The translations under genes and the position numbers were made by a program. Of a DNA stretch of 64,000 bases, positions 1 to 64,000 are shown piece after piece. Within the stretch, counting starts at the first letter, position 1. Every line of letters starts with the position of its first letter. The stretch is from an uncultured Clostridia bacterium (lineage in GTDB: Bacteria; Bacillota; Clostridia; Christensenellales; UBA1242), in the NCBI GenBank assembly GCA_944384375.1, contig CALWTE010000018.1, positions 726-64,725 on the forward strand. The letters are read 5' to 3'. The notes under the pieces were generated by a model. It had not been told where the DNA came from, did not search any database, and worked only from the letters and a program-made list of their open reading frames with translations.

Positions 1-804
1 TCGGGCATTCCCACAGACGAAATAGACGCTTTATTCGCTGGTGATTTAATGAATCAAATTACTAGTAGTAGTTTTGCTGCGCGTTCTTTAAAACTCCCCT
101 ATTTAGGGCTTTTCGGCGCTTGTAGTACTATGGCAGAATCTCTAATTATGGGCGCTTGCCACGTTGATGGTGGTTTTGCTAGGTACGCCGCTTGTGCTAC
201 AGGCAGTCATTTTAGTAGTGCAGAAAAACAATTTCGTTATCCACTAGAATTAGGCACGCAACGCCCACCCTGTTCACAGTGGACAGTAACAGGGACTGGT
301 TGTACAATATTAGGTAACGCTGATATGGGTATAACTGTTGATAGTGCCACTATAGGGAAAGTCGTAGATTGGAATATAACAGATGCCAACAATATGGGGG
401 CTGCTATGGCACCCGCTGCTGCTGATACGCTAAAAGCACATTTAGAAGATACTGGCAGAAAATTAGCAGATTATGATTTAATACTAACGGGCGATTTGGG
501 TAAATTAGGTAGTGAAATCTTAATAGACTTGATGGAATATAACGGCTATCATTTAGGCACAAACTATAATGATTGCGGGCAAATGATTTTTTCCAACACA
601 CAAAAAACTTTTATGGGTGGCAGTGGTTGTGGTTGTGGTGCAAGTATCTTAAATAGTTATGTGTTTGATAGAATGGAAGAACACAAACTCAACAACGTTT
701 TGTTTATAGCCACGGGGGCACTAATGAGTAGTTTGTCCAGTCAACAAGGTAATTCAATTCCTAGCATTGCACACGCAGTTAGTTTTAATATAGGAGGTAA
801 ATAA
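1..804 (+). CDS. spoVAD: Stage V sporulation protein AD (SpoVAD), 5' end cut by window edge
   Basis: Frame 1 is open from base 1. SpoVAD-type thiolase-like sequence (GDLMNQITSS, GSGCGCGAS). The stop is followed directly by the ATG of a spoVAE-like gene. Confidence 0.85.
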   Translation, partial: SGIPTDEIDALFAGDLMNQITSSSFAARSLKLPYLGLFGACSTMAESLIMGACHVDGGFARYAACATGSHFSSAEKQFRYPLELGTQRPPCSQWTVTGTGCTILGNADMGITVDSATIGKVVDWNITDANNMGAAMAPAAADTLKAHLEDTGRKLADYDLILTGDLGKLGSEILIDLMEYNGYHLGTNYNDCGQMIFSNTQKTFMGGSGCGCGASILNSYVFDRMEEHKLNNVLFIATGALMSSLSSQQGNSIPSIAHAVSFNIGGK

Positions 805-1173
805 ATGTTTGACCCTATAATGTATTTAAAAGTATTTGCTGTTGGCGGACTTGTCTGTCTAATCGGTCAAATATTAATTATCACCACCAAAATGACTAGT
901 GCTAGAATTTTGGTTTCCTTTTTGTTATTTGGGGCTTTGCTAGAAACAATCGGAGTTTATCAAAAAATTAACGACTTCGCGGGGGCGGGTATTTCTATAC
1001 CTATTATAGGTTTCGGTGCAAGCCTTGCTCGTGGCGCTATCAACGCGGGACAAACAGAAGGTTTAATAGGCGTGTTGACTGGTGGTTTGTCCGCGACCGC
1101 AGGTGGAATTGCTGCGGCAATTTTTGCGGGCTTCCTTGTCGCCTTGATTTTTAATAGTAAAACTAAAAAATAG
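805..1173 (+). CDS. spoVAE: Stage V sporulation protein AE (SpoVAEB-type small membrane protein)
   Basis: 122-aa polytopic Gly/Ala-rich membrane protein. RBS AGGAGG upstream. Canonical position after spoVAD. Confidence 0.85.
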   Translation: MFDPIMYLKVFAVGGLVCLIGQILIITTKMTSARILVSFLLFGALLETIGVYQKINDFAGAGISIPIIGFGASLARGAINAGQTEGLIGVLTGGLSATAGGIAAAIFAGFLVALIFNSKTKK

Positions 1174-1212
1174 TTATGAAACAAAAAGGGTCGTCCAGCA
1201 TATATAAATAAT

Positions 1213-1887
1213 ATGCGTAAATTTAAATTTAAAAAAAGGTTTAATTTTAAATCAAAATGGTTTATCGCAACGGCGATACTGGTCGTGATTATTGTGCTTA
1301 TAATTTTATTTTTTAATTTTTGCGTCAACCCTGTAATACTCACAATTAGCGAAGCAAAAATAAAATCAATTACATCTCAATCAGTCAATAGCGCCGTACA
1401 AACTGTTATTTCAAATAATAACGTGTATGATGACCTTATCCAAATAACCACAGACAGTGAAGGAAATATTGCAAGTTTTCAAGTAAATACAATTTTAATA
1501 AACAAAATGGCAAAAGAAATAGGCAAAACCGCACAGCAAAACTTAAATTTACTTAGTAGCGAAGGGGTGGACATTCCCCTGGGTACACTAACGGGAATTC
1601 CAGCATTAGTAGGCACTGGCCCTACCCTATATTTTAATGTGGACCCTATCGGCACGATATCTTCTTCTTTTAATTCGGAATTTGTCAGTGCAGGGATAAA
1701 CCAAACAAATCACCGCATTTTTATGAATATGAAGGCATCAGTATGCGTTGTGTTACCCACCGCTACAAAAAATATTGAAACAAATACACAAGTTTTGCTC
1801 TGTGAATCAATAATCATAGGTAAAGTGCCAGACACTTACTTGAATTCCGACAGTCTAGACGAAATGATGAACTTAATTCCAGGCTGA
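1213..1887 (+). CDS. yunB: Sporulation protein YunB-like
   Basis: N-terminal basic segment plus a single TM, then a YunB-like domain (GIPALVGTGP, NQTNHRI). Sits next to the spoVA genes. Confidence 0.7.
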   Translation: MRKFKFKKRFNFKSKWFIATAILVVIIVLIILFFNFCVNPVILTISEAKIKSITSQSVNSAVQTVISNNNVYDDLIQITTDSEGNIASFQVNTILINKMAKEIGKTAQQNLNLLSSEGVDIPLGTLTGIPALVGTGPTLYFNVDPIGTISSSFNSEFVSAGINQTNHRIFMNMKASVCVVLPTATKNIETNTQVLLCESIIIGKVPDTYLNSDSLDEMMNLIPG

Positions 1888-2006
1888 TTTAAAAGAGAAT
1901 GCCATGCTTATGTTTTAATTACTATCCTACTTCCAAAAAGTTACAAACTATAGAGTTTTTACAAGGTTAAGTGCTTTATAAAATTTAATATTATTTAAGC
2001 AAAAAA

Positions 2007-2036
2007 ACTACGGGTATAACCTGTGGTTTTCATTTT
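2007..2036 (+). terminator. Intrinsic terminator after yunB
   Basis: ACUACGGG-UAUAA-CCUGUGGU hairpin (with G-U pairs) followed by UUUCAUUUU. Confidence 0.55.
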
Positions 2037-2040
2037 ATCA

Positions 2041-2071
2041 ACAAAAAATATTAGGTTTTTACGCCTAATAT
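2041..2071 (-). terminator. Intrinsic terminator after the carboxypeptidase gene
   Basis: Minus strand AUAUUAGG-CGUAAAAA-CCUAAUAU followed by UUUUUGUUG, 6 nt after the stop codon. Confidence 0.7.
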
Positions 2072-2077
2072 TTTCTT

Positions 2078-3247
2078 TTAATTTGCTAAAGGCCAGTATT
2101 TAGAAATTTCTTTGATTGAGTCGCCATAAGTAAAGGCTTCAATGTCGTTTGCCACAACTAAATCAATTTCATCTAAGACAATTTCGTCTTGTGAAATTAT
2201 AGCCTTACCTACTATATTTCCTTTGTTTAAAGGTGCGCTAACATTATCAAAAACATAATCTACTTTTACGTCTGCTTGTTCACCTTTTTTGTTTAAAGTA
2301 TAGTAACTATTATTTGCTCTAATTATAGGAGCGTTTTTTGCTTTGTTAATGGTAAATTCAACATTTAAATCTTTATCTTTGTCTAAAATACAAGTGCTAG
2401 AATAATTTGCAAATCCCCAATCAAACATAGTTGTACAAGTGTCAAAGCGTGCTTGACTGCTTTCAGCGCCTAAAACTACTGCGATTAATCGCATGTTGTT
2501 CTTTTTGGCCGTTGCGGACATACAAAAGCCCGCTTCGTTTGTAGAACCTGTTTTACCAGCATCACAGCCAGTGTATCTTTTTAACAACTTGTTGGTATTT
2601 GCCATTTCAGTAATTCTTCCTGAAGGATGTTGAAAATCTTCCATCCAAATCTTGCTAATTTCAAAATAAAGTGGGTACTTCAAAACTTCCTTCATAATTA
2701 ACGCGACATCATTTGCGCACGAATAAGCGTTTGCACTAGGTAAACCTGTACAATTACAATAATTTGTATCAAGAGCACCTAGAGATTTTGCTTTTTCATT
2801 CATTAAAATTACAAAATCAGATTCCGAACCTGCTATTTCTTCCGCCAACATTACACTTGCATCATTTGCTGAACTAATTATTACTGCGTGCAACAAATTC
2901 TCCACTGTATAAGTTGAATTTGCGTCAATAAACACTTGCGAACCGCCCATTCCCGCTGCATTTTCACTAGCAATGAGTTCTTTATCTAATGTTAAATCTC
3001 CATTATCAAGTGCTTCAAAAGCAAGTAGCAGCGTCATAAGTTTTGTCACACTCGCAATCGGCAAATGTTCCTTAGAATTAAATTCAGACAAGATTTGTCC
3101 CGTTTGATATTCCATTAAAACCCTAGATTTGCCCGCTTCTACCTTTTCAGCAGATACTGCAAAAACATTGTTTAAATTTGAAAAACTTGCAACAATTAAT
3201 ATTAAAGCAACAAATAAACCTATAAGTAAATTTTTCTTTTTAGCCAT
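2078..3247 (-). CDS. D-alanyl-D-alanine carboxypeptidase (PBP5 family, DacB/DacF-like)
   Basis: SxxK (SVTK), SxN (SAN) and KTG (GKTGST) motifs, plus a signal/anchor segment. I prefer the ATG at 3247 (MAKKK) because AAGGAGG lies 6 nt upstream. The ORF track start at 3283 is the alternative. Confidence 0.9.
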   Translation of the reverse strand: MAKKKNLLIGLFVALILIVASFSNLNNVFAVSAEKVEAGKSRVLMEYQTGQILSEFNSKEHLPIASVTKLMTLLLAFEALDNGDLTLDKELIASENAAGMGGSQVFIDANSTYTVENLLHAVIISSANDASVMLAEEIAGSESDFVILMNEKAKSLGALDTNYCNCTGLPSANAYSCANDVALIMKEVLKYPLYFEISKIWMEDFQHPSGRITEMANTNKLLKRYTGCDAGKTGSTNEAGFCMSATAKKNNMRLIAVVLGAESSQARFDTCTTMFDWGFANYSSTCILDKDKDLNVEFTINKAKNAPIIRANNSYYTLNKKGEQADVKVDYVFDNVSAPLNKGNIVGKAIISQDEIVLDEIDLVVANDIEAFTYGDSIKEISKYWPLAN

Positions 3248-3316
3248 TTTTTCCTCCTTATACTTATACTGTATTTTTTGCATAAATTCATTTTATATGT
3301 ATAAGGAAGTTAAGTT

Positions 3317-3952
3317 TTAAGAAATTACTAAAATTGCACTTAACCAAGGCATTAAAATTGCTTCTATAAGTGTAACAATAAACAAAATTCCTAAGAACAC
3401 ACTGAAAGTAACTCGTTCCTTACAGAAAAATTCTTGACTAAATATGCTACCGCCATATTGCTTGCATGAGAAATTATAACTCATACACACACTAGCCCAA
3501 CCTATTAACAATAAAAGGAATAAAAGTTGGCAAGGGAAAACTAGAAAAATAACATTTATTACACCGCTTACATTAAATATAGCAATCAAAACTGAACAAG
3601 TAGAGCCCAACGTAAAACTTTTATATATTATTACTATAACAGATAAAAAACTTAAGAACGGCTTGCAATTTGTTGCCCAAATTAGAATAAATAAGCCTAT
3701 TAGACTAAACAACCTAGAGAAAAATACGCCAAAAATAGAAATATCGCCTTCTAGATAATTTAATAATATACTATCAGATATTTTTGAAATATCAGTACTA
3801 GATGCTATTCTAATGCCGGCAATAAAGCCTATTATTAAAGCAACGACGGCTAAACTCAAGAAAACAATATACCATTTTTTATAAAGGCAAAAATGGTCTT
3901 TTAGACATAGTTTAGTAGTTTGCCATAATCTATAAAAAGATATCTTAAACAT
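3317..3952 (-). CDS. spoIIM: Stage II sporulation protein M-like polytopic membrane protein
   Basis: 211-aa protein with 5-6 TM segments. Size, topology and position beside spo0A/spoIVB fit SpoIIM. No diagnostic motif was checked. Confidence 0.55.
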   Translation of the reverse strand: MFKISFYRLWQTTKLCLKDHFCLYKKWYIVFLSLAVVALIIGFIAGIRIASSTDISKISDSILLNYLEGDISIFGVFFSRLFSLIGLFILIWATNCKPFLSFLSVIVIIYKSFTLGSTCSVLIAIFNVSGVINVIFLVFPCQLLFLLLLIGWASVCMSYNFSCKQYGGSIFSQEFFCKERVTFSVFLGILFIVTLIEAILMPWLSAILVIS

Positions 3953-4028
3953 ATAGAAATATATGTTATAAATTGTTTGAATATAACAAAAAATATTTTT
4001 GTAAAACTTTACAAAAATAATTTAACTT

Positions 4029-4790
4029 TTAATTTTGCATATTAACAAATTTTAAATTTTCAATATAGATTGTCAGTTTATTTGCTATATAGTATACAAA
4101 CTCTTTTGGTGTAGGACAACGCACAAAATCTTCAAAAGTTATATTTGTAGACTCGTCAATTTTATGCTCTTCTTTATGTCGCCAAGCGGTTTCTAGAGCA
4201 ACTTTCATACAACGAGAAATATTTGCAGGATTTGTGTTTAAATATGTGGAAACATACGTGTAAATTGTATCGTGAAAACAGCAAGGGTTACAATGTTTTA
4301 GCATTATATTTGCAACACATTCTTTTAAATAATTTGTCCCCATAGAACCAGCGTTAAAACCTAAAGTAACTAAAGTTTTAAAAATCAATCCCCTATTATC
4401 TAAGTCTAACTGTTTGTTCTTAATAGGATTATTATGCAATTTTGTAAGTTCACGACTGATTAAATCAATACTTTCTGGTATATCTGTATATTTCATATAG
4501 ATATAATTTGCAGGCCCTAGTATATGAGTATCTGGTTCTATATAACCGGCAACAATTACCAAAGGTACACTGACACACGTCTCATAGGTAAAAATACTTA
4601 ACTGCCTATAACTAATTTTATACTCACTATAATCTAATATTATAATATCAGGTACATTTGATTTCATTCTGTTAACTAATGTACCGAAATTTATTTCATA
4701 TTCAAAGGAATTTACCCTGTTTTTTAGTAATAGCCTTAAATCTTTATTTGCTTTGGTTGAATCACCAACGTAATAAACTACATTATACAT
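4029..4790 (-). CDS. spo0A: Spo0A-like sporulation response regulator (divergent receiver domain)
   Basis: The C-terminal domain matches the Spo0A_C pattern (NISRCMKVALETAW; CPTPKEFVYYIANKL). The N-terminal part is a CheY-like receiver with D10, D53, K100. It sits directly downstream of spoIVB, as in Bacillus and Clostridium. Confidence 0.75.
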   Translation of the reverse strand: MYNVVYYVGDSTKANKDLRLLLKNRVNSFEYEINFGTLVNRMKSNVPDIIILDYSEYKISYRQLSIFTYETCVSVPLVIVAGYIEPDTHILGPANYIYMKYTDIPESIDLISRELTKLHNNPIKNKQLDLDNRGLIFKTLVTLGFNAGSMGTNYLKECVANIMLKHCNPCCFHDTIYTYVSTYLNTNPANISRCMKVALETAWRHKEEHKIDESTNITFEDFVRCPTPKEFVYYIANKLTIYIENLKFVNMQN

Positions 4791-4904
4791 AAAATCATTT
4801 TTCCTCCTAAATTTTTAATTAAAGATATCAAATAATTTTTAAAAAGTAAAATGATTTTTGTAAATTTTTGTAAAATTTTTTATTTTTTATAAAAATTTTG
4901 AAAA

Positions 4905-6065
4905 TTATTGAGTTATCATATTGTCAATATATATCCCAAAACCTTTTGTAGGGTCATTAACAAACACGTGGGTAACTGCACCTATTAATTTACCATCTTG
5001 CACTATCGGGCTACCACTCATTCCCTGAATTATACCGCCTGTTATATCTAATAACCTATCATCTGTTACTTTAAAAACCAAGTTTCTAGGGCTGGAAGCA
5101 CCTTGATAATTTGTTTTTATAATTTCTATTTCATAACGTCTTACATTCTTGCCATCTAGACAACTGTAAATATATGCCTTACCAGGTTTTGCTGTCAGTC
5201 TACCACCCACTTCTATTAAATCACTTGCATTGTAATTACTATTATCTAAATTCAAATTGCCAAAAATTCCGTATTCGCAATTTTTATCTAAAGTACCTAA
5301 TTCACTATTTGAACGGACAAATACTCCACGTATTTCGCCTGGGCTACCACGTGTAGCGCGTTTTACTCCTACTATGGAACATTTCTGCAAATTTCCTTGA
5401 CTGACATCTATCACAGCACTTGTGCTTTGGTCTTGTATCGGGTGACCCAACGCACCAAAACGTCCTGTCTCGGGGTCAACAAAAGTAAGAGTACCTATTC
5501 CGCTAAAACTTTCTTTTGCCCAAATGCCTAATTTATATTTTTTAGTCAACACGTCATAAGCAGGCTTTAGCCTTTTTTCAATTTCTTTGTCTTTTCGCAC
5601 AATTTTAACTAAAACTTCTTGCCCTTTGGCGCTTTCTTGATTGAGAATTTCTGCTATCTTAGAAACTCGCGTTATAGGGATATTATTGATACTTTTTATT
5701 ATATCACCCGCTTCCAATTCTTGATTTGAAACGTCTAATCCATTATTTGATACAACTAAAACACCATCTCCGTAATATGAAAACCCCACTGTTTGCCCGC
5801 CTAAGTATACATGTTTATTTGCTACCGCTTCTACAGAATGAAGTTTTACGGTATTTAAGAGCATTATATCTACCGTGTTTGTGTCTTCATTATAATTTGC
5901 ATTTACTAAAGAACCAAAGTCCGCCACTTTATCTTGCGTATTTTCATCAACAACCAAATGCCTAGGCAAATCGTAAATATCACTAAAAGGCACGTTCCAA
6001 CAAACGTACGTAAACATAATAGATAATATAAATAGAGAAAACAAAAAAACCTTATTAAATCTCAT
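4905..6065 (-). CDS. spoIVB: SpoIVB peptidase (S55 family, PDZ domain)
   Basis: N-terminal anchor, PDZ-like region (AGDIIKSINN) and catalytic-Ser region GMSGSPIV. recN-spoIVB-spo0A synteny. Confidence 0.9.
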   Translation of the reverse strand: MRFNKVFLFSLFILSIMFTYVCWNVPFSDIYDLPRHLVVDENTQDKVADFGSLVNANYNEDTNTVDIMLLNTVKLHSVEAVANKHVYLGGQTVGFSYYGDGVLVVSNNGLDVSNQELEAGDIIKSINNIPITRVSKIAEILNQESAKGQEVLVKIVRKDKEIEKRLKPAYDVLTKKYKLGIWAKESFSGIGTLTFVDPETGRFGALGHPIQDQSTSAVIDVSQGNLQKCSIVGVKRATRGSPGEIRGVFVRSNSELGTLDKNCEYGIFGNLNLDNSNYNASDLIEVGGRLTAKPGKAYIYSCLDGKNVRRYEIEIIKTNYQGASSPRNLVFKVTDDRLLDITGGIIQGMSGSPIVQDGKLIGAVTHVFVNDPTKGFGIYIDNMITQ

Positions 6066-6134
6066 AATATTTCACCTTGCTGTATTTTTTGAGATAATAA
6101 GATTTTTATACTTTGATTTAAACGTAAAAATATG

Positions 6135-7823
6135 TTATTTTAGATTTGATATAAACAAATTAGCCTGTTCTTTTAGTTCTTGAGCGTGTGCTAGACCGAT
6201 TTTAGACTCAACATTTCCACCAGCAAGCCTTGCCAGTTCCCCTATTTCGCCTTTATAGTCTAATTTTCTCAACCCGCTATCCGTATGACCATCTTGAATT
6301 GATTTTTCTATTTGGAAGTGACTATCTGCAAAACTGGCAATCGTTGCTAAGTGAGTAACTGTTAGAATTTGCGTCGTCCTAGATAGTTTTGCTAATTTTT
6401 GCCCAACCTGATAACTTACAACTCCACTAATTCCACTATCTATTTCGTCAAATATTAGAGTATTGATGTTTTGTACATTGCCCATTACAATCTTAAAAGC
6501 CAACATAAAACGCGACATTTCACCGCCCGAAATCACCTTGTTTAAAGGTTTAACAGGCTCTCCTAAATTTGCTGTAAACATAAATTCTACATTATCGCTT
6601 CCATTCTTGTTAGGTAATATCTCGTCAAATTTTACAACAAACGAACTATTTCCCATACCTAATTGCTTTAATTCATTTACAATTAAATTACTAAACTCTT
6701 GTGATTTTTCTTTTCTTATTTGAGTAATATTTACACACACGCTAGTAATCTGGTCTTTAATTTGTGTTAATTTTGCATTCAATTGTTCTAAAGCAAATTC
6801 GCTATCTTCTAATAAAAGCAAACGGTCTTGACTGCTTTTTAAATATTGCAAAATTTCTTCTATGCTATTACCGTATTTATTTTTTAATGATTTAATTTTA
6901 TCTAGTCTACTCTCAATCTCGTTCAAATCATATTCGCTATAATCGTATTCATTTGCTTTATCATTTAAGGTTTGTGAAATGTCGTCTATTTCAATTTTTA
7001 CACTTTTTAAACGTTCACAAAGGCTATCCAATTCACTATCAATACCCGATACTCGCTCTAAAGATTTTATAGAATTATATATATTCAAATTTGCTGAACC
7101 CAAATTACTCTCTGTCAGCAAGTCTTGCGCCATATGAATTGAATTTACAACTTTTTCTGTATGTTGCATTTTGCGTTTTTTGTCTTCAAGTTCAATTTCT
7201 TCGTCAAGGCTTAAATTTGCGTCTATTATTTCATTTATGCTAAATTGCAAAAACTCTTTTTCACGTGCGCGTGCAGTTTCGTCTCCACCTAGACTAGTGA
7301 TACTTTTTTCAGTTTCATTTTTTAAGTCAATTAGTTTTGATAATTGCTCTTTGAGTGGCACTAAATCTTCGCCGATAAAATTATCTAAAAATGTAATATG
7401 CGAATTAGCATCTAGTAAAGCCTGATGTTCGTGTTGCCCATATATATCAATTAAATTAGAAGTTATATTCCTTAGCATAGATAAATTAACAATATTTCCG
7501 TTGACTCTAATATCGTTTTTATTATCTAAACTCAGTTTACGTGAAATAATTAATTTGTTATCTTTCTCAAAACCTAAATCGTCTAAAATTTCAGCGACTT
7601 TTTTATTATTAGTTATATCAAAGACAATTTGTACTTGCGCACTGTCTGCCCCCGTCCTAATATTATTTTTGTCCGCTCTTTCACCTAATGCAAAACAGAT
7701 TGCCGAAATTAAGATAGACTTACCCGCACCAGTCTCACCTGTAATCACGTTTAACTTGTCTCCAAACTCAACATAGGTTTCCTTGATTAAAGCATAATTT
7801 TTAACCAACAAACTCAATAACAT
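6135..7823 (-). CDS. recN: DNA repair protein RecN
   Basis: Walker A GETGAGKS, long coiled-coil middle region, C-terminal signature/Walker B region (SGGEMSR, LIFDEIDSG). Confidence 0.95.
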   Translation of the reverse strand: MLLSLLVKNYALIKETYVEFGDKLNVITGETGAGKSILISAICFALGERADKNNIRTGADSAQVQIVFDITNNKKVAEILDDLGFEKDNKLIISRKLSLDNKNDIRVNGNIVNLSMLRNITSNLIDIYGQHEHQALLDANSHITFLDNFIGEDLVPLKEQLSKLIDLKNETEKSITSLGGDETARAREKEFLQFSINEIIDANLSLDEEIELEDKKRKMQHTEKVVNSIHMAQDLLTESNLGSANLNIYNSIKSLERVSGIDSELDSLCERLKSVKIEIDDISQTLNDKANEYDYSEYDLNEIESRLDKIKSLKNKYGNSIEEILQYLKSSQDRLLLLEDSEFALEQLNAKLTQIKDQITSVCVNITQIRKEKSQEFSNLIVNELKQLGMGNSSFVVKFDEILPNKNGSDNVEFMFTANLGEPVKPLNKVISGGEMSRFMLAFKIVMGNVQNINTLIFDEIDSGISGVVSYQVGQKLAKLSRTTQILTVTHLATIASFADSHFQIEKSIQDGHTDSGLRKLDYKGEIGELARLAGGNVESKIGLAHAQELKEQANLFISNLK

Positions 7824-7839
7824 ATCACACCCCGCTCAA

Positions 7840-7864
7840 ATGTTCTAAATCTATTATAGAACAT
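7840..7864. promoter_or_regulatory. Perfect 8-bp inverted repeat ATGTTCTA-N9-TAGAACAT overlapping the recN -10 box (candidate operator)
   Basis: Read directly from the sequence. It lies 17-41 nt upstream of the recN ATG. Confidence 0.4.
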
Positions 7865-7881
7865 AATAACGAAAAACGCAA
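7853..7881 (-). promoter_or_regulatory. Candidate sigma-A promoter of recN (TTGCGT-17-TATAAT)
   Basis: Hexamers and 17-nt spacing read on the minus strand. The -35 overlaps the argR terminator stem. Confidence 0.45.
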
Positions 7882-7901
7882 CTGTTTTTCAACAATTGCG
7901 T
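7868..7901 (-). terminator. Intrinsic terminator after argR
   Basis: ACGCAAUUG-loop-CAGUUGCGU followed by UUUUUCGUU. Confidence 0.6.
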
Positions 7902-7914
7902 AAAAATTTTTTTA

Positions 7915-8367
7915 TTAAACTAAAATTTCATTTATGCGTGCCAAAACTAGTTTTGCAGAAATTTCACTTTCAGTAACAACTAGCACGGTATCTACACCAA
8001 ATACACACCCTATCACATTAGTCATTGCCAAACGGTCTACAACTTCGGCAACAATTCCCGCTGAGCCTTTGATTGTTTTTATTACGACTTGATTCATTAT
8101 CGCTTGAGCACTTATAACAACATCTTTAAATAAATTATTGATTTTATTTACATAGCCCAAATTTTCATTTTCTACTATTGCGTACTTATATTTCTTTTGC
8201 TCCCCTGAAACTTTAAACAAGCCCAGTTCTTTAATATCACGACTGATAGTAGCCTGTGTTACATTGAACCCTGATTTCTTTAGTGCTGTAACTAATTCTT
8301 CCTGAGTGTCTATTTCGTTTTTGTTTATTATTTCAATTATCTTTGCTTGACGAGAACTCCTAGCCAT
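7915..8367 (-). CDS. argR: Arginine repressor ArgR/AhrC
   Basis: 150 aa. Winged-helix N-terminus (QEELVTALKKSGFNVTQATISRDIKEL) and C-terminal oligomerisation domain (GTIAGDDT-like region GCVFGVDTVLVV). argR-recN synteny. Confidence 0.9.
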   Translation of the reverse strand: MARSSRQAKIIEIINKNEIDTQEELVTALKKSGFNVTQATISRDIKELGLFKVSGEQKKYKYAIVENENLGYVNKINNLFKDVVISAQAIMNQVVIKTIKGSAGIVAEVVDRLAMTNVIGCVFGVDTVLVVTESEISAKLVLARINEILV

Positions 8368-8416
8368 TAGCCATCTCCTGTATATTAGTTATTTATATAC
8401 ATTTCTATTATATAAC

Positions 8417-8431
8417 AAAATTTATAATTAT
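8417..8431. repeat. Direct repeat AAAATTTATAATTAT, copy 1 (second copy at 8464-8478)
   Basis: Two identical 15-mers flank the palindrome upstream of argR. Confidence 0.6.
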
Positions 8432-8450
8432 GCAAGAGAAATTTGCATAA
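8428..8450. promoter_or_regulatory. ARG-box-like palindrome TTATGCAA-N7-TTGCATAA upstream of argR
   Basis: Perfect 8-bp inverted repeat. It contains ATGCAA/TTGCAT half sites reminiscent of AhrC/ArgR operators. Confidence 0.4.
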
Positions 8451-8463
8451 TTATACATACACT

Positions 8464-8478
8464 AAAATTTATAATTAT
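8464..8478. repeat. Direct repeat AAAATTTATAATTAT, copy 2
   Basis: Identical to 8417-8431. Confidence 0.6.
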
Positions 8479-8535
8479 ACAAAACTGGCACTTTTTGCCT
8501 TTGTTAAGCCAAAAGTATAAATATACATAGCGAAA

Positions 8536-9144
8536 TTATTTTGAAATTTTACCCTTAAAAGACAGCATTTTCCCTACCTGCAAGACTATTTTTTGTGAAT
8601 AATTTAATGCATAAGTTTTACCTATTGCCTTTCCTAAAACAGCAATTGACGCAATTACCGAATTAATAATTAGCGATAAGATTAAAGAGTTTACACCTGG
8701 AAATAACTTGATTAACAGTACCGAAATCGTTACACCGCCACCCCCGCAAAGAATGCTACAAATATCTCCTACTACATCACTACAAATACATGAAATCTTA
8801 TCCGCATTTTTAACCATTTTTAGCGCGAAACTTGCACCCTTTACATTCTTCCTACTTAAATCTAAAATAGGTTTTATGCTACAAGCAGTGACCGCTACAC
8901 CTATTACATCAAAAACAACGTTTGCTACCATTAAAAATAATATTAAAATAAGAGCCAGTGCCACACTGGTGTACGAAAGCATTAATTCCGATATTAAAGA
9001 AAATAATATTGATAAGCAAAGCGATATTAAAAAAATCTCAATAAACCATTTTGTGTTGCGTTTTGGTTTGATTTTTTCATTTTTATTTAAAATGGTTATC
9101 TTGAGCGAATCTTTGCTTTTTTCGTTGTTCAACTCTTTTTCCAC
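8536..9144 (-). CDS. Hypothetical polytopic membrane protein (possibly a DUF21/CNNM-like TM domain only)
   Basis: 202 aa with a charged N-terminus and about 4 TM segments. There is a loose resemblance to DUF21 TM modules. The function is not supported by any motif. Confidence 0.5.
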   Translation of the reverse strand: MEKELNNEKSKDSLKITILNKNEKIKPKRNTKWFIEIFLISLCLSILFSLISELMLSYTSVALALILILFLMVANVVFDVIGVAVTACSIKPILDLSRKNVKGASFALKMVKNADKISCICSDVVGDICSILCGGGGVTISVLLIKLFPGVNSLILSLIINSVIASIAVLGKAIGKTYALNYSQKIVLQVGKMLSFKGKISK

Positions 9145-9184
9145 ATAATATTATATGTATATAAAAAAATAAAAATGAGTATTT

Positions 9185-9394
9185 CTACTCATTCAAAGGT
9201 TTCTCCATTAACTTATTTAACTCTTCACGCAGAACAGTTACTTTGCCCTTACTTTCATTTAACAATTCATAGCATTTTTTTGTTAAATCTGCACCTTCTG
9301 CAAAAAGCATATTTACTTCATCTAACTTTGTTTCGCCACTCTCTAATTTTTCTACAATTTCTTGTAATCTTTTGACATTTTCTTCAAAATTCAT
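9185..9394 (-). CDS. xseB: Exodeoxyribonuclease VII small subunit
   Basis: 69-aa helical protein (FEENVKRLQEIVEKLESGE..LDE). 4-nt overlap with xseA. Confidence 0.85.
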   Translation of the reverse strand: MNFEENVKRLQEIVEKLESGETKLDEVNMLFAEGADLTKKCYELLNESKGKVTVLREELNKLMEKPLNE

Positions 9395-10578
9395 TTTCCT
9401 TCTCCTTTCTTTGAATCTACTTTACAATTTAAATTACCATCTATTAATTTTATAGAAATGTCGTCCCCCACTTCTACTTGATTAATACTTGTAACCACTT
9501 TGTCCTTAAATAACGTTTGGCTATAACCTAATTTAAATAATCTAATAGGATTAAGCGATTCTAATTTGTGTGTTAGTAAATCAAAGGCGTGCGCCTTTTC
9601 GTTCCAAATTTTATCTACTGTATTGTTTAAACTAACAGCGTAATTTCTGCAAATATTTGCTTTTTGCTGATAAATATAATCATACTCACTATCAATTTGA
9701 CTATAAAGCGAATTTACATATGTTTGATTTGTGGTATAGAAATTGTCCACTAAACGTATCAATCGCATAGTATTAGCGTCTAATTCTTGCCTTAATTTCA
9801 CTAAATCTGTGGCCACTAGTTCCGCTGCTGCTGACGGTGTGGGAGCTCTCAAATCTGCGACAAAATCAGCAATGGTAAAATCCGTTTCGTGCCCTACTGC
9901 ACTTATAATGGGTTTATTGGCAGATGCTATAACCATTGCCAAACTTTCCGAATTGAATGTGCTTAAATCTTCAGCAGAGCCACCACCACGAGCTATAATA
10001 ATAACATCTACGTTCGTTTTATCTAACTCTTGAATACCTTTTATAATAGTTTCTTCTGCGCCTATACCTTGAACTTTTGCTGGATATAAGACGATATCAA
10101 GCATAGGGTTACGACGCCCCGTAATATCAATTATATCTTGAATTACAGCCCCCGTTTCGCTTGTAACAACCCCTACTCTCTTAATTATCTTTGGCAAAGG
10201 TTTTTTCTTATCTGTGTCAAAAAGCCCTAATTTTTCTAACTTAGCCTTTAATTCTAAAAACTGCTTGTATAGTAGCCCTTGTCCATATGGCTCCATTCTC
10301 ACAACATTAAAAGAAAATCTACCACCTTTAACATAATAATTAGGTGAACCGACCGCTAAAATTTGCTCGCCTTCTTTTGGTATATATCCGTTAGCGTAGC
10401 CAAATTTGACACAGTTTAGGACAGCGCCTTCATCTTTAATGCTAAAGTATAAATTTCCGCCAGAAAAAGACAGTCCTGAGACTTCCCCATAAACTTGAAC
10501 ATTTTGTAGCAATACTTCGGCAACAAATATATTATGTATATATGTATTAAATTGAGTTACAGAAATAATATTACTCAT
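9391..10578 (-). CDS. xseA: Exodeoxyribonuclease VII large subunit
   Basis: N-terminal OB fold (V.GEVS....SGH-like: VYGEVSGLSFSGGNLYFSIKD), catalytic core (RGGGS, GHETD) and a coiled-coil tail. Confidence 0.9.
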   Translation of the reverse strand: MSNIISVTQFNTYIHNIFVAEVLLQNVQVYGEVSGLSFSGGNLYFSIKDEGAVLNCVKFGYANGYIPKEGEQILAVGSPNYYVKGGRFSFNVVRMEPYGQGLLYKQFLELKAKLEKLGLFDTDKKKPLPKIIKRVGVVTSETGAVIQDIIDITGRRNPMLDIVLYPAKVQGIGAEETIIKGIQELDKTNVDVIIIARGGGSAEDLSTFNSESLAMVIASANKPIISAVGHETDFTIADFVADLRAPTPSAAAELVATDLVKLRQELDANTMRLIRLVDNFYTTNQTYVNSLYSQIDSEYDYIYQQKANICRNYAVSLNNTVDKIWNEKAHAFDLLTHKLESLNPIRLFKLGYSQTLFKDKVVTSINQVEVGDDISIKLIDGNLNCKVDSKKGEGK

Positions 10579-10981
10579 TATTTAATCCTTTATAAATCTT
10601 ACTCAAAACGCCGTTTACAAAAGACGCGCTTTTTTCTGTGGAGTATTTTTTCACCAAATTTAAGGCTTCATTTATAGCTACCTTATAAGGCACATCTTCG
10701 CAGTACTTTAATTCATATGTACATAAAAGTAGAGCTACTTTATCCGCTGAAAATAATCTATCATATTTATAGGAGCTTAAATTCTGACTGATTATTTCTT
10801 CTAACTCTTGTTGATGATTAAAAACTCCTACAATAATAGAGTGTATAAATTCCATATCTTGCTCTGAACATTTTTCTCCATCTAAAATATCGGCAAAAAG
10901 AGTCTCATCAAAACCATTATTTAAAAACTGATTTGAAAATAACATTTTGTATGCGATTTCTCGCGCTTGCGACCTATTCAT
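10571..10981 (-). CDS. nusB: Transcription antitermination factor NusB
   Basis: 136 aa starting MNRSQAREIAYKMLF, a NusB-type helical protein. nusB-xseA synteny. Confidence 0.9.
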   Translation of the reverse strand: MNRSQAREIAYKMLFSNQFLNNGFDETLFADILDGEKCSEQDMEFIHSIIVGVFNHQQELEEIISQNLSSYKYDRLFSADKVALLLCTYELKYCEDVPYKVAINEALNLVKKYSTEKSASFVNGVLSKIYKGLNNE

Positions 10982-11008
10982 AATATCTCCTTAATGAATT
11001 AATAAACA

Positions 11009-11038
11009 AGTAAAAACCCCATATATTACGGGGTTTTA
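11009..11038 (-). terminator. Intrinsic terminator after the asp23-family gene
   Basis: AACCCC-GUAAUAUAU-GGGGUU followed by UUUAC. It starts at the stop codon. Confidence 0.65.
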
Positions 11039-11404
11039 ATTAGATTTTACAAAATCTACACCTAATACGTGAACGTTGATGTTTTTAACATTTATTCCAG
11101 TCATTGAAGTTATATTGTTTTTTATGTTCTCTTGCACTCTACATGCAACATCTGAAACGGTATAGTTAGAATAAATATTTACATACACATCTACAACCAC
11201 GCCATCATTTGTATAAGTAATCTTGACACCTTCGTAGTAGTTAGAACTAAACAACTTCCCTAATTTAGAACCACCAAAGTTCGCACATAGGCTAGATACT
11301 CCGCTAATTTCCTTTGCTGCTAAATTCACAATTGATAGCAAAATTGTTTTGTTGAAACTCACTCTACCGCGTTGCCCATTGTTGCTTTGTTGTTCAATAG
11401 CCAT
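11036..11404 (-). CDS. Asp23/Gls24 family (alkaline shock-like) protein
   Basis: 122 aa with the typical Asp23 pattern (ISGVSSL, GVVVDVYV, V..NI...V....TG..V..INV.V). Confidence 0.85.
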   Translation of the reverse strand: MAIEQQSNNGQRGRVSFNKTILLSIVNLAAKEISGVSSLCANFGGSKLGKLFSSNYYEGVKITYTNDGVVVDVYVNIYSNYTVSDVACRVQENIKNNITSMTGINVKNINVHVLGVDFVKSN

Positions 11405-11428
11405 AATTCACCTCAACATTTGTGAATT

Positions 11429-11457
11429 ATTATAACACACCAAACGTCTTAAATCAA
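11429..11457 (-). promoter_or_regulatory. Candidate sigma-A promoter (TTGATT-17-TATAAT) for asp23-nusB-xseAB
   Basis: Hexamers and spacing read on the minus strand directly after the spoIIIAH stop. Confidence 0.55.
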
Positions 11458-11937
11458 CTATTCAATGGGAATTACTTTAACATTATCGATAGATTTACCT
11501 GTTTGTGCATTAACAATTTCGTAAATTTGAGTTACTTGGTCTTCAGTTAACTCGCCTTTAACCATTACGTTTACAAAGTTATCAGTCATAGATACGACTG
11601 CATCTTCAAACCCCCTAGCCTTTATGCCACTCTCAATTTGTAATTCGCTTTCCACAATTGCGGCTAAGTTATTTAATGCAGTTTGAGCAGATTCTTTTGC
11701 TGTTTCGGTACTGCTAGCACTTTCAAGTATTGCTTTATAGTATAATTCTTCCTGAGAACGTGCTGCATCTCTATCCGTCCTATAAGTTGTAAAGAAGTTT
11801 GCACTTGTAATTGTATTCCCGCTTGTATTTATCACATCATCGCCCGCTTGATTTAAAGTTACATTCAAAAATCCAGTTAACACAAGTAACCCCATCATAA
11901 CACTTAAAACAATAATTTTCTTTTTCTTTGTAATCAT
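11458..11937 (-). CDS. spoIIIAH: Stage III sporulation protein AH
   Basis: N-terminal TM followed by a YscJ/FliF-like C-terminal domain. It is the last gene of a colinear spoIIIAA-AH operon. Confidence 0.7.
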   Translation of the reverse strand: MITKKKKIIVLSVMMGLLVLTGFLNVTLNQAGDDVINTSGNTITSANFFTTYRTDRDAARSQEELYYKAILESASSTETAKESAQTALNNLAAIVESELQIESGIKARGFEDAVVSMTDNFVNVMVKGELTEDQVTQIYEIVNAQTGKSIDNVKVIPIE

Positions 11938-11954
11938 TTATAATACTCCTTTTA

Positions 11955-12524
11955 TTATTTTGCAAAAATTTCAATTTGAGAACTTTCTACCGCTAATAAC
12001 GCTTGAACTGCCTTCAAAATATCCAGTTTTACTCGTACATCATTTGCTCCGCTCGCGACAATCACAATACCTTTTATATCAGGCATTATTTGGTACAAGA
12101 TTAGTGGTTCATTAGAGCCATTTACGTTTATAATAATAGGCTCTCTATTTGAATTAGTCGTTTCTGTCTTGTTTGTTGTACCACTAGAAGTAGTGTTTTC
12201 AGTAGAACTATTTCTCTCATCGTCTGAGTAAGCAGGTACTAACTGCACCTCGCCATCTAATGTAACCATACAAGTAACTTCTCCCGCACCGGATATTCTA
12301 GATAACACTTTTTCTAACTTATTCTCCAAATACTCCGCATATTCGGCTGCAGTTGTAGTGGAATTTGGAATACTCGTAGCATCTCCGCTATCATTACTTG
12401 TTGGCCAGAACCAAATTGCCAAAACTAAAATCGCCAAAATTACAACAGCGTAAATTTCAATGTGCTTTACTTTTTTTAATTTTGCAAACCAATCATTTAG
12501 GAAAGAAAAATCCATCTTAGCCAT
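11955..12524 (-). CDS. spoIIIAG: Stage III sporulation protein AG
   Basis: TM anchor, low-complexity linker and a conserved C-terminal ring-forming domain (IKGIVIVASGANDVRVK). Operon position. Confidence 0.75.
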   Translation of the reverse strand: MAKMDFSFLNDWFAKLKKVKHIEIYAVVILAILVLAIWFWPTSNDSGDATSIPNSTTTAAEYAEYLENKLEKVLSRISGAGEVTCMVTLDGEVQLVPAYSDDERNSSTENTTSSGTTNKTETTNSNREPIIINVNGSNEPLILYQIMPDIKGIVIVASGANDVRVKLDILKAVQALLAVESSQIEIFAK

Positions 12525-13005
12525 AAATTATAATCTTATCCCCCTCTATGTTAATTTGCTGTGTAATCAACTCCTTTATCTTGGTATAATAATCTATATG
12601 CTCCAAATTTTCATTTATAACTAAATCGCATAAATTGACATAAATATAGCTTATTTTTAACTCATTTTCAGTAAAATTTGCATTTACCATAACTTCCACC
12701 CCTTCAAAACCTTGCTCAGTTAAATAATTTGTAATTTCGTCTTCTAGTACTTTTATGTTTTGTTGGTTTATATTATTTAAAATATTTTCGTCTATTTGAT
12801 ATTCACTACCCACAAATAATGAATGCCAATCCCAATTAGAGTTTACTAGTTTTACTATAGGGCTTGCAATTACCGCAACCACAAAAACTGCTGCTATACT
12901 TTTTATATATTTGCTGATTTTGCTGTCTGGTAAAATTAAATCTATAATAACTAGTAGAAATACAACACCTACAATACTCAATAAATATGCACTTATACCA
13001 CTCAT
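12517..13005 (-). CDS. spoIIIAF: Stage III sporulation protein AF
   Basis: Two N-terminal TM segments plus a soluble domain. Operon position. Confidence 0.7.
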   Translation of the reverse strand: MSGISAYLLSIVGVVFLLVIIDLILPDSKISKYIKSIAAVFVVAVIASPIVKLVNSNWDWHSLFVGSEYQIDENILNNINQQNIKVLEDEITNYLTEQGFEGVEVMVNANFTENELKISYIYVNLCDLVINENLEHIDYYTKIKELITQQINIEGDKIIIYG

Positions 13006-13015
13006 ATTTCACCTA

Positions 13016-14215
13016 CTAACCAACGTTTGCAGTACATAAAAGCAACCCTACACTTACTATATACATAAAGCCTACACCTGCAATTATCACAAGTAACATA
13101 TTAAGCAGTTTTGACACAGCCATTAGAAAATCTGGCACGCGAGATTTTGTCATAGGCTCTAGGATAGATGCTGTTAATTTTAAACCTAAACTAAACACCG
13201 CAATTTGCACTATAGGATATAAAATCGTACCAAATGCTAGTATTACTCCCGCCATACCGACTGCATTTTTTATTAAAATACTACTTGCCATTACCACATT
13301 AAAACCATCAGACAAATAGCCACCTAATATAGGGATATAACTTTTTAAGGCAAATTTTGTAGCTCTTATGGAAACGCTATCAAAACTACCTGCGACAATA
13401 CCTTGAATAACAATAGCGCCCATAAAGATACTGAAACATATGCCCGCTACCCATTTAAAAATGCTATAAAACAATGCATTAAACTTATTTAGTTTTACTG
13501 AATCTGTAATATGCCCTACCACAATAAACACAAAGGAGAAAATAAACAAAGGAATTAAAAACATTGTAAATATGGATACGGTTAGGTTGCTTAAAATGGC
13601 GAGCGTGGGTTGAAACACCCCAACAGAAACAGCACCACCTACACTTGCGAGTAGTGTTAACAGTATAGGGAACAAAATGTCCATTTGTGTTTTTAAAGAA
13701 TTTACTGTACTAGATACGCTATTCAATATGGAAAATACACTAGCTGTGATTAGCACAATTACCACACCATAACACACAAAGTCTATGATTTTACCTATGG
13801 AGCCTGAGTCTGTGTCCGAACGGATATTCCCTATTAGGCTACACAGCATCGTTACTGCAATTATAATACAAAGCAAAGGTATAAAGTTTACCAATTCACC
13901 AAAGAAGCAGTCAAAAAACGCACCTATAAACGTAGAAAAGTCGCCACCGAAATCGCCATTTAGTAAATTCGTTACTTTATCCCAAAAACTAGTAGAATTA
14001 AATATTTCTTGTGCGGTTGAGTCTAAATTGCCAATTATTTCGTCAAATTCAGTTAAATCTATATTGCCTAATTGTTCATAAACAGAATCTTCTAATTCAT
14101 TTTGTAAATCTTGAGAATTTGTGTCAGTACAATACACAGTTGGGATAATCAGTAGGGCTAGTCCACTTAGCAAAATTGCAAAAAATACTAATTTAGAAAT
14201 TTTTATTTTTATCAT
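13016..14215 (-). CDS. spoIIIAE: Stage III sporulation protein AE
   Basis: 399 aa with a signal/anchor, a soluble N-terminal region and then about 7 TM segments. Operon position. Confidence 0.85.
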   Translation of the reverse strand: MIKIKISKLVFFAILLSGLALLIIPTVYCTDTNSQDLQNELEDSVYEQLGNIDLTEFDEIIGNLDSTAQEIFNSTSFWDKVTNLLNGDFGGDFSTFIGAFFDCFFGELVNFIPLLCIIIAVTMLCSLIGNIRSDTDSGSIGKIIDFVCYGVVIVLITASVFSILNSVSSTVNSLKTQMDILFPILLTLLASVGGAVSVGVFQPTLAILSNLTVSIFTMFLIPLFIFSFVFIVVGHITDSVKLNKFNALFYSIFKWVAGICFSIFMGAIVIQGIVAGSFDSVSIRATKFALKSYIPILGGYLSDGFNVVMASSILIKNAVGMAGVILAFGTILYPIVQIAVFSLGLKLTASILEPMTKSRVPDFLMAVSKLLNMLLVIIAGVGFMYIVSVGLLLCTANVG

Positions 14216-14601
14216 GGCATTATACCTACAATAATATCAATTAATGATTTTATAATAGGAATAGCCAACACAAATATAACTAGTTTCCCTGCGAGTAAAA
14301 TTTTACTAGCAATGGCAGAATTTCCGCTATCGGCACAGATATTTGCACTAAATTCAGTCAAATACCCCACACCTACAATTTTTAATAAAATAATAAATAA
14401 TTCACTGTCTAAATTAGTACTTTCTAAAACATAACTAAAAATGCCAAAGACTTGCTCTAATAAATCAATTATGTAAAAAAATAACAAAACCGAGCCAGCG
14501 ACACCGACTAGCATTGCCAGTTCGGGCTTCGTTTGTTTTACAACAATTACCGCTACTGTAATTATAAGAGCCAAGCCGATTATTTTGAAAATAACTTCCA
14601 C
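14212..14601 (-). CDS. spoIIIAD: Stage III sporulation protein AD
   Basis: 129-aa 4-TM protein. 4-nt overlap with spoIIIAE. Operon position. Confidence 0.85.
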   Translation of the reverse strand: MEVIFKIIGLALIITVAVIVVKQTKPELAMLVGVAGSVLLFFYIIDLLEQVFGIFSYVLESTNLDSELFIILLKIVGVGYLTEFSANICADSGNSAIASKILLAGKLVIFVLAIPIIKSLIDIIVGIMP

Positions 14602-14610
14602 ATATTACCC

Positions 14611-14808
14611 CTAATAGAGATTAAATAGATTTTGTACACTACTAAATAATTCGCTTATCATATCAATAATCATAAATAAAACCACAATTAACCCAGCAAG
14701 TGTCGTCAAAGTCGCTATTTCGTCTTTTCCCGCTTGTTTTAGAACCTGTGCTATAATTGCTACCACTATACCTATAGCCGCAATTTTGAAAACAATTTCA
14801 ATTCCCAT
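14611..14808 (-). CDS. spoIIIAC: Stage III sporulation protein AC
   Basis: 65-aa 2-TM protein. Operon position. Confidence 0.85.
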   Translation of the reverse strand: MGIEIVFKIAAIGIVVAIIAQVLKQAGKDEIATLTTLAGLIVVLFMIIDMISELFSSVQNLFNLY

Positions 14809-14817
14809 TTTTTACCC

Positions 14818-15309
14818 CTAAATCACTATTATAAAAAGCGCTAAGCCTGCCATTAATCCCAGTTGCGTACTTAACTTGCCTTTTTTCGTATGTGTTTCAT
14901 TTGCTTTATTTACAAAATTAATTAATGATGCTTTGGTTTGTTTTATAGACTCTAACTGCGTTTCGCAATCTAATCTACCTAATTGTTCAAAAAATTTTAC
15001 AAAAATGACAACTTCTTCATCGTTTAATATCTTTTGTTCTTTGCTCCACTTTTGTAAAAAAGGTTGTATATTTTCTATATTTTCACTTAAACTTGCTAAA
15101 AACTGATTAAAGTCTTTGTTATATACAGTTTGACGATTTAACAAAACTTGTTTTAAGGAATCTTGTACAAAATTGAAATTTGTTTCCAAATATTCTAAAA
15201 ACATATGGAAATCTGCCAAAAACAAGTATCTGCGTTTATAACCACGTGAAAAGCCCATTCCTACTAAGATACCTGCAACAAGTAAAATTGCGCCTAATAA
15301 TATGTTCAT
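14818..15309 (-). CDS. spoIIIAB: Stage III sporulation protein AB
   Basis: 163 aa with TM segments at both ends around a helical cytoplasmic domain (GspF-like). Operon position. Confidence 0.75.
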   Translation of the reverse strand: MNILLGAILLVAGILVGMGFSRGYKRRYLFLADFHMFLEYLETNFNFVQDSLKQVLLNRQTVYNKDFNQFLASLSENIENIQPFLQKWSKEQKILNDEEVVIFVKFFEQLGRLDCETQLESIKQTKASLINFVNKANETHTKKGKLSTQLGLMAGLALFIIVI

Positions 15310-15312
15310 TAT

Positions 15313-16230
15313 TTAACTCCCGCAATATAAACAATTTTCATGACTATCCCAAACGCCTTCAATAGTGCCAGCGCCTTTCCTTTCTGATAATACGACAAAC
15401 CTATCAAAGATTTTTTCTTTTAGCACTTCTCTAAACGCAAATTTAGAATGTAAATCTTCTAAATCTTTTGAATGAGTGGTTGCAACAAACTTTACCCCTG
15501 CACCCACCACACTTTTAAGTGCTAACACATCTCGTTCGTTAACAATCTCGTCTAAAAATATTACATCTGGACTCATTGTCCTAATGCCATTAGTTATACC
15601 AAAATGTTTACTGCAACCGCTATATACATCTACAAATTCTCCTACATACAGAGTAGGTTTGCCATTTGAATTTGCGCAAATTTCATTTCTTTCATCTACT
15701 ATTAAAATGTTTTTTGCAATAAATTTATCAGATAACAAAGTGGCAAAGTCACGTAAAAATGTAGTTTTGCCCGCTCCTGGCGGTGCTATAATTAACGTAT
15801 TCATAGCACCAAATTCATTATGCAAATATGGTAAAACGTTAAGGCTACAGTTTTTAACTAGATGCGGAATTCTAATATTTACAGAACTAAAATTTTTAAT
15901 TGTTTTTACTGTATCTTTATCAAGCACCACTTCCCCGCAAATACCTATTCTTACACCATTATTAAGCGTAATATAGCCTTGTTTTAACTCTTCGTTATGC
16001 GCATAAATACTGCATTCACAAGCCTTAAAAATAATATCGGATAACTCTTTTTCATTAATAATTAAAGCATCATTTTTGTCATTTGCTAGACCATTTTCAC
16101 CCAAATAAAATCTTCCACCATAATTTATAACGGTGTGTGAATTCACTCTAAGCCGAATTTCAGATAACTTGTCCACATTTAAAAAATCTAAAGAATGTGA
16201 AAACCTATTTGGCAAAATGTTTGATAACAT
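15313..16230 (-). CDS. spoIIIAA: Stage III sporulation protein AA (secretion-type ATPase)
   Basis: Walker A PPGAGKTT and Walker B VIFLDE. It is the first gene of the operon. Confidence 0.85.
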   Translation of the reverse strand: MLSNILPNRFSHSLDFLNVDKLSEIRLRVNSHTVINYGGRFYLGENGLANDKNDALIINEKELSDIIFKACECSIYAHNEELKQGYITLNNGVRIGICGEVVLDKDTVKTIKNFSSVNIRIPHLVKNCSLNVLPYLHNEFGAMNTLIIAPPGAGKTTFLRDFATLLSDKFIAKNILIVDERNEICANSNGKPTLYVGEFVDVYSGCSKHFGITNGIRTMSPDVIFLDEIVNERDVLALKSVVGAGVKFVATTHSKDLEDLHSKFAFREVLKEKIFDRFVVLSERKGAGTIEGVWDSHENCLYCGS

Positions 16231-16278
16231 AGCACCCCCTTGCCAAATATTCTATTATGTAAAGCCTTGTTTTATGAT

Positions 16279-16315
16279 AAAATAAAAAAAGTTGCTAAAC
16301 TTGTTAACAACTTTT
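16279..16315 (-). terminator. Intrinsic terminator after efp
   Basis: AAGUUGUUAA-CAAGU-UUAGCAACUU followed by UUUUUUAUUUU. Confidence 0.65.
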
Positions 16316-16339
16316 AAAATGAAATATAAAATTAGAATT

Positions 16340-16897
16340 TTATGCTCTTTCTACATACTCGCCTGTACGAGTATCAATTTTAATTTTTTCGCCATTACCG
16401 ATAAATAGCGGAACTTGTACAACAAGGCCTGTTTCCATAGTGGCAGGTTTAAATGAAGTCTTTGTTGTGTCGCCTTGAATAGCAGGCTCGGTGTCTTTAA
16501 CTTCCAAAACTACAAATAAAGGTGGCACAATTGAGAACACCTGGTCCTTAAAGAAACGCACAATTACGTTTGTATTCTCTAACATATAAGGCAAACATTC
16601 TTCTACTAAACTCTTGTTGTAAGGGGTTTGCTCAAATGTCTCAGGGTCCATAAAGTAGTATAAATCGCCATCGTTGTATAGATAAGTCATTTCTTTTTCT
16701 ACAAATTGAACCTTTTCAAACTTGTCTGTTGGGTTGAATGTATTTTCTACATTAGCACCTGTTTGTACATTACGCATTTTTATCCAAACTACGGCACCGC
16801 CACGACCATGTTTATTGTGTTGAAAGTCAAGAACGGTCATAATTTGTCCATTCCATTCAAAACACATACCTTTTCTTAATTCTGATGCTGAAATCAT
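16340..16897 (-). CDS. efp: Translation elongation factor P
   Basis: 185 aa starting MISASELRKGM, with the KPG-loop region HNKHGRGGA. Confidence 0.95.
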   Translation of the reverse strand: MISASELRKGMCFEWNGQIMTVLDFQHNKHGRGGAVVWIKMRNVQTGANVENTFNPTDKFEKVQFVEKEMTYLYNDGDLYYFMDPETFEQTPYNKSLVEECLPYMLENTNVIVRFFKDQVFSIVPPLFVVLEVKDTEPAIQGDTTKTSFKPATMETGLVVQVPLFIGNGEKIKIDTRTGEYVERA

Positions 16898-16971
16898 ATT
16901 TTTTCTCCTTAATTTAATAGAATAATAACTAAAAATATTATATAACTTTCTTTATAAAAAATCAACTAATT

Positions 16972-17823
16972 TTAGTCAATACGACTATAATAGTAATCTC
17001 TCATTGTTTTTGCATCGGGCGCTTGCGTACCAGACGATTCGCTGATAACCACAGGCTCTAACTTTAAATCAATAATTGCATCTATCATAGGCTCGTAATC
17101 TGGGCCAAACTCTGTATCTTCAAAAGTTAAATGTTTTATCTCACCCTTTGCACCATACATAATTTTTGAAAAGTGGATATGTAAATCTTTCATTTTTTCG
17201 TAACCGAGTTTATCAATACCCTTTTGCAAAATGTGTTTAAAGTCTTCCTTTGTCTTTAAAGCGCCTTGAAGTACGCAATTTATATGACCAAAGTCTAGTG
17301 TAGGAATTAGGCAATCGTCCCAACTGCAAATTTCAAACATTTCGTCATATGTGCCGATTTGCGTGTATTTCCCCATTGCTTCGGGACACAAGATTAAGTC
17401 AGCATATTCGCCTTGCCTTTTTTCTTTTAAAAAGTCAGTAAAATTTTGCTTGATATTGCTTAAGGCTTCAACTCTAGTAAATTTCATTTGTGAACCGATA
17501 TGTACGACACAATGTCTTCCACCTAACTCTTTTAAATTTTTTAGACTGCCTAACAAAAATTTAAAATTGTTTTCATAAGCGACATCACTCATATTTACAA
17601 AATTTATATAATATGGCGCGTGAACGCTTACTTCCACGTCGTTTTTCTTTGCTTCTTCTGCAATTTTGGTGGCAGTTTCAGTACTCAAAAACTGACCTAG
17701 TCCAAAAGAATATTCAAAGGCATTCAAATTTAAACTTTTTAACCATGCTGGCTCTTGCCATGTTTGTTTGTTGCCCGCTTCATAAAATGCTTCACAATTA
17801 CCAGAAGGCCCAAATCTAATCAT
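16972..17823 (-). CDS. Endonuclease IV-like / xylose-isomerase-like TIM-barrel protein
   Basis: Starts MIRFGPSG and contains HAPYYINF and HIG.. motifs typical of the Endo IV family. I prefer the ATG at 17823 (GAGG RBS upstream). The track start at 17844 would overlap truB. Confidence 0.7.
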   Translation of the reverse strand: MIRFGPSGNCEAFYEAGNKQTWQEPAWLKSLNLNAFEYSFGLGQFLSTETATKIAEEAKKNDVEVSVHAPYYINFVNMSDVAYENNFKFLLGSLKNLKELGGRHCVVHIGSQMKFTRVEALSNIKQNFTDFLKEKRQGEYADLILCPEAMGKYTQIGTYDEMFEICSWDDCLIPTLDFGHINCVLQGALKTKEDFKHILQKGIDKLGYEKMKDLHIHFSKIMYGAKGEIKHLTFEDTEFGPDYEPMIDAIIDLKLEPVVISESSGTQAPDAKTMRDYYYSRID

Positions 17824-17831
17824 TTTTGTCC

Positions 17832-18677
17832 TCACTTTAACCAAATTTTTATCTTAATGTTATGATTTTTATCTACTATTGCGATTCCTATTAATTCGCC
17901 ACAATATACTTTGTATTCGCCCGCCTTTAACTCACACTTTTTTAAAGGCTTGCCGTCTAGTAATGTCTTTTGCTCGTCTTCCATTACATTAAAACTAGGC
18001 AAATTTGCTAAAACGTACTCACAAGGTAGGACTTGCTCTATTGAAATATTATTTAAATCAACGGCATTTTCTATCTCAAAAACGCCAGTTTTTGTCCTAA
18101 CTAAACTTGTCATAGTGGCAAAAGTGCCTAATTTATGTGCTAAATCTCTGCAAAGGCTACGGATATATGTTCCGCTACCGCAAGTTATTTTAAATTTAAA
18201 AGTATTGTCCGTCCTACTTAAAAAGGTAAATTCATAAACAACAACTTTACACGGTGTCAAATTTACAGGCTTGTTGTTTCGTGCTAAGTTATATGCGCGC
18301 ACTCCATTAATTGATTTTGCGCTAAAGACTGGTGGCATTTGCTCTATTTCGCCACAAAAGTCCTGTAAGGCATTAATAACTGACGCTTCATCGGGAATTT
18401 TACCATTTTGAAAGCAAACTTCACCTTCACTATCTAAAGTGTTCGTTTCATAACCAAAAGTGAATTCTGCAATATAGGTTTTTTGTTTTGAAAGCATAAA
18501 ATCAAATAGTCTAGTTGCCCTACCTATTGCAACTGGCAATACCCCACTAGCCATAGGGTCTAGTGTGCCTGTATGCCCCACTTTTTCATTTTTTAAATTT
18601 AATTTTCGCTTTACTATTGCTACCGCTTGCGCACTTGTAATGCCACTAGGTTTGTTTAAGTTTAAAAAACCCTTCAT
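17832..18677 (-). CDS. truB: tRNA pseudouridine-55 synthase TruB
   Basis: GHTGTLDPMASGVLPV catalytic-Asp motif and a C-terminal PUA-like region. Confidence 0.9.
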   Translation of the reverse strand: MKGFLNLNKPSGITSAQAVAIVKRKLNLKNEKVGHTGTLDPMASGVLPVAIGRATRLFDFMLSKQKTYIAEFTFGYETNTLDSEGEVCFQNGKIPDEASVINALQDFCGEIEQMPPVFSAKSINGVRAYNLARNNKPVNLTPCKVVVYEFTFLSRTDNTFKFKITCGSGTYIRSLCRDLAHKLGTFATMTSLVRTKTGVFEIENAVDLNNISIEQVLPCEYVLANLPSFNVMEDEQKTLLDGKPLKKCELKAGEYKVYCGELIGIAIVDKNHNIKIKIWLK

Positions 18678-19657
18678 TTTTCTAAACCTTTTAAATAATG
18701 AGTTACATATCTAATTAAAGCACTTAATGCTTTATCAAAATCGCCTTTTAGCGTCATTCCGCTAGCCTTTATATGCCCACCACCGCCGAAGTTTTGCGCA
18801 ATTTCTGAAACATTAACATTATCGGCAGAAGTTCGCAACGAAACGTGAAAATCATTAAGTTTAGGCTCAGACACACAAATTGCTACCTTTACCCCGTCTA
18901 ATGTCTGTAAATATGAAATTATAAATTTGCCGTCATTTAAACTTGCATTTAAATCTTGAAAATCTTTAAATCTAAGTACTGAAACAGCAATTTGATTATT
19001 ATCATAAAATTTGACCGAGTCAAAAGCGCGTTTTGTCATTTCAAACTCTGTTAAAGTCTTGCCCCTAAAAAATTGCAAAAGTAATTTATCTGCATTAATG
19101 CCAGTAAAGATTAATTCGGCTAGACATTTAAAAGTATTTGCTTGTGTATTAGAATATACAAACCCACCTGTATCAGCATAAATTCCTATATAAAAAAGTG
19201 ATGCTAATTCTTGATTTAATGTAAAATACTTTCTAAACAAATAGTATAAAACTTCGCACGCACTAGAAGTCTCACCTTGAACGAAATTAAACTGCGCGTA
19301 GTTTTTGTTTGATTGATGATGGTCTATATTAAAGGTGAATTTTGCATTTTCTCTAATAGCCAAAACATTCTCGGGTAGCATTTTTAACTCTGCCGTGTCT
19401 ACAGTAATTAAAACGTCATATAATTTTGTTGGTGTAGTTACAAAAGTATAATTTGCGCTAAGATATTCAAAGTTATTTTCTAAAGGTTTTTCTAAAATAA
19501 TATCTGCGGTTATTCCATTTTGTTTAAGTATATTCTGTAAACTCAAACAAGAACCTAAGGCATCATAATCAGGGTTTAAATGCCCCGAAATTGCTACATT
19601 TTGCGCATTTTTACATACTTTTAATAAATTCTTTGCAAAAGAACTACTTTTCATCAT
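18674..19657 (-). CDS. nrnA: DHH/DHHA1 phosphoesterase (NrnA-like oligoribonuclease/pAp phosphatase)
   Basis: DHH motif (IDHHQSN) and DHHA1 GGGH motif (FGGGGHIKASG). Sits between rbfA and truB, as in Clostridia. Confidence 0.8.
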   Translation of the reverse strand: MMKSSSFAKNLLKVCKNAQNVAISGHLNPDYDALGSCLSLQNILKQNGITADIILEKPLENNFEYLSANYTFVTTPTKLYDVLITVDTAELKMLPENVLAIRENAKFTFNIDHHQSNKNYAQFNFVQGETSSACEVLYYLFRKYFTLNQELASLFYIGIYADTGGFVYSNTQANTFKCLAELIFTGINADKLLLQFFRGKTLTEFEMTKRAFDSVKFYDNNQIAVSVLRFKDFQDLNASLNDGKFIISYLQTLDGVKVAICVSEPKLNDFHVSLRTSADNVNVSEIAQNFGGGGHIKASGMTLKGDFDKALSALIRYVTHYLKGLEK

Positions 19658-20015
19658 CGTCCCCGTGTGGAATATTAATAGAACTAATTAACTTGTCCAT
19701 TTTTTCATTAATTTCAAAGCCGTCATCAAGTTTAAAATGGAGCAATGGCATAATGCGTAAATCAACTTTATCCGCTAGACTCCTACGTATAAAACCAGCA
19801 CTATGTTGTAATGCATAAAAACTTTGCTGACGTAACTTTTTGTCTTTTTCATAAATACTAACTAAAATATAGCAATGGCTCAAATCGTTAGTAGTATCTA
19901 CATCTGTAATACTTATTAAACCATTCAATCTCGGGTCTCTAATTTCATTTGCTAAAATTTCTGCAAGAGCCTTCTTAATCTCACTATTTATTCTTTGTAA
20001 TCTATTTTCTTGCAT
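19644..20015 (-). CDS. rbfA: Ribosome-binding factor A
   Basis: 123 aa (RLQRINSEIKKALAEIL..IRDPRL). Follows infB. Confidence 0.9.
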   Translation of the reverse strand: MQENRLQRINSEIKKALAEILANEIRDPRLNGLISITDVDTTNDLSHCYILVSIYEKDKKLRQQSFYALQHSAGFIRRSLADKVDLRIMPLLHFKLDDGFEINEKMDKLISSINIPHGDDDEK

Positions 20016-20026
20016 AACTTACCCCC

Positions 20027-22429
20027 TTAATCACGTTCTACTTGTACCATTACATATGCTTCTATAGTATCTTGTAACAATATATCATTATGTCCTTCAA
20101 GTTTTATACCGCAATCCATACCCGCAACGACTTCTTTAACGTCTTCTTTGTTTCTTTGCAAAGTCGTAATTGTGGTGTCTGCGATAACTTTGCCGTCTCT
20201 AGATAGTCTAATCTTAGAGTTTTTAGTAATCTTACCGTCTTTTACAATACAACCTGCAACCGTACCGATACGGCTAATTTTAAACGTCCTAATAACTTCT
20301 GCATGACCGATAACTTGTTCTTCAAACACAGGCTCACGCATACCTTTTATAGTCTTAGAAACGAAATCTGAAATTTGATATATAATTTTGCTTAAATAAA
20401 TTTGTACGTTGTCGTGTTCCGCCAAAGCAACCGCTTTAGAATCAGGTTTTACGTCAAAACCTATTATAATAGCATTTGCACTCTTTGCCAAAATTACGTC
20501 GTTTTCATTGATTGCACCCACACCACCGTGAATACATTCTACACGTACTTCGTCATTGTTGATTTTATTTAAAATTGCAGTGAGCGCTTCAAACGAACCT
20601 TGTACGTCTGCTTTTACAATTAAGTTAAGTACTTTCTTCTCGCTGTCGGCAGATTTAGCCAAAAATTCTTCCATAGAAAATGCGTTTTTCGCATTGATTT
20701 TATCTTGTTGAATCTTGCGTTTACGTTCAGCCAAAACGTCTTTACTAAACTTAGGGTCAACAGCATATAAGTGGTCGCCTGCATTAGGTACACCGTCAAG
20801 ACCTAAAACGGACACAGGCGTACTAGGCTCTGCTTTCTTAATACTTTTCCCCTTGTCATCAATCAAGGCACGAACCTTACCTACGTGGACACCTGCAATA
20901 ATCGTGTCTCCTACTCTTAGTGTACCATTTAATACGATAGCAGTAGCGATAGGGCCTTTACCTTTATCAAGTTTGGACTCAATTACGACACCAAAAGCAT
21001 GTTTGTCTGGGTTTGCCTTTAATTCTTGCATATCAGCAACAAGTAAAACCATTTCTAGTAATTTATCTACGCCCTGACCAGTTAGAGCAGAAATAGGCAC
21101 AACTATAGTATCTCCACCCCATTCTTCTGGCATAACATCGGCTTCGGCTAATTGTTGCTTAACTCTCTCCATATTGAATTCAGGCTTATCCATTTTGTTT
21201 ACTGCAACAATCATAGGAATATTTGCTTGTTTTATGTGTTTTATCGCTTCCAAAGTTTGTGGTTTTACACCGTCATCGCCCGCTACTACCAAAATAGCGA
21301 TATCGGTAATGCTTGCACCACGAGCGCGCATTGCACTAAACGCTTCATGTCCTGGTGTATCTATAAATGTGATTAACCTATCCATTGTCTTAATTTGGTA
21401 TGCTGCTATATGTTGAGTAATACCGCCCGCTTCTTGACTCTGGATATGAGTTTTCCTAATAAAGTCTAGTAAACTTGTCTTACCGTGGTCAACGTGACCT
21501 AAAACGGTAACAATAGGCGGTCTAGGACGTAATTTGCTCTCGTCTTGCTCTTGACTCTCCACATTAAATTCTTCAGCAAGTTGCTGTTCATAACTCTTTT
21601 CTAATTTTTGTTCCAACACAACCCCTAATTCACTGCAGACTAATTCGGCAGTAGTAAAATCAATAGAAGAATTCACATTTGACATCATACCTAAAACCAT
21701 TAACTGTTTTAGAATATCTGCAACAGAACGCCCAGTTTTCTCCGATAATTGCTTAACAGTAATTGTTTCAGTCGTAATTACTGCATGGTCAATAGGAGCA
21801 GAAACCACTACAGGCTGCTCCTTCTTTTTCTTAACCTTTCTATTGCTCCTAATACGTTCTTCTATATTGCTTTCTTCTAGTAAACCTTTACGCAACATAT
21901 TGCGTTTATTGCCACGCGAAAAATCGTCAAAGTTGTTCTTTGAGCGTTTTTCGTCACGTTTTTTGTCAAATACGCGTTTGTTTTGATTTGTAGGAATATT
22001 AGGAATATCTACAAAATCACGACTAGTGTCTTTGCTATACGTAGGTTTACTATTTCTTTCAGTGCGTTCTTTATCGTTTTTAGGCTTAGAGCCCTTTTCA
22101 TCTTTTTGCTTATTAACAAAATTCTTATTTTGAGTATTTTGCCTTTGCGGTTGAGTTTGAGCGCGAGATTTATCAAATTGCCTAACACTTAAATTAGACG
22201 TTTCTTTTGCTTCTGCTGGCTTTGTGTCTAGCAGGGCGGCATTCTTTCTCTCGTCAATCACGCGCAATTGCGCTCTAATGCTTTTAGTAATTTCTTCCAA
22301 CTCGCCACGCATTTCAACGATATCTCTACTCATTTTAATAAGATTATTGTTGTTAATTTCTGAAATCCTACGCATATTGTCAAAATTAACTTGTTTTTGT
22401 TTGTTTTGCTCTTGATTAGTCAAATTCAT
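20027..22429 (-). CDS. infB: Translation initiation factor IF-2
   Basis: GTPase motifs GHVDHGKT, DTPGH and NKMD. Basic low-complexity N-terminal region. Confidence 0.95.
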   Translation of the reverse strand: MNLTNQEQNKQKQVNFDNMRRISEINNNNLIKMSRDIVEMRGELEEITKSIRAQLRVIDERKNAALLDTKPAEAKETSNLSVRQFDKSRAQTQPQRQNTQNKNFVNKQKDEKGSKPKNDKERTERNSKPTYSKDTSRDFVDIPNIPTNQNKRVFDKKRDEKRSKNNFDDFSRGNKRNMLRKGLLEESNIEERIRSNRKVKKKKEQPVVVSAPIDHAVITTETITVKQLSEKTGRSVADILKQLMVLGMMSNVNSSIDFTTAELVCSELGVVLEQKLEKSYEQQLAEEFNVESQEQDESKLRPRPPIVTVLGHVDHGKTSLLDFIRKTHIQSQEAGGITQHIAAYQIKTMDRLITFIDTPGHEAFSAMRARGASITDIAILVVAGDDGVKPQTLEAIKHIKQANIPMIVAVNKMDKPEFNMERVKQQLAEADVMPEEWGGDTIVVPISALTGQGVDKLLEMVLLVADMQELKANPDKHAFGVVIESKLDKGKGPIATAIVLNGTLRVGDTIIAGVHVGKVRALIDDKGKSIKKAEPSTPVSVLGLDGVPNAGDHLYAVDPKFSKDVLAERKRKIQQDKINAKNAFSMEEFLAKSADSEKKVLNLIVKADVQGSFEALTAILNKINNDEVRVECIHGGVGAINENDVILAKSANAIIIGFDVKPDSKAVALAEHDNVQIYLSKIIYQISDFVSKTIKGMREPVFEEQVIGHAEVIRTFKISRIGTVAGCIVKDGKITKNSKIRLSRDGKVIADTTITTLQRNKEDVKEVVAGMDCGIKLEGHNDILLQDTIEAYVMVQVERD

Positions 22430-22433
22430 TCTC

Positions 22434-22715
22434 CTATTCTATAATTTTTACTATTTGGGTTGCTAATTGTAAGTTCGTCAAACCTATAACTTTACAATTT
22501 GTTGTGTTTATAATTGAGTCTAACTCGTTTTGTAATTTTATCAATTTTATATTTTTTCTAGCAGCAAAGCTCTCTGCCTTGCTTACTAAATTTTGAGAAG
22601 AAGTAGGACACAATAATATTAATTGTACGTTTTTATTCTTTACGATATTATCAATACCATAAATAACCGCCCCCGCCTTTTTGGCAAGATTAATATACTT
22701 GCTTATTTCATTCAT
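22434..22715 (-). CDS. ylxQ: L7Ae-family RNA-binding protein YlxQ-like
   Basis: 93 aa. Canonical slot between ylxR and infB. Confidence 0.7.
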   Translation of the reverse strand: MNEISKYINLAKKAGAVIYGIDNIVKNKNVQLILLCPTSSQNLVSKAESFAARKNIKLIKLQNELDSIINTTNCKVIGLTNLQLATQIVKIIE

Positions 22716-22968
22716 CTAAGCATTTCTCCAATTCTTCGTAAAATTCACTTTTTACTTCGCCCTTTAATATTTTATTTAAAGCTTTGCGTTTTTTTGCCTG
22801 ATTAATAACTTCCCTATCTTTACTTATCCAAAAGCCACGACCTGATTTTTTTTGTGTCTTATCAATAATTAAGCCATTATCAGTCTTAACTATTCTAATC
22901 AATTCACTTTTAGGTAACATTTGTCGTGTTACAATACACATTCTTAGCGGAATATGTTTTTCTGGCAT
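22708..22968 (-). CDS. ylxR: YlxR/RnpM (DUF448) RNA-binding protein
   Basis: PLRMCIVTR and GRGFWI motifs. Follows nusA. Confidence 0.85.
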   Translation of the reverse strand: MPEKHIPLRMCIVTRQMLPKSELIRIVKTDNGLIIDKTQKKSGRGFWISKDREVINQAKKRKALNKILKGEVKSEFYEELEKCLDE

Positions 22969-22981
22969 AATCTATACCCCT

Positions 22982-24118
22982 TTAAACAGTTTCAATATCT
23001 TCAAACAAATCGTCTTCTATATTGTCGTCAATTGTAGAATTAATTTCTTGTACGCGTTTGTCTTGTTCTTCTTTCTCGAGAGTAGATTCGCTCTTTACAT
23101 CAATCTTCCAACCAGTCAAACGAGCGGCAAGTCTAACATTGCAACCGTCTTTACCTATTGCAAGACTTAATTTATTGTCTGGAACTATTACCCTACTAGA
23201 TTTTGCTTCTTGATTGATTTCCACACTGACAACTTCGGCTGGGCTAAGCGCATTAGCAATATATTCAAAGATGTCGTCACTATATCTAATTACGTCAATT
23301 TTTTCGCCATTAATTTCTTCAATTACGGCATTAATTCTTGCACCCCTAGCACCTACACAAGCACCCACTGGGTCAAGATTAGCATCTTGAGAAAATACTG
23401 CCAATTTAGTCCTATTACCTGCTTCACGTGCAATTGATTTAATCTCAACTTCGCCACTGGTTAATTCTGGTACCTCTAATTCAAATAACTTTTGCACAAA
23501 GTTTGGAGTCGTACGGCTAACTTGAATTTCAGGTCCAAAAGGTGTTTCTTTTACGCGTTTGATAATTACTTTTACGCGAGAGCCAATTTCCAACTTTTCG
23601 TTTGGAATGACGTCTTTGTAATTTAGCACACCTTCTGCTTCTATACCACTTAATTCCACATAGAAATTGTTTGCATCGCGTCTGCGGATAATTGCTGTCG
23701 TGATTTGGTCACCCTTTGCGTCTAGTTCGGCAATTAAATTATTTCTTTCCGCTTCCCTTAATCTCTGCATAACGACTTGTTTTGCTGTTTGTGCGGCAAT
23801 TCTACCAAAACTCTTTGGAGTAACTTCTTCTGAAACGATATCGCCTACTTGATAACTAGATTTGATTTTTTTAGCGTCTTCTAGACTAATTTCTTTGTCC
23901 GAATCGTTCACTTCGTCTACTACTGTCTTGTACGCTAAAACCTTGATAGTTCCTTTCTCTGGGTTTAACTTAACGGTAGCGCTCCTTGCTTCGCCAAAGT
24001 TCTTTTTGTAAGCACTAGTTAAAGCGCTCTCCAAAGCGGAAATAAAGAACTCCTTGTTGATTTTTTTCTCTTGTTCTAATTGGTCTAATGCCAAAAAGAA
24101 ATCTTTGCTGTTAATCAT
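22982..24118 (-). CDS. nusA: Transcription termination/antitermination factor NusA
   Basis: 378 aa with an N-terminal domain, S1, two KH domains (GACVGARGARI, IGKDGCNVRLA) and an acidic tail. Confidence 0.95.
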   Translation of the reverse strand: MINSKDFFLALDQLEQEKKINKEFFISALESALTSAYKKNFGEARSATVKLNPEKGTIKVLAYKTVVDEVNDSDKEISLEDAKKIKSSYQVGDIVSEEVTPKSFGRIAAQTAKQVVMQRLREAERNNLIAELDAKGDQITTAIIRRRDANNFYVELSGIEAEGVLNYKDVIPNEKLEIGSRVKVIIKRVKETPFGPEIQVSRTTPNFVQKLFELEVPELTSGEVEIKSIAREAGNRTKLAVFSQDANLDPVGACVGARGARINAVIEEINGEKIDVIRYSDDIFEYIANALSPAEVVSVEINQEAKSSRVIVPDNKLSLAIGKDGCNVRLAARLTGWKIDVKSESTLEKEEQDKRVQEINSTIDDNIEDDLFEDIETV

Positions 24119-24160
24119 TTAATTTGCTCCTTGATAAAATTACTTTTTATTATAAAAGTT

Positions 24161-24182
24161 ATGAGTGGGCGACCCCACTCAT
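24161..24182 (-). promoter_or_regulatory. Strong hairpin in the nusA 5' leader (AUGAGUGGG-GUCG-CCCACUCAU) followed by AACUUUUAUAAU
   Basis: Perfect 9-bp stem read directly. It lies between the candidate promoter and the nusA RBS. Confidence 0.45.
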
Positions 24183-24194
24183 TTAGATAGAATT

Positions 24195-24223
24195 ATTATA
24201 TCATATAAAAATAAAAATATCAA
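24195..24223 (-). promoter_or_regulatory. Candidate sigma-A promoter of the nusA operon (TTGATA-17-TATAAT)
   Basis: Hexamers and spacing read on the minus strand. The -35 lies in the 3' arm of the upstream terminator. Confidence 0.55.
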
Positions 24224-24237
24224 TATTTTATTGATAC
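24205..24237 (-). terminator. AT-rich intrinsic terminator after the PolC-N/exonuclease ORF
   Basis: UAUCAAUA-AAA-UAUUGAUA followed by UUUUUAUUUUUAU. Confidence 0.5.
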
Positions 24238-24247
24238 TTTTTTGCAA

Positions 24248-25789
24248 TTATATTAATTTTACAAAGACTTTTGCTGTCGCATAAGCGTCGGCAAGCGCTC
24301 TATGTGCGTTTTCTAGCGTAATATTTAATGCTTTTACCACTGTACCTAACTTATAGTTACTCAAACTTGGCACTTTGTCTCTAGCAAGTTTTAAAGTATC
24401 TATTTGCTCATTATCAAATAACAAACGGAATCTTTTACCTATGTTGTTTAAAAATTGATAGTCAAAATCTATATTATATGCACTCAACACAGAACCATAA
24501 GCAAAGCGATAAAAATCAGGTAAAGCCTGTTCAATAGTAGGCGCATTTTCCACCATTTCGTTACTAATATGAGTAATGGACGTAATTTCTTCGGGAATGT
24601 CTGTTTGTGGGTTAATTAATGTTTGAAAAGTTTCAATGATAGAACCTTTTAAAATTTTTACTGCACCTATTTCTATTATTTGGCAATTTTTAGGGTCTAG
24701 ACCTGTAGTTTCTAAGTCAAAAACGACTACACTATCGTGAGTGTCCCAGTATTCGCTAGTTTTGTTTGTTAGAGAGAACAAGTCCATTTGTTTTACTTCA
24801 TACACAGGTTGTGGCTTAATATAATAATAGTCTGGATTTACCTTCCTATAAACATACTTCATTTCTTTAGTTAAAATTTCGCATTTTGCCAAAGAATTTG
24901 CCCTTAAATTCCTATTATCTTTAAATTCACTTAGATAACCACCTACCGCTAGACTCATACCGTCTTCCACAATACTCAAGGCTTTCATATCCTTATCATT
25001 TGCAAAAATAACTACCTCAATACTGCCACTAGGGTCTGTCAAAGTAAACGAAATCTTCTTCTTTTCGCTAGGTTGCGTTTCGCCTTTTCCACGAGACATA
25101 TAAGTAGAAACAAGTAAATTTGAAACAACCCCAGCAACCATAACTTCTTCGTCAGAGTTTAAATCTTTAATAAATATAGGTGAATTTGCCATATATTTAC
25201 CATAAAAACACTCACCTAATTCAATAACCATTTTGTTAATTCTTGCTTCTTCCGCAAGTGCGTCAGTTAGGCCTGTGTCAACCTTAGGCATATCTTTTAT
25301 AAGTTCGTCATAGTTAGGCGCATCTTTGGTTACTTCAAAATTTACTTCAAAGTTTATAAAAAATCTTTTGTTTAAATAATCTATTAAGTCTTTATCAAAG
25401 TTACGGTTAATTAACAACTGTTTGCGCATTTCGTCACAAAGAAAACTAATCTTTGCTCCGTCTTTTATTTCTGTAATAATGACATCATCTTTTTTAAATT
25501 CATTTTTCAAAACTTTGTAATTTGTATTAATAAATTGCTCAACAACATTATATATACTATCAATATCAAAACAACTTTTATTAAACTTTACTACAACTTT
25601 ACATAAATTGTTTATATCTGTTTTAATTGTGTCTGAAATTTTGTCCTTATCTTCCTGAGATAAAGGGATACCTTCAGGATAAATAAAGTTTACGTCAAGT
25701 TCATTGTTGTTTTCGTTAAATTTAATCTTTTCAAGTTTTAATTTGTTGTCGTCAAAACCTAAATCTTTAATCTTCTGTAATGTAGTCAA
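24248..25789 (-). CDS. PolC-like N-terminal region + OB fold + DEDDh 3'-5' exonuclease, with no PHP or polymerase domains
   Basis: C-terminal Exo I FDLETTG, Exo II YNIDFDYQFL, Exo III HRALADAYATAKVF. A central OB-like segment (VMVAGVVSNL..SFTLTDPSGSIEVVIFAN). It occupies the slot between rseP and nusA where polC normally lies. Confidence 0.7.
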   Translation of the reverse strand: MTTLQKIKDLGFDDNKLKLEKIKFNENNNELDVNFIYPEGIPLSQEDKDKISDTIKTDINNLCKVVVKFNKSCFDIDSIYNVVEQFINTNYKVLKNEFKKDDVIITEIKDGAKISFLCDEMRKQLLINRNFDKDLIDYLNKRFFINFEVNFEVTKDAPNYDELIKDMPKVDTGLTDALAEEARINKMVIELGECFYGKYMANSPIFIKDLNSDEEVMVAGVVSNLLVSTYMSRGKGETQPSEKKKISFTLTDPSGSIEVVIFANDKDMKALSIVEDGMSLAVGGYLSEFKDNRNLRANSLAKCEILTKEMKYVYRKVNPDYYYIKPQPVYEVKQMDLFSLTNKTSEYWDTHDSVVVFDLETTGLDPKNCQIIEIGAVKILKGSIIETFQTLINPQTDIPEEITSITHISNEMVENAPTIEQALPDFYRFAYGSVLSAYNIDFDYQFLNNIGKRFRLLFDNEQIDTLKLARDKVPSLSNYKLGTVVKALNITLENAHRALADAYATAKVFVKLI

Positions 25790-25813
25790 AATTTTCTCCT
25801 AAGTAGTATTTAT

Positions 25814-26950
25814 TCAAAGAAAGAAGAAATGGTAGATATCTACTATAATTACTAAGGCAAAAAGAACAATCAGCCCGCCAAAATGGATATACCCTTCAAC
25901 TTTTCTATTAATAGGTTTGCCTCGTATCCATTCAATTGTAGTAAATACCATTCGCGAGCCGTCTAGTGCAGGTATAGGCAAAATATTGAATATCGCTAAG
26001 TTTGCCGCAATAAATGGCAAGAATACAAATAGGTTTGCAATATTTACTTGAGAATACTCGGCAATTGTAGAAATCGTAGTAAACGGCCCGCCTATCTGGT
26101 CTAGACCTACCGCCCCCGTAAGCAACTGCCACAAGAATACTAAAACTTGCCATGCAAATCCTGCAGCCAGCGGCACACATCTAGCAAGTGATTCAACAAA
26201 ATTATGTTTGTATGGCACGGTAGAAAACCCAACCATCAAACTTTCCGTAGTTGTGCCGTCTTCGTTTGCTACCGTTTCTACAAAGAAGTTTACCATAACT
26301 TCTTGCAATTGTCCATCACGTTCAATAGTTAAACTAAGGTTGTTGTATTGTTTATACTCATGGTCGCCGATAGTTAAAGTTGTATAATTTGCCTTTTCTT
26401 CGTCTGTCATAGAGTTATAATGATTTTGAAGCAAAACATTTGCTGTATCACCAGTTACAAAATCAATTTTTACACCGTCCATTTCACGAATTATGTCGTT
26501 TGTTTGAATAGTGGAATCTTGATATCTATTGTCAACACCTGAAATTTGTGGCACGTCGTAACCAAATGCAATAAGTAATATAAAAGCAAAGATAACTGCC
26601 GAAACAAAGTTAAAGAATACACCACCAAACTGAACGATTAAACGTTTCCATGGTGCTTGATTATTAAACGCTCTAGGGTCGGCATCATCTTCATCTTCAC
26701 CAGCAAAGGCACAGTATCCACCCAACGGAATTAAACGGATACTGAAAACCTCGCCAGATTTTAAAGTTTTCTTAAATAATGCTTTACCAAAGCCAATGGA
26801 AAACTCGTCAATTTTGAACTTAAATATTTTACCAAATGTATAATGACCAAATTCGTGAATTGTAATCATTACCAAAAGAACTAAGATTGCTAAAACTATA
26901 TAGCCTATCGTCGTCATTACACTGGCAAAATCTGCAAGTAGCGAAATCAA
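25814..26950 (-). CDS. rseP: RIP site-2 metalloprotease RseP/RasP
   Basis: HEFGH zinc motif, a central PDZ-like insert and NILPIPALDG. TTG start with GGGAGG upstream. Confidence 0.85.
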   Translation of the reverse strand: MISLLADFASVMTTIGYIVLAILVLLVMITIHEFGHYTFGKIFKFKIDEFSIGFGKALFKKTLKSGEVFSIRLIPLGGYCAFAGEDEDDADPRAFNNQAPWKRLIVQFGGVFFNFVSAVIFAFILLIAFGYDVPQISGVDNRYQDSTIQTNDIIREMDGVKIDFVTGDTANVLLQNHYNSMTDEEKANYTTLTIGDHEYKQYNNLSLTIERDGQLQEVMVNFFVETVANEDGTTTESLMVGFSTVPYKHNFVESLARCVPLAAGFAWQVLVFLWQLLTGAVGLDQIGGPFTTISTIAEYSQVNIANLFVFLPFIAANLAIFNILPIPALDGSRMVFTTIEWIRGKPINRKVEGYIHFGGLIVLFALVIIVDIYHFFFL

Positions 26951-26971
26951 AAGAACCTCCCTAGAAAATTT

Positions 26972-26996
26972 ATGCGGGACAAATTATTTCCCGCAT
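26972..26996 (-). terminator. Hairpin between cdsA and rseP (weak terminator/attenuator)
   Basis: AUGCGGGA-loop-UCCCGCAU. On the minus strand it is followed by AAAUUUUCU only. Confidence 0.35.
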
Positions 26997-27011
26997 TTTA
27001 TTATATTCATA

Positions 27012-28010
27012 TTAATCAAAAAGTATGATAAAGAAAGTAAACACAAGTACTGCATTTACAAGTAGTCCATTACACCTGTCCATAATCCCGCCGTGACCTG
27101 GTATTAAATTACTATAATCTTTTACAACCGCTTTTCTTTTAAAGAATGAACTAAACAAGTCGCCACCCATAGTAAATATACCACAGAACAAGCCACCTAG
27201 TAAAAATGTCCAAATAGTGTAATTGAAGGAATTAAACAAATTGCTGTAAACATCAAAAGCATTAAATATAGCAAATACAATAACACTAGCGATACAAGCA
27301 CCTATAATTCCACCGATTAATCCTGCCCAAGATTTACCTGGACCTAGTTTTGTTAAACTAATTTTAGGCCCACCCACAAATCTACCTGTAAGCATGGCAA
27401 AAGTATCAGCAAACATAGATGTTGCAAACATTAAAACCAATGCCATTAGCCCTATATCAGCACCAGAATTCGCATAAGTTTCGGCAACACCTGAAATATC
27501 TAATGAGTTAAAGTGGTTAAGTATAAACATAAAACTCATTAAGAATGTAGGCCATAAACAAACAAAAACTGTATTCATTGTTTTTTGGAACGCGTAGTAA
27601 GCCAAAGAACCGTCAAAATTGTCACGTGCTTTTGCTCTCATACCCCATTTGCTAAAAATCAGTGGTAGAGCGAACAAAAGTAGTGCCATTACTACTAAAA
27701 TTGCAACATTTAGCAGAATGAGATAAGCATAATTTAAGCCAGATTCGGCTGAAATAATTGTACAAATAAATATTAGTATAGGATATAGTGCTACCGCAAC
27801 ATAATGGGTAGGCCTGTCCATTTTGTGCAATAAGTTTTCTACTTCAATTGCACACATTACCATTAAGCAAGCAATTAAAACATCAAAAACGTATTCACTT
27901 AAAATACGCAAGCCAAAAAACCCCACTAATACGATTAGAATAACCGCTCCCCACAAAATTCTCGGCAAAAAATTTGCTGGAGTGTTAGTTACTTTTTGTT
28001 TTTCTTCCAT
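27012..28010 (-). CDS. cdsA: Phosphatidate cytidylyltransferase CdsA (long form)
   Basis: Polytopic protein with the C-terminal CTP-transferase signature region (SFFKR...KDYSNLIPGHGGIMDR). uppS-cdsA synteny. Confidence 0.8.
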   Translation of the reverse strand: MEEKQKVTNTPANFLPRILWGAVILIVLVGFFGLRILSEYVFDVLIACLMVMCAIEVENLLHKMDRPTHYVAVALYPILIFICTIISAESGLNYAYLILLNVAILVVMALLLFALPLIFSKWGMRAKARDNFDGSLAYYAFQKTMNTVFVCLWPTFLMSFMFILNHFNSLDISGVAETYANSGADIGLMALVLMFATSMFADTFAMLTGRFVGGPKISLTKLGPGKSWAGLIGGIIGACIASVIVFAIFNAFDVYSNLFNSFNYTIWTFLLGGLFCGIFTMGGDLFSSFFKRKAVVKDYSNLIPGHGGIMDRCNGLLVNAVLVFTFFIILFD

Positions 28011-28028
28011 TTTATTCTCCTTTGTTTT

Positions 28029-28754
28029 TTAAACAGCACCGAAACGTCTTTTGCGTTGCTGATAATCAATTAATGCTTTCTGTAAATCTTTTTCAGTAAA
28101 TGACGGCCAGTAAACTTTAGTAAAATAAAATTCACTATATGCCATTTGCCAAAGCATAAAATTACTAACTCTCATTTCGCCACTTGTCCTTATGACAAAA
28201 TCAGGGTCTGGAATATCACTATTGTATAGTAATTTTGCAAAATCTTGCTGGTTTTGCAACTCTTTGCCCGCTTGAATTGCTTTGTTTACACCCATCAAAA
28301 TTTCGTCTCTACCGCCATAGTTAATCGCTAAATTAAGCACAAATTTATCACAATTTTTAGTTTTCTCAATTATTCTATTTATTGCATCAACTAAGTCTTG
28401 CGGTAATTTTGTATAATCACCTGAAACTACAATTTTAGCGCCTTTTTCTACAAATTCGTCGCCATCTTCGTCTAAATAATCACGCACGACATTAAAAATG
28501 CCATCTATTTCCTCTTGTGGACGTTTCCAATTTTCAGTAGAAAAAGTAAAGAAAGTCGCGTACTTAATACCTAATTCATAAATAAATTCAACTATCTTCT
28601 TTAGGTTTTCACAACCTGCCTTGTGCCCCATATTGCGAGGCAAACCACGTTTTGTAGCCCACCTGCCATTACCGTCCATAATTATGGCAATATGAGCGGG
28701 CAATCGCCCCAAATCAAGCCGTTTATTCAGTTTTATCTTAGACGTTGCCCCCAT
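28029..28754 (-). CDS. uppS: Undecaprenyl-diphosphate synthase (isoprenyl transferase)
   Basis: HIAIIMDGNGRWA and RTSGE.R.SNF motifs. Confidence 0.95.
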   Translation of the reverse strand: MGATSKIKLNKRLDLGRLPAHIAIIMDGNGRWATKRGLPRNMGHKAGCENLKKIVEFIYELGIKYATFFTFSTENWKRPQEEIDGIFNVVRDYLDEDGDEFVEKGAKIVVSGDYTKLPQDLVDAINRIIEKTKNCDKFVLNLAINYGGRDEILMGVNKAIQAGKELQNQQDFAKLLYNSDIPDPDFVIRTSGEMRVSNFMLWQMAYSEFYFTKVYWPSFTEKDLQKALIDYQQRKRRFGAV

Positions 28755-28860
28755 TTAAACCCCTTTTATGCTTTTAAAAAAGTATTTACAAAAATTTAAT
28801 ATTTAAAATTACTATTCATTTTACTATATGCTTTTTTGCAAATAAAATACACTATAAAGC

Positions 28861-29430
28861 CTAAACTTCTGTAATTTCTTTTTCTTTATTCTTCAATGTT
28901 TCTTCTACTTTATCAATGAATTTATTTAAGATTTTCTGCACTTCTTTTTCTGCCATTTCTAATTCGTCTTCTGTAATCTTGCTGTCTTTTTTAAGTTTTT
29001 TGAACTCATCTAAGCAATCTCTACGACCGTTACGCATATTTACACGAGTATCTTCGGCAAATTTACGTACCATTTTAACGAGTTCCAAACGACGTTCTTC
29101 AGTAGGTGCTGGCACATAAAGACGGATAACTTTACCGTCATCGCTTGGGTTTAAGCCTAAATCGCTTGCTTGAATTGCCTTTAAAACCTCTTTTAGCATA
29201 CTAATATCCCATAAAGACACAGCAATAGTCCTAGGGTCTGGCGCACTAATGTTTGCCATTTGATTTAATGGAGTCATAGTACCATAGTAATCAACCATAA
29301 TTTTATCCAAAAGTTTTGGATTTGCTCTACCCGCTCTAATTCCGTTTAATTCAGAATTAAAGTGGTCTAAATTTTTTTGTAAACTTGTAGTCAAATTGTC
29401 ATATAAAGACTTGTCATATTCACTTAACAT
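28861..29430 (-). CDS. frr: Ribosome recycling factor
   Basis: 189 aa (IRAGRANP, RTIAVSLWD). Confidence 0.95.
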   Translation of the reverse strand: MLSEYDKSLYDNLTTSLQKNLDHFNSELNGIRAGRANPKLLDKIMVDYYGTMTPLNQMANISAPDPRTIAVSLWDISMLKEVLKAIQASDLGLNPSDDGKVIRLYVPAPTEERRLELVKMVRKFAEDTRVNMRNGRRDCLDEFKKLKKDSKITEDELEMAEKEVQKILNKFIDKVEETLKNKEKEITEV

Positions 29431-29464
29431 AATTAAATTATCTCCTAATATATTTAATATTATT

Positions 29465-29493
29465 ATTTTACTAATATTTTTTCATTTTGGCAA
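29465..29493 (-). promoter_or_regulatory. Candidate sigma-A promoter of frr (TTGCCA-17-TAAAAT)
   Basis: Hexamers and spacing read on the minus strand. Confidence 0.5.
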
Positions 29494-29504
29494 ATGATTT
29501 TATA

Positions 29505-29537
29505 TAAAAAAGAAAAAAGACTTGTTAAAAGTCTCTT
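29505..29537 (-). terminator. Intrinsic terminator after tsf
   Basis: AGACUU-UUAAC-AAGUCU followed by UUUUUUCUUUUUU. Confidence 0.7.
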
Positions 29538-29541
29538 TATC

Positions 29542-30204
29542 TTACTCGCCTGCGGCTTGTCTAGCAACTTCTTCAGCAAAGTTATCTACTCTTTTTTCCA
29601 AACCTTCGCCCATTTCGTAACGAACGAAACGACGAACGGTAATCTTTTCACCTATAGCAAGTACTGCTTCATTGATTAAATCGCGAATAGTTATAGAAGA
29701 ATCACGGAAGTACTCTTGGTCTAATAAACAAACTTCCTTAAAGTACTTTTTAATTCTACCTTCAACTATCTTTTCTGCAACTTGTTCTGGCTTGCCTTCG
29801 TTCAATGCTTGAGCCATATAAACTTTACGTTCTGCCTCAAGAGTTGCTTGGTCAACGTCATTTTCACTTACAAAAAGTGGTTTGAATGCGGCAATTTGCA
29901 TAGCGATATTGTGAGCTAACTCTTTGAATTTTTCACCCTTTGCTACAAAGTCTGTTTCACAATTTAATTCTACCATAACACCGATTTTGCCACCTAAGTG
30001 GATATAGCATTCTACTATACCTTCTGAAGCGATTCTGCCTTCTTTTTTAGCAGCGGCTGCCATACCTTTTTCTCTTAGCCATTGTGCAGCCTTTTCCATA
30101 TCGCCATTGTTTGCTTCCAAAGCATTTTTGCAATCCATCATACCCGCTTGTGTCCTAGCACGCAAGGTCTTAATGTCATCAGTTAAACTCATAGTTTCCT
30201 CCAA
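29542..30204 (-). CDS. tsf: Translation elongation factor Ts (short form)
   Basis: UBA-like N-terminus ([16 protein letters not shown]) and EF-Ts core ([12 protein letters not shown]). Confidence 0.9.
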
Positions 30205-30209
30205 ATATT

Positions 30210-31238
30210 TTATTTAGTTGTTTCTGCTGTTTCTTCAGTCTTTTTTGTTCTTGTAGTCTTTTTAGCAGGTTTTTCTTCTTTAGCATTTTTTTTAGTTTCA
30301 GCCTTAGCCTTTTTTGCTGGGGCTTTCTTTTCTTCAGTAGCTTCAGCCTTTTCTGCTACCTTTTTAGTAGTTTTCTTAGGCTTTTCTGCTACATTCTTTT
30401 CTTCTTGTTCTTTCTTAACTTCAGCTTTTTCTTCGCTAACAGTTTCTTCTTTAGTTTCCTTTTCTTCTTTCTTCTTGAAAACTTTCTTAGCTACAGCTTC
30501 GCCTGCTTCGTTAATTTCTTCAGTAATTTCTACTTCTTCGCTCTTTGTTTCAGGAACGTTACCGCTCTTTGCTTCAATAACTGCGTTTGCAATTGTTTCA
30601 GCGATTAAACGTACAGAACGAATTGCGTCATCATTACCAGGAATAACTACGTCAACAAGTGTTGGGTCACTGTTTGTATCAACTAGACCTACAACAGGAA
30701 TACCTAAAGAACGAGCTTCCTTTACGGCAATATGCTCCTTCTTTAAGTCCACTACAAATAAAAGACCTGGGAGACTGGTCATATCCTTGATACCACCTAA
30801 GTTCTTCTCTAATTTGTCGCGTTCTGCTTGCATCTTTAGTACTTCTTTCTTAGGGAAAAATTCAAATTCACCAGTTTGTTCCATTTTGTTTAACTTGTTT
30901 AATCTGTCTACACGAGAACGAATTGTCTTAAAGTTGGTCAATGTACCACCCAACCAACGTGTGTTTACGTAGTACATACCACAACGAATTGCCTCGTCCT
31001 TGATAGCGTCGCACGCTTGTTTCTTAGTACCTACAAACAAAACAGTTTTGCCTTTTGATACTAAATCTCTTACGTAGTCGTATGCTTGTTGCACTAAAAC
31101 TACGGTTTGCTCTAAGTCAATGATGTGCGTGTCATTGCGAGCACAAAAAATGTACTTACTCATTTTAGGGTTCCATTGTCTCGTAGGGTGACCGAACTGA
31201 ACGCCTGCTTCAAGTAATTGTTTTATTGAAATTGACAC
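30210..31238 (-). CDS. rpsB: 30S ribosomal protein S2 with a C-terminal Lys/Glu-rich extension of about 115 aa
   Basis: Conserved S2 core ([16 protein letters not shown]). GTG start preceded by AAGGAGG. 342 aa, against roughly 240-260 typical. Confidence 0.95.
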
Positions 31239-31365
31239 TTTACTTTTTCCTCCTTAACTCGTTTTTAATCCGCCCACTTGCTTTAAAACTCCTTGACGCA
31301 ACCCCTACTAATTAGTAGTGGCAACGGTGTCAAAAATGGCAAATGGTGTGTATTTCAACTTGAAA

Positions 31366-31394
31366 AGTTTATCACAAAACGAAATAAAAAGCAA
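31366..31394 (-). promoter_or_regulatory. Candidate promoter of rpsB (TTGCTT-17-TGaTAAACT), implying a 5' UTR of about 125 nt
   Basis: Hexamers and an extended -10 TG read on the minus strand, with an AT-rich UP-like tract upstream. Confidence 0.4.
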
Positions 31395-31484
31395 GGCCAA
31401 ATACACAAAATTTTATAATAATTAATGATAATTTATATAAATCTATAAAAATTTATAGTAATTTTAAAAAATTTTATAAATAAG

Positions 31485-31520
31485 CGAAAAAACGCACCTT
31501 GTTAAAACTAGGTACGTTTT
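31485..31520 (-). terminator. Intrinsic terminator after the DUF1292 gene
   Basis: ACGUACCU-loop-AGGUGCGU followed by UUUUUUCGC. Confidence 0.7.
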
Positions 31521-31550
31521 TATAGTAAAAACACTTAAATACTCTATAAT

Positions 31551-31889
31551 TTAAGCATCTTTGTCAGCATTATCTTGCTCGTCTAGAAGTTTGTTGTAAA
31601 TTGCAAAAACTTCGTCAATAACAGCATCGCTTTCTTCCACAACTAATAGTTGGTCTTCGTTAGAATCGTCTTCTTCAAAAGAGAACACAATTGCCTCATC
31701 ATCAGCCACGCCGTCCATTTTTGCAACAGGTTTTAAAATTGCGTAAAGTTTGTCGTTGTAAGGAATTAAAGCAATTTGCTCAAACTCTACAGGCTTTTCA
31801 TTTTCATCGTAAAGTGTAATTGGGTCATTATTCTCAGGGTCCAACAATTTTAAAATTGGGTTTTCAATTTCTTCTTCTTTCTTTGCCAT
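31551..31889 (-). CDS. DUF1292 family protein (YrzB-like)
   Basis: Acidic 112-aa protein with (ITLYDENEKPVEFEQIALIPYNDKLYAIL). Follows ruvX, as in Bacillus yrrK-yrzB. Confidence 0.8.
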   Translation of the reverse strand: MAKKEEEIENPILKLLDPENNDPITLYDENEKPVEFEQIALIPYNDKLYAILKPVAKMDGVADDEAIVFSFEEDDSNEDQLLVVEESDAVIDEVFAIYNKLLDEQDNADKDA

Positions 31890-31904
31890 ATTCTTTGCTC
31901 CTTG

Positions 31905-32321
31905 TCAATATTTCTTATCTAAATAATTTTGCAAGATTATGCTTGCTGCGACTTCGTCAATTACTTTTTTGCGTTTTTCACGTCTAACATCTGCACTAAT
32001 CAGTAATTTTTCAGCGCTCACCGTCGTAAGCCTTTCATCCTGATAAACTATTTCGGCATTTGTGTGCTTTTTTAACTCATTACAAAAGTCATAAGTAAAT
32101 TGCACACGCTCTCCACAAGTCCCGTCCATATTCTTAGGCAATCCAACAACGACGACGTCAACATCTTTTTCAGCAATCAAATCTGCCAAATATTTCAAAT
32201 CTTGCTCCATACCCTGTCTGCGGTAGTTTTGATAACCACTTGCAAACATACCCAAGGGGTCACTGAAAGCAATGCCAATATTGACATTACCCAAATCTAG
32301 TCCCATTTTTCGTGCCATCAT
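31905..32321 (-). CDS. ruvX: Putative pre-16S rRNA nuclease / Holliday junction resolvase-like RuvX (YqgF)
   Basis: GLDLGNVNIGIAFSD N-terminal motif. 138 aa. Confidence 0.85.
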   Translation of the reverse strand: MMARKMGLDLGNVNIGIAFSDPLGMFASGYQNYRRQGMEQDLKYLADLIAEKDVDVVVVGLPKNMDGTCGERVQFTYDFCNELKKHTNAEIVYQDERLTTVSAEKLLISADVRREKRKKVIDEVAASIILQNYLDKKY

Positions 32322-32353
32322 TACCTCTATAAAGCAAAAGATTTGTTATATTT

Positions 32354-32382
32354 ATAATATCATATTATTTATTTGATTGCAA
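32354..32382 (-). promoter_or_regulatory. Candidate sigma-A promoter of ruvX (TTGCAA-17-TGaTATTAT)
   Basis: Hexamers and spacing read on the minus strand. Confidence 0.5.
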
Positions 32383-32581
32383 ACTTTTAAACGTATATTT
32401 CACAAAATTTAACAATTTTATTAAAAAAGTTTAATCTAGTGCTCAAACATAACTATAAAACTATCCAACATATGTTTAAATTAAAAGGTATTTTGCACTC
32501 TAATCTTAAAAATTAGGCTTTCAAATTAAAAATAGAGTCATAAATAGTTACAATTTAAATCTTTGCCCATTTTTAAATTTA

Positions 32582-32616
32582 TAAACAAAAACAAGCCCTA
32601 TTTAATTAGGACTTGC
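32582..32616 (-). terminator. Intrinsic terminator after the 44-aa ORF
   Basis: CAAGUCCU-loop-AGGGCUUG followed by UUUUUGUUU. Confidence 0.65.
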
Positions 32617-32623
32617 CTTTATA

Positions 32624-32758
32624 TTACATTTTTGCAACTTGTTGCTTGATTTTTTCTTTACCTTTATCAAGTGCATCACGTACAGGTTTACAAGTTTGTA
32701 CTAAAATCGCACCAGCAACAGCGCCTAAAATCATACCAACTAAAATACCATCGCACAT
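32624..32758 (-). CDS. Small (44 aa) membrane-anchored protein, YtxH-like in shape
   Basis: Below the 60-aa cut-off of the ORF track. ATG preceded by AAGGAGG. One TM (GILVGMILGAVAGAILV) followed by a Lys-rich helix. A terminator lies directly downstream. Confidence 0.5.
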   Translation of the reverse strand: MCDGILVGMILGAVAGAILVQTCKPVRDALDKGKEKIKQQVAKM

Positions 32759-32834
32759 AATTTTTGCCTCCTTATTAAATTCTAATTATAGTTTGTCTAA
32801 TTTTGAGAATTTAACAAGAGTAAAATTTTGGTAA

Positions 32835-33311
32835 TTAGAGAGTCCTCTCCATCTCGTCTGTTTTGTTATCAACCTTAGAGGTAACCGTTTTTTGCTCGGT
32901 ATTTGTATAAACTGAATTATTTATTTTCGCCGTTGCTACATAATCAACGTCGTTTTTGATATCCCACGAAATATCAAAAGATTTTATCAAATCTACTGGC
33001 AAATATTGTAAATCTATTTGTCTATATGTAAACATTCTATCAACACCATCTTGGTTAGTAAATTCGCCTTGTTTTTGCATAAAATGTTTATCAAATAAAT
33101 ATTTTGGCAAAGATAAAGCAAACCTTTCACAAAATGTTTCAATAGTATCATTATCTATACGCCTGTTATAGAGTTTATTTTGAAATTTTATTTCACTCCC
33201 AAAACTGCCTGCTATAAACTGAGATAAATCTTTGTAAATTTCCTTTTGTGATGCCATTTGTTTATGCGAAAATTCGGGTCTATCACTAATCGGTTTTTTG
33301 ATATTTTTCAT
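32835..33311 (-). CDS. Hypothetical protein (158 aa), no recognisable family
   Basis: Only long ORF here, on the same strand as its neighbours and 25 nt after the nifU stop. No motifs recognised. Confidence 0.55.
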   Translation of the reverse strand: MKNIKKPISDRPEFSHKQMASQKEIYKDLSQFIAGSFGSEIKFQNKLYNRRIDNDTIETFCERFALSLPKYLFDKHFMQKQGEFTNQDGVDRMFTYRQIDLQYLPVDLIKSFDISWDIKNDVDYVATAKINNSVYTNTEQKTVTSKVDNKTDEMERTL

Positions 33312-33336
33312 AAAGTTCCCCTATTTTTTAAATATT

Positions 33337-33738
33337 TTAATCTTGCTCGTTTTCGCTTAATTTTGCTTCTTTTTCTAAACGCTTGTAGTAGTCGTCAATA
33401 GCGTTTGTTAATGCTTGGCTAGCAAGATTTAAGCAATAATCTTTTTGCGGTTGCAACTCGCCTAATTCTGCTAAAACATTATTAATATTAAAGCGAATGA
33501 CTTCTTCCACACTTAACCCAACTATCATTTGAGTTACAACTGAACAAACGGCAATCAAAGTCGCTCCACCGAAAGTTTTAAATTTTGCTTCTGTAACTTT
33601 ACCGTCTTCAATAAGCAAGTAAAATTTAACTATATCACTACACGCTTCACTGTCTGCCCTACCCACAGCATTTGCGCCACGTAAAACCCCAACATTTTGA
33701 GGATTTTGTAAAATTTCCATAACTTTTTGGTTGTACAT
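33337..33738 (-). CDS. nifU: NifU/IscU-type Fe-S scaffold (variant cysteine pattern)
   Basis: IscU-like layout (ACSD, KFKTFGGATLIAVCS, DYCLNLA). Directly follows nifS. Confidence 0.8.
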   Translation of the reverse strand: MYNQKVMEILQNPQNVGVLRGANAVGRADSEACSDIVKFYLLIEDGKVTEAKFKTFGGATLIAVCSVVTQMIVGLSVEEVIRFNINNVLAELGELQPQKDYCLNLASQALTNAIDDYYKRLEKEAKLSENEQD

Positions 33739-33741
33739 AAA

Positions 33742-34920
33742 CTAATCCTCCTTACCTACTTGTGATTTTGTCATTGCTGAAATTTTACGTAATTTTTCTA
33801 CACATTCTACCAACTTACTTACTACGTAATCAATTTCTTCTTTTGTAATATCCTTACTTAATGAGAAACGTACTGCCCCTTGTGCCAAATCTGGAGCAAT
33901 GCCCATTGCTTGCAATACGTGGCTGGTTTCAACAGAGCCAGAAGAACAAGCAGAACCTGTACTTACAGCAATACCTTCTAAGTCAAGCATACACATTAAA
34001 CTTTCACCATCAACCATACCAAATGACAAGTTTACATTGTTTGGCAATCTCTGTATAGGGTGTCCGTTTAAATAAGTCATATCTATATTTTTAGTAACTT
34101 CTCTTATGAAATAGTCTCTCAAAGTACGCAATTTTTTGCTATTTGTGATAATATCACGGGTGTTAATTTCTACTGCCTTACCTAACCCCACAATACCAGC
34201 CACATTGCTAGTACCAGCACGCAAGCCAAATTCTTGCTCGCCACCATTCATAAATGGAGTAATCACTACGCCATTGTGTACATATAGTGCACCTACGCCC
34301 TTTGGCCCATTTAATTTATGTCCGCTAAGACTCAATGCATCAATACCCATTTCGTGAACATTTAGGTTAATTGCACCAACTGCTTGTGTTGCGTCAGTGT
34401 GGAAAATTACATTCTTTTCTTTTGCGATATTAGCAATTGCCTGTAAGTTTTGAATAGTCCCTACTTCGTTATTTGCTGCCATAATTGAAATTAAAATAGT
34501 GTCAGCAGATAAATAGTGAAGCAACTGGTCAATCCTAACCATTCCCATCTCATCTACGTCTAGATAAGTTACGCGGTAACCTTCTCTCTCTAACTTTTTA
34601 CAAGTCTCCAAAATACTAGGATGCTCAATTTTTGATGTAATTATGTGGTTACCTTTGTGGCGATTTGCTTTTGCTAAACCTGTGATTGCCCAGTTATTAG
34701 ATTCTGTAGCACCACTAGTAAAGTAAATTTCATTATCGTCACAGCCTAATGCTTTTGCAATACGGCTACGAGCAACATCAACATAGCGTTTTGCTTCTCT
34801 ACCGAAAGAATGCAAACTGTTTGGGTTACCAAAATCAGTAGTCAAAACTGGCATCATTTCAGTCAAAACTTCGCTATGAATAGGTGTGGTAGCAGCATTG
34901 TCCATATAAATTCTATTCAT
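33742..34920 (-). CDS. nifS: Cysteine desulfurase NifS/IscS (class V aminotransferase)
   Basis: PLP-Lys region SLSGHKLNGPKG and active-site Cys loop STGSACSSG. Confidence 0.9.
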   Translation of the reverse strand: MNRIYMDNAATTPIHSEVLTEMMPVLTTDFGNPNSLHSFGREAKRYVDVARSRIAKALGCDDNEIYFTSGATESNNWAITGLAKANRHKGNHIITSKIEHPSILETCKKLEREGYRVTYLDVDEMGMVRIDQLLHYLSADTILISIMAANNEVGTIQNLQAIANIAKEKNVIFHTDATQAVGAINLNVHEMGIDALSLSGHKLNGPKGVGALYVHNGVVITPFMNGGEQEFGLRAGTSNVAGIVGLGKAVEINTRDIITNSKKLRTLRDYFIREVTKNIDMTYLNGHPIQRLPNNVNLSFGMVDGESLMCMLDLEGIAVSTGSACSSGSVETSHVLQAMGIAPDLAQGAVRFSLSKDITKEEIDYVVSKLVECVEKLRKISAMTKSQVGKED

Positions 34921-34970
34921 ATTCCTACTCCTTTTTTAAAGACGATTTTATCTTCTTTCTTACTAATTTA

Positions 34971-34999
34971 ATTATACCATTTTATTGCTCTACTGTCAA
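34971..34999 (-). promoter_or_regulatory. Consensus sigma-A promoter of nifS-nifU (TTGACA-17-TGgTATAAT)
   Basis: Perfect -35 and -10 hexamers, 17-nt spacer and an extended -10 TG, about 50 nt upstream of the nifS ATG. Confidence 0.65.
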
Positions 35000-35044
35000 T
35001 ACCTTATTTACTTATAATCTTTTATCTATATTGCTTATATTTTC

Positions 35045-35117
35045 AAATAAAAAGGACAAGTCAAAAGACTTGTCTAACACTTGCGCTTTAACGCGAACAC
35101 AATTATTGTGCTTGTGT
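35045..35117 (-). ncRNA. Candidate small RNA C (about 70 nt) ending in an intrinsic terminator
   Basis: Starts downstream of promoter 35124-35152. Internal hairpins ACACAA/UUGUGU or CACAA/UUGUG, and GCG/CGC. Terminator GACAAGUC-UUUU-GACUUGUC followed by CUUUUUAUUUG. No ORF with an RBS. Confidence 0.45.
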
Positions 35118-35123
35118 ATAAAC

Positions 35124-35152
35124 ATTTTATACCATACAAACTAGAAAGTCAA
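35124..35152 (-). promoter_or_regulatory. Candidate sigma-A promoter (TTGACT-17-TAAAAT) of RNA C
   Basis: Hexamers and spacing read on the minus strand. Confidence 0.5.
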
Positions 35153-35209
35153 GTCTATACGGATAAAAACAAAAGCAGAAAGGAAAGATATAGTAAAAAT
35201 AATAAAAAA

Positions 35210-35279
35210 TGAAAATAAAAAAGAATTACAATTCCGGCCTTTCGCCTATGCCTTGCGTAGCAAGGTCAATGTAATTCTA
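35210..35279 (-). ncRNA. Candidate small RNA B (about 70 nt), a three-way-junction fold whose closing stem is the terminator
   Basis: P1 AGAAUUACA/UGUAAUUCU followed by UUUUUUAUUUU. P2 CCUUGC-UAC-GCAAGG. P3 GGC-GAAAG-GCC. The TSS predicted from promoter 35285-35313 falls at the base of P1. Confidence 0.5.
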
Positions 35280-35284
35280 AATTA

Positions 35285-35313
35285 ATGATACTAAATAGAA
35301 ATCAAAATGTCAA
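35285..35313 (-). promoter_or_regulatory. Candidate sigma-A promoter (TTGACA-17-TATCAT) of RNA B
   Basis: The -35 and the whole spacer lie inside a 25-nt perfect repeat shared with promoter A. Confidence 0.55.
35289..35313. repeat. 25-nt perfect direct repeat TACTAAATAGAAATCAAAATGTCAA, copy 1
   Basis: Identical to 35422-35446. The two copies are 133 bp apart. Confidence 0.9.
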
Positions 35314-35319
35314 GTACTT

Positions 35320-35411
35320 TAAAACAAAAAGGAAGTAAGAAAATCTTACTTCATCCGCACCATGCAGGTCGGAACTAAGCCGACAAACACATAAAGTGTT
35401 TTGCGTTGTGC
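35320..35411 (-). ncRNA. Candidate small RNA A (about 90 nt): a three-way-junction fold plus a separate terminator hairpin
   Basis: P1 CCGCAC/GUGCGG. P2 AAACAC-UUUAU-GUGUUU. P3 GUCGG-CUUAGUU-CCGAC. Then GAAGUAAGA-UUU-UCUUACUUC followed by CUUUUUGUUUU. Confidence 0.5.
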
Positions 35412-35417
35412 GGTGTT

Positions 35418-35446
35418 ATTGTACTAAATAGAAATCAAAATGTCAA
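35418..35446 (-). promoter_or_regulatory. Candidate sigma-A promoter (TTGACA-17-TACAAT) of RNA A
   Basis: Hexamers and spacing read on the minus strand, inside the 25-nt repeat. Confidence 0.55.
35422..35446. repeat. 25-nt perfect direct repeat, copy 2
   Basis: Identical to 35289-35313. Confidence 0.9.
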
Positions 35447-35461
35447 CATTTTTTAATTCTA

Positions 35462-35539
35462 TATAAATAAAAATAAAAGGCGTATGAAATGCACAACCAA
35501 AAGTGTCTAACTTTTGAGAATGCTCCCATTTTGCCTTTT
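35462..35539 (-). terminator. Long irregular hairpin plus U-tract after trxA
   Basis: Outer stem AAAAGGC/GCCUUUU enclosing CAAAAGU-UAGAC-ACUUUUG, followed by AUUUUUAUUU. Confidence 0.4.
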
Positions 35540-35545
35540 ACTAAA

Positions 35546-35863
35546 TTATTGAGAAATTTCGTCAATTAACTCTAAAAGTTGAGTTTTTTGTCTAAAACCA
35601 ACAGCACGTTTAACTTCTTCCCCACTTTTGAAAGCCACCAAAGTAGGTACGCTCATAATGTTGTATTTTTGCGCTATTTCCATACATTCGTCAATATCGC
35701 ATTTTGCAATTACTACCTTGTCTGTTTCATCTGCAACTTGCTCCAAAATTGGGCTCAACATTTTACAAGGACCACACCATGTAGCAAAGAAATCTACTAA
35801 TACTGGTTTATCTCCGTTAATAAGTTCTTCAAAATTGTTTGTTTCAATGTGTTCAATAGCCAT
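35546..35863 (-). CDS. trxA: Thioredoxin
   Basis: WCGPCK active site. 105 aa. Confidence 0.95.
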   Translation of the reverse strand: MAIEHIETNNFEELINGDKPVLVDFFATWCGPCKMLSPILEQVADETDKVVIAKCDIDECMEIAQKYNIMSVPTLVAFKSGEEVKRAVGFRQKTQLLELIDEISQ

Positions 35864-35929
35864 ATTTAAATCTCCTTATAGAATATATTTATTATATCAC
35901 AAAATAGAAATTTTACAAACTAAAAAATG

Positions 35930-37150
35930 TTAAAAGTCAAAATTTTTTGTAATTTGCTCACCTGTTGTCATATTTTTAATAGTAACCGATTTATTTTTGA
36001 GTTCTTCATCACCTATTATATAAACTTCATCTATGCCCAACTTATTTGCATATTTTAACTGTGCATTAAAGCTGCGATTTGCTAGGTTTATCTCTATATT
36101 TTTACCTAAAACACGCAATTTTTCTGCAATAGGCAAGACTTGCTCTAATGTAACGTTGCCTGCATTTATTACTAGTATTTTAGGTTGATTCGGTAACAAA
36201 TTTTTGTCAACAAGCCCTTCTAACCTATCTAAACCGCAACTAAAACCGAGTGCTGGGCAATCTTTCCCGCCGATTTCTTGTACTAAATCATCATACCTTC
36301 CACCGCCACAAACAGTTAGAGTTTTATCACCTACGGTATTTTCAAATTCAAACACAGTTTTAGTATAGTAATCTAGCCCCCTAACTAAGTTATCTGTTAT
36401 TTGATAATTAATCTTTAAAGCATTAAGCAATCTGCAAACTTCGTCAAAATGCTCTCTACACTCACTGCACAAATAATCTTTTAGTTTTGGTGCATTTTTT
36501 AGCACTTTTTGGCAATCCTCATTCTTACAATCAAGCATACGCATAGGATTTAGCTCAGCCCTACGCAAACAGTCTGCACAAAGTTCTGTCTTATGCTTGT
36601 TAGCAAATTCACGCATAGCCCTATTAAACTCAGCACGGCACTTTTTACAGCCTATTGAATTGATTAATAATTTAGAATTCTTTATACCTAGATTTTCTAA
36701 GTAGTTTTTTGCAAGTGCTATCAATTCAACATCAGCACAAGGTGCGTCTATACCAAAACATTCTGCTCCAAATTGCTCAAATTCACGATATCTGCCCGCT
36801 TGCGGATTTTCATACCTAAAACAATTTGCAAAATAAAACACTTTGAGCGGTAGGGCTTCATTAAGTAGTCCGTTCTCTACAATAGCACGCACAACGCCCG
36901 CAGTACCTTCGGGGCGCAAAGCAAGGCTTCTGTCTCCCCTGTCCTTAAATTGATACATTTCCTTATTTACAATATCACTAGAATCACCTACACTACGTAA
37001 AAACAACGCAGAGTCTTCAAATGTAGGAGTCCTAATTTGCTGATAACTGTATTTGGTAGCAACTTCTCTTGCCTTTTCTTCCATAAACTGCCAAACAGCA
37101 GAATTACTAGGCAAAATATCTCTTGTGCCTTTTGGTTTTTGATAATTCAT
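35930..37150 (-). CDS. hisS: Histidine--tRNA ligase
   Basis: Class II motifs (GTRD, LRPEGT, FRYE.PQ.GR.REF), a Cys-rich insertion and a C-terminal anticodon-binding domain. Starts 11 nt after the hslU stop. Confidence 0.9.
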   Translation of the reverse strand: MNYQKPKGTRDILPSNSAVWQFMEEKAREVATKYSYQQIRTPTFEDSALFLRSVGDSSDIVNKEMYQFKDRGDRSLALRPEGTAGVVRAIVENGLLNEALPLKVFYFANCFRYENPQAGRYREFEQFGAECFGIDAPCADVELIALAKNYLENLGIKNSKLLINSIGCKKCRAEFNRAMREFANKHKTELCADCLRRAELNPMRMLDCKNEDCQKVLKNAPKLKDYLCSECREHFDEVCRLLNALKINYQITDNLVRGLDYYTKTVFEFENTVGDKTLTVCGGGRYDDLVQEIGGKDCPALGFSCGLDRLEGLVDKNLLPNQPKILVINAGNVTLEQVLPIAEKLRVLGKNIEINLANRSFNAQLKYANKLGIDEVYIIGDEELKNKSVTIKNMTTGEQITKNFDF

Positions 37151-37161
37151 ATTTTTCCCTT

Positions 37162-38529
37162 TTACATTATATAACGACTTAAATCGTATTTTTTAACTGT
37201 TTGTTCTAGAGCCTTAATAACAAAATCACGAGTAATTACAACTTTGCTCAATGGGTACTCGCCATCAGCATTGAAACTAATTTCTTCTAACAGTGTCTCC
37301 ATAATAGTATGCAAACGTCTAGCACCTATATTCTCGTTGTTTTCATTTTCAAGTTCGGCAATGCGTGCAATTTCTTGCAAAGCGTCTTGCTCAAATTCCA
37401 AATCAATATTATCTACTTTGAGTAACTCAGCCTGTTGCATTGTTATAGCGTTTTTAGGTTGAGTAAGTATCTTATAAAATTCTGTAGCAGTAAGATTTTC
37501 TAATTCTACGCGTATAGGAAAACGCCCCTGCAACTCAGGAATTAAATCTTCTATTTTAGAAATGTGGAATGCACCAGCGGCAATAAATAAAATATAGTCA
37601 GTCCTAATTAGACCGTATTTTGTGTTAACGGTACAACCTTCCACAAAAGGCAATATGTCCCTTTGCACGCCTTCACGGGATACATCAGGGCCGTTACCGT
37701 TTCCACGAGAAATAGCAATTTTGTCTATTTCATCAATGAAAATGATACCTTCTTGCTCAGCACGGCGGATACCTTCTTCGTTTACGGCGTCCATATCAAT
37801 CAAACGGTTGCTTTCTTCATTTACTAAGTTTCTACGTGCTTGTGCTACCGTAATTTTACGAACTTTCTTGCGTCTAGGCAAAATACCGCTAATCATATCA
37901 GTTAAATTCATATCTTGCGCGCCAGGTATAATTTCAATGGCTCTAGGCGCTTCTGCAATTTCCATTTCAATAATATCGTCGTCGTGTTTGCCTTCTTCAA
38001 TTTCCTTTAATAACTTTTCAGCGTCAGACTTGTTGTCCTTGTCTTGAACCACGATTTCCACTGTATCGTCATCAACTTTATTTGACGAAGTAGTTTGTGC
38101 TGGAGCAGGTTTTCTCGTACGCAACAAAATATCTCTAATTTTCTTGTTTGCGTTATTAGTAGCGGTCGCCTTTACTTCTTCAAACTTTTCGTCTTTTACC
38201 AAACGAATTGAAGTTTCCACTAAGTCCCTAATCATACTCTCAACATCTCTACCAACATAACCAACTTCGGTATATTTGGTGGCTTCAACCTTAACAAAAG
38301 GGGCTTTTACGAGTTTTGCCAAACGTCTAGCGATTTCAGTCTTACCTACACCAGTAGGGCCTTTCATTAAAATGTTTTTAGGTGTAATTTCTTCCCTTAG
38401 GCTTTCAGGCAATTTGCTACGGCGATAACGATTACGCAAAGCCACAGCGACAGCACGTTTTGCCTTGTCTTGTCCTATAATATATTTGTCTAATTCATTG
38501 ACAATTTGTTTCGGAGTCATTAATTCCAT
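37162..38529 (-). CDS. hslU: ATP-dependent protease ATPase subunit HslU
   Basis: Walker A GPTGVGKT, Walker B IIFIDEIDK and the I-domain insertion. Confidence 0.95.
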   Translation of the reverse strand: MELMTPKQIVNELDKYIIGQDKAKRAVAVALRNRYRRSKLPESLREEITPKNILMKGPTGVGKTEIARRLAKLVKAPFVKVEATKYTEVGYVGRDVESMIRDLVETSIRLVKDEKFEEVKATATNNANKKIRDILLRTRKPAPAQTTSSNKVDDDTVEIVVQDKDNKSDAEKLLKEIEEGKHDDDIIEMEIAEAPRAIEIIPGAQDMNLTDMISGILPRRKKVRKITVAQARRNLVNEESNRLIDMDAVNEEGIRRAEQEGIIFIDEIDKIAISRGNGNGPDVSREGVQRDILPFVEGCTVNTKYGLIRTDYILFIAAGAFHISKIEDLIPELQGRFPIRVELENLTATEFYKILTQPKNAITMQQAELLKVDNIDLEFEQDALQEIARIAELENENNENIGARRLHTIMETLLEEISFNADGEYPLSKVVITRDFVIKALEQTVKKYDLSRYIM

Positions 38530-38531
38530 AA

Positions 38532-39071
38532 TTATTCCACCTCCTCAAAAAATAGATGGTTGTTTGTATAAATGCAGTAATCGCTAGCAATATTTAATGC
38601 TTTTTCTACGATTTCACGGGCAGAAAGATTTGTGTTTTCATACAAAGCGCGAACTGCACCTAAAGCGAAATTACTACCCGAACCAACAGCAGCAAAGTTT
38701 TCATTAGGGCGCACTAGCAAACCATCACCCATAAAAATATACATATCGTCTTTATTCGCAATAATCATCATAACTTCCAAATTTTGGTGCAGTGCATTTG
38801 CGTTTTGCCAACTGTTAGAAATTTCTACCAAAGCACGTTGTAAGTTACCAGAATATTTGTTTAAGTTTTCTTCTAACAATCTCAATACCGCAAGGTTGTG
38901 GCTAACTGTACCCGCCATACCCACGATTACTTCGTCATTATAAATTCTATATAATTTTTTAACACCGTCTTTAAACACCATAGTATCCAAAGTTGCTTGA
39001 CTATCAGCGCCTATTACGGTTTTTCCATCACGTTTGCACGCAACAATAGTTGTTCCCTTTAAATTGTTCAT
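38532..39071 (-). CDS. hslV: ATP-dependent protease subunit HslV
   Basis: N-terminal GTTIV (catalytic Thr after processing) and GSG motif (AVGSGSNFA). Confidence 0.9.
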   Translation of the reverse strand: MNNLKGTTIVACKRDGKTVIGADSQATLDTMVFKDGVKKLYRIYNDEVIVGMAGTVSHNLAVLRLLEENLNKYSGNLQRALVEISNSWQNANALHQNLEVMMIIANKDDMYIFMGDGLLVRPNENFAAVGSGSNFALGAVRALYENTNLSAREIVEKALNIASDYCIYTNNHLFFEEVE

Positions 39072-40330
39072 AGTCCTTCTCTCTCCTTAATTACAGCAAT
39101 TTTAGCCAAAGCACGTTCCGCTAAAAGTCGCTTTTTGTCCTTTTTTGGAGCGTCTATCGGCTTTAACAATCCCCAGTTAATATGCATAGGCTGAAAATTA
39201 TTTGGATTGCCACATACTAAATAATTTTGCAATGCACCTAAACAAGTTTCAGTGCTAAAATCTACTAACTCAAAACTGTCTAGATATTTTATCATATTTA
39301 TTGCACAAAGTAAACCACTTGCAATAGATTCTATATAACCTTCTAGCCCGCTTATTTGTCCTGCAAAAAATATATTTGGCTTGCTCTTTAACTGCGAAAA
39401 TTTATTTAAGTACTTAGGAGCATTTATATAAATATTTTTATGCATCACTCCAAAACGCAACCACTCGGCGCGTCTTAGAGCGGGTATCAGCGAAAAAACT
39501 TCCCTTTGTGCGCCAAAAGTTAAATTCGTTTGAAACCCTACGAGATTTAGCATTGTGCCTGCTTCATTTTCTTTACGTAACTGCACGACAGCATAATTTT
39601 CGTCACCCAAACTAGGTTTTAAGGGGCCACAGCGCATCACATCAACACCACGTTTTGCCATAATCTCTATCGGTAGGCAGGCTTCAAAATTTATTTCCTT
39701 TTCAAAGTCTTTTAATTCAACGCGTGGTGCATCTTTTAATGCTGTCCAAAATTTTAAATATTCGTCTTTGGTTAGCGGACAATTTATATAACCTTCTTCG
39801 CCGTCATATGCAAAATTATAGTCTATACTATCGGCAGAAACTATGGGCGCAACCGCATCATAAAAGTATAATTCTTCGCCTACGAGTTTAGATAGAAATT
39901 TTGCCAAATCGTCTGTACACAATGGCCCAGCCGCTACAATTACAGGCGCAGATGTATCAAATTCAGTAACTTCTTGCGTTATTACATTAATTAAAGGTTC
40001 GTCCCTTATCTTTTGTGTAACAATTTCGCTAAACTTCTCCCTATCTACTGTAAGGGTTTTCCCTGCTGGAATTGCACTTTTATATGCACAATCCAGCAAA
40101 ATACAATCTAGATTACGCAATTCGGCCTTTAAAACACCCGTAGCAAAGTCAAGAGTATCCGATTTTAGTGAATTTGAGCAGACAAGTTCTGCAAAGCCAT
40201 CTAAATGCTGTGCTGGTGTATGCTTTTGTGGCTTCATTTCATATAAATCAACGGCTATTCCGCGTTTTGCCAGTTGCAGTGCTGCCTCGCACCCCGCAAG
40301 CCCAGCACCTATGATTGAAACTTTTGTCAA
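39068..40330 (-). CDS. trmFO: Methylenetetrahydrofolate--tRNA-(uracil-5)-methyltransferase TrmFO
   Basis: FAD motif IIGAGLAGCEAA. I prefer the TTG at 40330, which overlaps the topA stop (TTGA) and has AAGGAAG upstream. The track start at 40369 would overlap topA by 43 nt. Confidence 0.9.
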   Translation of the reverse strand: MTKVSIIGAGLAGCEAALQLAKRGIAVDLYEMKPQKHTPAQHLDGFAELVCSNSLKSDTLDFATGVLKAELRNLDCILLDCAYKSAIPAGKTLTVDREKFSEIVTQKIRDEPLINVITQEVTEFDTSAPVIVAAGPLCTDDLAKFLSKLVGEELYFYDAVAPIVSADSIDYNFAYDGEEGYINCPLTKDEYLKFWTALKDAPRVELKDFEKEINFEACLPIEIMAKRGVDVMRCGPLKPSLGDENYAVVQLRKENEAGTMLNLVGFQTNLTFGAQREVFSLIPALRRAEWLRFGVMHKNIYINAPKYLNKFSQLKSKPNIFFAGQISGLEGYIESIASGLLCAINMIKYLDSFELVDFSTETCLGALQNYLVCGNPNNFQPMHINWGLLKPIDAPKKDKKRLLAERALAKIAVIKEREGL

Positions 40331-42702
40331 ATATTTTCTTCCTTTTTGATTATATTTTGGTAATTGCAATTAGGGTTTGAACAGTATTCTTTGGTTTGCG
40401 TCTTATATTCTTTCCTTAAAATAACATTACCACAATTAGGGCAAGTTTTGTCAGTCGGTGTATCCTTAAATATCATTTTACAGTTTGGATAATTTGAGCA
40501 ACCGTAGAAAGTTTCGCCCTTTTTATTTACTTTTTCCACGATATCTTTACCACATAGCGGACAAGTGCCGACTTTTTTATTTAGTGGAATTATATTTTTA
40601 CAATTTGGGTAGTTACTACAAGCCAAAAACTTACCAAATTTACCCTTACGTTCTACCATTTTATGCCCACATTTTTCGCATACTACGTCTGTTTCTATGA
40701 TTTCGGGGTTGTCAGCCAAATTCTTCTTAAATGTACAATTTGGGTAGTTACTACAAGCCAAAAACTTGCCAAATTTACCCGCTCTAATAACAAGTTTATT
40801 ACCACATTCCGGGCAGATTTCGTCTGTTTCCTCACTCGTAGTCTCTATTTCGTTATTCTCATTAGGAATGTTTTTAATATTCTTACAATTTGGATAATTG
40901 CTACAAGCCAGGAATTTACCAAATTTCCCCATACGGACAACCATTTTGCCGCCACATTTGTCGCAAATTTCGTCACTTTCTTCTACAAAAGTTTTCAGTG
41001 CATCATAGGCATTATCCATTTCTTTCTTAAAGTCATCGTAAAATTCGGCAACTACATTTGTCCATTCTTTTTTGCCGTCCGCAATTTCGTCTAGGTTACT
41101 TTCCATATTAGCGGTAAACGTTACGTCCATAATTTCAGGGAAATAAGCAACCAACAAATCAGTAACAGAGCAACCTAATTCAGTAGGCTTTATGGATTTG
41201 CCTTCATTCTCTACATACTTCCTATTAAACAAAACTGTAATTGTAGGCGTATAAGTCGCAGGCCTACCAATACCACGTTCTTCCATCGCCTTTACAAGAC
41301 TGGCTTCCGTAAATCTTGCTGGCGGTTTAGTAAATTTCTGGTCTGCCTTTAACCCCACCAAATCCAAAACTTCACCTTGTGTAAGTTCGGGAATGTGGGC
41401 TTGATTTTCGTCTTCGTTGTCTTTATCCTTTGCCACATACTCTTGATAAATTACGGTATAACCCGCGAAAATAGGTGTACGTCCAGTTGCTCGGAACGTG
41501 TAATTTTTAACATTTACATCTAATGAAACCGAATTATAAGTGGCAGAACTCATTTGACTGGCTAAAAATCTTTCATAAATCAACTTATATAACTTGTAAT
41601 TATCAGCAGTCAAACTATCTTTCACGCTTTCGGGCGTTATATCTATATAAATAGGTCTAATCGCTTCGTGCGCATCTTGAGCCGATTTCTTAGACTTATA
41701 TATATTAGGTGTTTCGGGATAGAATTTTTCGCCAAATTTCTTAATAATATAGTCTTTTGCCATTTTTTGTGCATCTGGCGAAACTCTTACTGAGTCGGTA
41801 CGAATATAAGTTATAAGCGCTGTTTTACCATGCCCCGCTAGTTCTACACCTTCATATAGATTTTGCGCAGCGGCAGTTGTTCGCTTTAATGTCATACCTA
41901 GTTTATTTAACGCGTCTTGTTGCATTGAACTAGTAATATATGGTGCTGGCGGGTGCGATTTTGTAACGCTTTTTTTGATATTTTCCACGCTCCATTGCTG
42001 TCCTGCGATGTCGGCAAGAAATGCGTCTTTTTGCTGAGCGTTGGTAATTTTGAATTTTTTACCATCTTTATTTATTAAACTTGCGTTAAATGGTTTATCG
42101 GCTAAGCCTATTTTGGCAAGGCTGGCCGTAATTGCCCACCATTCTTCTGGTTTGAAGTTTTGTATTTCTCTTTCTCTATCCACTACTAACTTTAAAGTAA
42201 CCGATTGTACACGGCCTGCACTGAGTTTAGGTTGAATTTTCCTACAAAGAATAGGCGAAAGTTTATAACCTACAATTCTATCTAAAACTCTGCGCGCCTG
42301 CTGTGCGTTTACCAGATTTTCGTCAATTACACGTGGGTGTTTAATTGCGTTTTGCACTGCGTGTTGCGAAATTTCGTTAAATTCTATTCTTATATTATCT
42401 TGTGTATTCAGTCCTAAAACGTTTGCGACATGCCACGAAATCGCTTCTCCTTCCCTATCAGGGTCGGTTGCAAGTAAAATAGAATCAGCCTTGCTTGCCA
42501 CTTCTTTTAAAGATTTTACTACATCTTTTTTGTCGGGCATAATTTCATATTTTGGTGCAAAATCATTATTTAAATCCACACCAAAACCATGTACAGGCAA
42601 ATCTCTTACGTGTCCTTTTGTCGCAAAAATTTCGTATTCATTACCTAGATATTTTTTTATAGTTGCACGTTTTCCTGGACCTTCTATAACAACTAATTTC
42701 AT
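40327..42702 (-). CDS. topA: DNA topoisomerase I with five C-terminal Cys4 zinc-ribbon modules
   Basis: TOPRIM (LVVIEGPGK, DPDREGE) and the catalytic Tyr region (ITYIRTDS). Repeated C..C-(G)KFGKFLACSNYPNC modules. Confidence 0.95.
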   Translation of the reverse strand: MKLVVIEGPGKRATIKKYLGNEYEIFATKGHVRDLPVHGFGVDLNNDFAPKYEIMPDKKDVVKSLKEVASKADSILLATDPDREGEAISWHVANVLGLNTQDNIRIEFNEISQHAVQNAIKHPRVIDENLVNAQQARRVLDRIVGYKLSPILCRKIQPKLSAGRVQSVTLKLVVDREREIQNFKPEEWWAITASLAKIGLADKPFNASLINKDGKKFKITNAQQKDAFLADIAGQQWSVENIKKSVTKSHPPAPYITSSMQQDALNKLGMTLKRTTAAAQNLYEGVELAGHGKTALITYIRTDSVRVSPDAQKMAKDYIIKKFGEKFYPETPNIYKSKKSAQDAHEAIRPIYIDITPESVKDSLTADNYKLYKLIYERFLASQMSSATYNSVSLDVNVKNYTFRATGRTPIFAGYTVIYQEYVAKDKDNEDENQAHIPELTQGEVLDLVGLKADQKFTKPPARFTEASLVKAMEERGIGRPATYTPTITVLFNRKYVENEGKSIKPTELGCSVTDLLVAYFPEIMDVTFTANMESNLDEIADGKKEWTNVVAEFYDDFKKEMDNAYDALKTFVEESDEICDKCGGKMVVRMGKFGKFLACSNYPNCKNIKNIPNENNEIETTSEETDEICPECGNKLVIRAGKFGKFLACSNYPNCTFKKNLADNPEIIETDVVCEKCGHKMVERKGKFGKFLACSNYPNCKNIIPLNKKVGTCPLCGKDIVEKVNKKGETFYGCSNYPNCKMIFKDTPTDKTCPNCGNVILRKEYKTQTKEYCSNPNCNYQNIIKKEENI

Positions 42703-42723
42703 TTTTTATCTCCTAAAAAGCCT

Positions 42724-42795
42724 TTACTTACCGGCAATAAATTTAATAACTATAAAACCTATAGCCAAAAAAGCCAATGCAAAATATACTCCCAT
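42724..42795 (-). CDS. Candidate 23-aa hydrophobic micro-protein (MGVYFALAFLAIGFIVIKFIAGK)
   Basis: The ATG is 1 nt after the dprA stop, with GAAAGGA 5 nt upstream. It encodes a single TM-length peptide and ends 21 nt before the topA ATG. It may be fortuitous. Confidence 0.3.
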   Translation of the reverse strand: MGVYFALAFLAIGFIVIKFIAGK

Positions 42796-42796
42796 A

Positions 42797-43915
42797 TTAA
42801 TCCTTTCTTCCGTAGTAATTCCCCGGTAACTTCTTTATTAAACCACGAATTTCCATTGTTGTCAACAGTACCATTAACTTTTTTGTGTCTATTTTTGTTT
42901 TTTCTAATATTTCGTCAAAATGCACATCTTCTAACTGAACCAAATCATAAATAACTTTCTCTAAATCGTTAAGTATTAATTCTTTATCTATCTTTTGAAT
43001 AGGTTTTTGAGTATTAATTACATCTTGAATTAATTTATAATTAAGGTTTAAAGTTTCAATTATTTCTTGTGGTTTTGTTACACAAGTGCTAAAGTATTTT
43101 TTTATTAAATTATTTGTACCTTCGCTTGATGGGCTATTGCAATTGCCAGGTAAAACAAACACCTCTTTACCTAAATCTAACGCAAAGTTTACTGTATGTA
43201 AAGCCCCGCTATTAACTCCCGCTTCTGTAATTAAAACGCCTTCGCTAGCAGCGGCAATTAACCTATTCCGTTGAACAAAAGAGAAATTTTTGATATTAAA
43301 ATCCGGATAATTCGCTGATAGCACTAGCCCACCAGCATCTACAATTTCTTGTGCTAAATTAACGTTAATAGCAGGATAAATTGTATTCAGCCCATTTGCT
43401 ACTATACTAATAGTTTTACCATTAGCGCGCAAAGCACCCTTGTGAGCAAAACCATCTACACCTTCGGCCAAACCACTAATTATATTGAAACCAGCCTTGC
43501 TTAATTCATATGCAAAACGTTCCGTTTGCTCTTTGCCGTATCTAGTGCATAAACGTGTACCCACAATAGAAATATTTCTCTGATTTAATAATGATAAATC
43601 CCCCTTATAATATATTACAAGTGGAGGAAAATCAAGTATCTTAAAACATTTTGGAAAATTTTTATCATAGTAACAAATATGGTTAATATCACTTTTTTCT
43701 AAATCGGCAATTGCCTTATCTAGAATCCCGCTATCACGTATAGATATGAAATTTTGAAAATCTTTGCCACTTAGACAATACATAATTTTGCCTTGATATT
43801 TATCCAAATTCCAAATATCGTCTATACTATCAAACAAACTCATAAGTTCATATAGCGTACTTAAATCAATGTCACTAATAGATAACCATAAAAATACTTT
43901 ATCAGTAATATTCAT
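42797..43915 (-). CDS. dprA: DNA processing protein DprA (Smf)
   Basis: Rossmann-like DprA core (IVGTR..T.YG, GLAEGVDG.AH) and a C-terminal winged-helix-like domain. Confidence 0.85.
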   Translation of the reverse strand: MNITDKVFLWLSISDIDLSTLYELMSLFDSIDDIWNLDKYQGKIMYCLSGKDFQNFISIRDSGILDKAIADLEKSDINHICYYDKNFPKCFKILDFPPLVIYYKGDLSLLNQRNISIVGTRLCTRYGKEQTERFAYELSKAGFNIISGLAEGVDGFAHKGALRANGKTISIVANGLNTIYPAINVNLAQEIVDAGGLVLSANYPDFNIKNFSFVQRNRLIAAASEGVLITEAGVNSGALHTVNFALDLGKEVFVLPGNCNSPSSEGTNNLIKKYFSTCVTKPQEIIETLNLNYKLIQDVINTQKPIQKIDKELILNDLEKVIYDLVQLEDVHFDEILEKTKIDTKKLMVLLTTMEIRGLIKKLPGNYYGRKD

Positions 43916-43918
43916 TAT

Positions 43919-45448
43919 TTACATCCAATACTTTTTATCTAAAGAACGGTAGCCTATTGCTTCCGCCACGTGTTGAAACTCAACTTGCTCGCTATTATCT
44001 AAATCTGCAATAGTCCTAGCGACCTTTAAAATTCTGTTATAGGCACGAGCAGAAAGATTTAATCTTGTAAACGCTTCTTTAATTAAGTCTTCGCTTTCTT
44101 GGGATAATTCACAATATTTGCGTACTTGATTTGCCGTCATTTTTGCATTGCACTTTGTATCTGTTCCTTGAAAACGTTCTAACTGAATTTTGCGTGCTTT
44201 ATTTACCCGCTCGCGAATACTTGCACTGCTTTCTTCTAATTTCTCATTAGAATGCAATTCTTCAAAAGACACGCCGTCAACTTCCACATGCAAATCTATT
44301 CTATCCATCAATGGCCCACTCAATTTGTCTAAATATTTGTGAATTTGCGTAGGAGTACAACGGCAAGTGCGTGTTTTGCTACCGTAATTCCCACATGGAC
44401 AAGGATTCATACTGGTAAGCAACATAAATTGCGCAGGATATTCAACAGTAGAATTCACTCTTGCCACAGTAATAACGCCGTCTTCCAAAGGCTGTCTTAG
44501 AGTTTCCAAAGTTTTTCTATTGTACTCGGGTAATTCGTCTAAAAATAGCACCCCATTATGTGCAAGGCTAATTTCACCTGGCTTTGATTTAGCGCCACCA
44601 CCTGTCAAAGTTACAGCAGTAGTAGTATGATGCGGAGACCTAAAAGGCCTATTCCACACAATACCTTCCTTTTGGTCTAGAATTCCTGCCACACTGTGAA
44701 TTTTTGTAACTTCTAGGGCTTCGTCAAAGGTCATTTCAGGCAAGATAGACGGCATACAACGAGCAAGCATTGTTTTTCCCGCTCCTGGTGGGCCTATCAT
44801 CATTAAATTATGCCCGCCCGCAGCCGCTATCTCCATTGCTCGTTTTGCATTTGCCTGCCCCTTAACATAACAAAAATCATTCTTTGTGTCAATATTTTCT
44901 TGCACAATAAATTGCCTTTTTTCAACTGGCTGTATTAATGTTGTGCCATTTAAATGCTGTACAATCTCAATTAAATTTTTAACAGGATAAACGTCTATCC
45001 CGTCAATGAAACTTGCTTCTGCAGAGTTTTCAAAAGGAATAAAAACCTTTTTATGCCCTAACGAACGTGCCGAAATGAGTAGTGGCAAAACACCGTTTGC
45101 GTGTCGTGTGGAACCATCTAAACTTAATTCACCTATAAAAGTACAGTCATTAATGTCTTGCTTAATTTCACCAGTACATACAAGCAATGCAATCGCTATG
45201 GGTAAATCATAAATAGGCCCCTCCTTTTTTGTGTCTGCTGGTGCAAGATTAACGGTTAATTTCAACATAGGAAACTTGAAACACGAATTTTTTATCGCGC
45301 TACGAATACGCTCTTTACTTTCTTTTATTGCAGTATCAGGCAAACCTACTATATCAAATTTAGGCAAGCCATTATTCATATCTGCCTCTACTTCTACACT
45401 AAAACCAACTATTCCGTTTAGTCCTAATGCCTTAACTTTTGCTAACAT
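43919..45448 (-). CDS. comM: Mg-chelatase-like AAA+ protein YifB/ComM
   Basis: Lon-like N-terminal domain, Walker A GPPGAGKT and Walker B VLFLDELPE. I prefer the start at 45448 (MLAKV) with AAGGAG upstream. The track start is 45478. Confidence 0.9.
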   Translation of the reverse strand: MLAKVKALGLNGIVGFSVEVEADMNNGLPKFDIVGLPDTAIKESKERIRSAIKNSCFKFPMLKLTVNLAPADTKKEGPIYDLPIAIALLVCTGEIKQDINDCTFIGELSLDGSTRHANGVLPLLISARSLGHKKVFIPFENSAEASFIDGIDVYPVKNLIEIVQHLNGTTLIQPVEKRQFIVQENIDTKNDFCYVKGQANAKRAMEIAAAGGHNLMMIGPPGAGKTMLARCMPSILPEMTFDEALEVTKIHSVAGILDQKEGIVWNRPFRSPHHTTTAVTLTGGGAKSKPGEISLAHNGVLFLDELPEYNRKTLETLRQPLEDGVITVARVNSTVEYPAQFMLLTSMNPCPCGNYGSKTRTCRCTPTQIHKYLDKLSGPLMDRIDLHVEVDGVSFEELHSNEKLEESSASIRERVNKARKIQLERFQGTDTKCNAKMTANQVRKYCELSQESEDLIKEAFTRLNLSARAYNRILKVARTIADLDNSEQVEFQHVAEAIGYRSLDKKYWM

Positions 45449-45561
45449 ATTAAACTCCTTAAACATATATTTTAACAACTTTATTGATTTTTGGCAATTA
45501 AATTTATATATAAGTTTTTATCATAAAACAAAGTATTTTTACTAAAAAAAGCATTAAAGCC

Positions 45562-45590
45562 TTGACTTTTGCATAAAAATATGGCAAAAT
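45562..45590 (+). promoter_or_regulatory. Candidate promoter of rpsU (TTGACT-17-CAAAAT)
   Basis: Hexamers and spacing read on the plus strand. The -10 is weak. Confidence 0.35.
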
Positions 45591-45625
45591 TAACTCAAAT
45601 TTTAACGCTAAGGTGGTGAGAAAAG

Positions 45626-45802
45626 ATGACAATGGTAGTTGTAGGCAAAGATGAATCTTTGGACAGCGCTTTGAAACGTTTTAAACGTAAGTGCCAAAAA
45701 GATGGTATCATCGGCGATTTACGCAAACACGAAGCATACGAAAAGCCTAGCGTTAAGCGTAAAAGAAAAAGCGAAGCTGCACGTAAACGCAACCGCAAGT
45801 AG
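45626..45802 (+). CDS. rpsU: 30S ribosomal protein S21
   Basis: 58 aa, not in the ORF track because it is under 60 aa: [70 protein letters not shown]. The 67-aa minus-strand track ORF here is its antisense. Confidence 0.9.
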
Positions 45803-45804
45803 TT

Positions 45805-45841
45805 AAAAAGCGAGTTAACAATTAGTTAATTCGCTTTTTTT
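45805..45841. terminator. Bidirectional intrinsic terminator shared by rpsU (+) and the surface-protein gene (-)
   Basis: 11-bp stem AGCGAGUUAAC-AAUUA-GUUAAUUCGCU flanked by an A-run and a U-run. Confidence 0.75.
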
Positions 45842-45852
45842 AGTTTATTAAA

Positions 45853-47004
45853 TTAATTATTAATATCTTCATTTACGTTGCTATTCTCAACCAAAACAAA
45901 AACTGCTGTTATTATATTATTATAAACATCTTCCTTTTTTAATCTTATACTTTCAGTGTAACCTAGAATATTACCACTTAAATCTTCCCAGTGAGAAAAC
46001 TTATAGCCTTGTTGCGCCACTGTTGCAACAAAAATGATAGTATCGTCGTCATTTAAATTTTCAAAATTATCACCCACAAGCGAAACTTTTCCGCCATATG
46101 TTGCTGTAACATTTACGCCCTGTGCTAAATTATCTGTAAAAGTTGCAGTATAATTAATATTTTTATCAACAATCACATTTAATTGATTACTTGTTGTTAT
46201 TATATTGCCTTGTTCGTCTTGCCAGTTTTTAAAATAATAACCATCATTGCTAATTGCAATGCTTGTTATAGTACTACCTTCGTCATAATTCCCTTGAATT
46301 GTATTTGTAATAGTTCCGTATCCTGAATTATCTGTTTGAATATTTACTGAATATTGTTTTACCCACTTTGCAATCGCCGTTTGGTCTGTTGTATAACTCC
46401 AAACAGTATTTTCGTCTATAAATGTTTCATTAATATACCCCCCAGCAAAACGATAACCTTCCATAGTAGGTGTAGGTAAAGAGCCTATTGTTTCCCCATT
46501 CGTTACTACTATTGAATTAGTAGACACATTTCCGCCATTTGCGTTGAAGGTTAGAGTATTACTCTTTTCTTTTACTAAATCTGCAAATGGAAATTCAAAA
46601 TTGCAATCTTTTGGTCCTTGTCCAGCACTTAAAATCATAATACCTTCAGGATTTTCAGCAGTCCAATTATTTCCATTCCTAACAAACTTATAATAATATA
46701 TATTTCTCCAAAAGTCGTAAATTGTCACTTCTTTTTCATCCTGTATCCAAATGTAATTTTCATTTAAATCAATTTCTATGTAATTGATATTGATATAAGT
46801 TTGTCTACCACTTGAATAATATTCTATATCCACATTAATAATCGTTCCATAAATATTATCATACGTGATACTTACCCCATCACCATCATAGACAACCTCC
46901 TCTGCTTTTAAGTTTGGCTTTAATGCAAAATTTACACAAATTCCTAAAATTATAACAAGTAAACCTATTAATAAACTTAGGAATATGCTTTTTCTTTTAC
47001 TCAT
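45853..47004 (-). CDS. Membrane-anchored surface protein with InlB B-repeat / Listeria-Bacteroides-repeat-like domains
   Basis: N-terminal TM anchor. Repeat units of the type TLTFNANGGNVS..GYRFAGGY and GYYFKNWQDEQGN / GYKFSHWEDLSGN. Confidence 0.6.
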   Translation of the reverse strand: MSKRKSIFLSLLIGLLVIILGICVNFALKPNLKAEEVVYDGDGVSITYDNIYGTIINVDIEYYSSGRQTYININYIEIDLNENYIWIQDEKEVTIYDFWRNIYYYKFVRNGNNWTAENPEGIMILSAGQGPKDCNFEFPFADLVKEKSNTLTFNANGGNVSTNSIVVTNGETIGSLPTPTMEGYRFAGGYINETFIDENTVWSYTTDQTAIAKWVKQYSVNIQTDNSGYGTITNTIQGNYDEGSTITSIAISNDGYYFKNWQDEQGNIITTSNQLNVIVDKNINYTATFTDNLAQGVNVTATYGGKVSLVGDNFENLNDDDTIIFVATVAQQGYKFSHWEDLSGNILGYTESIRLKKEDVYNNIITAVFVLVENSNVNEDINN

Positions 47005-47099
47005 TATATATCTCCCATTTTCAATATTTATTTATATTATATACGAATATTTTTCGTAAATCAACTATTTTTCAATATAATTAAATATAATTTTGTGAT

Positions 47100-47300
47100 A
47101 TGGAAATAGGAAATGTTATTAAAAATTTAAGAAAAGAGCGCAAACTAACTCAAACGCAGTTAGCCACTCTCTTATGCACTAGTCAAGACACAATTTCGCT
47201 TTGGGAGTTAAATAAAAGTTTGCCTGACATTGAATCTTTAGTAAAACTTGCTAAAATTTTTGATGTTAGCACCGATTTTTTATTAGGTTTGGAAAAATAA
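47100..47300 (+). CDS. XRE-family helix-turn-helix transcriptional regulator (66 aa)
   Basis: IKNLRKERKLTQTQLATLLCTSQDTISLWE is a Cro/CI-type HTH. Confidence 0.8.
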   Translation: MEIGNVIKNLRKERKLTQTQLATLLCTSQDTISLWELNKSLPDIESLVKLAKIFDVSTDFLLGLEK

Positions 47301-47320
47301 TTTTAATATAGAACAAAAAA

Positions 47321-47354
47321 ACGCCTTCTAGTTTTATACTAAAAGGTGTTTTTT
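47321..47354 (+). terminator. Intrinsic terminator after the XRE gene
   Basis: 12-bp stem ACGCCUUCUAGU/ACUAAAAGGUGU with one mismatch, followed by UUUUUU. Confidence 0.7.
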
Positions 47355-47503
47355 ATAAAAAGGTTTAAAAATATTTTATTTTTAGAGTATGTTTTGCACA
47401 AAAAATGTTTTTTAACTTTACACTATTTTTTGAGATTAAACAAGATATAAAAACCTTACTTATATTCAAGTACAATATTTTTACAATCTAAATAAACTCA
47501 TAC

Positions 47504-47704
47504 TTAGGCATTTTCTGTTGAGTTATCTTCTGTTTGGCTTTCTTGTGCTGTTGTGATTGTAGGGGTTGCTATATTTGCGCTATTACTATTTTGAATAGGA
47601 AATACAGCAGCCATTACTACAATTACCATAGCAAACCCAGCCATAATTGTAATTACTTTATTCCAAAATGCTTTGTTTTTCATACAAATTACTTGAAAAG
47701 GCAT
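47504..47704 (-). CDS. Hypothetical small membrane-anchored protein (66 aa)
   Basis: GGGGG RBS 9 nt upstream. One TM (VITIMAGFAMVIVVMAAVF) followed by a Thr/Ser/Asn-rich tail. Has its own promoter. Confidence 0.4.
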   Translation of the reverse strand: MPFQVICMKNKAFWNKVITIMAGFAMVIVVMAAVFPIQNSNSANIATPTITTAQESQTEDNSTENA

Positions 47705-47735
47705 ATTCAGTTACCCCCTATCTCTATTTGTCAAT

Positions 47736-47764
47736 ATTTTAGCAAATATTTTAAATTTTGACAA
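47736..47764 (-). promoter_or_regulatory. Candidate sigma-A promoter (TTGTCA-17-TAAAAT) bracketed by the 9-bp inverted repeat ATTTGTCAA/TTGACAAAT
   Basis: Hexamers and spacing read on the minus strand. The inverted-repeat arms are at 47726-47734 and 47758-47766. Confidence 0.5.
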
Positions 47765-47779
47765 ATAAATTAGGGCATT

Positions 47780-50700
47780 TTATTTAAAAATTATGTTTTC
47801 GGGCATCAAATAGCCATAAAGTTCATTTTGCATTGCCGTACTACCATCTACTTTTGTAGGGAAAGTGAAGGCTTTATTTTGTTTGCTACATTTTATTACT
47901 ACAGGGTGTGTGCCTGGATAACGCTCTAAAATTTCAAAAACTGCATCTTTCACTTCTTCTTCTGTCAAATCAAATTTTAAGTATAATTTTTCACAAACTT
48001 TAGGTTCTTCATTTTTAGGTTGCTCGTCTTGTTTCGGCACATCAGTCTTCCAAACAATAATATCTTCGGGAAGTATAATAGGTCTGTCTCCTTCCTTTAT
48101 GCTTATTTTCCCTATAAAAGTCATCATATTGTCTACATGGAGTATGTTTTTAAATTTTTCATAAATTTTAGGAAAAACCAAAACTTCAAAAGTCCCATAT
48201 AAATCTTCCACGGTAACGACTGCCATTTCTTTGTTACCTACTTTTGTATTCATTCGCTTAACATTAGTAAGTACTCCGCCACATTTTACCTGCTTGCCGT
48301 CTTCTAACCCTTCGTAAATGGTCATTTCTTCTTCCCCGTCTTCACTTTGCACAACGGTAGGAATAAGCATATTACTGTTAAAGTTAAATTCCTTCATCTT
48401 ATCTCTAAACTGGTCTAAAATGTGCCCACTAACATATACACCTAAAACTTGCTTTTCAAATTTTAACTTTTGTTGCTCTGTGTATTCAGGAATGTCAGGA
48501 TATTCAACTATATTTAATTTTTTATCTTCCTTTAATAGGTTATCAAATAAAGTAATTTGTCCTTGATTTTGAGACTTTCTATCACTAGAAACACGCTCTA
48601 CAATAGTTTCATAAACGGCTATCATTTGGCTCCTAGACACACCGAAACAATCAAAAGCGCCCGACCAAATCATAGACTCTAAGAATCGCTTGTTATGTGC
48701 TTGACCACCCATACGAGTAATAAAGTCCTGTAAACTGGTAAATGGCCCGTTTTTATTGCGTTCTTCTACTAATGATTCAACAAGTCCTACGCCGACATTT
48801 TTAATACCACCTAAACCATACCTAATGGTGGTATCGTCTTCCACACTAAAATATACCAAACTCTTATTTACATCAGGTGGTAATATCTTTATATCGTGTG
48901 CACGTGCCAACTCCATATAGTGAGTTAATTCGTCATTCTTTGTAATACGGTTGTTTATAATAGCAGTGTAAAATTCAATTTTATGGTAGTATTTCATCCA
49001 CGCGGTTTGATATGTAATAAATGCATAAGCCGCTGCGTGTGCCTTGTTAAAGGCATAACTACCGAACTTCTCCATTTGGCTCCAAAGTGCTTCGGCATCT
49101 TCTAACTTCATACCACGTTTTAATACACCATCAATACTTTTCTTGCCTTCTGGGTCTTCCCAACCGTAAATAAAACGTTGTTTCTCAACAGGCAATTTAT
49201 CGGCTAATTTCTTACCCATAATCTTACGCACGCCATCAGCCTGCCCCATGGTGTAACCTGCCAAAACCTGACAAAGTTTCATAACCTGCTCTTGATAAAC
49301 CATAACACCATATGTTACATCTAACACGTCTTTCATTTTTGAATCTGGGTAAATAATTGATTCGGGATTTTTACGGTTTTTAATATATGTAGGAATTTCG
49401 TCCATAGGACCTGGACGGTACATAGCGAGAATAACGATAATCTCTTCTATATTTACAGGCTTCATTTCCTTAGCAAAGCCTGAAATACCGCCACTTTCTA
49501 ACTGGAACACCCCATCATTATCACCCGAACCTATAAGTTTATAAATATTTGGGTCATCATAATGGAAATCACGTGAATAAAAGTCTACATCTTCCCCAGT
49601 ACGTTGTTTTATGAGTTTTATCATTAAGTCCAAATCGGTTAAAGTGATTAGACCTAAAAAGTCCATTTTTAATAAGCCTAAATGTTCTGTTTCGTTCTTG
49701 TCAAACTGAGTGGTTACCATATCGCCGTTTTTTGCTAATGGTATATGGTCAGAAATCGGGTCACAACAAATAACCACACCTGCCGCGTGAATACTGGTAT
49801 TTCTAGGCATATTTTCTAGTTTAATTGCTGTATCAACTATTTTTTGCACTAGCACGTCACTGTCATACATTGCCTTTAATTCGGGTACGGCATATTGCTC
49901 GTCTTCTGGCTTGCCACTAATACCGAAAACCTTTTCAATTGCGGGAGATTTTGGCATTTTTGTTGGGAAAAGTTTCGTCATCTTATCCACTTCGCTATAT
50001 GGCATTTTTAGCACTCTAGCTACGTCTTTAATCGCCGCTTTTGCTGCCATTGTACCAAATGTGATAATCTGGCTAACGTTTGGCTCGCCATATTTTTCTA
50101 TAACATAATCAATAGTTTGCTCACGTTTTACAGGGCAAAAGTCTATATCAAAGTCTGGCGGACTGACACGTTCTGGGTTTAGGAAACGCTCAAACCACAA
50201 GTCATATTTTAGCGGGTCAATAAGCGTAATACCTATCGCATATGCTAGGATACTAGCAGCACCACTACCACGTCCTGGACCTACTGGCACGTCGTGTTCC
50301 CTAGACCAGTTAATAAAGTCCCAAACTACAAGATAGTAATCAACATAGCCACTTTTAATTAGAGTATTCATTTCAAACTCGGCACGCTCTCTAATCGCTG
50401 GAGTTATTTCACCATAGCGTTTTATCAAACCTTCGTTAACAAGTTCCCACAAGTATTCTGTATTGTCTTTACCGTCTGGAGCAGTAAATTTAGGGTAAAA
50501 CTGACTCTTAAAATCAAGCTCCACATTGCATTTTTCGGCGACTTCCAAAGTATTTGCAATACTTTCTGGGTGCGAAGCAAAAACGGATTTCATTTCGTCC
50601 GCCGTTTTTAAATAAAACTGATTGCCGTCCATTCTCATTCTGTTAGGGTCGTCAATAGTCTTACCCGTTTGAATACATAACATTATATCTTGCATTTCTG

Positions 50701-51334
50701 CGTCTTCAGGGTAAAGATAATGCACGTCATTAGTCGCTATTGTCTTAACACCCAAATCTTCAGCAAGCCTAAAAAGGTCGGGCAAAATTTTACGTTGTTC
50801 TTCTATGCCGTGGTCTTGTACTTCTATATAAAAATCACCTGGCGCAAACATATCACGCAATCTTGTACCGAATTTAACGGCTTCTTCATACAAACCTTTT
50901 GATAATAGTCTAGGAATATCACCCGCTAGACACGCAGAACTACAAATCAAACCTTCCGCATGCTCGGCTAAGGTCTTATAGTCAATACGTGGTTTATAGT
51001 AAAAACCTTTTGTCCACGCAATACTATTTAATTTAATTAAGTTATGGTAGCCAACTTCGTTTTTTGCTAGAATTATTAAGTGCGCTGGGTTTGGTTTGCC
51101 TTGCTTGTAATTTAAATCATCTACAATATAAAATTCTGTACCTATAATGGGTTTTATGTCGTTTGCTTTGCATGCTTCATAAAATTTAACCGCACCGTAC
51201 ATATTGCCGTGGTCAGTTATCGCACAAGCGGTCGCACCACGTTCTTTTAAAATCTTAACTAACTTTTTTATTCTTGCCGCACCATCTAACAAACTATATT
51301 CAGTATGTAAATGTAAATGTACGAAATCTTCCAT
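47780..51334 (-). CDS. dnaE: DNA polymerase III alpha subunit, DnaE type
   Basis: PHP N-terminus HLHLHTEYSLLDGA, catalytic region PPDFDIDF and LLKMDFLGL, a C-terminal OB fold. 1184 aa. Confidence 0.95.
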   Translation of the reverse strand: MEDFVHLHLHTEYSLLDGAARIKKLVKILKERGATACAITDHGNMYGAVKFYEACKANDIKPIIGTEFYIVDDLNYKQGKPNPAHLIILAKNEVGYHNLIKLNSIAWTKGFYYKPRIDYKTLAEHAEGLICSSACLAGDIPRLLSKGLYEEAVKFGTRLRDMFAPGDFYIEVQDHGIEEQRKILPDLFRLAEDLGVKTIATNDVHYLYPEDAEMQDIMLCIQTGKTIDDPNRMRMDGNQFYLKTADEMKSVFASHPESIANTLEVAEKCNVELDFKSQFYPKFTAPDGKDNTEYLWELVNEGLIKRYGEITPAIRERAEFEMNTLIKSGYVDYYLVVWDFINWSREHDVPVGPGRGSGAASILAYAIGITLIDPLKYDLWFERFLNPERVSPPDFDIDFCPVKREQTIDYVIEKYGEPNVSQIITFGTMAAKAAIKDVARVLKMPYSEVDKMTKLFPTKMPKSPAIEKVFGISGKPEDEQYAVPELKAMYDSDVLVQKIVDTAIKLENMPRNTSIHAAGVVICCDPISDHIPLAKNGDMVTTQFDKNETEHLGLLKMDFLGLITLTDLDLMIKLIKQRTGEDVDFYSRDFHYDDPNIYKLIGSGDNDGVFQLESGGISGFAKEMKPVNIEEIIVILAMYRPGPMDEIPTYIKNRKNPESIIYPDSKMKDVLDVTYGVMVYQEQVMKLCQVLAGYTMGQADGVRKIMGKKLADKLPVEKQRFIYGWEDPEGKKSIDGVLKRGMKLEDAEALWSQMEKFGSYAFNKAHAAAYAFITYQTAWMKYYHKIEFYTAIINNRITKNDELTHYMELARAHDIKILPPDVNKSLVYFSVEDDTTIRYGLGGIKNVGVGLVESLVEERNKNGPFTSLQDFITRMGGQAHNKRFLESMIWSGAFDCFGVSRSQMIAVYETIVERVSSDRKSQNQGQITLFDNLLKEDKKLNIVEYPDIPEYTEQQKLKFEKQVLGVYVSGHILDQFRDKMKEFNFNSNMLIPTVVQSEDGEEEMTIYEGLEDGKQVKCGGVLTNVKRMNTKVGNKEMAVVTVEDLYGTFEVLVFPKIYEKFKNILHVDNMMTFIGKISIKEGDRPIILPEDIIVWKTDVPKQDEQPKNEEPKVCEKLYLKFDLTEEEVKDAVFEILERYPGTHPVVIKCSKQNKAFTFPTKVDGSTAMQNELYGYLMPENIIFK

Positions 51335-51336
51335 TT

Positions 51337-52335
51337 TTACTCCTTGTCTGTTTTGCTTTCGTTTTCCGCTTTTAGTTCTTCTGCGATTTTTACAATTTTA
51401 CGCAATCTATGGTTTACCCCACTCTTTGTAAGTGGTGGATTCATAAGCCTGGCTAAATTTTCCAAAGTTTCTTCAGGATTTGCAAGTCTCAGCATACACA
51501 ACTCATATAAGTTATCAGGCAAAGTTTCTAACCCTACCGTTTTAGAAATATATTCAATTGCGTCAATTTGTTTTAGACTAGCATTTACCATTTTTTCCAT
51601 ATTGCCATTCATACAATTTAACTGTCTATTTAACTTGTTGCGTATTTCTCGCACTGCAAATTCATTTTGTAGAGTTAAAACTGCGTTGTTTGCCCCTACT
51701 AAGGCTAAAGTATCGCTAACGACTTCGGCTTCCTTTATATAAATCACCGTAAACTTTTTGCGTTGCATTGATTTTGAATAAATATCATATTGAGATAAAA
51801 TATGGGAAAAATCGCCCGCTAGTGAATAATCACTAAACACAAATTCCAAATGATATCCGCCCGTGTGCTTTTTTAAATTATTAATATCTTTTATAACTAT
51901 ATTTGCGCTTGCGCACCCCATAAACACGCCCCGAATAAAGGAACGTTGGCAACAATCTTCTTCTATTAAGTACCTTGATACGCCTAAGTGAATTTCTTTC
52001 TGCCCGTTATAATTTTCTCGGAGTAAATATGTATCCGTCAATAATTTTTCAGTAATATTAGAAGGCAAACTGATATAGTATCTAATAGTATGATTTGTCT
52101 TTTCTTCTTCTTTTATATTTAGTTCTATCTTTTCATTATATAGGTGTTTTAGTAGCAATTCAATTCTTTTTGCTAAATTTGGCAATTCTGTAACAAATTC
52201 CACACTGTATCCATTCTCAATACTAATTTGCGCACATGTACGCAAGAGCCCTGCAAGTTCTGCCCTGCAACAACAAGTTTTTTGTGGAACTTCGCTATCT
52301 GCCACTTCAAATTTTGCATCATAAGAAAAAGACAT
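51337..52335 (-). CDS. whiA: Sporulation/cell-division regulator WhiA
   Basis: Degenerate LAGLIDADG-like N-terminal domain (CCCRAELAGLLR) and a C-terminal HTH (KSGVNHRLRKI). Confidence 0.85.
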   Translation of the reverse strand: MSFSYDAKFEVADSEVPQKTCCCRAELAGLLRTCAQISIENGYSVEFVTELPNLAKRIELLLKHLYNEKIELNIKEEEKTNHTIRYYISLPSNITEKLLTDTYLLRENYNGQKEIHLGVSRYLIEEDCCQRSFIRGVFMGCASANIVIKDINNLKKHTGGYHLEFVFSDYSLAGDFSHILSQYDIYSKSMQRKKFTVIYIKEAEVVSDTLALVGANNAVLTLQNEFAVREIRNKLNRQLNCMNGNMEKMVNASLKQIDAIEYISKTVGLETLPDNLYELCMLRLANPEETLENLARLMNPPLTKSGVNHRLRKIVKIAEELKAENESKTDKE

Positions 52336-52363
52336 CTTTTTGCCTCCTTTTAAATATCAATTA

Positions 52364-52391
52364 ATTATACTTAAAAACTAAAATTTTTCAA
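52364..52391 (-). promoter_or_regulatory. Candidate sigma-A promoter of whiA-dnaE (TTGAAA-16-TATAAT)
   Basis: Hexamers and spacing read on the minus strand. Confidence 0.5.
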
Positions 52392-52478
52392 GTGTTTTTA
52401 ACGCTCTCAAAATAACAAATTTTGCTAAATTAGATTTGTTATTTTTAAAATAATTAGAATACAATTTTTTAAACTTCT

Positions 52479-53219
52479 CTATTTATTTTGTTCTGTAACT
52501 TCTATGTTAACTATTCTGTCAAGTGGAATATTATACTTTTCTATAAATTCTTTTGGAACAGAACATTCGGCTATTCTTGACGGACTGTGAGCATCACTAC
52601 CTATGATGAATTTTGCCTTTGAATCAATCAGTTCTTGTGCTTGTTGTGGCGTAAAAGTTGTACGTTTGCCGTTAAATTCAATCAAGACGCCTTTTTTGGC
52701 ACAAGCGTCTGCTAGCCTTTTTGTATTAACTGGCACAACATAATTAGGGTGTACTACTACTTTTACAGGATACTTTTCTATTGCCTTAATATAACTATCG
52801 GTAACTTTTTCTATATATTTTTTTGTAGGCTTTAAAAGTAGGTTGTGCATATTAAATTTGAAACTATCCTTTACTCCCTTACCATAAGTAAAATAATGAA
52901 TACCAAAAATGCAGTAGTCAAAGTTAGCAAAATCTTCTGGCTTCATATCTAATTCGCCATTTAAATTTACTAAGTTTGCTTCAATGCCTAGCAAAATCTC
53001 AATTTGCGGATAAACTTTTCTTAATCTTTCAATTTCGGCACGCATTTCAGCGACTTTTTCTCTCTTAACCCCATTTTTTACGTGATTAAAACCATGGTCA
53101 GAAATACCTATTGTTTTTAACCCTAGTTCTACTGCTCTAGCGACATTTTCTTCTATTGTACCTACCCCATCACTATAAATAGTATGTGTATGATAATCTG
53201 CTGTCATTTTAAAGTCCAT
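52479..53219 (-). CDS. PHP-domain phosphoesterase (histidinol-phosphatase family)
   Basis: DYHTHTIYSDG and ISDHG motifs. 246 aa. Confidence 0.75.
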   Translation of the reverse strand: MDFKMTADYHTHTIYSDGVGTIEENVARAVELGLKTIGISDHGFNHVKNGVKREKVAEMRAEIERLRKVYPQIEILLGIEANLVNLNGELDMKPEDFANFDYCIFGIHYFTYGKGVKDSFKFNMHNLLLKPTKKYIEKVTDSYIKAIEKYPVKVVVHPNYVVPVNTKRLADACAKKGVLIEFNGKRTTFTPQQAQELIDSKAKFIIGSDAHSPSRIAECSVPKEFIEKYNIPLDRIVNIEVTEQNK

Positions 53220-53229
53220 TTTTTCTCCT

Positions 53230-54120
53230 TTAAATTAATATAATTTCCAAACTTAAATAAACATTATATTTTTCAAAAACTCTCTCACGCACTAAATCAA
53301 TTAGTTCTAGCACGTCGGTAAAAGTCGCGTTGCCTGTATTTACTATATAACCTGAGTGAATTTTTGAAACTTCAGCGCCACCCACCCTTAAACCTTTCAA
53401 ATTGCATTGCTCTATCATAAAGGCAGGTGGCAGTCTCTTTGTCCTTTTGAATACACTGCCAGCACTAGGGTAACCTACGCTTTGCGTTTTTACTCGTGCT
53501 GATATCTTTTCCCTTATTCTCTCTCTACAAAGTGGCATAAAATCTTTTTTCAAGGAAAATGCTACACTTATTATAGCACAGTTTTTTGTATTTGTAAAAA
53601 TACTTGAACGATATTCAAAAAAAAGTTCGTTTCGTTTTACCCTAATCACTTTTTCGCCGTTCCAGTACTCCACAAAAAGAAGCGAATCACTAATTTGCCC
53701 GTGAAAAGCACCTGCATTCATTACAACCGCTCCCCCAACACTTCCTGGAATACCGATAGCCCATTCTAGCCCCGAAAAACCTTTTTCCGCGCTTTCTTGC
53801 ACTAATTGAGAAAGTCGCACTCCCGCCTGTGATAGTACTAAACCATTTTTTGTTATAACGAATTTGTTTAAGTTTAATGTGGAAATTATGACGTAAAATA
53901 TTTTATCATTAATTAAGACATTAGAACCCGCCCCCAAGATAACAAAGGAAATGTTCATTTCCCTACATAGACTAAGCAGTTGTATCAATTCCTGCCTTGT
54001 TCTAGGCTTAGCATAAATTGGCGCTATACCACCTATTTTGAAAGTGGTAACTTTACTCAAATCTTTATTTCGCTCAATAGGACAAATTTTGCTAAATTCC
54101 TTTGCCAAAAAATCAAACAT
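53230..54120 (-). CDS. murB: UDP-N-acetylenolpyruvoylglucosamine reductase MurB
   Basis: FAD-binding pattern (TTFKIGG, ILGAGSN.L) and C-terminal catalytic region (PSAGSVFK). Confidence 0.9.
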   Translation of the reverse strand: MFDFLAKEFSKICPIERNKDLSKVTTFKIGGIAPIYAKPRTRQELIQLLSLCREMNISFVILGAGSNVLINDKIFYVIISTLNLNKFVITKNGLVLSQAGVRLSQLVQESAEKGFSGLEWAIGIPGSVGGAVVMNAGAFHGQISDSLLFVEYWNGEKVIRVKRNELFFEYRSSIFTNTKNCAIISVAFSLKKDFMPLCRERIREKISARVKTQSVGYPSAGSVFKRTKRLPPAFMIEQCNLKGLRVGGAEVSKIHSGYIVNTGNATFTDVLELIDLVRERVFEKYNVYLSLEIILI

Positions 54121-54122
54121 AA

Positions 54123-55148
54123 CTACTCTCCTTTTTTATGCCATTCTTCTAATTGTGCGTTAGATGTAAACACATTGAGTACTTGTAGTTTATTTTGTAA
54201 AGCCTTTTCAAAATCGCTATATTCATTTGAGTAAATTGTCTTGCCGTCTACACTAAACATACCTATGCGTGTAAGCCTAGATTGAATTTCGGCAGAAGTT
54301 AAGTATTCTATAAATTGTGTGGCTTTTTCTATTTTATTTGTATCAGTTGTGGTTATCGCTATAAATTGTACTAAATCGGTGTAAGTATTTAAGTATCTAT
54401 AATTTATATTACTAATCACTCCTAAGTTTACTTTATTGTTTAGTCTATAAAAATCACGTTGTGTGCCTAGTAGCACTTGAAACTCGTTTCCACGTAAGAA
54501 GCTTTCATATGCTTCATACTGTGTGCGGGGAGTTTTGTCTATTAGGCTAATCTCATTTTCGGGTAATGCTTTGTCTGGTTGGTTATAGTTGTATCCTGTG
54601 CCTATTATAGGTAAATCTTTATTTAAACCCTGTAAACCCGATAGACTTAAATCAGTTATATCATTCATTCCGCAAAGAAGGTATCCACCGAAACACCACG
54701 GAACAGCCAAAGTTTTACCGTCTTTTATTCCCCCCGCTTGCAAATCATTCCTTACAGAAAAGTTTTCTTCTATTACTTGTGCAATTCCAGAGACTAAGTC
54801 ACCCGCCCCCACGCCAAAACTAATCATATCAGGACGGGACCCATTTTCTAGCATAAGTTTTGCTTGCTCTAAATCTAATGAACGCACGAGTACATAATTA
54901 GATTTTGTCTTGTCTTGATACATATAGGCCGTGCGTTCTAAGAAATTTGCTCTACTTGCTGTACCGCCTTCAAAGGTATCAATTTCCCATAACTCCAAAA
55001 AAGTAGTAGTTTCTATATTATTATCTAACCAACCTGTATCGCCCTTTCTTATCTGTGGCAATATAAAATAAGGGGCAACAAGTAAAAACACGGCTACTAT
55101 TATAGCAAAAATAGCAAAAAATATTTTTTCTTTCTTCCCTAAATTCAA
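54123..55148 (-). CDS. Hypothetical membrane-anchored extracytoplasmic protein (solute-binding-protein-like)
   Basis: N-terminal TM plus a roughly 300-aa domain loosely resembling a type-2 periplasmic binding fold. TTG start. The function is not established. Confidence 0.45.
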   Translation of the reverse strand: MNLGKKEKIFFAIFAIIVAVFLLVAPYFILPQIRKGDTGWLDNNIETTTFLELWEIDTFEGGTASRANFLERTAYMYQDKTKSNYVLVRSLDLEQAKLMLENGSRPDMISFGVGAGDLVSGIAQVIEENFSVRNDLQAGGIKDGKTLAVPWCFGGYLLCGMNDITDLSLSGLQGLNKDLPIIGTGYNYNQPDKALPENEISLIDKTPRTQYEAYESFLRGNEFQVLLGTQRDFYRLNNKVNLGVISNINYRYLNTYTDLVQFIAITTTDTNKIEKATQFIEYLTSAEIQSRLTRIGMFSVDGKTIYSNEYSDFEKALQNKLQVLNVFTSNAQLEEWHKKGE

Positions 55149-55187
55149 AAAACACCCCCATAGAACTGCTATATTCTATGCAGGTGT
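55146..55187 (-). terminator. Extended hairpin plus U-run whose 3' arm contains the RBS, and whose U-run contains the TTG start, of the downstream gene
   Basis: ACACC-UG-CAUAGAA-loop-UUCUAUG-GG-GGUGU followed by UUUUUG. Confidence 0.4.
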
Positions 55188-55303
55188 TTCGTTAAAAATT
55201 ATATAGTAAACTAATTTATATGATATTTAATTAAAATTTACTTTGTGTTAATTTTTAATACCTATTATTTACTATTAAAAAGTAAATTTGGTATTGCTTT
55301 TTC

Positions 55304-57133
55304 TTACTCGCCACTTAAAAACTCGTGGATAACGATGGCGTCTTTTTCTGAAATGCTGTCCACTTGACGTAATTCTTCTATTGATGCGTTCTTTATATTC
55401 TCAATAGACTTAAAGTGTCTAATTAAATTTTTACGCTTCTTTGCGCCTATCCCGTCTATTTCTTCTAAGATACTGGTAACTTTATTCCTTAAACTCCTAT
55501 GGAATGTTATCGCAAATCTATGTGATTCGTCACGGATACGTTGTAACAATTTTAATGAATTGTGCGAACGCGGAATAATTATAGGGTCGCTTTTGTTCGG
55601 TAAAAAGACTTCTTCTTCACGTTTTGCTAAACCTATCATAGGCACGTTATAGCCACAATCTTGCATTGCTTTTACCGCATTTGACAATTGCCCTTTACCA
55701 CCGTCTATTACAATCAAATCAGGCTTACTGCTAAAACTTGGGTCTGTATTACCTTCTTTCTTTAACTCATTAAACCTACGAGTGATTACTTCTCGCATAC
55801 TTGCAAAGTCGTTAGCACCTTCAACAGTCTTAATATGGAACTTCCTATAATGGCTGGTTTTTGCCACACCGTCTATAAACACAACCATAGAAGCAACACT
55901 CAACAGCCCGCCGATATTTGAAATATCATAACATTCCATTCTGCGTGGTGGTCTCGGTAAACCTAAGATTTCGCCCAACTTCTCAACCGCCCCTGTTGTT
56001 AAATCTTGAGTTCGTTTTTCTTTTTCTACTGCTTTGTCTAGATACATTTCGGCATTTTTCTGTGCTATATCAAGTAATTTCTTTTTCTCGCCTTTCTTTG
56101 GATAAATGAGTTCTACTCCACTTGTCCTACCAACTGCACCTTGCTTGCGCTGTTCGGTAAGCCATTCTCTTAATGAATAGCTATCTTCAAAAGGTATCAA
56201 GACTTGTTCTGGTGGCAATGCCGAAGTTGAATAGTATTGAGTAATAAACTGGGTAAGGCTTTCTTCTAAATTTAATTCGGCATCTACTAAATGAAAGCAA
56301 TCTACCCCCACACTTCTTCCGCCACGAACGACAAGGACAGCGATGCTTGCAACTGAGCCGTTACTAGCCCACGCAAAAGCGTCAATATTATCAAGATTAG
56401 GCATAAAGGTAAGAGTTTTTTGCTTGATTCTGTCTAAAATATTTAAGTTATCGCGAATGTTCATTGCTAACTCAAACTGCTCATTATCAGCCAGACGTTG
56501 CATTTTTTCGTATAGAATTTGCTGTACTTCGCTATACTTACCATTTAAGAAGTCAATCGCCTTTTTTACGTATTTTGCATACTCTTGTTTTGTGATATAT
56601 TTTACGCAAGGAGCGGAACACAACCCTAAATCGTAATTTATGCAAGGACGCGAACGCTTAGGCGGATTAGCACCTTTACACATTCGCAAAGGGTATGCAT
56701 TGTTTATCATTTTTATTAAATCTAACGGTCTAACACCAGCAAAATATGGCCCAAAATATTTTGCGCCGTCCCTTTTTAACTTGCGGGTAATTTCTAAATG
56801 TGGAAAGTCTTGTTTTAAATCTATTCTTATATAAGGATAAGATTTCCCGTCTTTTAGCAAAATATTGTAATACGGCTGATAACGTTTGATTAGATTGTTT
56901 TCTAGGGCAAGCGCTTCGGCCTCGTTTGGTGTAATAATATAGTAAAAATCAGCAATGTTTTTAACCATACTAGTTACTTTTAGTGTATGGTTTTTGTTGT
57001 GCTGAAAATATTGCGAAACACGGTTTTTTAGGTTTTTTGCCTTACCGACATAAATCACTTCGCCATTCGCGTCTTTCATTATATATACTCCGCTATTTGT
57101 AGGGAGTTCTTGTATTTTCGTTTTTAAATCCAT
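55304..57133 (-). CDS. uvrC: Excinuclease ABC subunit C
   Basis: GIY-YIG (GVYIMKD..YVGKAKNL), UVR domain, Endo V-like region and C-terminal (HhH)2. I prefer the ATG at 57133 (MDLKTK). The track TTG is at 57151. Confidence 0.95.
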   Translation of the reverse strand: MDLKTKIQELPTNSGVYIMKDANGEVIYVGKAKNLKNRVSQYFQHNKNHTLKVTSMVKNIADFYYIITPNEAEALALENNLIKRYQPYYNILLKDGKSYPYIRIDLKQDFPHLEITRKLKRDGAKYFGPYFAGVRPLDLIKMINNAYPLRMCKGANPPKRSRPCINYDLGLCSAPCVKYITKQEYAKYVKKAIDFLNGKYSEVQQILYEKMQRLADNEQFELAMNIRDNLNILDRIKQKTLTFMPNLDNIDAFAWASNGSVASIAVLVVRGGRSVGVDCFHLVDAELNLEESLTQFITQYYSTSALPPEQVLIPFEDSYSLREWLTEQRKQGAVGRTSGVELIYPKKGEKKKLLDIAQKNAEMYLDKAVEKEKRTQDLTTGAVEKLGEILGLPRPPRRMECYDISNIGGLLSVASMVVFIDGVAKTSHYRKFHIKTVEGANDFASMREVITRRFNELKKEGNTDPSFSSKPDLIVIDGGKGQLSNAVKAMQDCGYNVPMIGLAKREEEVFLPNKSDPIIIPRSHNSLKLLQRIRDESHRFAITFHRSLRNKVTSILEEIDGIGAKKRKNLIRHFKSIENIKNASIEELRQVDSISEKDAIVIHEFLSGE

Positions 57134-57139
57134 ATTTAA

Positions 57140-57168
57140 ATTATATAACAAAAGAATTTAAAAGACAA
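57140..57168 (-). promoter_or_regulatory. Candidate promoter TTGTCT-17-TATAAT ending 6 nt before the uvrC ATG (possible leaderless mRNA)
   Basis: Hexamers and spacing read on the minus strand. There is no Shine-Dalgarno between the -10 and the ATG. Confidence 0.4.
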
Positions 57169-57243
57169 TAAGTCTAACTAAAATTAACAAAATTTATAAA
57201 AATTTCATATTATCTTTTGGCAAATTTTTTTAGGAGAATAACT

Positions 57244-57468
57244 ATGACTATTTCTCAAGCATTAGTAATTGTGTTACTAATTTCTATTTGGGCGGGTACT
57301 ACTGGCGCAGACCTTGCGACAAACTCAAATATACTTATTATTTTACTTATTGCACTAATCGCACTTGCGGGGGTAACAACACTTACAAATAATTTAACAA
57401 ATAATTTCAATCCTTGTCGCAACCGTATAATTTCCACTAATGGCACAATCACGCAAACGTTGTTCTAA
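57244..57468 (+). CDS. Hypothetical small membrane protein (74 aa)
   Basis: ATG with TAGGAG 7 nt upstream. Two hydrophobic segments followed by an Asn/Thr-rich tail. The track start at 57217 is an upstream TTG. Confidence 0.4.
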   Translation: MTISQALVIVLLISIWAGTTGADLATNSNILIILLIALIALAGVTTLTNNLTNNFNPCRNRIISTNGTITQTLF

Positions 57469-57732
57469 ATCACTTTTAGAAAAATTGTCTAATTTTAAAA
57501 TAAAAATTTTCATCAATCAACAAACTAAAACACGTCTTTTTTAGTACAAATTATCAAAAAACTTTAACTTAAATCACCCCCAAACCATTAAACTACAATA
57601 CAAGTATGGTTTTAAAAACAAAAAAAGATTTTATCTTAATTGTGAACAGCACCCTAAAAGTTGGACACCTTTGGAGGTGTAGTTCATTGATAAAGTCCTT
57701 TTTTATATTATTCTATTTTAAAGTTTTGTCTT

Positions 57733-59250
57733 TTACTGGTCTGTTTCTTCTAATATTTCGTCTGCTGTCTTCTTGCTTTCTTCTTTTGCAACTTTCTTTG
57801 TATCAATATCTAAATTATTTTCTTCATTGCCTTGCAACACTTGACCAAGTTTCTTTTTATCAACTCGGCTTTTCTTGCTTGCTTTTGATTTTAGCACGAT
57901 GTCTAATTTTTTGTCGCTATCGTCAATAGTTTCTTTCTTTTTGTTTTTAGTCGCCTGCAATTTTTTAAAGTCGTCCTCTTCCTTTTCAAAAACAACTTGA
58001 TTTGCGTTGTCTTGTGTCAAATCTAGCATTTCCGAAATATCGTAGAAATTACTATCAATGACACCCGCTTCCACAAGCTCTTCATGCTCACGACGTGCTT
58101 CTCTAACTTGTAATTTTTCGTTCATATAAATCATAATTACAGAAGCAATAGGTGCAGACAAAACCATTCCCGCAACACCGAACATTGCACCACCTATAAC
58201 TAATGCTAAAATTATTACAAGAGCGCGGGTATTCATACGTTTACTCATAACGAAAGATGGCAAGAACGTGGTTACAATTGCCCATTCTGCTATTCCAAAC
58301 ACAAACGCCATTAAGAATAGGTTTAAGTCTCCTGCCATAAGCGTAACCATAAGCAGTGGAACGGCTGCGATAAATCCACCTAAGTATGGAATAATAGATA
58401 AAATACCTAAAATTAGAGCCATCATAAATGAGTATGGTACGCCCATTATTGCATAACCTATCCACGCAATAACAAATACAGTGAAACACACAATTAATGT
58501 AGAAACTACGTATTGATTTAACATATCATTTGTGCGATGTGTGATAGTAATAATTTCTTCCGCTTGTTTACGTGGGTAGTATGCATAAGTGTATCTTCTA
58601 GCAGTTTTTGAGATTAATTCTTTGTCCTTTAACAAAAGGAAAGAAATTAAGAATCCCATAATTATAGAGAATAAAACTTGAAATATTCCTATTGCATTTT
58701 CTAGATTAATTGAATTAACTAAATCAGTAATATACGTTTGAAGTTGCTGTATAATTGAATTTGCTGTATTTACGGCATCATCACTAGAAACACCAAAAAA
58801 TTGTATAACGCTGACTAAAACTTCTTGAATTTTATCCATTAATTCACTTAATTGCGTTTGGTCCGCAAATTGTTGCACTAAGCCTATTATACTAGGTGCT
58901 GCTAAGGCAAAAATTAAAATAATTAGCCCGAAAGTTACTAGATACAATATAGTTAACGATATTGCTCTTTTGTACTTTGTCGCCCTTGCATTACCTACAA
59001 AAAGATTTTTCATTAATTTGTTTTCAAGTAGGCTGATAGGTTTTAAGAACAAAAACGAAATTACTACCGCAATAATTATCGGGGTAAGACCAGCGAGTAA
59101 ACTATTAAATAATCTACTAATCGTGTCACCCGCCATTGAAGATAGCAGTAAGGCCGCAAGCATTGCTATAAACAACCAAACATACCATTTACGCATTTTA
59201 CCCTGACCATTTGGATTTTCTGGATAGTTGTTATTATTTTCCATAACCAA
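57733..59250 (-). CDS. AI-2E family transporter (PerM/YtvI-like) with a charged C-terminal tail of about 125 aa
   Basis: About 8 TM segments with the AI-2E-type layout. The tail is rich in K/E/D. Confidence 0.75.
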   Translation of the reverse strand: MVMENNNNYPENPNGQGKMRKWYVWLFIAMLAALLLSSMAGDTISRLFNSLLAGLTPIIIAVVISFLFLKPISLLENKLMKNLFVGNARATKYKRAISLTILYLVTFGLIILIFALAAPSIIGLVQQFADQTQLSELMDKIQEVLVSVIQFFGVSSDDAVNTANSIIQQLQTYITDLVNSINLENAIGIFQVLFSIIMGFLISFLLLKDKELISKTARRYTYAYYPRKQAEEIITITHRTNDMLNQYVVSTLIVCFTVFVIAWIGYAIMGVPYSFMMALILGILSIIPYLGGFIAAVPLLMVTLMAGDLNLFLMAFVFGIAEWAIVTTFLPSFVMSKRMNTRALVIILALVIGGAMFGVAGMVLSAPIASVIMIYMNEKLQVREARREHEELVEAGVIDSNFYDISEMLDLTQDNANQVVFEKEEDDFKKLQATKNKKKETIDDSDKKLDIVLKSKASKKSRVDKKKLGQVLQGNEENNLDIDTKKVAKEESKKTADEILEETDQ

Positions 59251-59253
59251 AAA

Positions 59254-60747
59254 CTACTCCTTTTTATTTTTTACACTTGTACTTGATTTGAAATTTACAT
59301 ATTTTTCAGTATCTTTTTTGCCCTTCTTTGTAGTCTGTGCATTGACGACTGCGTTTTTTAGATTTTCTGCCTTTGCCCTATCTTCGTCTTTAAAACGTTG
59401 CAAAAGTGGGGCAATTTTCCTATTACCTATTAAGAAGTCATATAACAAAACGAGCGCGCCTTGTAATAAGTATGCGTAGTATGTGAAGAAACGCCAGAAT
59501 AGAATTGCCCAAACAAACACACCTGTATCTTTAAAGTATGTTTGGAAAAGTGCTGAGAATGAAAGTTCCGCTGTACCTGCTCCACCTGGAATAGGGATAA
59601 AACTAAGTGCTAAATCACAAACAACTTGGAAAATAAGGAAGGTAAACCATAATGAAGGGTTAAATTCTACAAAAATACAATAAACTATAAATGGAATTGA
59701 ATAAACGAGGGTTAAGTAAACTACACTAAGCAAGAACTGGAATAACGCCATCCAACCACTTTTCATAAACATTTTAAAGGTCGTAGTATATTCCTTAACC
59801 GTACGCATTACGCGTCTAAATGACGAGCGGTAATCCTTTACTATATGCATTTTTGCACCTAATTTTAAAAGCCAAATCATTATTCTAGGTGCAGTTTTTT
59901 TACTAATTGATAAGAAAAATACTGCTGCAATAAGTAAAACATTGAGTGCTAACCCTACCCAACTAAGAGTATAAAGCACAGGGTTAATATGTAAGTCCAT
60001 TGTGAAACTTACAAATAAAATAATTAAGGTATAAATTATAAAAGTTACTTGACTATAAAAATACTTTGCTAGTGGTACACTTGATGCAGTACTTGCGTTT
60101 AGTCCACGTTTTGCTAAGTAGTAAATTTGGAAGGGTTGTCCACCCGTTGCCAAAGGTGTAATACTATCATAAAAACGACAAATTAAAGTAGATTTATAAC
60201 TTAAATATGGCCGACTCCGCCCTGTTGCCTTTTTTACGGTAATTGAAACACGCATTGAGTCAACCACATTTATTAACATAAATACGACAACGGCAATTAG
60301 CAGCCACCACCAGTTTATAGTGGAAGTTAATAAGACCGAAATAGACACAGGTTCTTCATTGCTAAATTGATATATCAGTATTCCTGCTAAAATTGCTAGG
60401 TTAAGCATCAAAAAACCGAAACTTAACCACTTTTTCTTGTTACTTTGCTGTTTTTCTACTGATTTTAAAGTGGTTTCTATTAATTCTTTTGTGCTTTCTT
60501 CTTTATCAATTTCTTGCTCTAGATGTGGTATTAAATTCTCGGTCGTAACTATTTCGTCTTGTAGATTTTTGTCTATTATATTTTCGTTTGGTGCTAAGGT
60601 AGATGTTTTTTGCTTTTGATGAAAAGAGAAGGATTTTTTTAGGCGTGCAAAAGGAAAAATCTTGTTTTTATACAAGATTGGCTGTGTTATTTTGTTATTT
60701 TGCGTTACCTGCTCTACTGACTTTTCGCTTTCTTTTCTTTCACTCAT
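59254..60747 (-). CDS. Flippase-like / lysyl-PG-synthase TM-region family (UPF0104) membrane protein
   Basis: Hydrophilic N-terminus of about 105 aa, about 8 TM segments, a PIPGGAGTAE motif and a basic C-terminal tail. Confidence 0.7.
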   Translation of the reverse strand: MSERKESEKSVEQVTQNNKITQPILYKNKIFPFARLKKSFSFHQKQKTSTLAPNENIIDKNLQDEIVTTENLIPHLEQEIDKEESTKELIETTLKSVEKQQSNKKKWLSFGFLMLNLAILAGILIYQFSNEEPVSISVLLTSTINWWWLLIAVVVFMLINVVDSMRVSITVKKATGRSRPYLSYKSTLICRFYDSITPLATGGQPFQIYYLAKRGLNASTASSVPLAKYFYSQVTFIIYTLIILFVSFTMDLHINPVLYTLSWVGLALNVLLIAAVFFLSISKKTAPRIMIWLLKLGAKMHIVKDYRSSFRRVMRTVKEYTTTFKMFMKSGWMALFQFLLSVVYLTLVYSIPFIVYCIFVEFNPSLWFTFLIFQVVCDLALSFIPIPGGAGTAELSFSALFQTYFKDTGVFVWAILFWRFFTYYAYLLQGALVLLYDFLIGNRKIAPLLQRFKDEDRAKAENLKNAVVNAQTTKKGKKDTEKYVNFKSSTSVKNKKE

Positions 60748-60788
60748 TATGATTTTATTTCTACCTTAAAACAAATAAAATTCAATAT

Positions 60789-60817
60789 ATAATATCAAAT
60801 GTTTGCCATTTTGTCAA
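60789..60817 (-). promoter_or_regulatory. Candidate sigma-A promoter (TTGACA-17-TGaTATTAT)
   Basis: Consensus -35, 17-nt spacer and an extended -10, read on the minus strand upstream of 60747. Confidence 0.55.
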
Positions 60818-60842
60818 AAGAAAAATATGCAAAAGTAGGCTT

Positions 60843-62189
60843 TTATGCCCAATTTTGCATATTATATTTGATTAAACCAAATTTTTTAGTATTTTCAGTA
60901 ACTCGCAACTGCTCTGAAATATCCACACCCGCAACCGCTAGCACTTCACTACCTACTGCTAAAACTGGTAAATAGTTCCTCAACCTAACAGGAATTTTTT
61001 TGTCCATAAAATATGTCTTTAATTTTTTAACTCCACCCCCGAATTTTTCTATAAAGTCGCCTTCTTTTCTAATACGCCACTTTGCATTTTCGGGTACTTT
61101 GTCTAAATCAATCAAAAGACTACCTTCTACTAACTCACCAGTTTTTGCTCTGCTTACTTTTAATTTACCATAATCACCGAATGTAATTGTACCGATTTTA
61201 AAATCATATTCGGTATTAACAACTAAACGTGGTCTTTTCCTAGCAATTGTAATGTAGTCGTACTCACGATAGATATCTATATTCTCTGGTAAATTGATTT
61301 TTGCGCCGTTCTCACTTTTCTTCGCTAGATTAATGATGGCTTCAAAATGTTTTCTCTCAATATTTTTTGTAACGCCTAATTTGTTCATACAATCGCTAAG
61401 TAAACGCATTACAAGTGCTGGGCTATAAACAAAGTACGTTAGCGGAATCTTTACAATATTCTTTTCTTCTAACAAGCCATCAAAATGCATTAAATTTCTA
61501 ATAAAACTATCGTCTTCCTTACAAACTTTGCCAAAGTTACTTAAATTAGCGTCTACTTGTGGCCAAACTGTACGTAAAACTGGCATAATTTGTTGCCTTA
61601 AAAGATTACGTGAAATAGTCGTGTCGGCGTTGGTTTCGTCTTCTAGATAGTCAATATTGTTTTCATATACATACTGCAAAATTTCGTCTTTTGGAGTATC
61701 AAGAAATGGGCGAACGTAAAAATCGTCTCTAATATAACTCATTCCGCTAGCGCCTTTTAGTCCACTGCCACGTAAAATGTGCAATAGAATTGTCTCTGCT
61801 TGGTCTCTTTGGTGATGTGCCAGAGCGATATAGTCAACAATACCACGTTTCTTCAAGTTTTCAAACACGCCAAAGCGCCCTTCCCTACAAGCATCTTCCA
61901 TTGATAGTCCTTTTTGACTAGCAAGAATTGCTGCTTCTATTCTAAATTTATAAAAACGGATATTGTTTTCTCTACAATAATCTTGTACGAAAATTGCATC
62001 GCTTTCGTCATTTTCGCGTGTGCCGTGAATTACGTTTATTGCTACGACATCAATGTCAAGTTTTTCCTTGTTGCTATTCAAAAAATGAAGTAGCGCCATA
62101 CTGTCAGAGCCACCGCTTACGCCTACCCCTACAATACTACCAGGTTTAAATAACTTTTCCTTGTTGATTAATTCCAAAACTTTTTCCAT
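60843..62189 (-). CDS. tilS: tRNA(Ile)-lysidine synthase TilS
   Basis: PP-loop GVSGGSDS and a C-terminal TilS substrate domain (LAVGSEVLAVAGV). Confidence 0.9.
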   Translation of the reverse strand: MEKVLELINKEKLFKPGSIVGVGVSGGSDSMALLHFLNSNKEKLDIDVVAINVIHGTRENDESDAIFVQDYCRENNIRFYKFRIEAAILASQKGLSMEDACREGRFGVFENLKKRGIVDYIALAHHQRDQAETILLHILRGSGLKGASGMSYIRDDFYVRPFLDTPKDEILQYVYENNIDYLEDETNADTTISRNLLRQQIMPVLRTVWPQVDANLSNFGKVCKEDDSFIRNLMHFDGLLEEKNIVKIPLTYFVYSPALVMRLLSDCMNKLGVTKNIERKHFEAIINLAKKSENGAKINLPENIDIYREYDYITIARKRPRLVVNTEYDFKIGTITFGDYGKLKVSRAKTGELVEGSLLIDLDKVPENAKWRIRKEGDFIEKFGGGVKKLKTYFMDKKIPVRLRNYLPVLAVGSEVLAVAGVDISEQLRVTENTKKFGLIKYNMQNWA

Positions 62190-62253
62190 ACTTTCTCCTA
62201 AATATTATTATACTATAAAATTATATAATATACAATAGAAGAATTTAAATTTA

Positions 62254-64000
62254 TTAAAATTTACGATAAATTCTGCCGATTAAAACGGTCATATCGTCTG
62301 CTGGGAAATTTTTATTGTTTTCAAGTGCCTTATTAAGTATTACATTTGCTAGATGTTGCGGATTAGTGGTTTCCGTTTCGTTTATTAAGTTCCCTATTTC
62401 GTCATAACTAGAAAAACTATCAATAATGCCGTCTGTCGCAAGAATTATCATATCATTTTCTTTTAGTACAAAGGAACGGATGTTTGGGTGAATCTCTTCT
62501 AGTATTCCTAAAGGCAAGGCGCCTGTATCAATTCTTTGCAAGGCATTCTCACCTTTTATAAAACTAGGTGGCGAACCGACCTTTATCATATCACAAGTAC
62601 CATTATGTAAATCTACGACACAGGCATCAATTGCGCTGAATTTCTCGTCTCCACTTAAAGAAAGCAATTTATTTACACTTGTTAAAATCAATTCATTGTC
62701 AAAGCCCGCTTTGTAAAAGTTTTCTAACAGTCCTAGTGCAAGGCTACTTGTCCGTTCTGCTTCTTTTCCACTACCCATTCCATCACAAAGAGCGAGCAAA
62801 ATCTTGTCTTTGCCTAATTTCAATATTGAATGAGTGTCTCCACTTTTTACACTGTCGTTTTTAACCGCCCCCGCACTACCAAACACCATATCAAAAGCGT
62901 TGCTATTCTGCATAATTAACACACTATATCCCGCTTTTTCGCCTTTGTTTACTCCTATTATTTCCATAGGGGTATTTAGTGTTTTTGATACAACCTTGTT
63001 TATCTTTTCGTTGTTTAAACTTTTATCATTCACAACAAGGGTAACACTGCAAACTTCTTCTTGCTGGTGATAAACGATTGCTTCGCTACAGACAATTCCC
63101 GAATACATTAAGTCTTCGGCTATTTTTCTTTCAATACTTGTATCAAATGTTACGTTTAGGCTTACTTCGTTTGCTAGCGACTTCATAATTTGCGAGACGC
63201 CCCACATTTGCTCGGATAATAAGATTTTACCGCTATCTAAATTATTTAATGTTTGTAAATTGCTCTTATACTCATCTACAATGCTGTTTATACTATTGAT
63301 TACGTAACTTATTCGGTTACAATTCGCTGTAAGTACGGGTGGCATGTCCACAAGAGAAACACGCCCCCTTTCGTATGCGTATTTAACCAAATCATCAAAC
63401 GCGCGATTAGTTTCATTTGCATACAAACGCAGACAATTTTGCTTATTGATACAATTTGCACAATTTCGTTGCTTTATGGTTTCTACTAAAAGTCCTGAAA
63501 CTTCATTTATGTCTTTTACTCCCTTTACCATACCGTAAAAAACGTTTTTCATATCATAAAAAACTTCGCTTAACTCGTATAGCCTTGCTTGCAGTGCTTG
63601 CCTATTCCTATTAATTATTGTGCGCACGGCAACATCTTCTTTATCCTTTATAATATAAGACGAAATTAAATTTAAAAATCTCTTTGGTATGATTAAAAAC
63701 AACAATGCACCAACAAACGTACATAGCAAGTGTTCCAAATTATAAAACGGTAAAAAATATAGCCCTGATAAAATATCTACTAAAATAACACTAATACATG
63801 CATATACACGTTTACTACAGCAAGTGGCACAAGTTGCCAAACTCATAAAAATTACGTGTGATAAATATAAAAACTGCTCGCTACTAAACGCGCAACCTAG
63901 TCCTAAAAATGTAGCGACAAGCAAGCTTTGGGTAGCACCGAAAATAAATGTTGTAAATAAAATTATAAAAGTTGTGATGCCTATAAAGAAATATTCACCT
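62254..64000 (-). CDS. spoIIE: Stage II sporulation protein E (PP2C phosphatase), N-terminus beyond the window
   Basis: The frame stays open to base 64000. Hydrophobic N-terminal part and C-terminal PP2C motifs (SGD, LCDGMGSG, ATDG). spoIIE-tilS neighbourhood as in Bacillus. Confidence 0.85.
   Translation of the reverse strand, partial: GEYFFIGITTFIILFTTFIFGATQSLLVATFLGLGCAFSSEQFLYLSHVIFMSLATCATCCSKRVYACISVILVDILSGLYFLPFYNLEHLLCTFVGALLFLIIPKRFLNLISSYIIKDKEDVAVRTIINRNRQALQARLYELSEVFYDMKNVFYGMVKGVKDINEVSGLLVETIKQRNCANCINKQNCLRLYANETNRAFDDLVKYAYERGRVSLVDMPPVLTANCNRISYVINSINSIVDEYKSNLQTLNNLDSGKILLSEQMWGVSQIMKSLANEVSLNVTFDTSIERKIAEDLMYSGIVCSEAIVYHQQEEVCSVTLVVNDKSLNNEKINKVVSKTLNTPMEIIGVNKGEKAGYSVLIMQNSNAFDMVFGSAGAVKNDSVKSGDTHSILKLGKDKILLALCDGMGSGKEAERTSSLALGLLENFYKAGFDNELILTSVNKLLSLSGDEKFSAIDACVVDLHNGTCDMIKVGSPPSFIKGENALQRIDTGALPLGILEEIHPNIRSFVLKENDMIILATDGIIDSFSSYDEIGNLINETETTNPQHLANVILNKALENNKNFPADDMTVLIGRIYRKF

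What the first reader, a model, noticed from the sequence alone, without database searches (positions are those of the whole stretch)
24119..25789. PolC-like N-terminus + OB + proofreading exonuclease without any polymerase, in the exact slot of polC
In Bacillus and Clostridium the order is cdsA-(dxr)-rseP-(proS)-polC-rimP-nusA. Here rseP is followed by an intact 513-aa ORF. Its C-terminal 170 aa are a DEDDh exonuclease (FDLETTG / YNIDFDYQFL / HRALADAYATAKVF). This is preceded by an OB-like segment and a roughly 200-aa N-terminal region, which is the order seen in PolC before its PHP/Pol modules. There is no PHP motif and no palm, thumb or fingers. The stop codon is followed by only 129 bp (terminator, promoter, leader hairpin) before nusA, so there is no room for a polymerase or rimP and no frame-shifted remnant is visible. 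Three explanations are possible: (i) a free-standing proofreading or clamp-associated subunit derived from PolC that works with the DnaE at 47780-51334, (ii) a stable remnant alongside a full polC elsewhere, or (iii) part of a split polC. My assignment of the first 300 aa to PolC-N/OB rests on architecture and position, not on an alignment.
Basis: partly seen in the sequence, partly recalled or inferred. Interest (0 to 1): 0.65.

Follow-up and report, generated by a model that had tools for sequence, protein, structure and literature searches.

The report
PolC-derived stand-alone clamp-binding proofreading exonuclease
In a large clade of uncultured gut Clostridia the gene slot that normally holds the replicative polymerase PolC holds a conserved 513-residue protein that keeps PolC's N-terminal domain, OB fold and proofreading exonuclease, lacks the polymerase, and has a sliding-clamp-binding motif in a new position, so it probably proofreads for the other replicase, DnaE1.

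Summary
ORF 24248-25789 (-) is an intact 513-aa gene between rseP and nusA, and four independent assemblies span the junction without indels. All three parts are PolC-like and co-linear. Against real clostridial PolC, hhalign gives 99.1% probability (E 1e-18) overall, 91% for the NTD alone and 98.6% for the OB alone; controls give 0.1-0.3%. The exonuclease is 45-51% identical to PolC's. There is no PHP, palm/fingers or HhH remnant.

It is not a one-off. 792 clusters at 50% identity share the N-terminal region, and the top 150 are all ~500-575 aa or shorter. Members sit in the same slot where relatives carry polC, and family-bearing lineages split from PolC-bearing ones with 100% bootstrap on flanking genes. 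The DEDDh residues are invariant (68/68), and natural SNPs run 17 synonymous to 2 conservative.

New here: the disordered OB-Exo linker carries a near-invariant Q-x-x-[LFIM]-F clamp-binding motif (QMDLF), whereas PolC has it at or near the C-terminus. The window's DnaE1 has an intact PHP site and its own clamp motif.

Best reading: a PolC-derived, clamp-tethered accessory proofreader for DnaE1. Whether a full polC exists elsewhere in the genome could not be tested. A shorter NTD+OB-only subfamily also exists.

The parts
24248..25789 (-). Whole CDS (513 aa plus stop), TTG start; member of a conserved NTD-OB-linker-Exo family
   Evidence: AF2 model with mean pLDDT 86
25232..25789 (-). N-terminal domain, residues 1-186: two small alpha/beta (type II KH-like) subdomains (about 2-72 and 76-153) plus a helical tail; homologous to the PolC NTD
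   Evidence: hhalign NTD alone 91%, E 1e-6, 142 columns; permutation null; secondary structure; Foldseek gives only generic tandem alpha/beta, KH and BON matches
24875..25231 (-). OB fold, residues 187-305; homologous to the PolC OB domain
   Evidence: Pfam PF01336 (48 of 49 members); hhalign OB alone 98.6%, E 1e-15; translation
24734..24874 (-). Linker, residues 306-352: a structured part with conserved Y321, V324 and P326, then a low-confidence flexible part; no PHP remnant
   Evidence: pLDDT below 50 at 332-342; hhalign linker vs PolC PHP-N 0.3%; conservation
24776..24790 (-). Putative beta-clamp-binding motif QMDLF (residues 334-338); family consensus Q-x-x-[LFIM]-F
   Evidence: Q334 in 67 of 68, F338 in 65 of 68, position 337 L/F/I/M/V; translation; PolC has the motif at or near its C-terminus instead
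24251..24733 (-). DEDDh 3'-5' exonuclease domain, residues 353-513; catalytic D358, E360, D443, H496, D501
   Evidence: Pfam PF00929 E 1.7e-38; PDB 2p1j (PolC exonuclease) E 2.9e-33; catalytic residues invariant in 68 of 68; 45-51% identity to the clostridial PolC exonuclease
24119..24247 (-). 129-bp spacer before nusA: promoter-like site 24223..24195, hairpin 24182..24161 with T-run, RBS AGGAG; no rimP
25814..26950 (-). rseP, conserved upstream neighbour (defines the polC slot)
   Evidence: NCBIfam TIGR00054; synteny
22982..24118 (-). nusA, conserved downstream neighbour (defines the polC slot)
   Evidence: NCBIfam TIGR01953; synteny
47780..51334 (-). dnaE (DnaE1-type, 1184 aa), the only C-family polymerase in the window and the presumed partner; all nine PHP metal ligands intact; internal clamp motif QITLF at 926-930
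   Evidence: NCBIfam PRK06826 1409 bits, above its 1260 cutoff; Pfam; PHP residues read from the translation; clamp motif

Best explanation
The gene encodes a free-standing descendant of PolC. It keeps PolC's N-terminal domain (two KH-like subdomains), OB fold and DEDDh 3'-5' exonuclease. It has lost both halves of the PHP domain, the polymerase core and the HhH module, and with them PolC's C-terminal clamp-binding motif. An equivalent clamp-binding pentapeptide (QMDLF) sits on a flexible linker between the OB and the exonuclease. Proposed mechanism: the linker motif docks the protein on one protomer of the DnaN sliding clamp while DnaE1, through its own QITLF motif, occupies the other. The tethered exonuclease then removes mis-incorporated 3' nucleotides in trans. 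The OB, and possibly the NTD, would hold single-stranded DNA or another replisome subunit. The protein would be a second proofreader beside DnaE1's intact PHP site, as mycobacterial DnaQ is. The change arose once at the base of a large clade of gut Clostridia and has been inherited vertically in the polC slot. Shown: the domain homologies, the synteny, conservation of the catalytic residues and the motif, purifying selection, and the single origin within the sample. Inferred: clamp binding, DNA proofreading with DnaE1, and absence of a polC polymerase elsewhere in the genome.
For: Co-linear homology of NTD, OB and Exo to real PolC (Foldseek top hit is full-length PolC 9qpc_A, E 1.2e-18, 389 columns; NCBIfam best model is PolC). 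Same genomic slot as polC in relatives. 792 clusters share the N-region and none of the top 150 is PolC-length. ORF lengths are bimodal, 504-548 aa against 1320-1642 aa. DEDDh residues invariant in 68 of 68 and Q-x-x-[LFIM]-F near-invariant in a low-pLDDT linker. PolC carries the motif at or near its C-terminus and has no conserved one before the exonuclease (PolC rows read in Table S1 of PMC3919608). Purifying selection: 17 synonymous against 2 conservative changes, plus a Ser codon-family switch. Family-bearing and PolC-bearing lineages split with 100% bootstrap on NusA+InfB and on UppS+RseP. DnaE1 has an intact PHP site and its own clamp motif. Precedents: mycobacterial DnaQ binds the clamp through Q[Y/L]ALF and cooperates with PHP-proficient DnaE1 (PMC11348249); some Clostridia have DnaE1 only (PMC3919608).
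Against: Absence of a full polC elsewhere in these genomes was not shown, because only a 64-kb window and +/-10-kb loci were available and the indirect read-based test failed its control. Clamp binding rests on a sequence motif alone. DnaE1 already has an intact PHP proofreader, so a second proofreader is not strictly required. In the one metatranscriptome examined, assembled RNA contigs cover nusA and rseP but not this gene; this is weak, since contigs show presence and not absence. The exonuclease tree does not place the family inside clostridial PolC (PolC clade 12% bootstrap). The window shows the strong gene co-orientation and purine skew usually associated with PolC-bearing genomes. A subfamily with no exonuclease and no motif exists, so the NTD-OB module must have some role beyond positioning an exonuclease.
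Confidence: 0.55

Rival explanations
1. Paralogue beside a normal PolC. The genomes keep a complete polC at another locus, and this protein is a duplicated and truncated copy that took over the old slot. It would serve as a clamp-associated repair or replication-restart exonuclease, or as a regulatory subunit, rather than as DnaE1's proofreader.
For: Whole genomes could not be searched. PolC+DnaE1 is the usual clostridial set (PMC3919608; PMC12926913). 9 of the 28 polC loci examined showed neither rseP nor rimP/nusA in the flanks read, so polC can lie elsewhere. The window's strand bias and purine skew look PolC-like.
Against: In every family-bearing locus that could be read, the slot holds the family gene and no polC lies within +/-7 kb. 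Family-bearing and PolC-bearing lineages are cleanly partitioned in the trees. No assembly among the 80 retained GTDB loci appears with both a family gene and a polC, although only the best 80 of 586 were kept. DnaE1-only Clostridia are already known.
Confidence: 0.25
2. RNA-processing enzyme. Tandem KH-like domains, an OB fold and an RNase T-type DEDDh domain, next to rimP-nusA-infB-rbfA, could make a 3'-5' exoribonuclease for rRNA or tRNA maturation. Some database records call it a 3'-5' exoribonuclease.
For: Source names. The NTD model matches the KH-type domains of uS3 and NusA weakly. The gene neighbours ribosome-biogenesis genes.
Against: The position is inherited from polC. All three domains are closest to PolC, a DNA enzyme. 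A conserved clamp-binding motif has no role in RNA processing. The Foldseek KH matches are weak (E about 1e-3 to 1e-2) and generic.
Confidence: 0.1
3. Ancestral stand-alone module. An NTD-OB-Exo protein existed before PolC, and PolC arose by fusing it to a polymerase, so this clade would preserve the precursor.
For: In the exonuclease NJ tree the family is a grade outside a weakly supported PolC clade that includes the Thermotoga PolC and the PolC of PDB entry 9qpc.
Against: In PolC the exonuclease is inserted inside PHP, with NTD-OB upstream of PHP-N, so a simple fusion cannot produce that order, whereas two deletions produce the family. The family is confined to one clade inside Clostridia, while PolC spans Bacilli, Clostridia, Negativicutes, Fusobacteria, Thermotogae and Tenericutes (PMC3919608). 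Support in the exonuclease tree is only 12%.
Confidence: 0.05
4. Decaying remnant, pseudogene or assembly artefact.
For: No RNA contigs over the gene in one metatranscriptome.
Against: Hundreds of full-length orthologues down to about 30% identity. Invariant catalytic residues. 17 to 2 synonymous bias. Four independent assemblies agree. The AF2 model is confident.
Confidence: 0.02

Closest known systems
PolC (PolC-type DNA polymerase III alpha subunit of Firmicutes), N-terminal half
   Same: Same order NTD (two KH-like subdomains) - OB - DEDDh exonuclease. Profile-level homology of each part. 45-51% identity in the exonuclease. Same chromosomal slot between rseP and rimP/nusA.
   Different: No PHP domain on either side of the exonuclease, and no palm, thumb, fingers or HhH. 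About 513 aa against 1320-1642 aa. The clamp-binding motif lies in the OB-Exo linker instead of at the C-terminus. Scores 180 bits against the 873-bit cutoff of PRK00448.
E. coli Pol III epsilon (DnaQ)
   Same: A separate DEDDh proofreading subunit that contacts the beta clamp through a short motif (QTSMAF) on a flexible segment and works with a DnaE1-type polymerase (PMC3664792; PMC12309361).
   Different: Epsilon has no NTD or OB. Its clamp motif follows the exonuclease, and a C-terminal tail binds the PHP domain of alpha. Here the protein ends with the exonuclease and the motif precedes it. The family's exonuclease domain is only distantly related to epsilon's (phmmer E about 1e-5; long branch).
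Mycobacterial non-canonical DnaQ (Exo + BRCT + C-terminal clamp motif)
   Same: An accessory DnaQ-type proofreader with a strong clamp motif (Q[Y/L]ALF) that coexists with a PHP-proficient DnaE1 (PMC11348249). This is the closest functional analogy.
   Different: The accessory module is BRCT rather than PolC NTD+OB. The motif is C-terminal. The evolutionary origin is unrelated.
Exo-less PolC of Clostridia and Negativicutes, and Bacteroidetes DnaE1 with an N-terminally fused exonuclease (Timinskas et al. 2013)
   Same: Both show that the exonuclease module of C-family replicases has been lost, gained or moved during evolution, and that Clostridia are a hotspot for such variants.
   Different: Those variants keep the polymerase. 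This family is the reciprocal case: the accessory modules and the exonuclease without the polymerase.

Membership tests
PolC-type DNA polymerase III | N-terminal domain of two KH-like subdomains | tested here: met
   hhalign NTD alone 91%, E 1e-6, 142 columns; nulls reach at most a score of 23.7 against 47.1. Pfam NI/NII do not hit, but they also miss 3 of 6 real clostridial PolCs.
PolC-type DNA polymerase III | OB fold N-terminal to PHP | tested here: met
   PF01336 hit; hhalign OB alone 98.6%, E 1e-15.
PolC-type DNA polymerase III | PHP domain interrupted by the exonuclease | tested here: not met
   No PF02811 hit; linker vs PolC PHP-N 0.3%; the protein ends with the exonuclease.
PolC-type DNA polymerase III | Polymerase core (palm, thumb, fingers) and HhH | tested here: not met
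   No PF07733, PF17657 or PF14579 hit; tblastn of PolC against the window finds no remnant; NCBIfam 180 bits against an 873-bit cutoff.
PolC-type DNA polymerase III | Clamp-binding motif at or near the C-terminus | tested here: not met
   The family ends ...AKVFVKLI; its motif is internal at 334-338.
DnaQ / epsilon-family DEDDh exonuclease (PF00929, TIGR00573) | DEDDh catalytic residues and the domain model above its cutoff | tested here: met
   PF00929 133 bits (GA 24); TIGR00573 105 bits (cutoff 71.5); D358, E360, D443, H496 and D501 invariant in 68 of 68.
E. coli-type epsilon subunit | C-terminal tail that binds the PHP domain of alpha | tested here: not met
   No sequence follows the exonuclease domain; Pfam's RNase_T envelope ends at residue 509 of 513.
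E. coli-type epsilon subunit | Physical and functional association with the replicative polymerase and the clamp | not testable with these tools
   Only a sequence motif is available; no complex prediction or biochemistry was possible.
Mycobacterial non-canonical DnaQ | BRCT domain plus C-terminal clamp motif | tested here: not met
   No BRCT hit in any of 49 members; the motif is internal.

The most novel reading that the evidence does not exclude
A whole, species-rich clade of gut Clostridia (Christensenellales-like) has discarded the PolC polymerase and replicates with DnaE1 alone. It retains PolC's NTD-OB module as a free-standing replisome subunit, with the exonuclease and a relocated clamp motif in most lineages and without either in a short-form subfamily. 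This would mean that the PolC N-terminal region, whose function has never been established, has a polymerase-independent job that selection preserves. These proteins would then be a natural dissection of that job and a living intermediate on the PolC+DnaE1 to DnaE1-only path proposed by Timinskas et al.
Probability: 0.4. Interest if true: 0.8.

Novelty: new variant of a known kind. Interest (0 to 1): 0.66.

Why it matters
[quoted passage not shown] This family shows that in a large uncultured gut clade the polC locus has been reduced to NTD-OB-Exo, and in some lineages to NTD-OB, under strong purifying selection and with a clamp-binding motif in a new place.

If these genomes lack PolC, this is a documented intermediate of PolC loss and a new type of trans-acting proofreader for DnaE1. 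Either way, the family gives a tractable, naturally isolated module for asking what the PolC NTD and OB bind. It also matters for annotation, because these genes are currently labelled only '3'-5' exonuclease' or 'exoribonuclease'. It may be relevant to PolC-targeted antibiotics, since organisms without the PolC polymerase would be intrinsically insensitive.

Tried and rejected
- Pfam PolC N-terminal models (PF14480, PF11490) give no hit in the window protein or in any of 49 members. This was judged uninformative after the positive control, because 3 of 6 genuine clostridial PolCs also lack hits.
- Foldseek with an NTD-only model gives only weak, generic tandem alpha/beta matches (PrgH, BON, uS3 and NusA KH domains) and no PolC NTD in the 50 best matches listed. 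The fold is consistent with KH-like subdomains but is not a specific test.
- The exonuclease-domain NJ tree with E. coli DnaQ as outgroup puts family plus PolC against DnaQ at 100%, but the internal split has only 12% support, so the direction of evolution is unresolved (the first attempt timed out).
- The search for a hidden polC failed on every route. The supplement tables of PMC12926913 and PMC3919608 are truncated or contain only genome lists. Cluster look-up returned no names. Laying run X1 on the nearest relative's polC locus at 80% likeness failed its internal nusA/infB control.
- Split polC was rejected as the main reading: there is no PHP fragment in the protein, no adjacent polymerase gene and no remnant in the window.
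- Mis-assembly and pseudogene readings were rejected.
- Literature searches for a prior description found none. One search was malformed.
Full report
**1. The observation**

The window carries an intact 513-codon ORF on the minus strand at 24248-25789, with a TTG start. It lies between rseP (25814-26950; TIGR00054) and nusA (22982-24118; TIGR01953). The local order on the minus strand is rpsB-tsf-frr-uppS-cdsA-rseP-ORF-nusA-ylxR-L7Ae-infB-rbfA.

Pfam finds an RNase_T/DEDDh exonuclease at residues 355-509 (E 1.7e-38) and an OB fold at 241-300 (E 3e-7). The best NCBIfam model is PolC (PRK00448, 180 bits), far below its 873-bit cutoff. The best solved structure by sequence is the Thermotoga PolC exonuclease domain 2p1j, at E 2.9e-33.

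The 129-bp spacer before nusA holds a strong promoter-like site and then a GC-rich hairpin with a T-run. tblastn with 28 full-length PolC proteins finds no polymerase remnant anywhere in the 64 kb, and rimP is absent from the window.

Contigs from four independent sequencing runs span the stop codon and the nusA junction with no indel or joint. The identical protein, in the same gene order, occurs in at least four samples. The runs that name a source are mostly chicken-gut metagenomes.

**2. It is a large protein family, not a truncation peculiar to this genome**

A word-indexed search returned 1204 proteins at E <= 0.001. Most of the best 120 are full-length homologues of 503-530 aa with 33-99% identity, and the few that carry a name are called '3'-5' exonuclease' or 'exoribonuclease' of uncultured Clostridia.

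An exhaustive HMM search with only the N-terminal 345 residues (alignment A2) against 1.84 billion cluster representatives found 792 clusters at E <= 1e-3 and 274 at E <= 1e-30. The best 150 are all between 240 and 577 aa, most of them about 500-550 aa, and none is PolC-length.

In GTDB species representatives the family occurs in uncultured Clostridia and Christensenellales-type MAGs: Candidatus Onthoplasma, Scatosoma and Neoclostridium, and Christensenellaceae. The same scan also recovered genuine PolC through the shared exonuclease motifs. ORF lengths are cleanly bimodal, 504-548 aa against 1320-1642 aa.

**3. All three parts are PolC-like and co-linear**

- The AlphaFold model is confident, with mean pLDDT 86. 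It shows two small alpha/beta units (about 2-72 and 76-153), an OB barrel (189-305), a linker whose second half is disordered (pLDDT below 50 at 332-342), and the exonuclease (353-512).
- Foldseek's top PDB hit is full-length PolC (9qpc_A, E 1.2e-18) aligned over 389 columns, against about 164 columns for exonuclease-only hits.
- A profile of the family N-region against a profile of the region upstream of the exonuclease in 28 clostridial PolCs gives hhalign 99.1%, E 1e-18, over 282 co-linear columns.
- Split into parts, the NTD alone gives 91% (E 1e-6, 142 columns) and the OB alone gives 98.6% (E 1e-15). Reversed or mismatched-domain controls give 0.1-0.3%.
- The NTD score of 47.1 compares with 8.6 +/- 1.4 for column-permuted nulls and 15.2 +/- 2.6 (maximum 23.7) for block-permuted nulls.
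- The linker shows no similarity to the PHP-N segment that separates the OB from the exonuclease in PolC.

Pfam's PolC N-terminal models do not hit any family member. [quoted passage not shown] A Foldseek search with the NTD alone gave only weak, generic matches, and no PolC NTD appeared among the 50 best matches listed.

**4. Positional orthology and a single origin**

Genuine clostridial polC lies in uppS-cdsA-rseP-(~1 kb)-polC-rimP-nusA-ylxR-infB. The family gene lies between rseP and rimP/nusA in nearly every locus that could be read, at identities down to about 30%.

Distance trees of the flanking genes separate all family-bearing lineages from all PolC-bearing lineages with 100% bootstrap. 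This holds for NusA+InfB (919 columns, 15 against 5 taxa) and for UppS+RseP (533 columns, 11 against 10 taxa). An Oscillospiraceae MAG and a 'Christensenella sp.' MAG that carry PolC are the nearest neighbours.

PolC is spread over Bacilli, Clostridia, Negativicutes, Fusobacteria, Thermotogae and Tenericutes. The PolC domain order (NTD-OB-PHPn-Exo-PHPc-Pol) yields the family by two deletions, but the reverse does not follow from a simple fusion. The family is therefore best read as derived from PolC once, at the base of this clade. The exonuclease-domain tree alone does not resolve this, since the PolC clade has only 12% bootstrap.

**5. The gene is functional and constrained**

The five DEDDh residues (D358, E360, D443, H496, D501) are invariant in 68 of 68 members. 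Between the window and a natural variant strain (run X4), the gene carries 17 synonymous and 2 conservative (I273V, A182S) substitutions. It also carries a linked TCN-to-AGY serine codon switch, and no indels.

**6. A relocated clamp-binding motif**

In the otherwise variable, low-confidence part of the linker, Q334 is present in 67 of 68 members, position 337 is L/F/I/M/V, and F338 is present in 65 of 68. The consensus is Q-x-x-[LFIM]-F, most often QMDLF. This is the canonical bacterial beta-clamp-binding pentapeptide.

The same pattern is what Timinskas et al. predict as the clamp motif of PolC (at the extreme C-terminus) and of DnaE1 (internal, near residue 920) in their Table S1. A QLDLF variant of the E. 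coli alpha motif is cited as very tight, with KD about 6.9 nM (PMC12309361).

In nearly all of the 28 PolCs examined the motif (mostly NQLSLF) sits at or within a few residues of the C-terminus, and there is no conserved motif upstream of the exonuclease. The family lost PolC's motif together with the polymerase and carries an equivalent one on a flexible tether next to the exonuclease.

**7. The partner polymerase**

The only C-family polymerase in the window is a 1184-aa DnaE that passes the PRK06826 cutoff (1409 against 1260 bits). It has PHP, palm, fingers, HhH and OB domains. All nine PHP metal ligands are intact (H8, H10, D17, H42, E67, H85, C135, D203, H205), and there is an internal clamp motif, QITLF, at 926-930.

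Clostridial DnaE1 has been argued to have everything needed to replicate a genome alone, and some Clostridia have only DnaE1 (PMC3919608).

**8. Most likely mechanism**

The protein probably docks on DnaN through the linker motif while DnaE1 occupies the other cleft of the clamp. It would then excise mis-paired 3' termini in trans as a second proofreader beside the DnaE1 PHP site.

The closest functional precedent is mycobacterial DnaQ. That protein binds the clamp through Q[Y/L]ALF and acts synergistically with the PHP proofreader of DnaE1 (PMC11348249). E. coli epsilon is the classical clamp-contacting proofreader (PMC3664792; PMC12309361).

The OB and NTD presumably bind single-stranded DNA or another replisome component. 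The NTD is reported to be distantly related to tau domain V (title of reference 18 in PMC3919608), but I did not test that relationship. Clamp binding, DNA specificity and cooperation with DnaE1 are inferences.

**9. What remains open**

I could not determine whether a complete polC exists elsewhere in these genomes.

The strong gene co-orientation and purine skew of the window are features usually linked to PolC-bearing genomes. They may reflect either a hidden polC or phylogenetic inertia. One metatranscriptome shows RNA contigs over nusA and rseP but none over this gene, which is weak evidence for low expression.

**10. A further reduction**

Nine clusters of 293-325 aa form a coherent subfamily that stops within a few residues of the conserved Cys closing the OB. 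These proteins have no clamp motif and no exonuclease. In locus L086 the gene is complete, lies directly downstream of rseP, and is followed by a gene on the opposite strand. Selection therefore retains the NTD-OB module on its own in some lineages, which points to a function of the PolC N-terminal region that depends on neither the polymerase nor the exonuclease.

**11. Comparison and verdict**

The protein is not a PolC: PHP, the polymerase core, HhH and the C-terminal motif were all tested and are absent. It is a member of the DnaQ/RNase_T DEDDh superfamily. It is not an E. coli-type epsilon, because it has no C-terminal alpha-binding tail, and not a mycobacterial-type DnaQ, because it has no BRCT domain.

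Two bacterial polymerase censuses (2013, 2026) and targeted text searches turned up no description of this architecture. I classify it as a new variant of a known kind: a PolC-derived, free-standing NTD-OB-Exo protein with a relocated clamp motif. I rate its interest at 0.66, limited mainly by the untested absence of PolC and the lack of any biochemical evidence.

Noticed in passing
L086:1988-2920 and L087:1262-2239 (also P0198, P0218, P0229, P0232, P0241, P0250, P0257): A short-form subfamily of 293-325 aa has only the PolC-like NTD and OB. It stops within a few residues of the conserved Cys that closes the OB and has no clamp motif or exonuclease. In L086 it is a complete gene directly downstream of rseP, and the next gene is on the opposite strand.
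   Followed up: partly
window 24119-24247 and the whole window: rimP lies between the family gene (or polC) and nusA in most relatives where the flank could be read. It is missing here, and tblastn does not find it anywhere in the 64 kb (best E 0.8).
   Followed up: partly
window 24161-24223 (-): The nusA leader has a near-consensus extended -10 promoter-like site (TTGATA-17-TATAAT, TG present), followed by a 9-bp GC-rich hairpin with a T-run just before the nusA RBS. It resembles an attenuator-type leader.
   Followed up: no
L032, L069, L081, L083 (polC ORFs): Four PolC-bearing relatives have shortened PolC N-termini, with the exonuclease starting at aa 296-337 instead of about 360-615. They include L032, one of the two lineages closest to the family clade. 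L032 and L069 give no Pfam NI, NII or OB hit.
   Followed up: no
window 52479-53219 (-): A stand-alone 246-aa PHP-domain protein is encoded two genes upstream of dnaE, in the order PHP protein - whiA - dnaE.
   Followed up: no
window 24137-24154 and 24247-24265: In run X1 a second contig (10,173 nt, depth 7.6) shares only two 18-19-nt pieces with the window, and they lie 1.56 kb apart in that contig against 93 bp here. It may come from a related organism with extra sequence between the family gene and nusA, or the matches may be chance.
   Followed up: no
window 24070-25796: In metatranscriptome run X18, assembled RNA contigs cover nusA and rseP but none covers the family gene.
   Followed up: partly
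window 1-2100: Gene orientation and GC skew both flip near 1.9-2.1 kb: plus-strand genes with positive skew before, minus-strand genes with negative skew for the remaining 62 kb. 47 of 51 ORFs of at least 150 aa are on the minus strand. This may be a point where replication forks converge.
   Followed up: no
window 54123-55148 (-) and 45853-47004 (-): A 341-aa ORF between murB and uvrC has no Pfam match at E <= 1e-8. A 383-aa protein with Listeria-Bacteroides and InlB B-repeat domains sits just downstream of dnaE.
   Followed up: no

Follow-up and report, generated by a model that had tools for sequence, protein, structure and literature searches.

On the minus strand, 625 bp separate the stop codon of trxA (35546) from the start codon of nifS (34920); this trxA-nifS gap lies within the 64-kb stretch of DNA analyzed here (the window). 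The surrounding gene order is topA-trmFO-hslV-hslU-hisS-trxA-(gap)-nifS-nifU-...-ruvX-rpsB-tsf, with the names of the genes flanking the gap confirmed by domain (thioredoxin, PF00085; Aminotran_5 cysteine desulfurase; NifU_N). The host is an uncultured gut member of the Clostridia from a Christensenellales-like lineage. In minus-strand order, the gap contains the long hairpin terminator of trxA, three units that are called A, B, and C, and the nifS promoter (Table 1). An earlier note on this DNA had described three consecutive minus-strand units here, each made up of a promoter, a structured RNA, and a terminator, and every one of these elements was found in place.

Table 1. Features of the trxA-nifS gap in the window, listed in minus-strand order. 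Promoter scores are matches to the -35/-10 consensus.
Feature	Positions	Strand	Description
trxA 3'UTR	35465..35545	-	Long imperfect hairpin terminator AGUAAAAGGC...GCCUUUUAUU plus U-run; upstream boundary of the array
Unit A promoter	35418..35446	-	TTGACA-17-TACAAT; 11/12
Unit A RNA body	35353..35414	-	Three-way junction; minimum-free-energy and centroid folds identical
Unit A P1	35413-35408 / 35360-35355	-	CCGCAC/GUGCGG, with P1b GCA/UGC; fold
Unit A P2	35401-35396 / 35390-35385	-	AAACAC/GUGUUU; fold
Unit A P3	35384-35380 / 35372-35368	-	GUCGG/CCGAC, 7-nt loop CUUAGUU; fold
Unit A intrinsic terminator	35322..35352	-	9-bp stem, 3-nt loop, then CUUUUUGUUUU; hairpin GAAGTAAGA-TTT-TCTTACTTC plus CTTTTTGTTT at 35352-35332
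Unit B promoter	35285..35313	-	TTGACA-17-TATCAT; 11/12
Unit B RNA	35213..35278	-	Three-way junction; closing stem doubles as predicted terminator; fold
Unit B P1	35278-35270 / 35230-35222	-	AGAAUUACA/UGUAAUUCU; U6 run from 35221; fold
Unit B P2	35265-35260 / 35256-35251	-	CCUUGC/GCAAGG; fold
Unit B P3	35246-35244 / 35238-35236	-	GGC/GCC, invariant GAAAG loop; fold
B-C spacer	35172..35215 (approximate)	-	T-rich, ~44 nt; strain-dependent presence
Unit C promoter	35124..35152	-	TTGACT-17-TAAAAT; 10/12
Unit C RNA body	35075..35118	-	Small three-way junction; minimum-free-energy fold
Unit C P1	35117-35114 / 35080-35077	-	ACAC/GUGU; fold
Unit C P2	35112-35106 / 35102-35096	-	Fold
Unit C P3	35094-35091 / 35086-35083	-	Fold
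Unit C intrinsic terminator	35045..35074	-	8-bp stem, 4-nt loop, then CUUUUUAUUU; hairpin GACAAGTC-TTTT-GACTTGTC plus CTTTTTATTT at 35074-35055
nifS promoter	34971..34999	-	TTGACA-17-TGgTATAAT; 12/12 plus TG; downstream boundary, outside the array

The unit bodies (A 50% GC, B 44%, C 39%) are more G+C-rich than the promoters and spacers around them (16–24%), as the note had observed by eye; the whole window has a GC content of 34%. The note had also seen no ORF with a ribosome-binding site in the units, and the ORF list and an ORF scan agree that no Shine-Dalgarno-bearing ORF occurs on the transcribed strand of the gap. When both strands were scanned with a Shine-Dalgarno sequence required, the only ORF returned was a 24-aa TTG ORF on the plus strand, which is created by the C terminator sequence.

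The trxA 3'UTR hairpin folds with z = -5.2. In sister lineages the orthologous terminator is a short hairpin (AAAAGACAUUGAAAAAUGCCUUUU), and that of the array-bearing lineage has a loop expansion of ~45 nt that is missing in the sisters. The fold is kept in L188, an array-bearing locus with a TrxA 93% identical to that of the window, where identity of the hairpin is only 78%. The T-rich spacer between B and C is found in the window, L001, L010, and L005 (a contig outside the alignment) but not in L003, L009, or L168.

Promoters of the units

Candidate promoters were scored against the -35/-10 consensus (sigma-70), with matches counted out of 12. The near-consensus promoters with 17-nt spacing that had been read upstream of A, B, and C each match at 10 or 11 positions, and the promoter that nifS was said to have of its own is indeed perfect, with an extended -10 (Table 1). 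The minus strand of the 64-kb window contains 31 matches of at least 10/12 (~1 per 2 kb); here there are four in 480 bp. Elsewhere in the window, few promoters are cleanly followed by a terminator within 220 nt.

The unit promoters are clearly interrelated. The first 25 nt of the A promoter (35446-35422) are identical to the B promoter and constitute the only exact repeat in the array. The A promoter is conserved in all A-bearing strains, and the C promoter is 94% identical in L188. Across units, both hexamers (-35 and -10) are maintained along with the spacer, whose conserved form is TTTTGATTT-N-AT-NN-AG. Among the A, B, B1, B2, and D promoters (the last three belonging to units of other strains, discussed below), the 17-nt spacers are identical at 12–17 of 17 positions. 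Compared to the nifS promoter, identity is 4–6/17 for A, B, C, B1, B2, and D (4/17 for unit B) and 7–8/17 for two degraded B copies, which rules out the unit promoters as copies of the nifS promoter. Since the sequence of a promoter spacer is not normally constrained, its similarity across units would reflect either a common operator, implying co-regulation, or homogenization by the recombination through which units are shuffled.

All relatives without the array retain the nifS promoter at a similar site, shortly before the nifS start, so nifS is independent of the units. For each unit, transcription is predicted to start ~7 nt past the -10, at or within ~2 nt of the first base of P1; the 5' end of the RNA would therefore be buried in a helix.

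Structures of the RNA bodies

The note had drawn units A and B by hand as three-way junctions, and in both cases P1, P2, and P3 are reproduced by the minimum-free-energy fold. Unit C also folds as a three-way junction, which adds to what had been proposed. Including its terminator, unit A folds with z = -4.85 and unit C with z = -4.51; the value for unit B is -4.15, and in each case none of 200 shuffles folds as well. For the bodies alone, the A body of the window has z = -3.5 and the C body z = -1.2, while two of the three A variants (z = -0.6 and -1.2) fold no better than shuffles.

Unit A is nearly invariant. Its fold recurs in the type II and L188 variants, its terminator is 100% identical in L188, and in the outer P1 pairs GG is faced by CC, UU, or GU. 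The L188 copy has one uncompensated change in P2, and no true covariation was found in the A stems across the window, type II, and L188 variants. Conservation of the A body between the two array lineages is 95%, which does not clearly exceed the coding background of 92.5–93.3%. Pairing of unit A with the trxA 3'UTR was also considered, based on a 12-nt stretch of 83% complementarity, and was rejected: the L188 substitution in this stretch is uncompensated, so the complementarity is attributable to chance.

Unit B lacks a separate terminator hairpin, and its predicted terminator is formed by P1 together with the directly adjoining U6. The claim that each unit ends in a clean intrinsic terminator thus holds for A and C, which have canonical hairpins, but has to be amended for B. 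The P1 terminator is a stem of 8–9 bp with only two G-C pairs that encloses the junction, which is not a classic efficient design.

Other strains contain further B-type units (B1, B2, B3, and variants thereof), and these paralogues are 68–79% identical to one another, whereas identity of the flanking coding sequence does not drop below 92%, even for the most distant lineage. The B paralogues are therefore far more diverged than the locus carrying them, which would require either very fast evolution or import from a reservoir elsewhere. Despite this divergence, the stems are maintained. Across ten B-type variants, 94.7% of cells in P1–P3 form standard pairs, compared to 30–46% in controls in which the 3' partners were slid by 1–3 columns. 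Six of the 17 pairs are changed on both sides (0–1 in the slid controls), and such double changes are seen in all three stems, for example A-U to G-C in P1, C-G to U-A and G-C to A-U in P2, and G-C to A-U in P3. Covariation of the hand-drawn stems is accordingly seen among the B paralogues but not in A. Because the array is confined to one narrow lineage, the B covariation occurs among paralogues and recombinants within one species and represents few independent events. There is good comparative support for structural constraint on the B family.

The invariant nucleotides of the family are the GAAAG loop and the SGAA and AU junction residues, and these conserved unpaired segments are at most 5 nt long. 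In B2 and B3 the junction contains an additional hairpin. B3, which has an A.C mismatch in P1, is a recombinant chimera, as is the B-type unit of L188. In the B1' unit the -10 is degraded (TATTTC) and one P3 pair is broken; the unit looks like a decaying copy beside intact ones. A covariance model of the B family (R1) scores the unit B of the window at 96.3 bits. We also considered a derivation of the B P1 stem from the trxA terminator of relatives, given the similar stems (GAATTAT...TAATTC) in L013 and L014. The closest sisters (L185 and L189) instead have an AAAGAC-type trxA terminator, which is the orthologue of the long trxA hairpin in the window, and the idea was therefore dropped.

In unit C, the window and L188 differ by three substitutions, all at unpaired positions, and conservation of the body between the two array lineages (93%) does not clearly exceed the same coding background. 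In some other strains the slot of C, the last in the array, is filled by a unit termed D. Units C and D have in common their 5' end (AUACACAA), the ACAC/GUGU P1, and their architecture, while the P2 of D is wholly different and its P3 extended. As a MAFFT alignment of C with D is structurally meaningless, this relationship rests on independent folds. A C or D unit is always located ~55 nt upstream of the nifS -35 hexamer.

Distribution and strain variation

Only one lineage has the array: it occurs at TrxA identities of 93% or more and is missing from all examined relatives at 89% or below. Among species representatives, the nearest are MAGs labelled Christensenella or uncultured Clostridia, whose NifS proteins reach no more than 86% identity. 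In the 15 nearest relatives from this species-representative collection, the gap consists of a simple trxA terminator and a conserved TTGACA-17-TGnTATAAT nifS promoter, with no unit. Lineages with TrxA identities of 89%, 83%, and 73% have gaps of 152–206 bp, also with no unit, and the array of L188 comprises a single unit of each type (A, B, and C). Conservation in relatives, on which the note had let its reading depend, is thus found in the strains and in L188 but does not extend to the 15 related species or to the sister lineages with TrxA at 73–89%. The presence of the array only at TrxA identities of at least 93% indicates a recent, lineage-specific insertion between an ancestral terminator and an ancestral promoter.

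Strain variation was followed in contigs with the same TrxA, NifS, or NifU, or with TrxA variants 98–99% identical. Across this set the gap ranges from 532 to 776 bp, and its content varies in a modular fashion. The A-B-C arrangement of the window is shared by L001 and L010, and occurs with the 44-bp spacer deleted in L003, L009, and L172. A-B3-C is found in L167 and L198, and B1-B2-A-D in L007, L174, and NCBI MAG GCA_949300495.1 (L192). In L004 the arrangement is B2-A-D, with B2 abutting the trxA stop codon, so that a B-type unit would serve as the trxA terminator. L194 contains B1'-B2'-C without A, and in L008 B1 is joined directly to the C promoter; as unit A is missing from both, it is dispensable.

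The junctions between arrangements are always located in the shared terminator tails (TTTTTGTTTT...) and promoters, a pattern that points to unequal recombination. Independent samples share several of the arrangements, while haplotypes seen in a single sample could be metagenome assembly chimeras across the repeated promoters. The content of units upstream of nifS varies between strains with identical NifS. By these sequence comparisons, the cluster is a lineage-specific, strain-variable cassette array.

Relation to known systems and possible roles

The units belong to no recognized RNA family, in agreement with the note, which could not place any of them. Rfam 15 gave no gathering-level hits in the whole 64-kb window; in E-value mode, positions 34900-35600 and the L007 array returned only noise (best, tsr26 at 27.9 bits compared to a gathering threshold of 141, driven by the terminator). 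ARAGORN found no tRNA or tmRNA genes in the window, and together these searches rule out a known RNA family. A search of the literature found no description of this locus. The window has no Rfam match to a ribozyme; the hammerhead catalytic core is CUGANGA ... GAAA ... UH at the junction, and the inspected junctions (UUGA, CAUA, and SGAAU in B; AAC and AUG in A) do not fit it.

Dispersed miniature repeats of the MITE, REP, or BOX-like kinds are not indicated: the 64-kb window and ~0.7 Mb of related loci contain no other unit copies, and model R1 found no further B copy in 0.74 Mb comprising the window and related loci. In viral contigs, the promoter motif and a gapped B pattern gave no support for a phage origin; the 17-mer of the A P3 had two chance matches inside coding regions, and a B 15-mer matched 26 loci, none of which passes model R1. 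Likewise, blastn against plasmid and phage collections returned nothing relevant, and a phage or plasmid origin of the units is consequently without support. A metagenome scan with the 25-nt promoter pattern gave 72 single, unrelated AT-rich matches in a collection evidently lacking this species.

Tandem clusters of sibling sRNAs include LhrC1-4 of Listeria monocytogenes, the CiaR-dependent csRNAs of Streptococcus, PrrF1/PrrF2 of Pseudomonas, and Qrr of Vibrio. These are paralogues of one sequence family with a conserved single-stranded seed, such as the UCCC motifs of LhrC. The array resembles them in having short head-to-tail genes in one intergenic region, each with its own promoter and Rho-independent terminator (predicted in silico), in the interrelated unit promoters, which suggest shared control, and in its paralogous copies (B1/B2, B vs B3) of strain-variable number. 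It differs in that its bodies, of which at least three (A, B, C/D) are unrelated, have nothing but expression signals in common, and in that any conserved unpaired stretch in the closed three-way junctions is shorter than 7 nt. By Rfam, the array has no homology to the LhrC, csRNA, PrrF, or Qrr families. The units would thus represent new RNA families within a known kind of system, that of tandem sRNA genes.

The units also resemble small three-way-junction aptamers, of which the purine riboswitch is an example; riboswitch-containing RNAs that act in trans are known as well (EutX/Rli55, SreA). Similarities include a size of 45–65 nt, a P1 formed from the 5' and 3' ends, two hairpins emerging from a junction with conserved nucleotides, and a terminator directly after the unit. 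Unlike riboswitch RNAs, the units have no regulated gene downstream, are each followed by a new promoter, and are found in one lineage only; they also have no Rfam match and no apparent expression platform with alternative pairing. A cis-acting riboswitch or attenuator would likewise be at odds with the near-consensus promoter that intervenes after each unit and with the lack of conservation across distant taxa. The argument of the note that these are not ordinary cis-acting riboswitches therefore stands, and is strengthened by the conservation of the nifS promoter where there is no array.

Type I toxin-antitoxin repeat loci (Sib/Ibs, Ldr/Rdl, AapA/IsoA) similarly consist of tandem, strain-variable structured RNAs with strong promoters and terminators in an otherwise conserved intergenic region, but their toxin is a small, usually hydrophobic ORF. 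The array has no small hydrophobic RBS-bearing ORF on either strand, so the defining toxin gene is absent and this class was ruled out. A type III toxin-antitoxin or CRISPR-like array was also rejected, the only exact repeat being the 25-nt promoter segment and the neighbors being trxA and nifS/nifU. Compared to ordinary intrinsic terminators, A and C have the same hairpin and U-run, and P1 with U6 in B follows the same logic, but the B-type stem encloses a junction of 40–70 nt with two or three conserved hairpins.

With moderate confidence, we interpret the array as a tandem, recombining family of autonomous sRNA genes acting in trans via folded cores. Each unit would comprise a strong housekeeping-type promoter, a three-way-junction RNA of 45–65 nt, and an intrinsic terminator, with the 5' end of the RNA lying in the closing helix of the compact junction. 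Recombination at the shared promoter and terminator-tail segments may shuffle, duplicate, and delete units, so that strains come to differ in unit content, while families A, B, and C/D would remain separate RNA bodies with their folds preserved. The RNAs would most likely act in trans through the folded core, on a protein, a small ligand, or another RNA via loop contacts. As the closed junctions have no unpaired stretch longer than 7 nt, such action is favored over classical seed pairing, and a long single-stranded antisense seed, none being present, is unlikely. In a crude duplex screen of 61 translation-initiation regions of the window, nifS and trxA were not outliers. We infer the transcription of the units, the predicted transcript ends, and the action in trans from sequence features; as candidate genes, the tandem cluster of independently transcribed structured sRNAs proposed in the note is supported by the tests applied here.

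It is also possible, although rather unlikely, that the units are neutral by-products of a recombination-prone gap that creates, shuffles, and loses orphan units, any RNAs from which would have no role. Absence of the array from all sister lineages indicates that it is dispensable for the group, and units, A included, are gained and lost between strains. The chimeric nature of B3 and the L188 B-type unit, the mismatch in the B3 P1, the apparent decay of B1', and the conservation of the A and C bodies, which is not clearly above the coding background, would also be consistent with such turnover. However, drift is not expected to yield G+C-rich structured bodies in a spacer of 16–24% GC. Compensatory changes in all three B stems, with ~95% pairing despite ~30% divergence, also argue against neutrality, as do retention of the C/D architecture after complete turnover of P2 and maintenance of the promoter hexamers.

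We regard an action in cis on nifSU as distinctly unlikely. Leaky or conditional terminators could feed read-through into these genes, or the units could insulate the nifS promoter from trxA transcription. All units point toward nifS with C or D at a constant distance from its -35, the AU-rich B P1 terminator with its two G-C pairs is the likeliest leaky element, and in L004 a B-type unit occupies the position of the trxA terminator. However, the nifS promoter, a 12/12 match with an extended -10, is maintained in all relatives that have no array, the terminators of A and C are strong and canonical, and unit content differs between strains with identical NifS. Inspection also revealed no convincing alternative antiterminator pairing.

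It is very doubtful that the units are orphan ligand-sensing aptamer RNAs, in which, for B, a ligand bound at the junction would stabilize P1 and thereby control termination and abundance of the RNA itself. The small closed three-way junction, the conserved GAAAG, SGAA, and AU with variable peripheral helices, and the double function of the B P1 as terminator fit this model. Real riboswitch classes, however, are phylogenetically broad and occur in leaders of related genes, while the B RNA occurs in a single lineage, is not followed by a gene of its own, and does not match any Rfam aptamer; its conserved nucleotides may reflect recent common descent.

A more specific role is suggested by the B paralogues, which are ~30% diverged with compensated stems in flanks at least 92% identical and, together with the reshuffled unit content, form a pattern typical of conflict systems. 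The array could be an RNA cassette array in which constant expression modules (the common promoter and terminator tail) are homogenized by recombination and bodies diversify under selection, with RNAs that could function as aptamer-like decoys or triggers against rapidly evolving partners, for example phage or mobile-element proteins. We consider this improbable and offer it as speculation; if it is correct, this would be an RNA-only defense or counter-defense locus. An alternative of the same speculative kind is that structured sRNA genes have only recently arisen at this locus and are turning over there.

Returning to the favored reading of autonomous, trans-acting sRNA genes, the narrow distribution of the array limits its practical value. 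If transcribed, the units would constitute at least three unrecognized structured sRNA families from an uncultured gut Clostridia lineage. Among them, B would be of an unusual design, in which the stem serving as terminator also closes a conserved three-way junction. Transcribed units would also provide a rare population-level view of sRNA gene duplication, recombination, and loss with folds kept.

Putative leaders and small proteins along the window

Across the whole window (1-64000), which holds genes for ribosomal proteins and aminoacyl-tRNA synthetases (hisS, rpsB, and tsf among them), there is no Rfam match at gathering level and no tRNA. Two further segments have the appearance of leaders. 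The G+C-rich, apparently structured segment 5' of rpsB (...CACACCATTTGCCATTTTTGACACCGTTGCCACTACTAATTAGTAGGGGTTGCGTCAAGGAG...), recognized by no Rfam model, may be a ribosomal-protein S2 leader. The second, 5' of the gene at 22982-24118, combines a promoter with a strong hairpin rich in G+C (ATGAGTGGGGTCGCCCACTCAT) 34 nt further on and could represent a leader or an attenuator.

Several small proteins are also encoded in the window. Of two products encoded downstream of nifU, the 158-aa conserved protein lacks a Pfam match and the 44-aa peptide is a predicted membrane peptide; the synteny of both is kept in all strains and in the lineage with a 73% identical TrxA (L190). An unlisted short ORF on the plus strand, among genes almost all on the minus strand, encodes a highly basic product (...KRFKRK...) that shows a likeness to ribosomal protein S21.

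Features in the window and in contigs of other strains
Feature	Location	Strand
trxA terminator, long imperfect hairpin of ~75 nt (fold z = -5.2)	window 35465-35545	-
Putative rpsB leader	window 31250-31400	-
Promoter TTGATA-17-TATAAT and hairpin	window 24161-24223	-
158-aa protein	window 32835-33311	-
44-aa peptide	window 32625-32760	-
Short ORF, very basic protein	window 45560-45800	+
Promoterless B2-type unit	L004 6305-6420	
P2b, extra hairpin in B2 and B3	L007 1733-1822; L167 and L198 (B3)	
D, P3 longer than in C	L007 2006-2062	

The trxA terminator and hairpin expansion

In sister lineages without the small-RNA array (L185 and L189), the orthologous trxA terminator is a short hairpin whose base, AAAAGAC...GCCUUUU, matches that of the window lineage; therefore, ~45 nt were gained within the loop of the latter. 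The long fold is kept in L188, an array-bearing lineage with a 93% identical TrxA, at a sequence identity of only 78%. In one strain, represented by a single sample (L004), a promoterless unit of the B2 variant occurs immediately 3' of the trxA stop codon (CAATAATTTTTTTGGAATTACA...), where it would serve as both trxA terminator and 3'UTR; this arrangement could be a genuine deletion or an assembly artefact.

Additional hairpins are seen repeatedly within pre-existing loops or junctions, namely in the B-type variants B2 and B3, in D (the unit occupying the slot of C in other strains), and in the trxA terminator loop. Their recurrence may reflect a lineage-specific tendency toward hairpin expansion.
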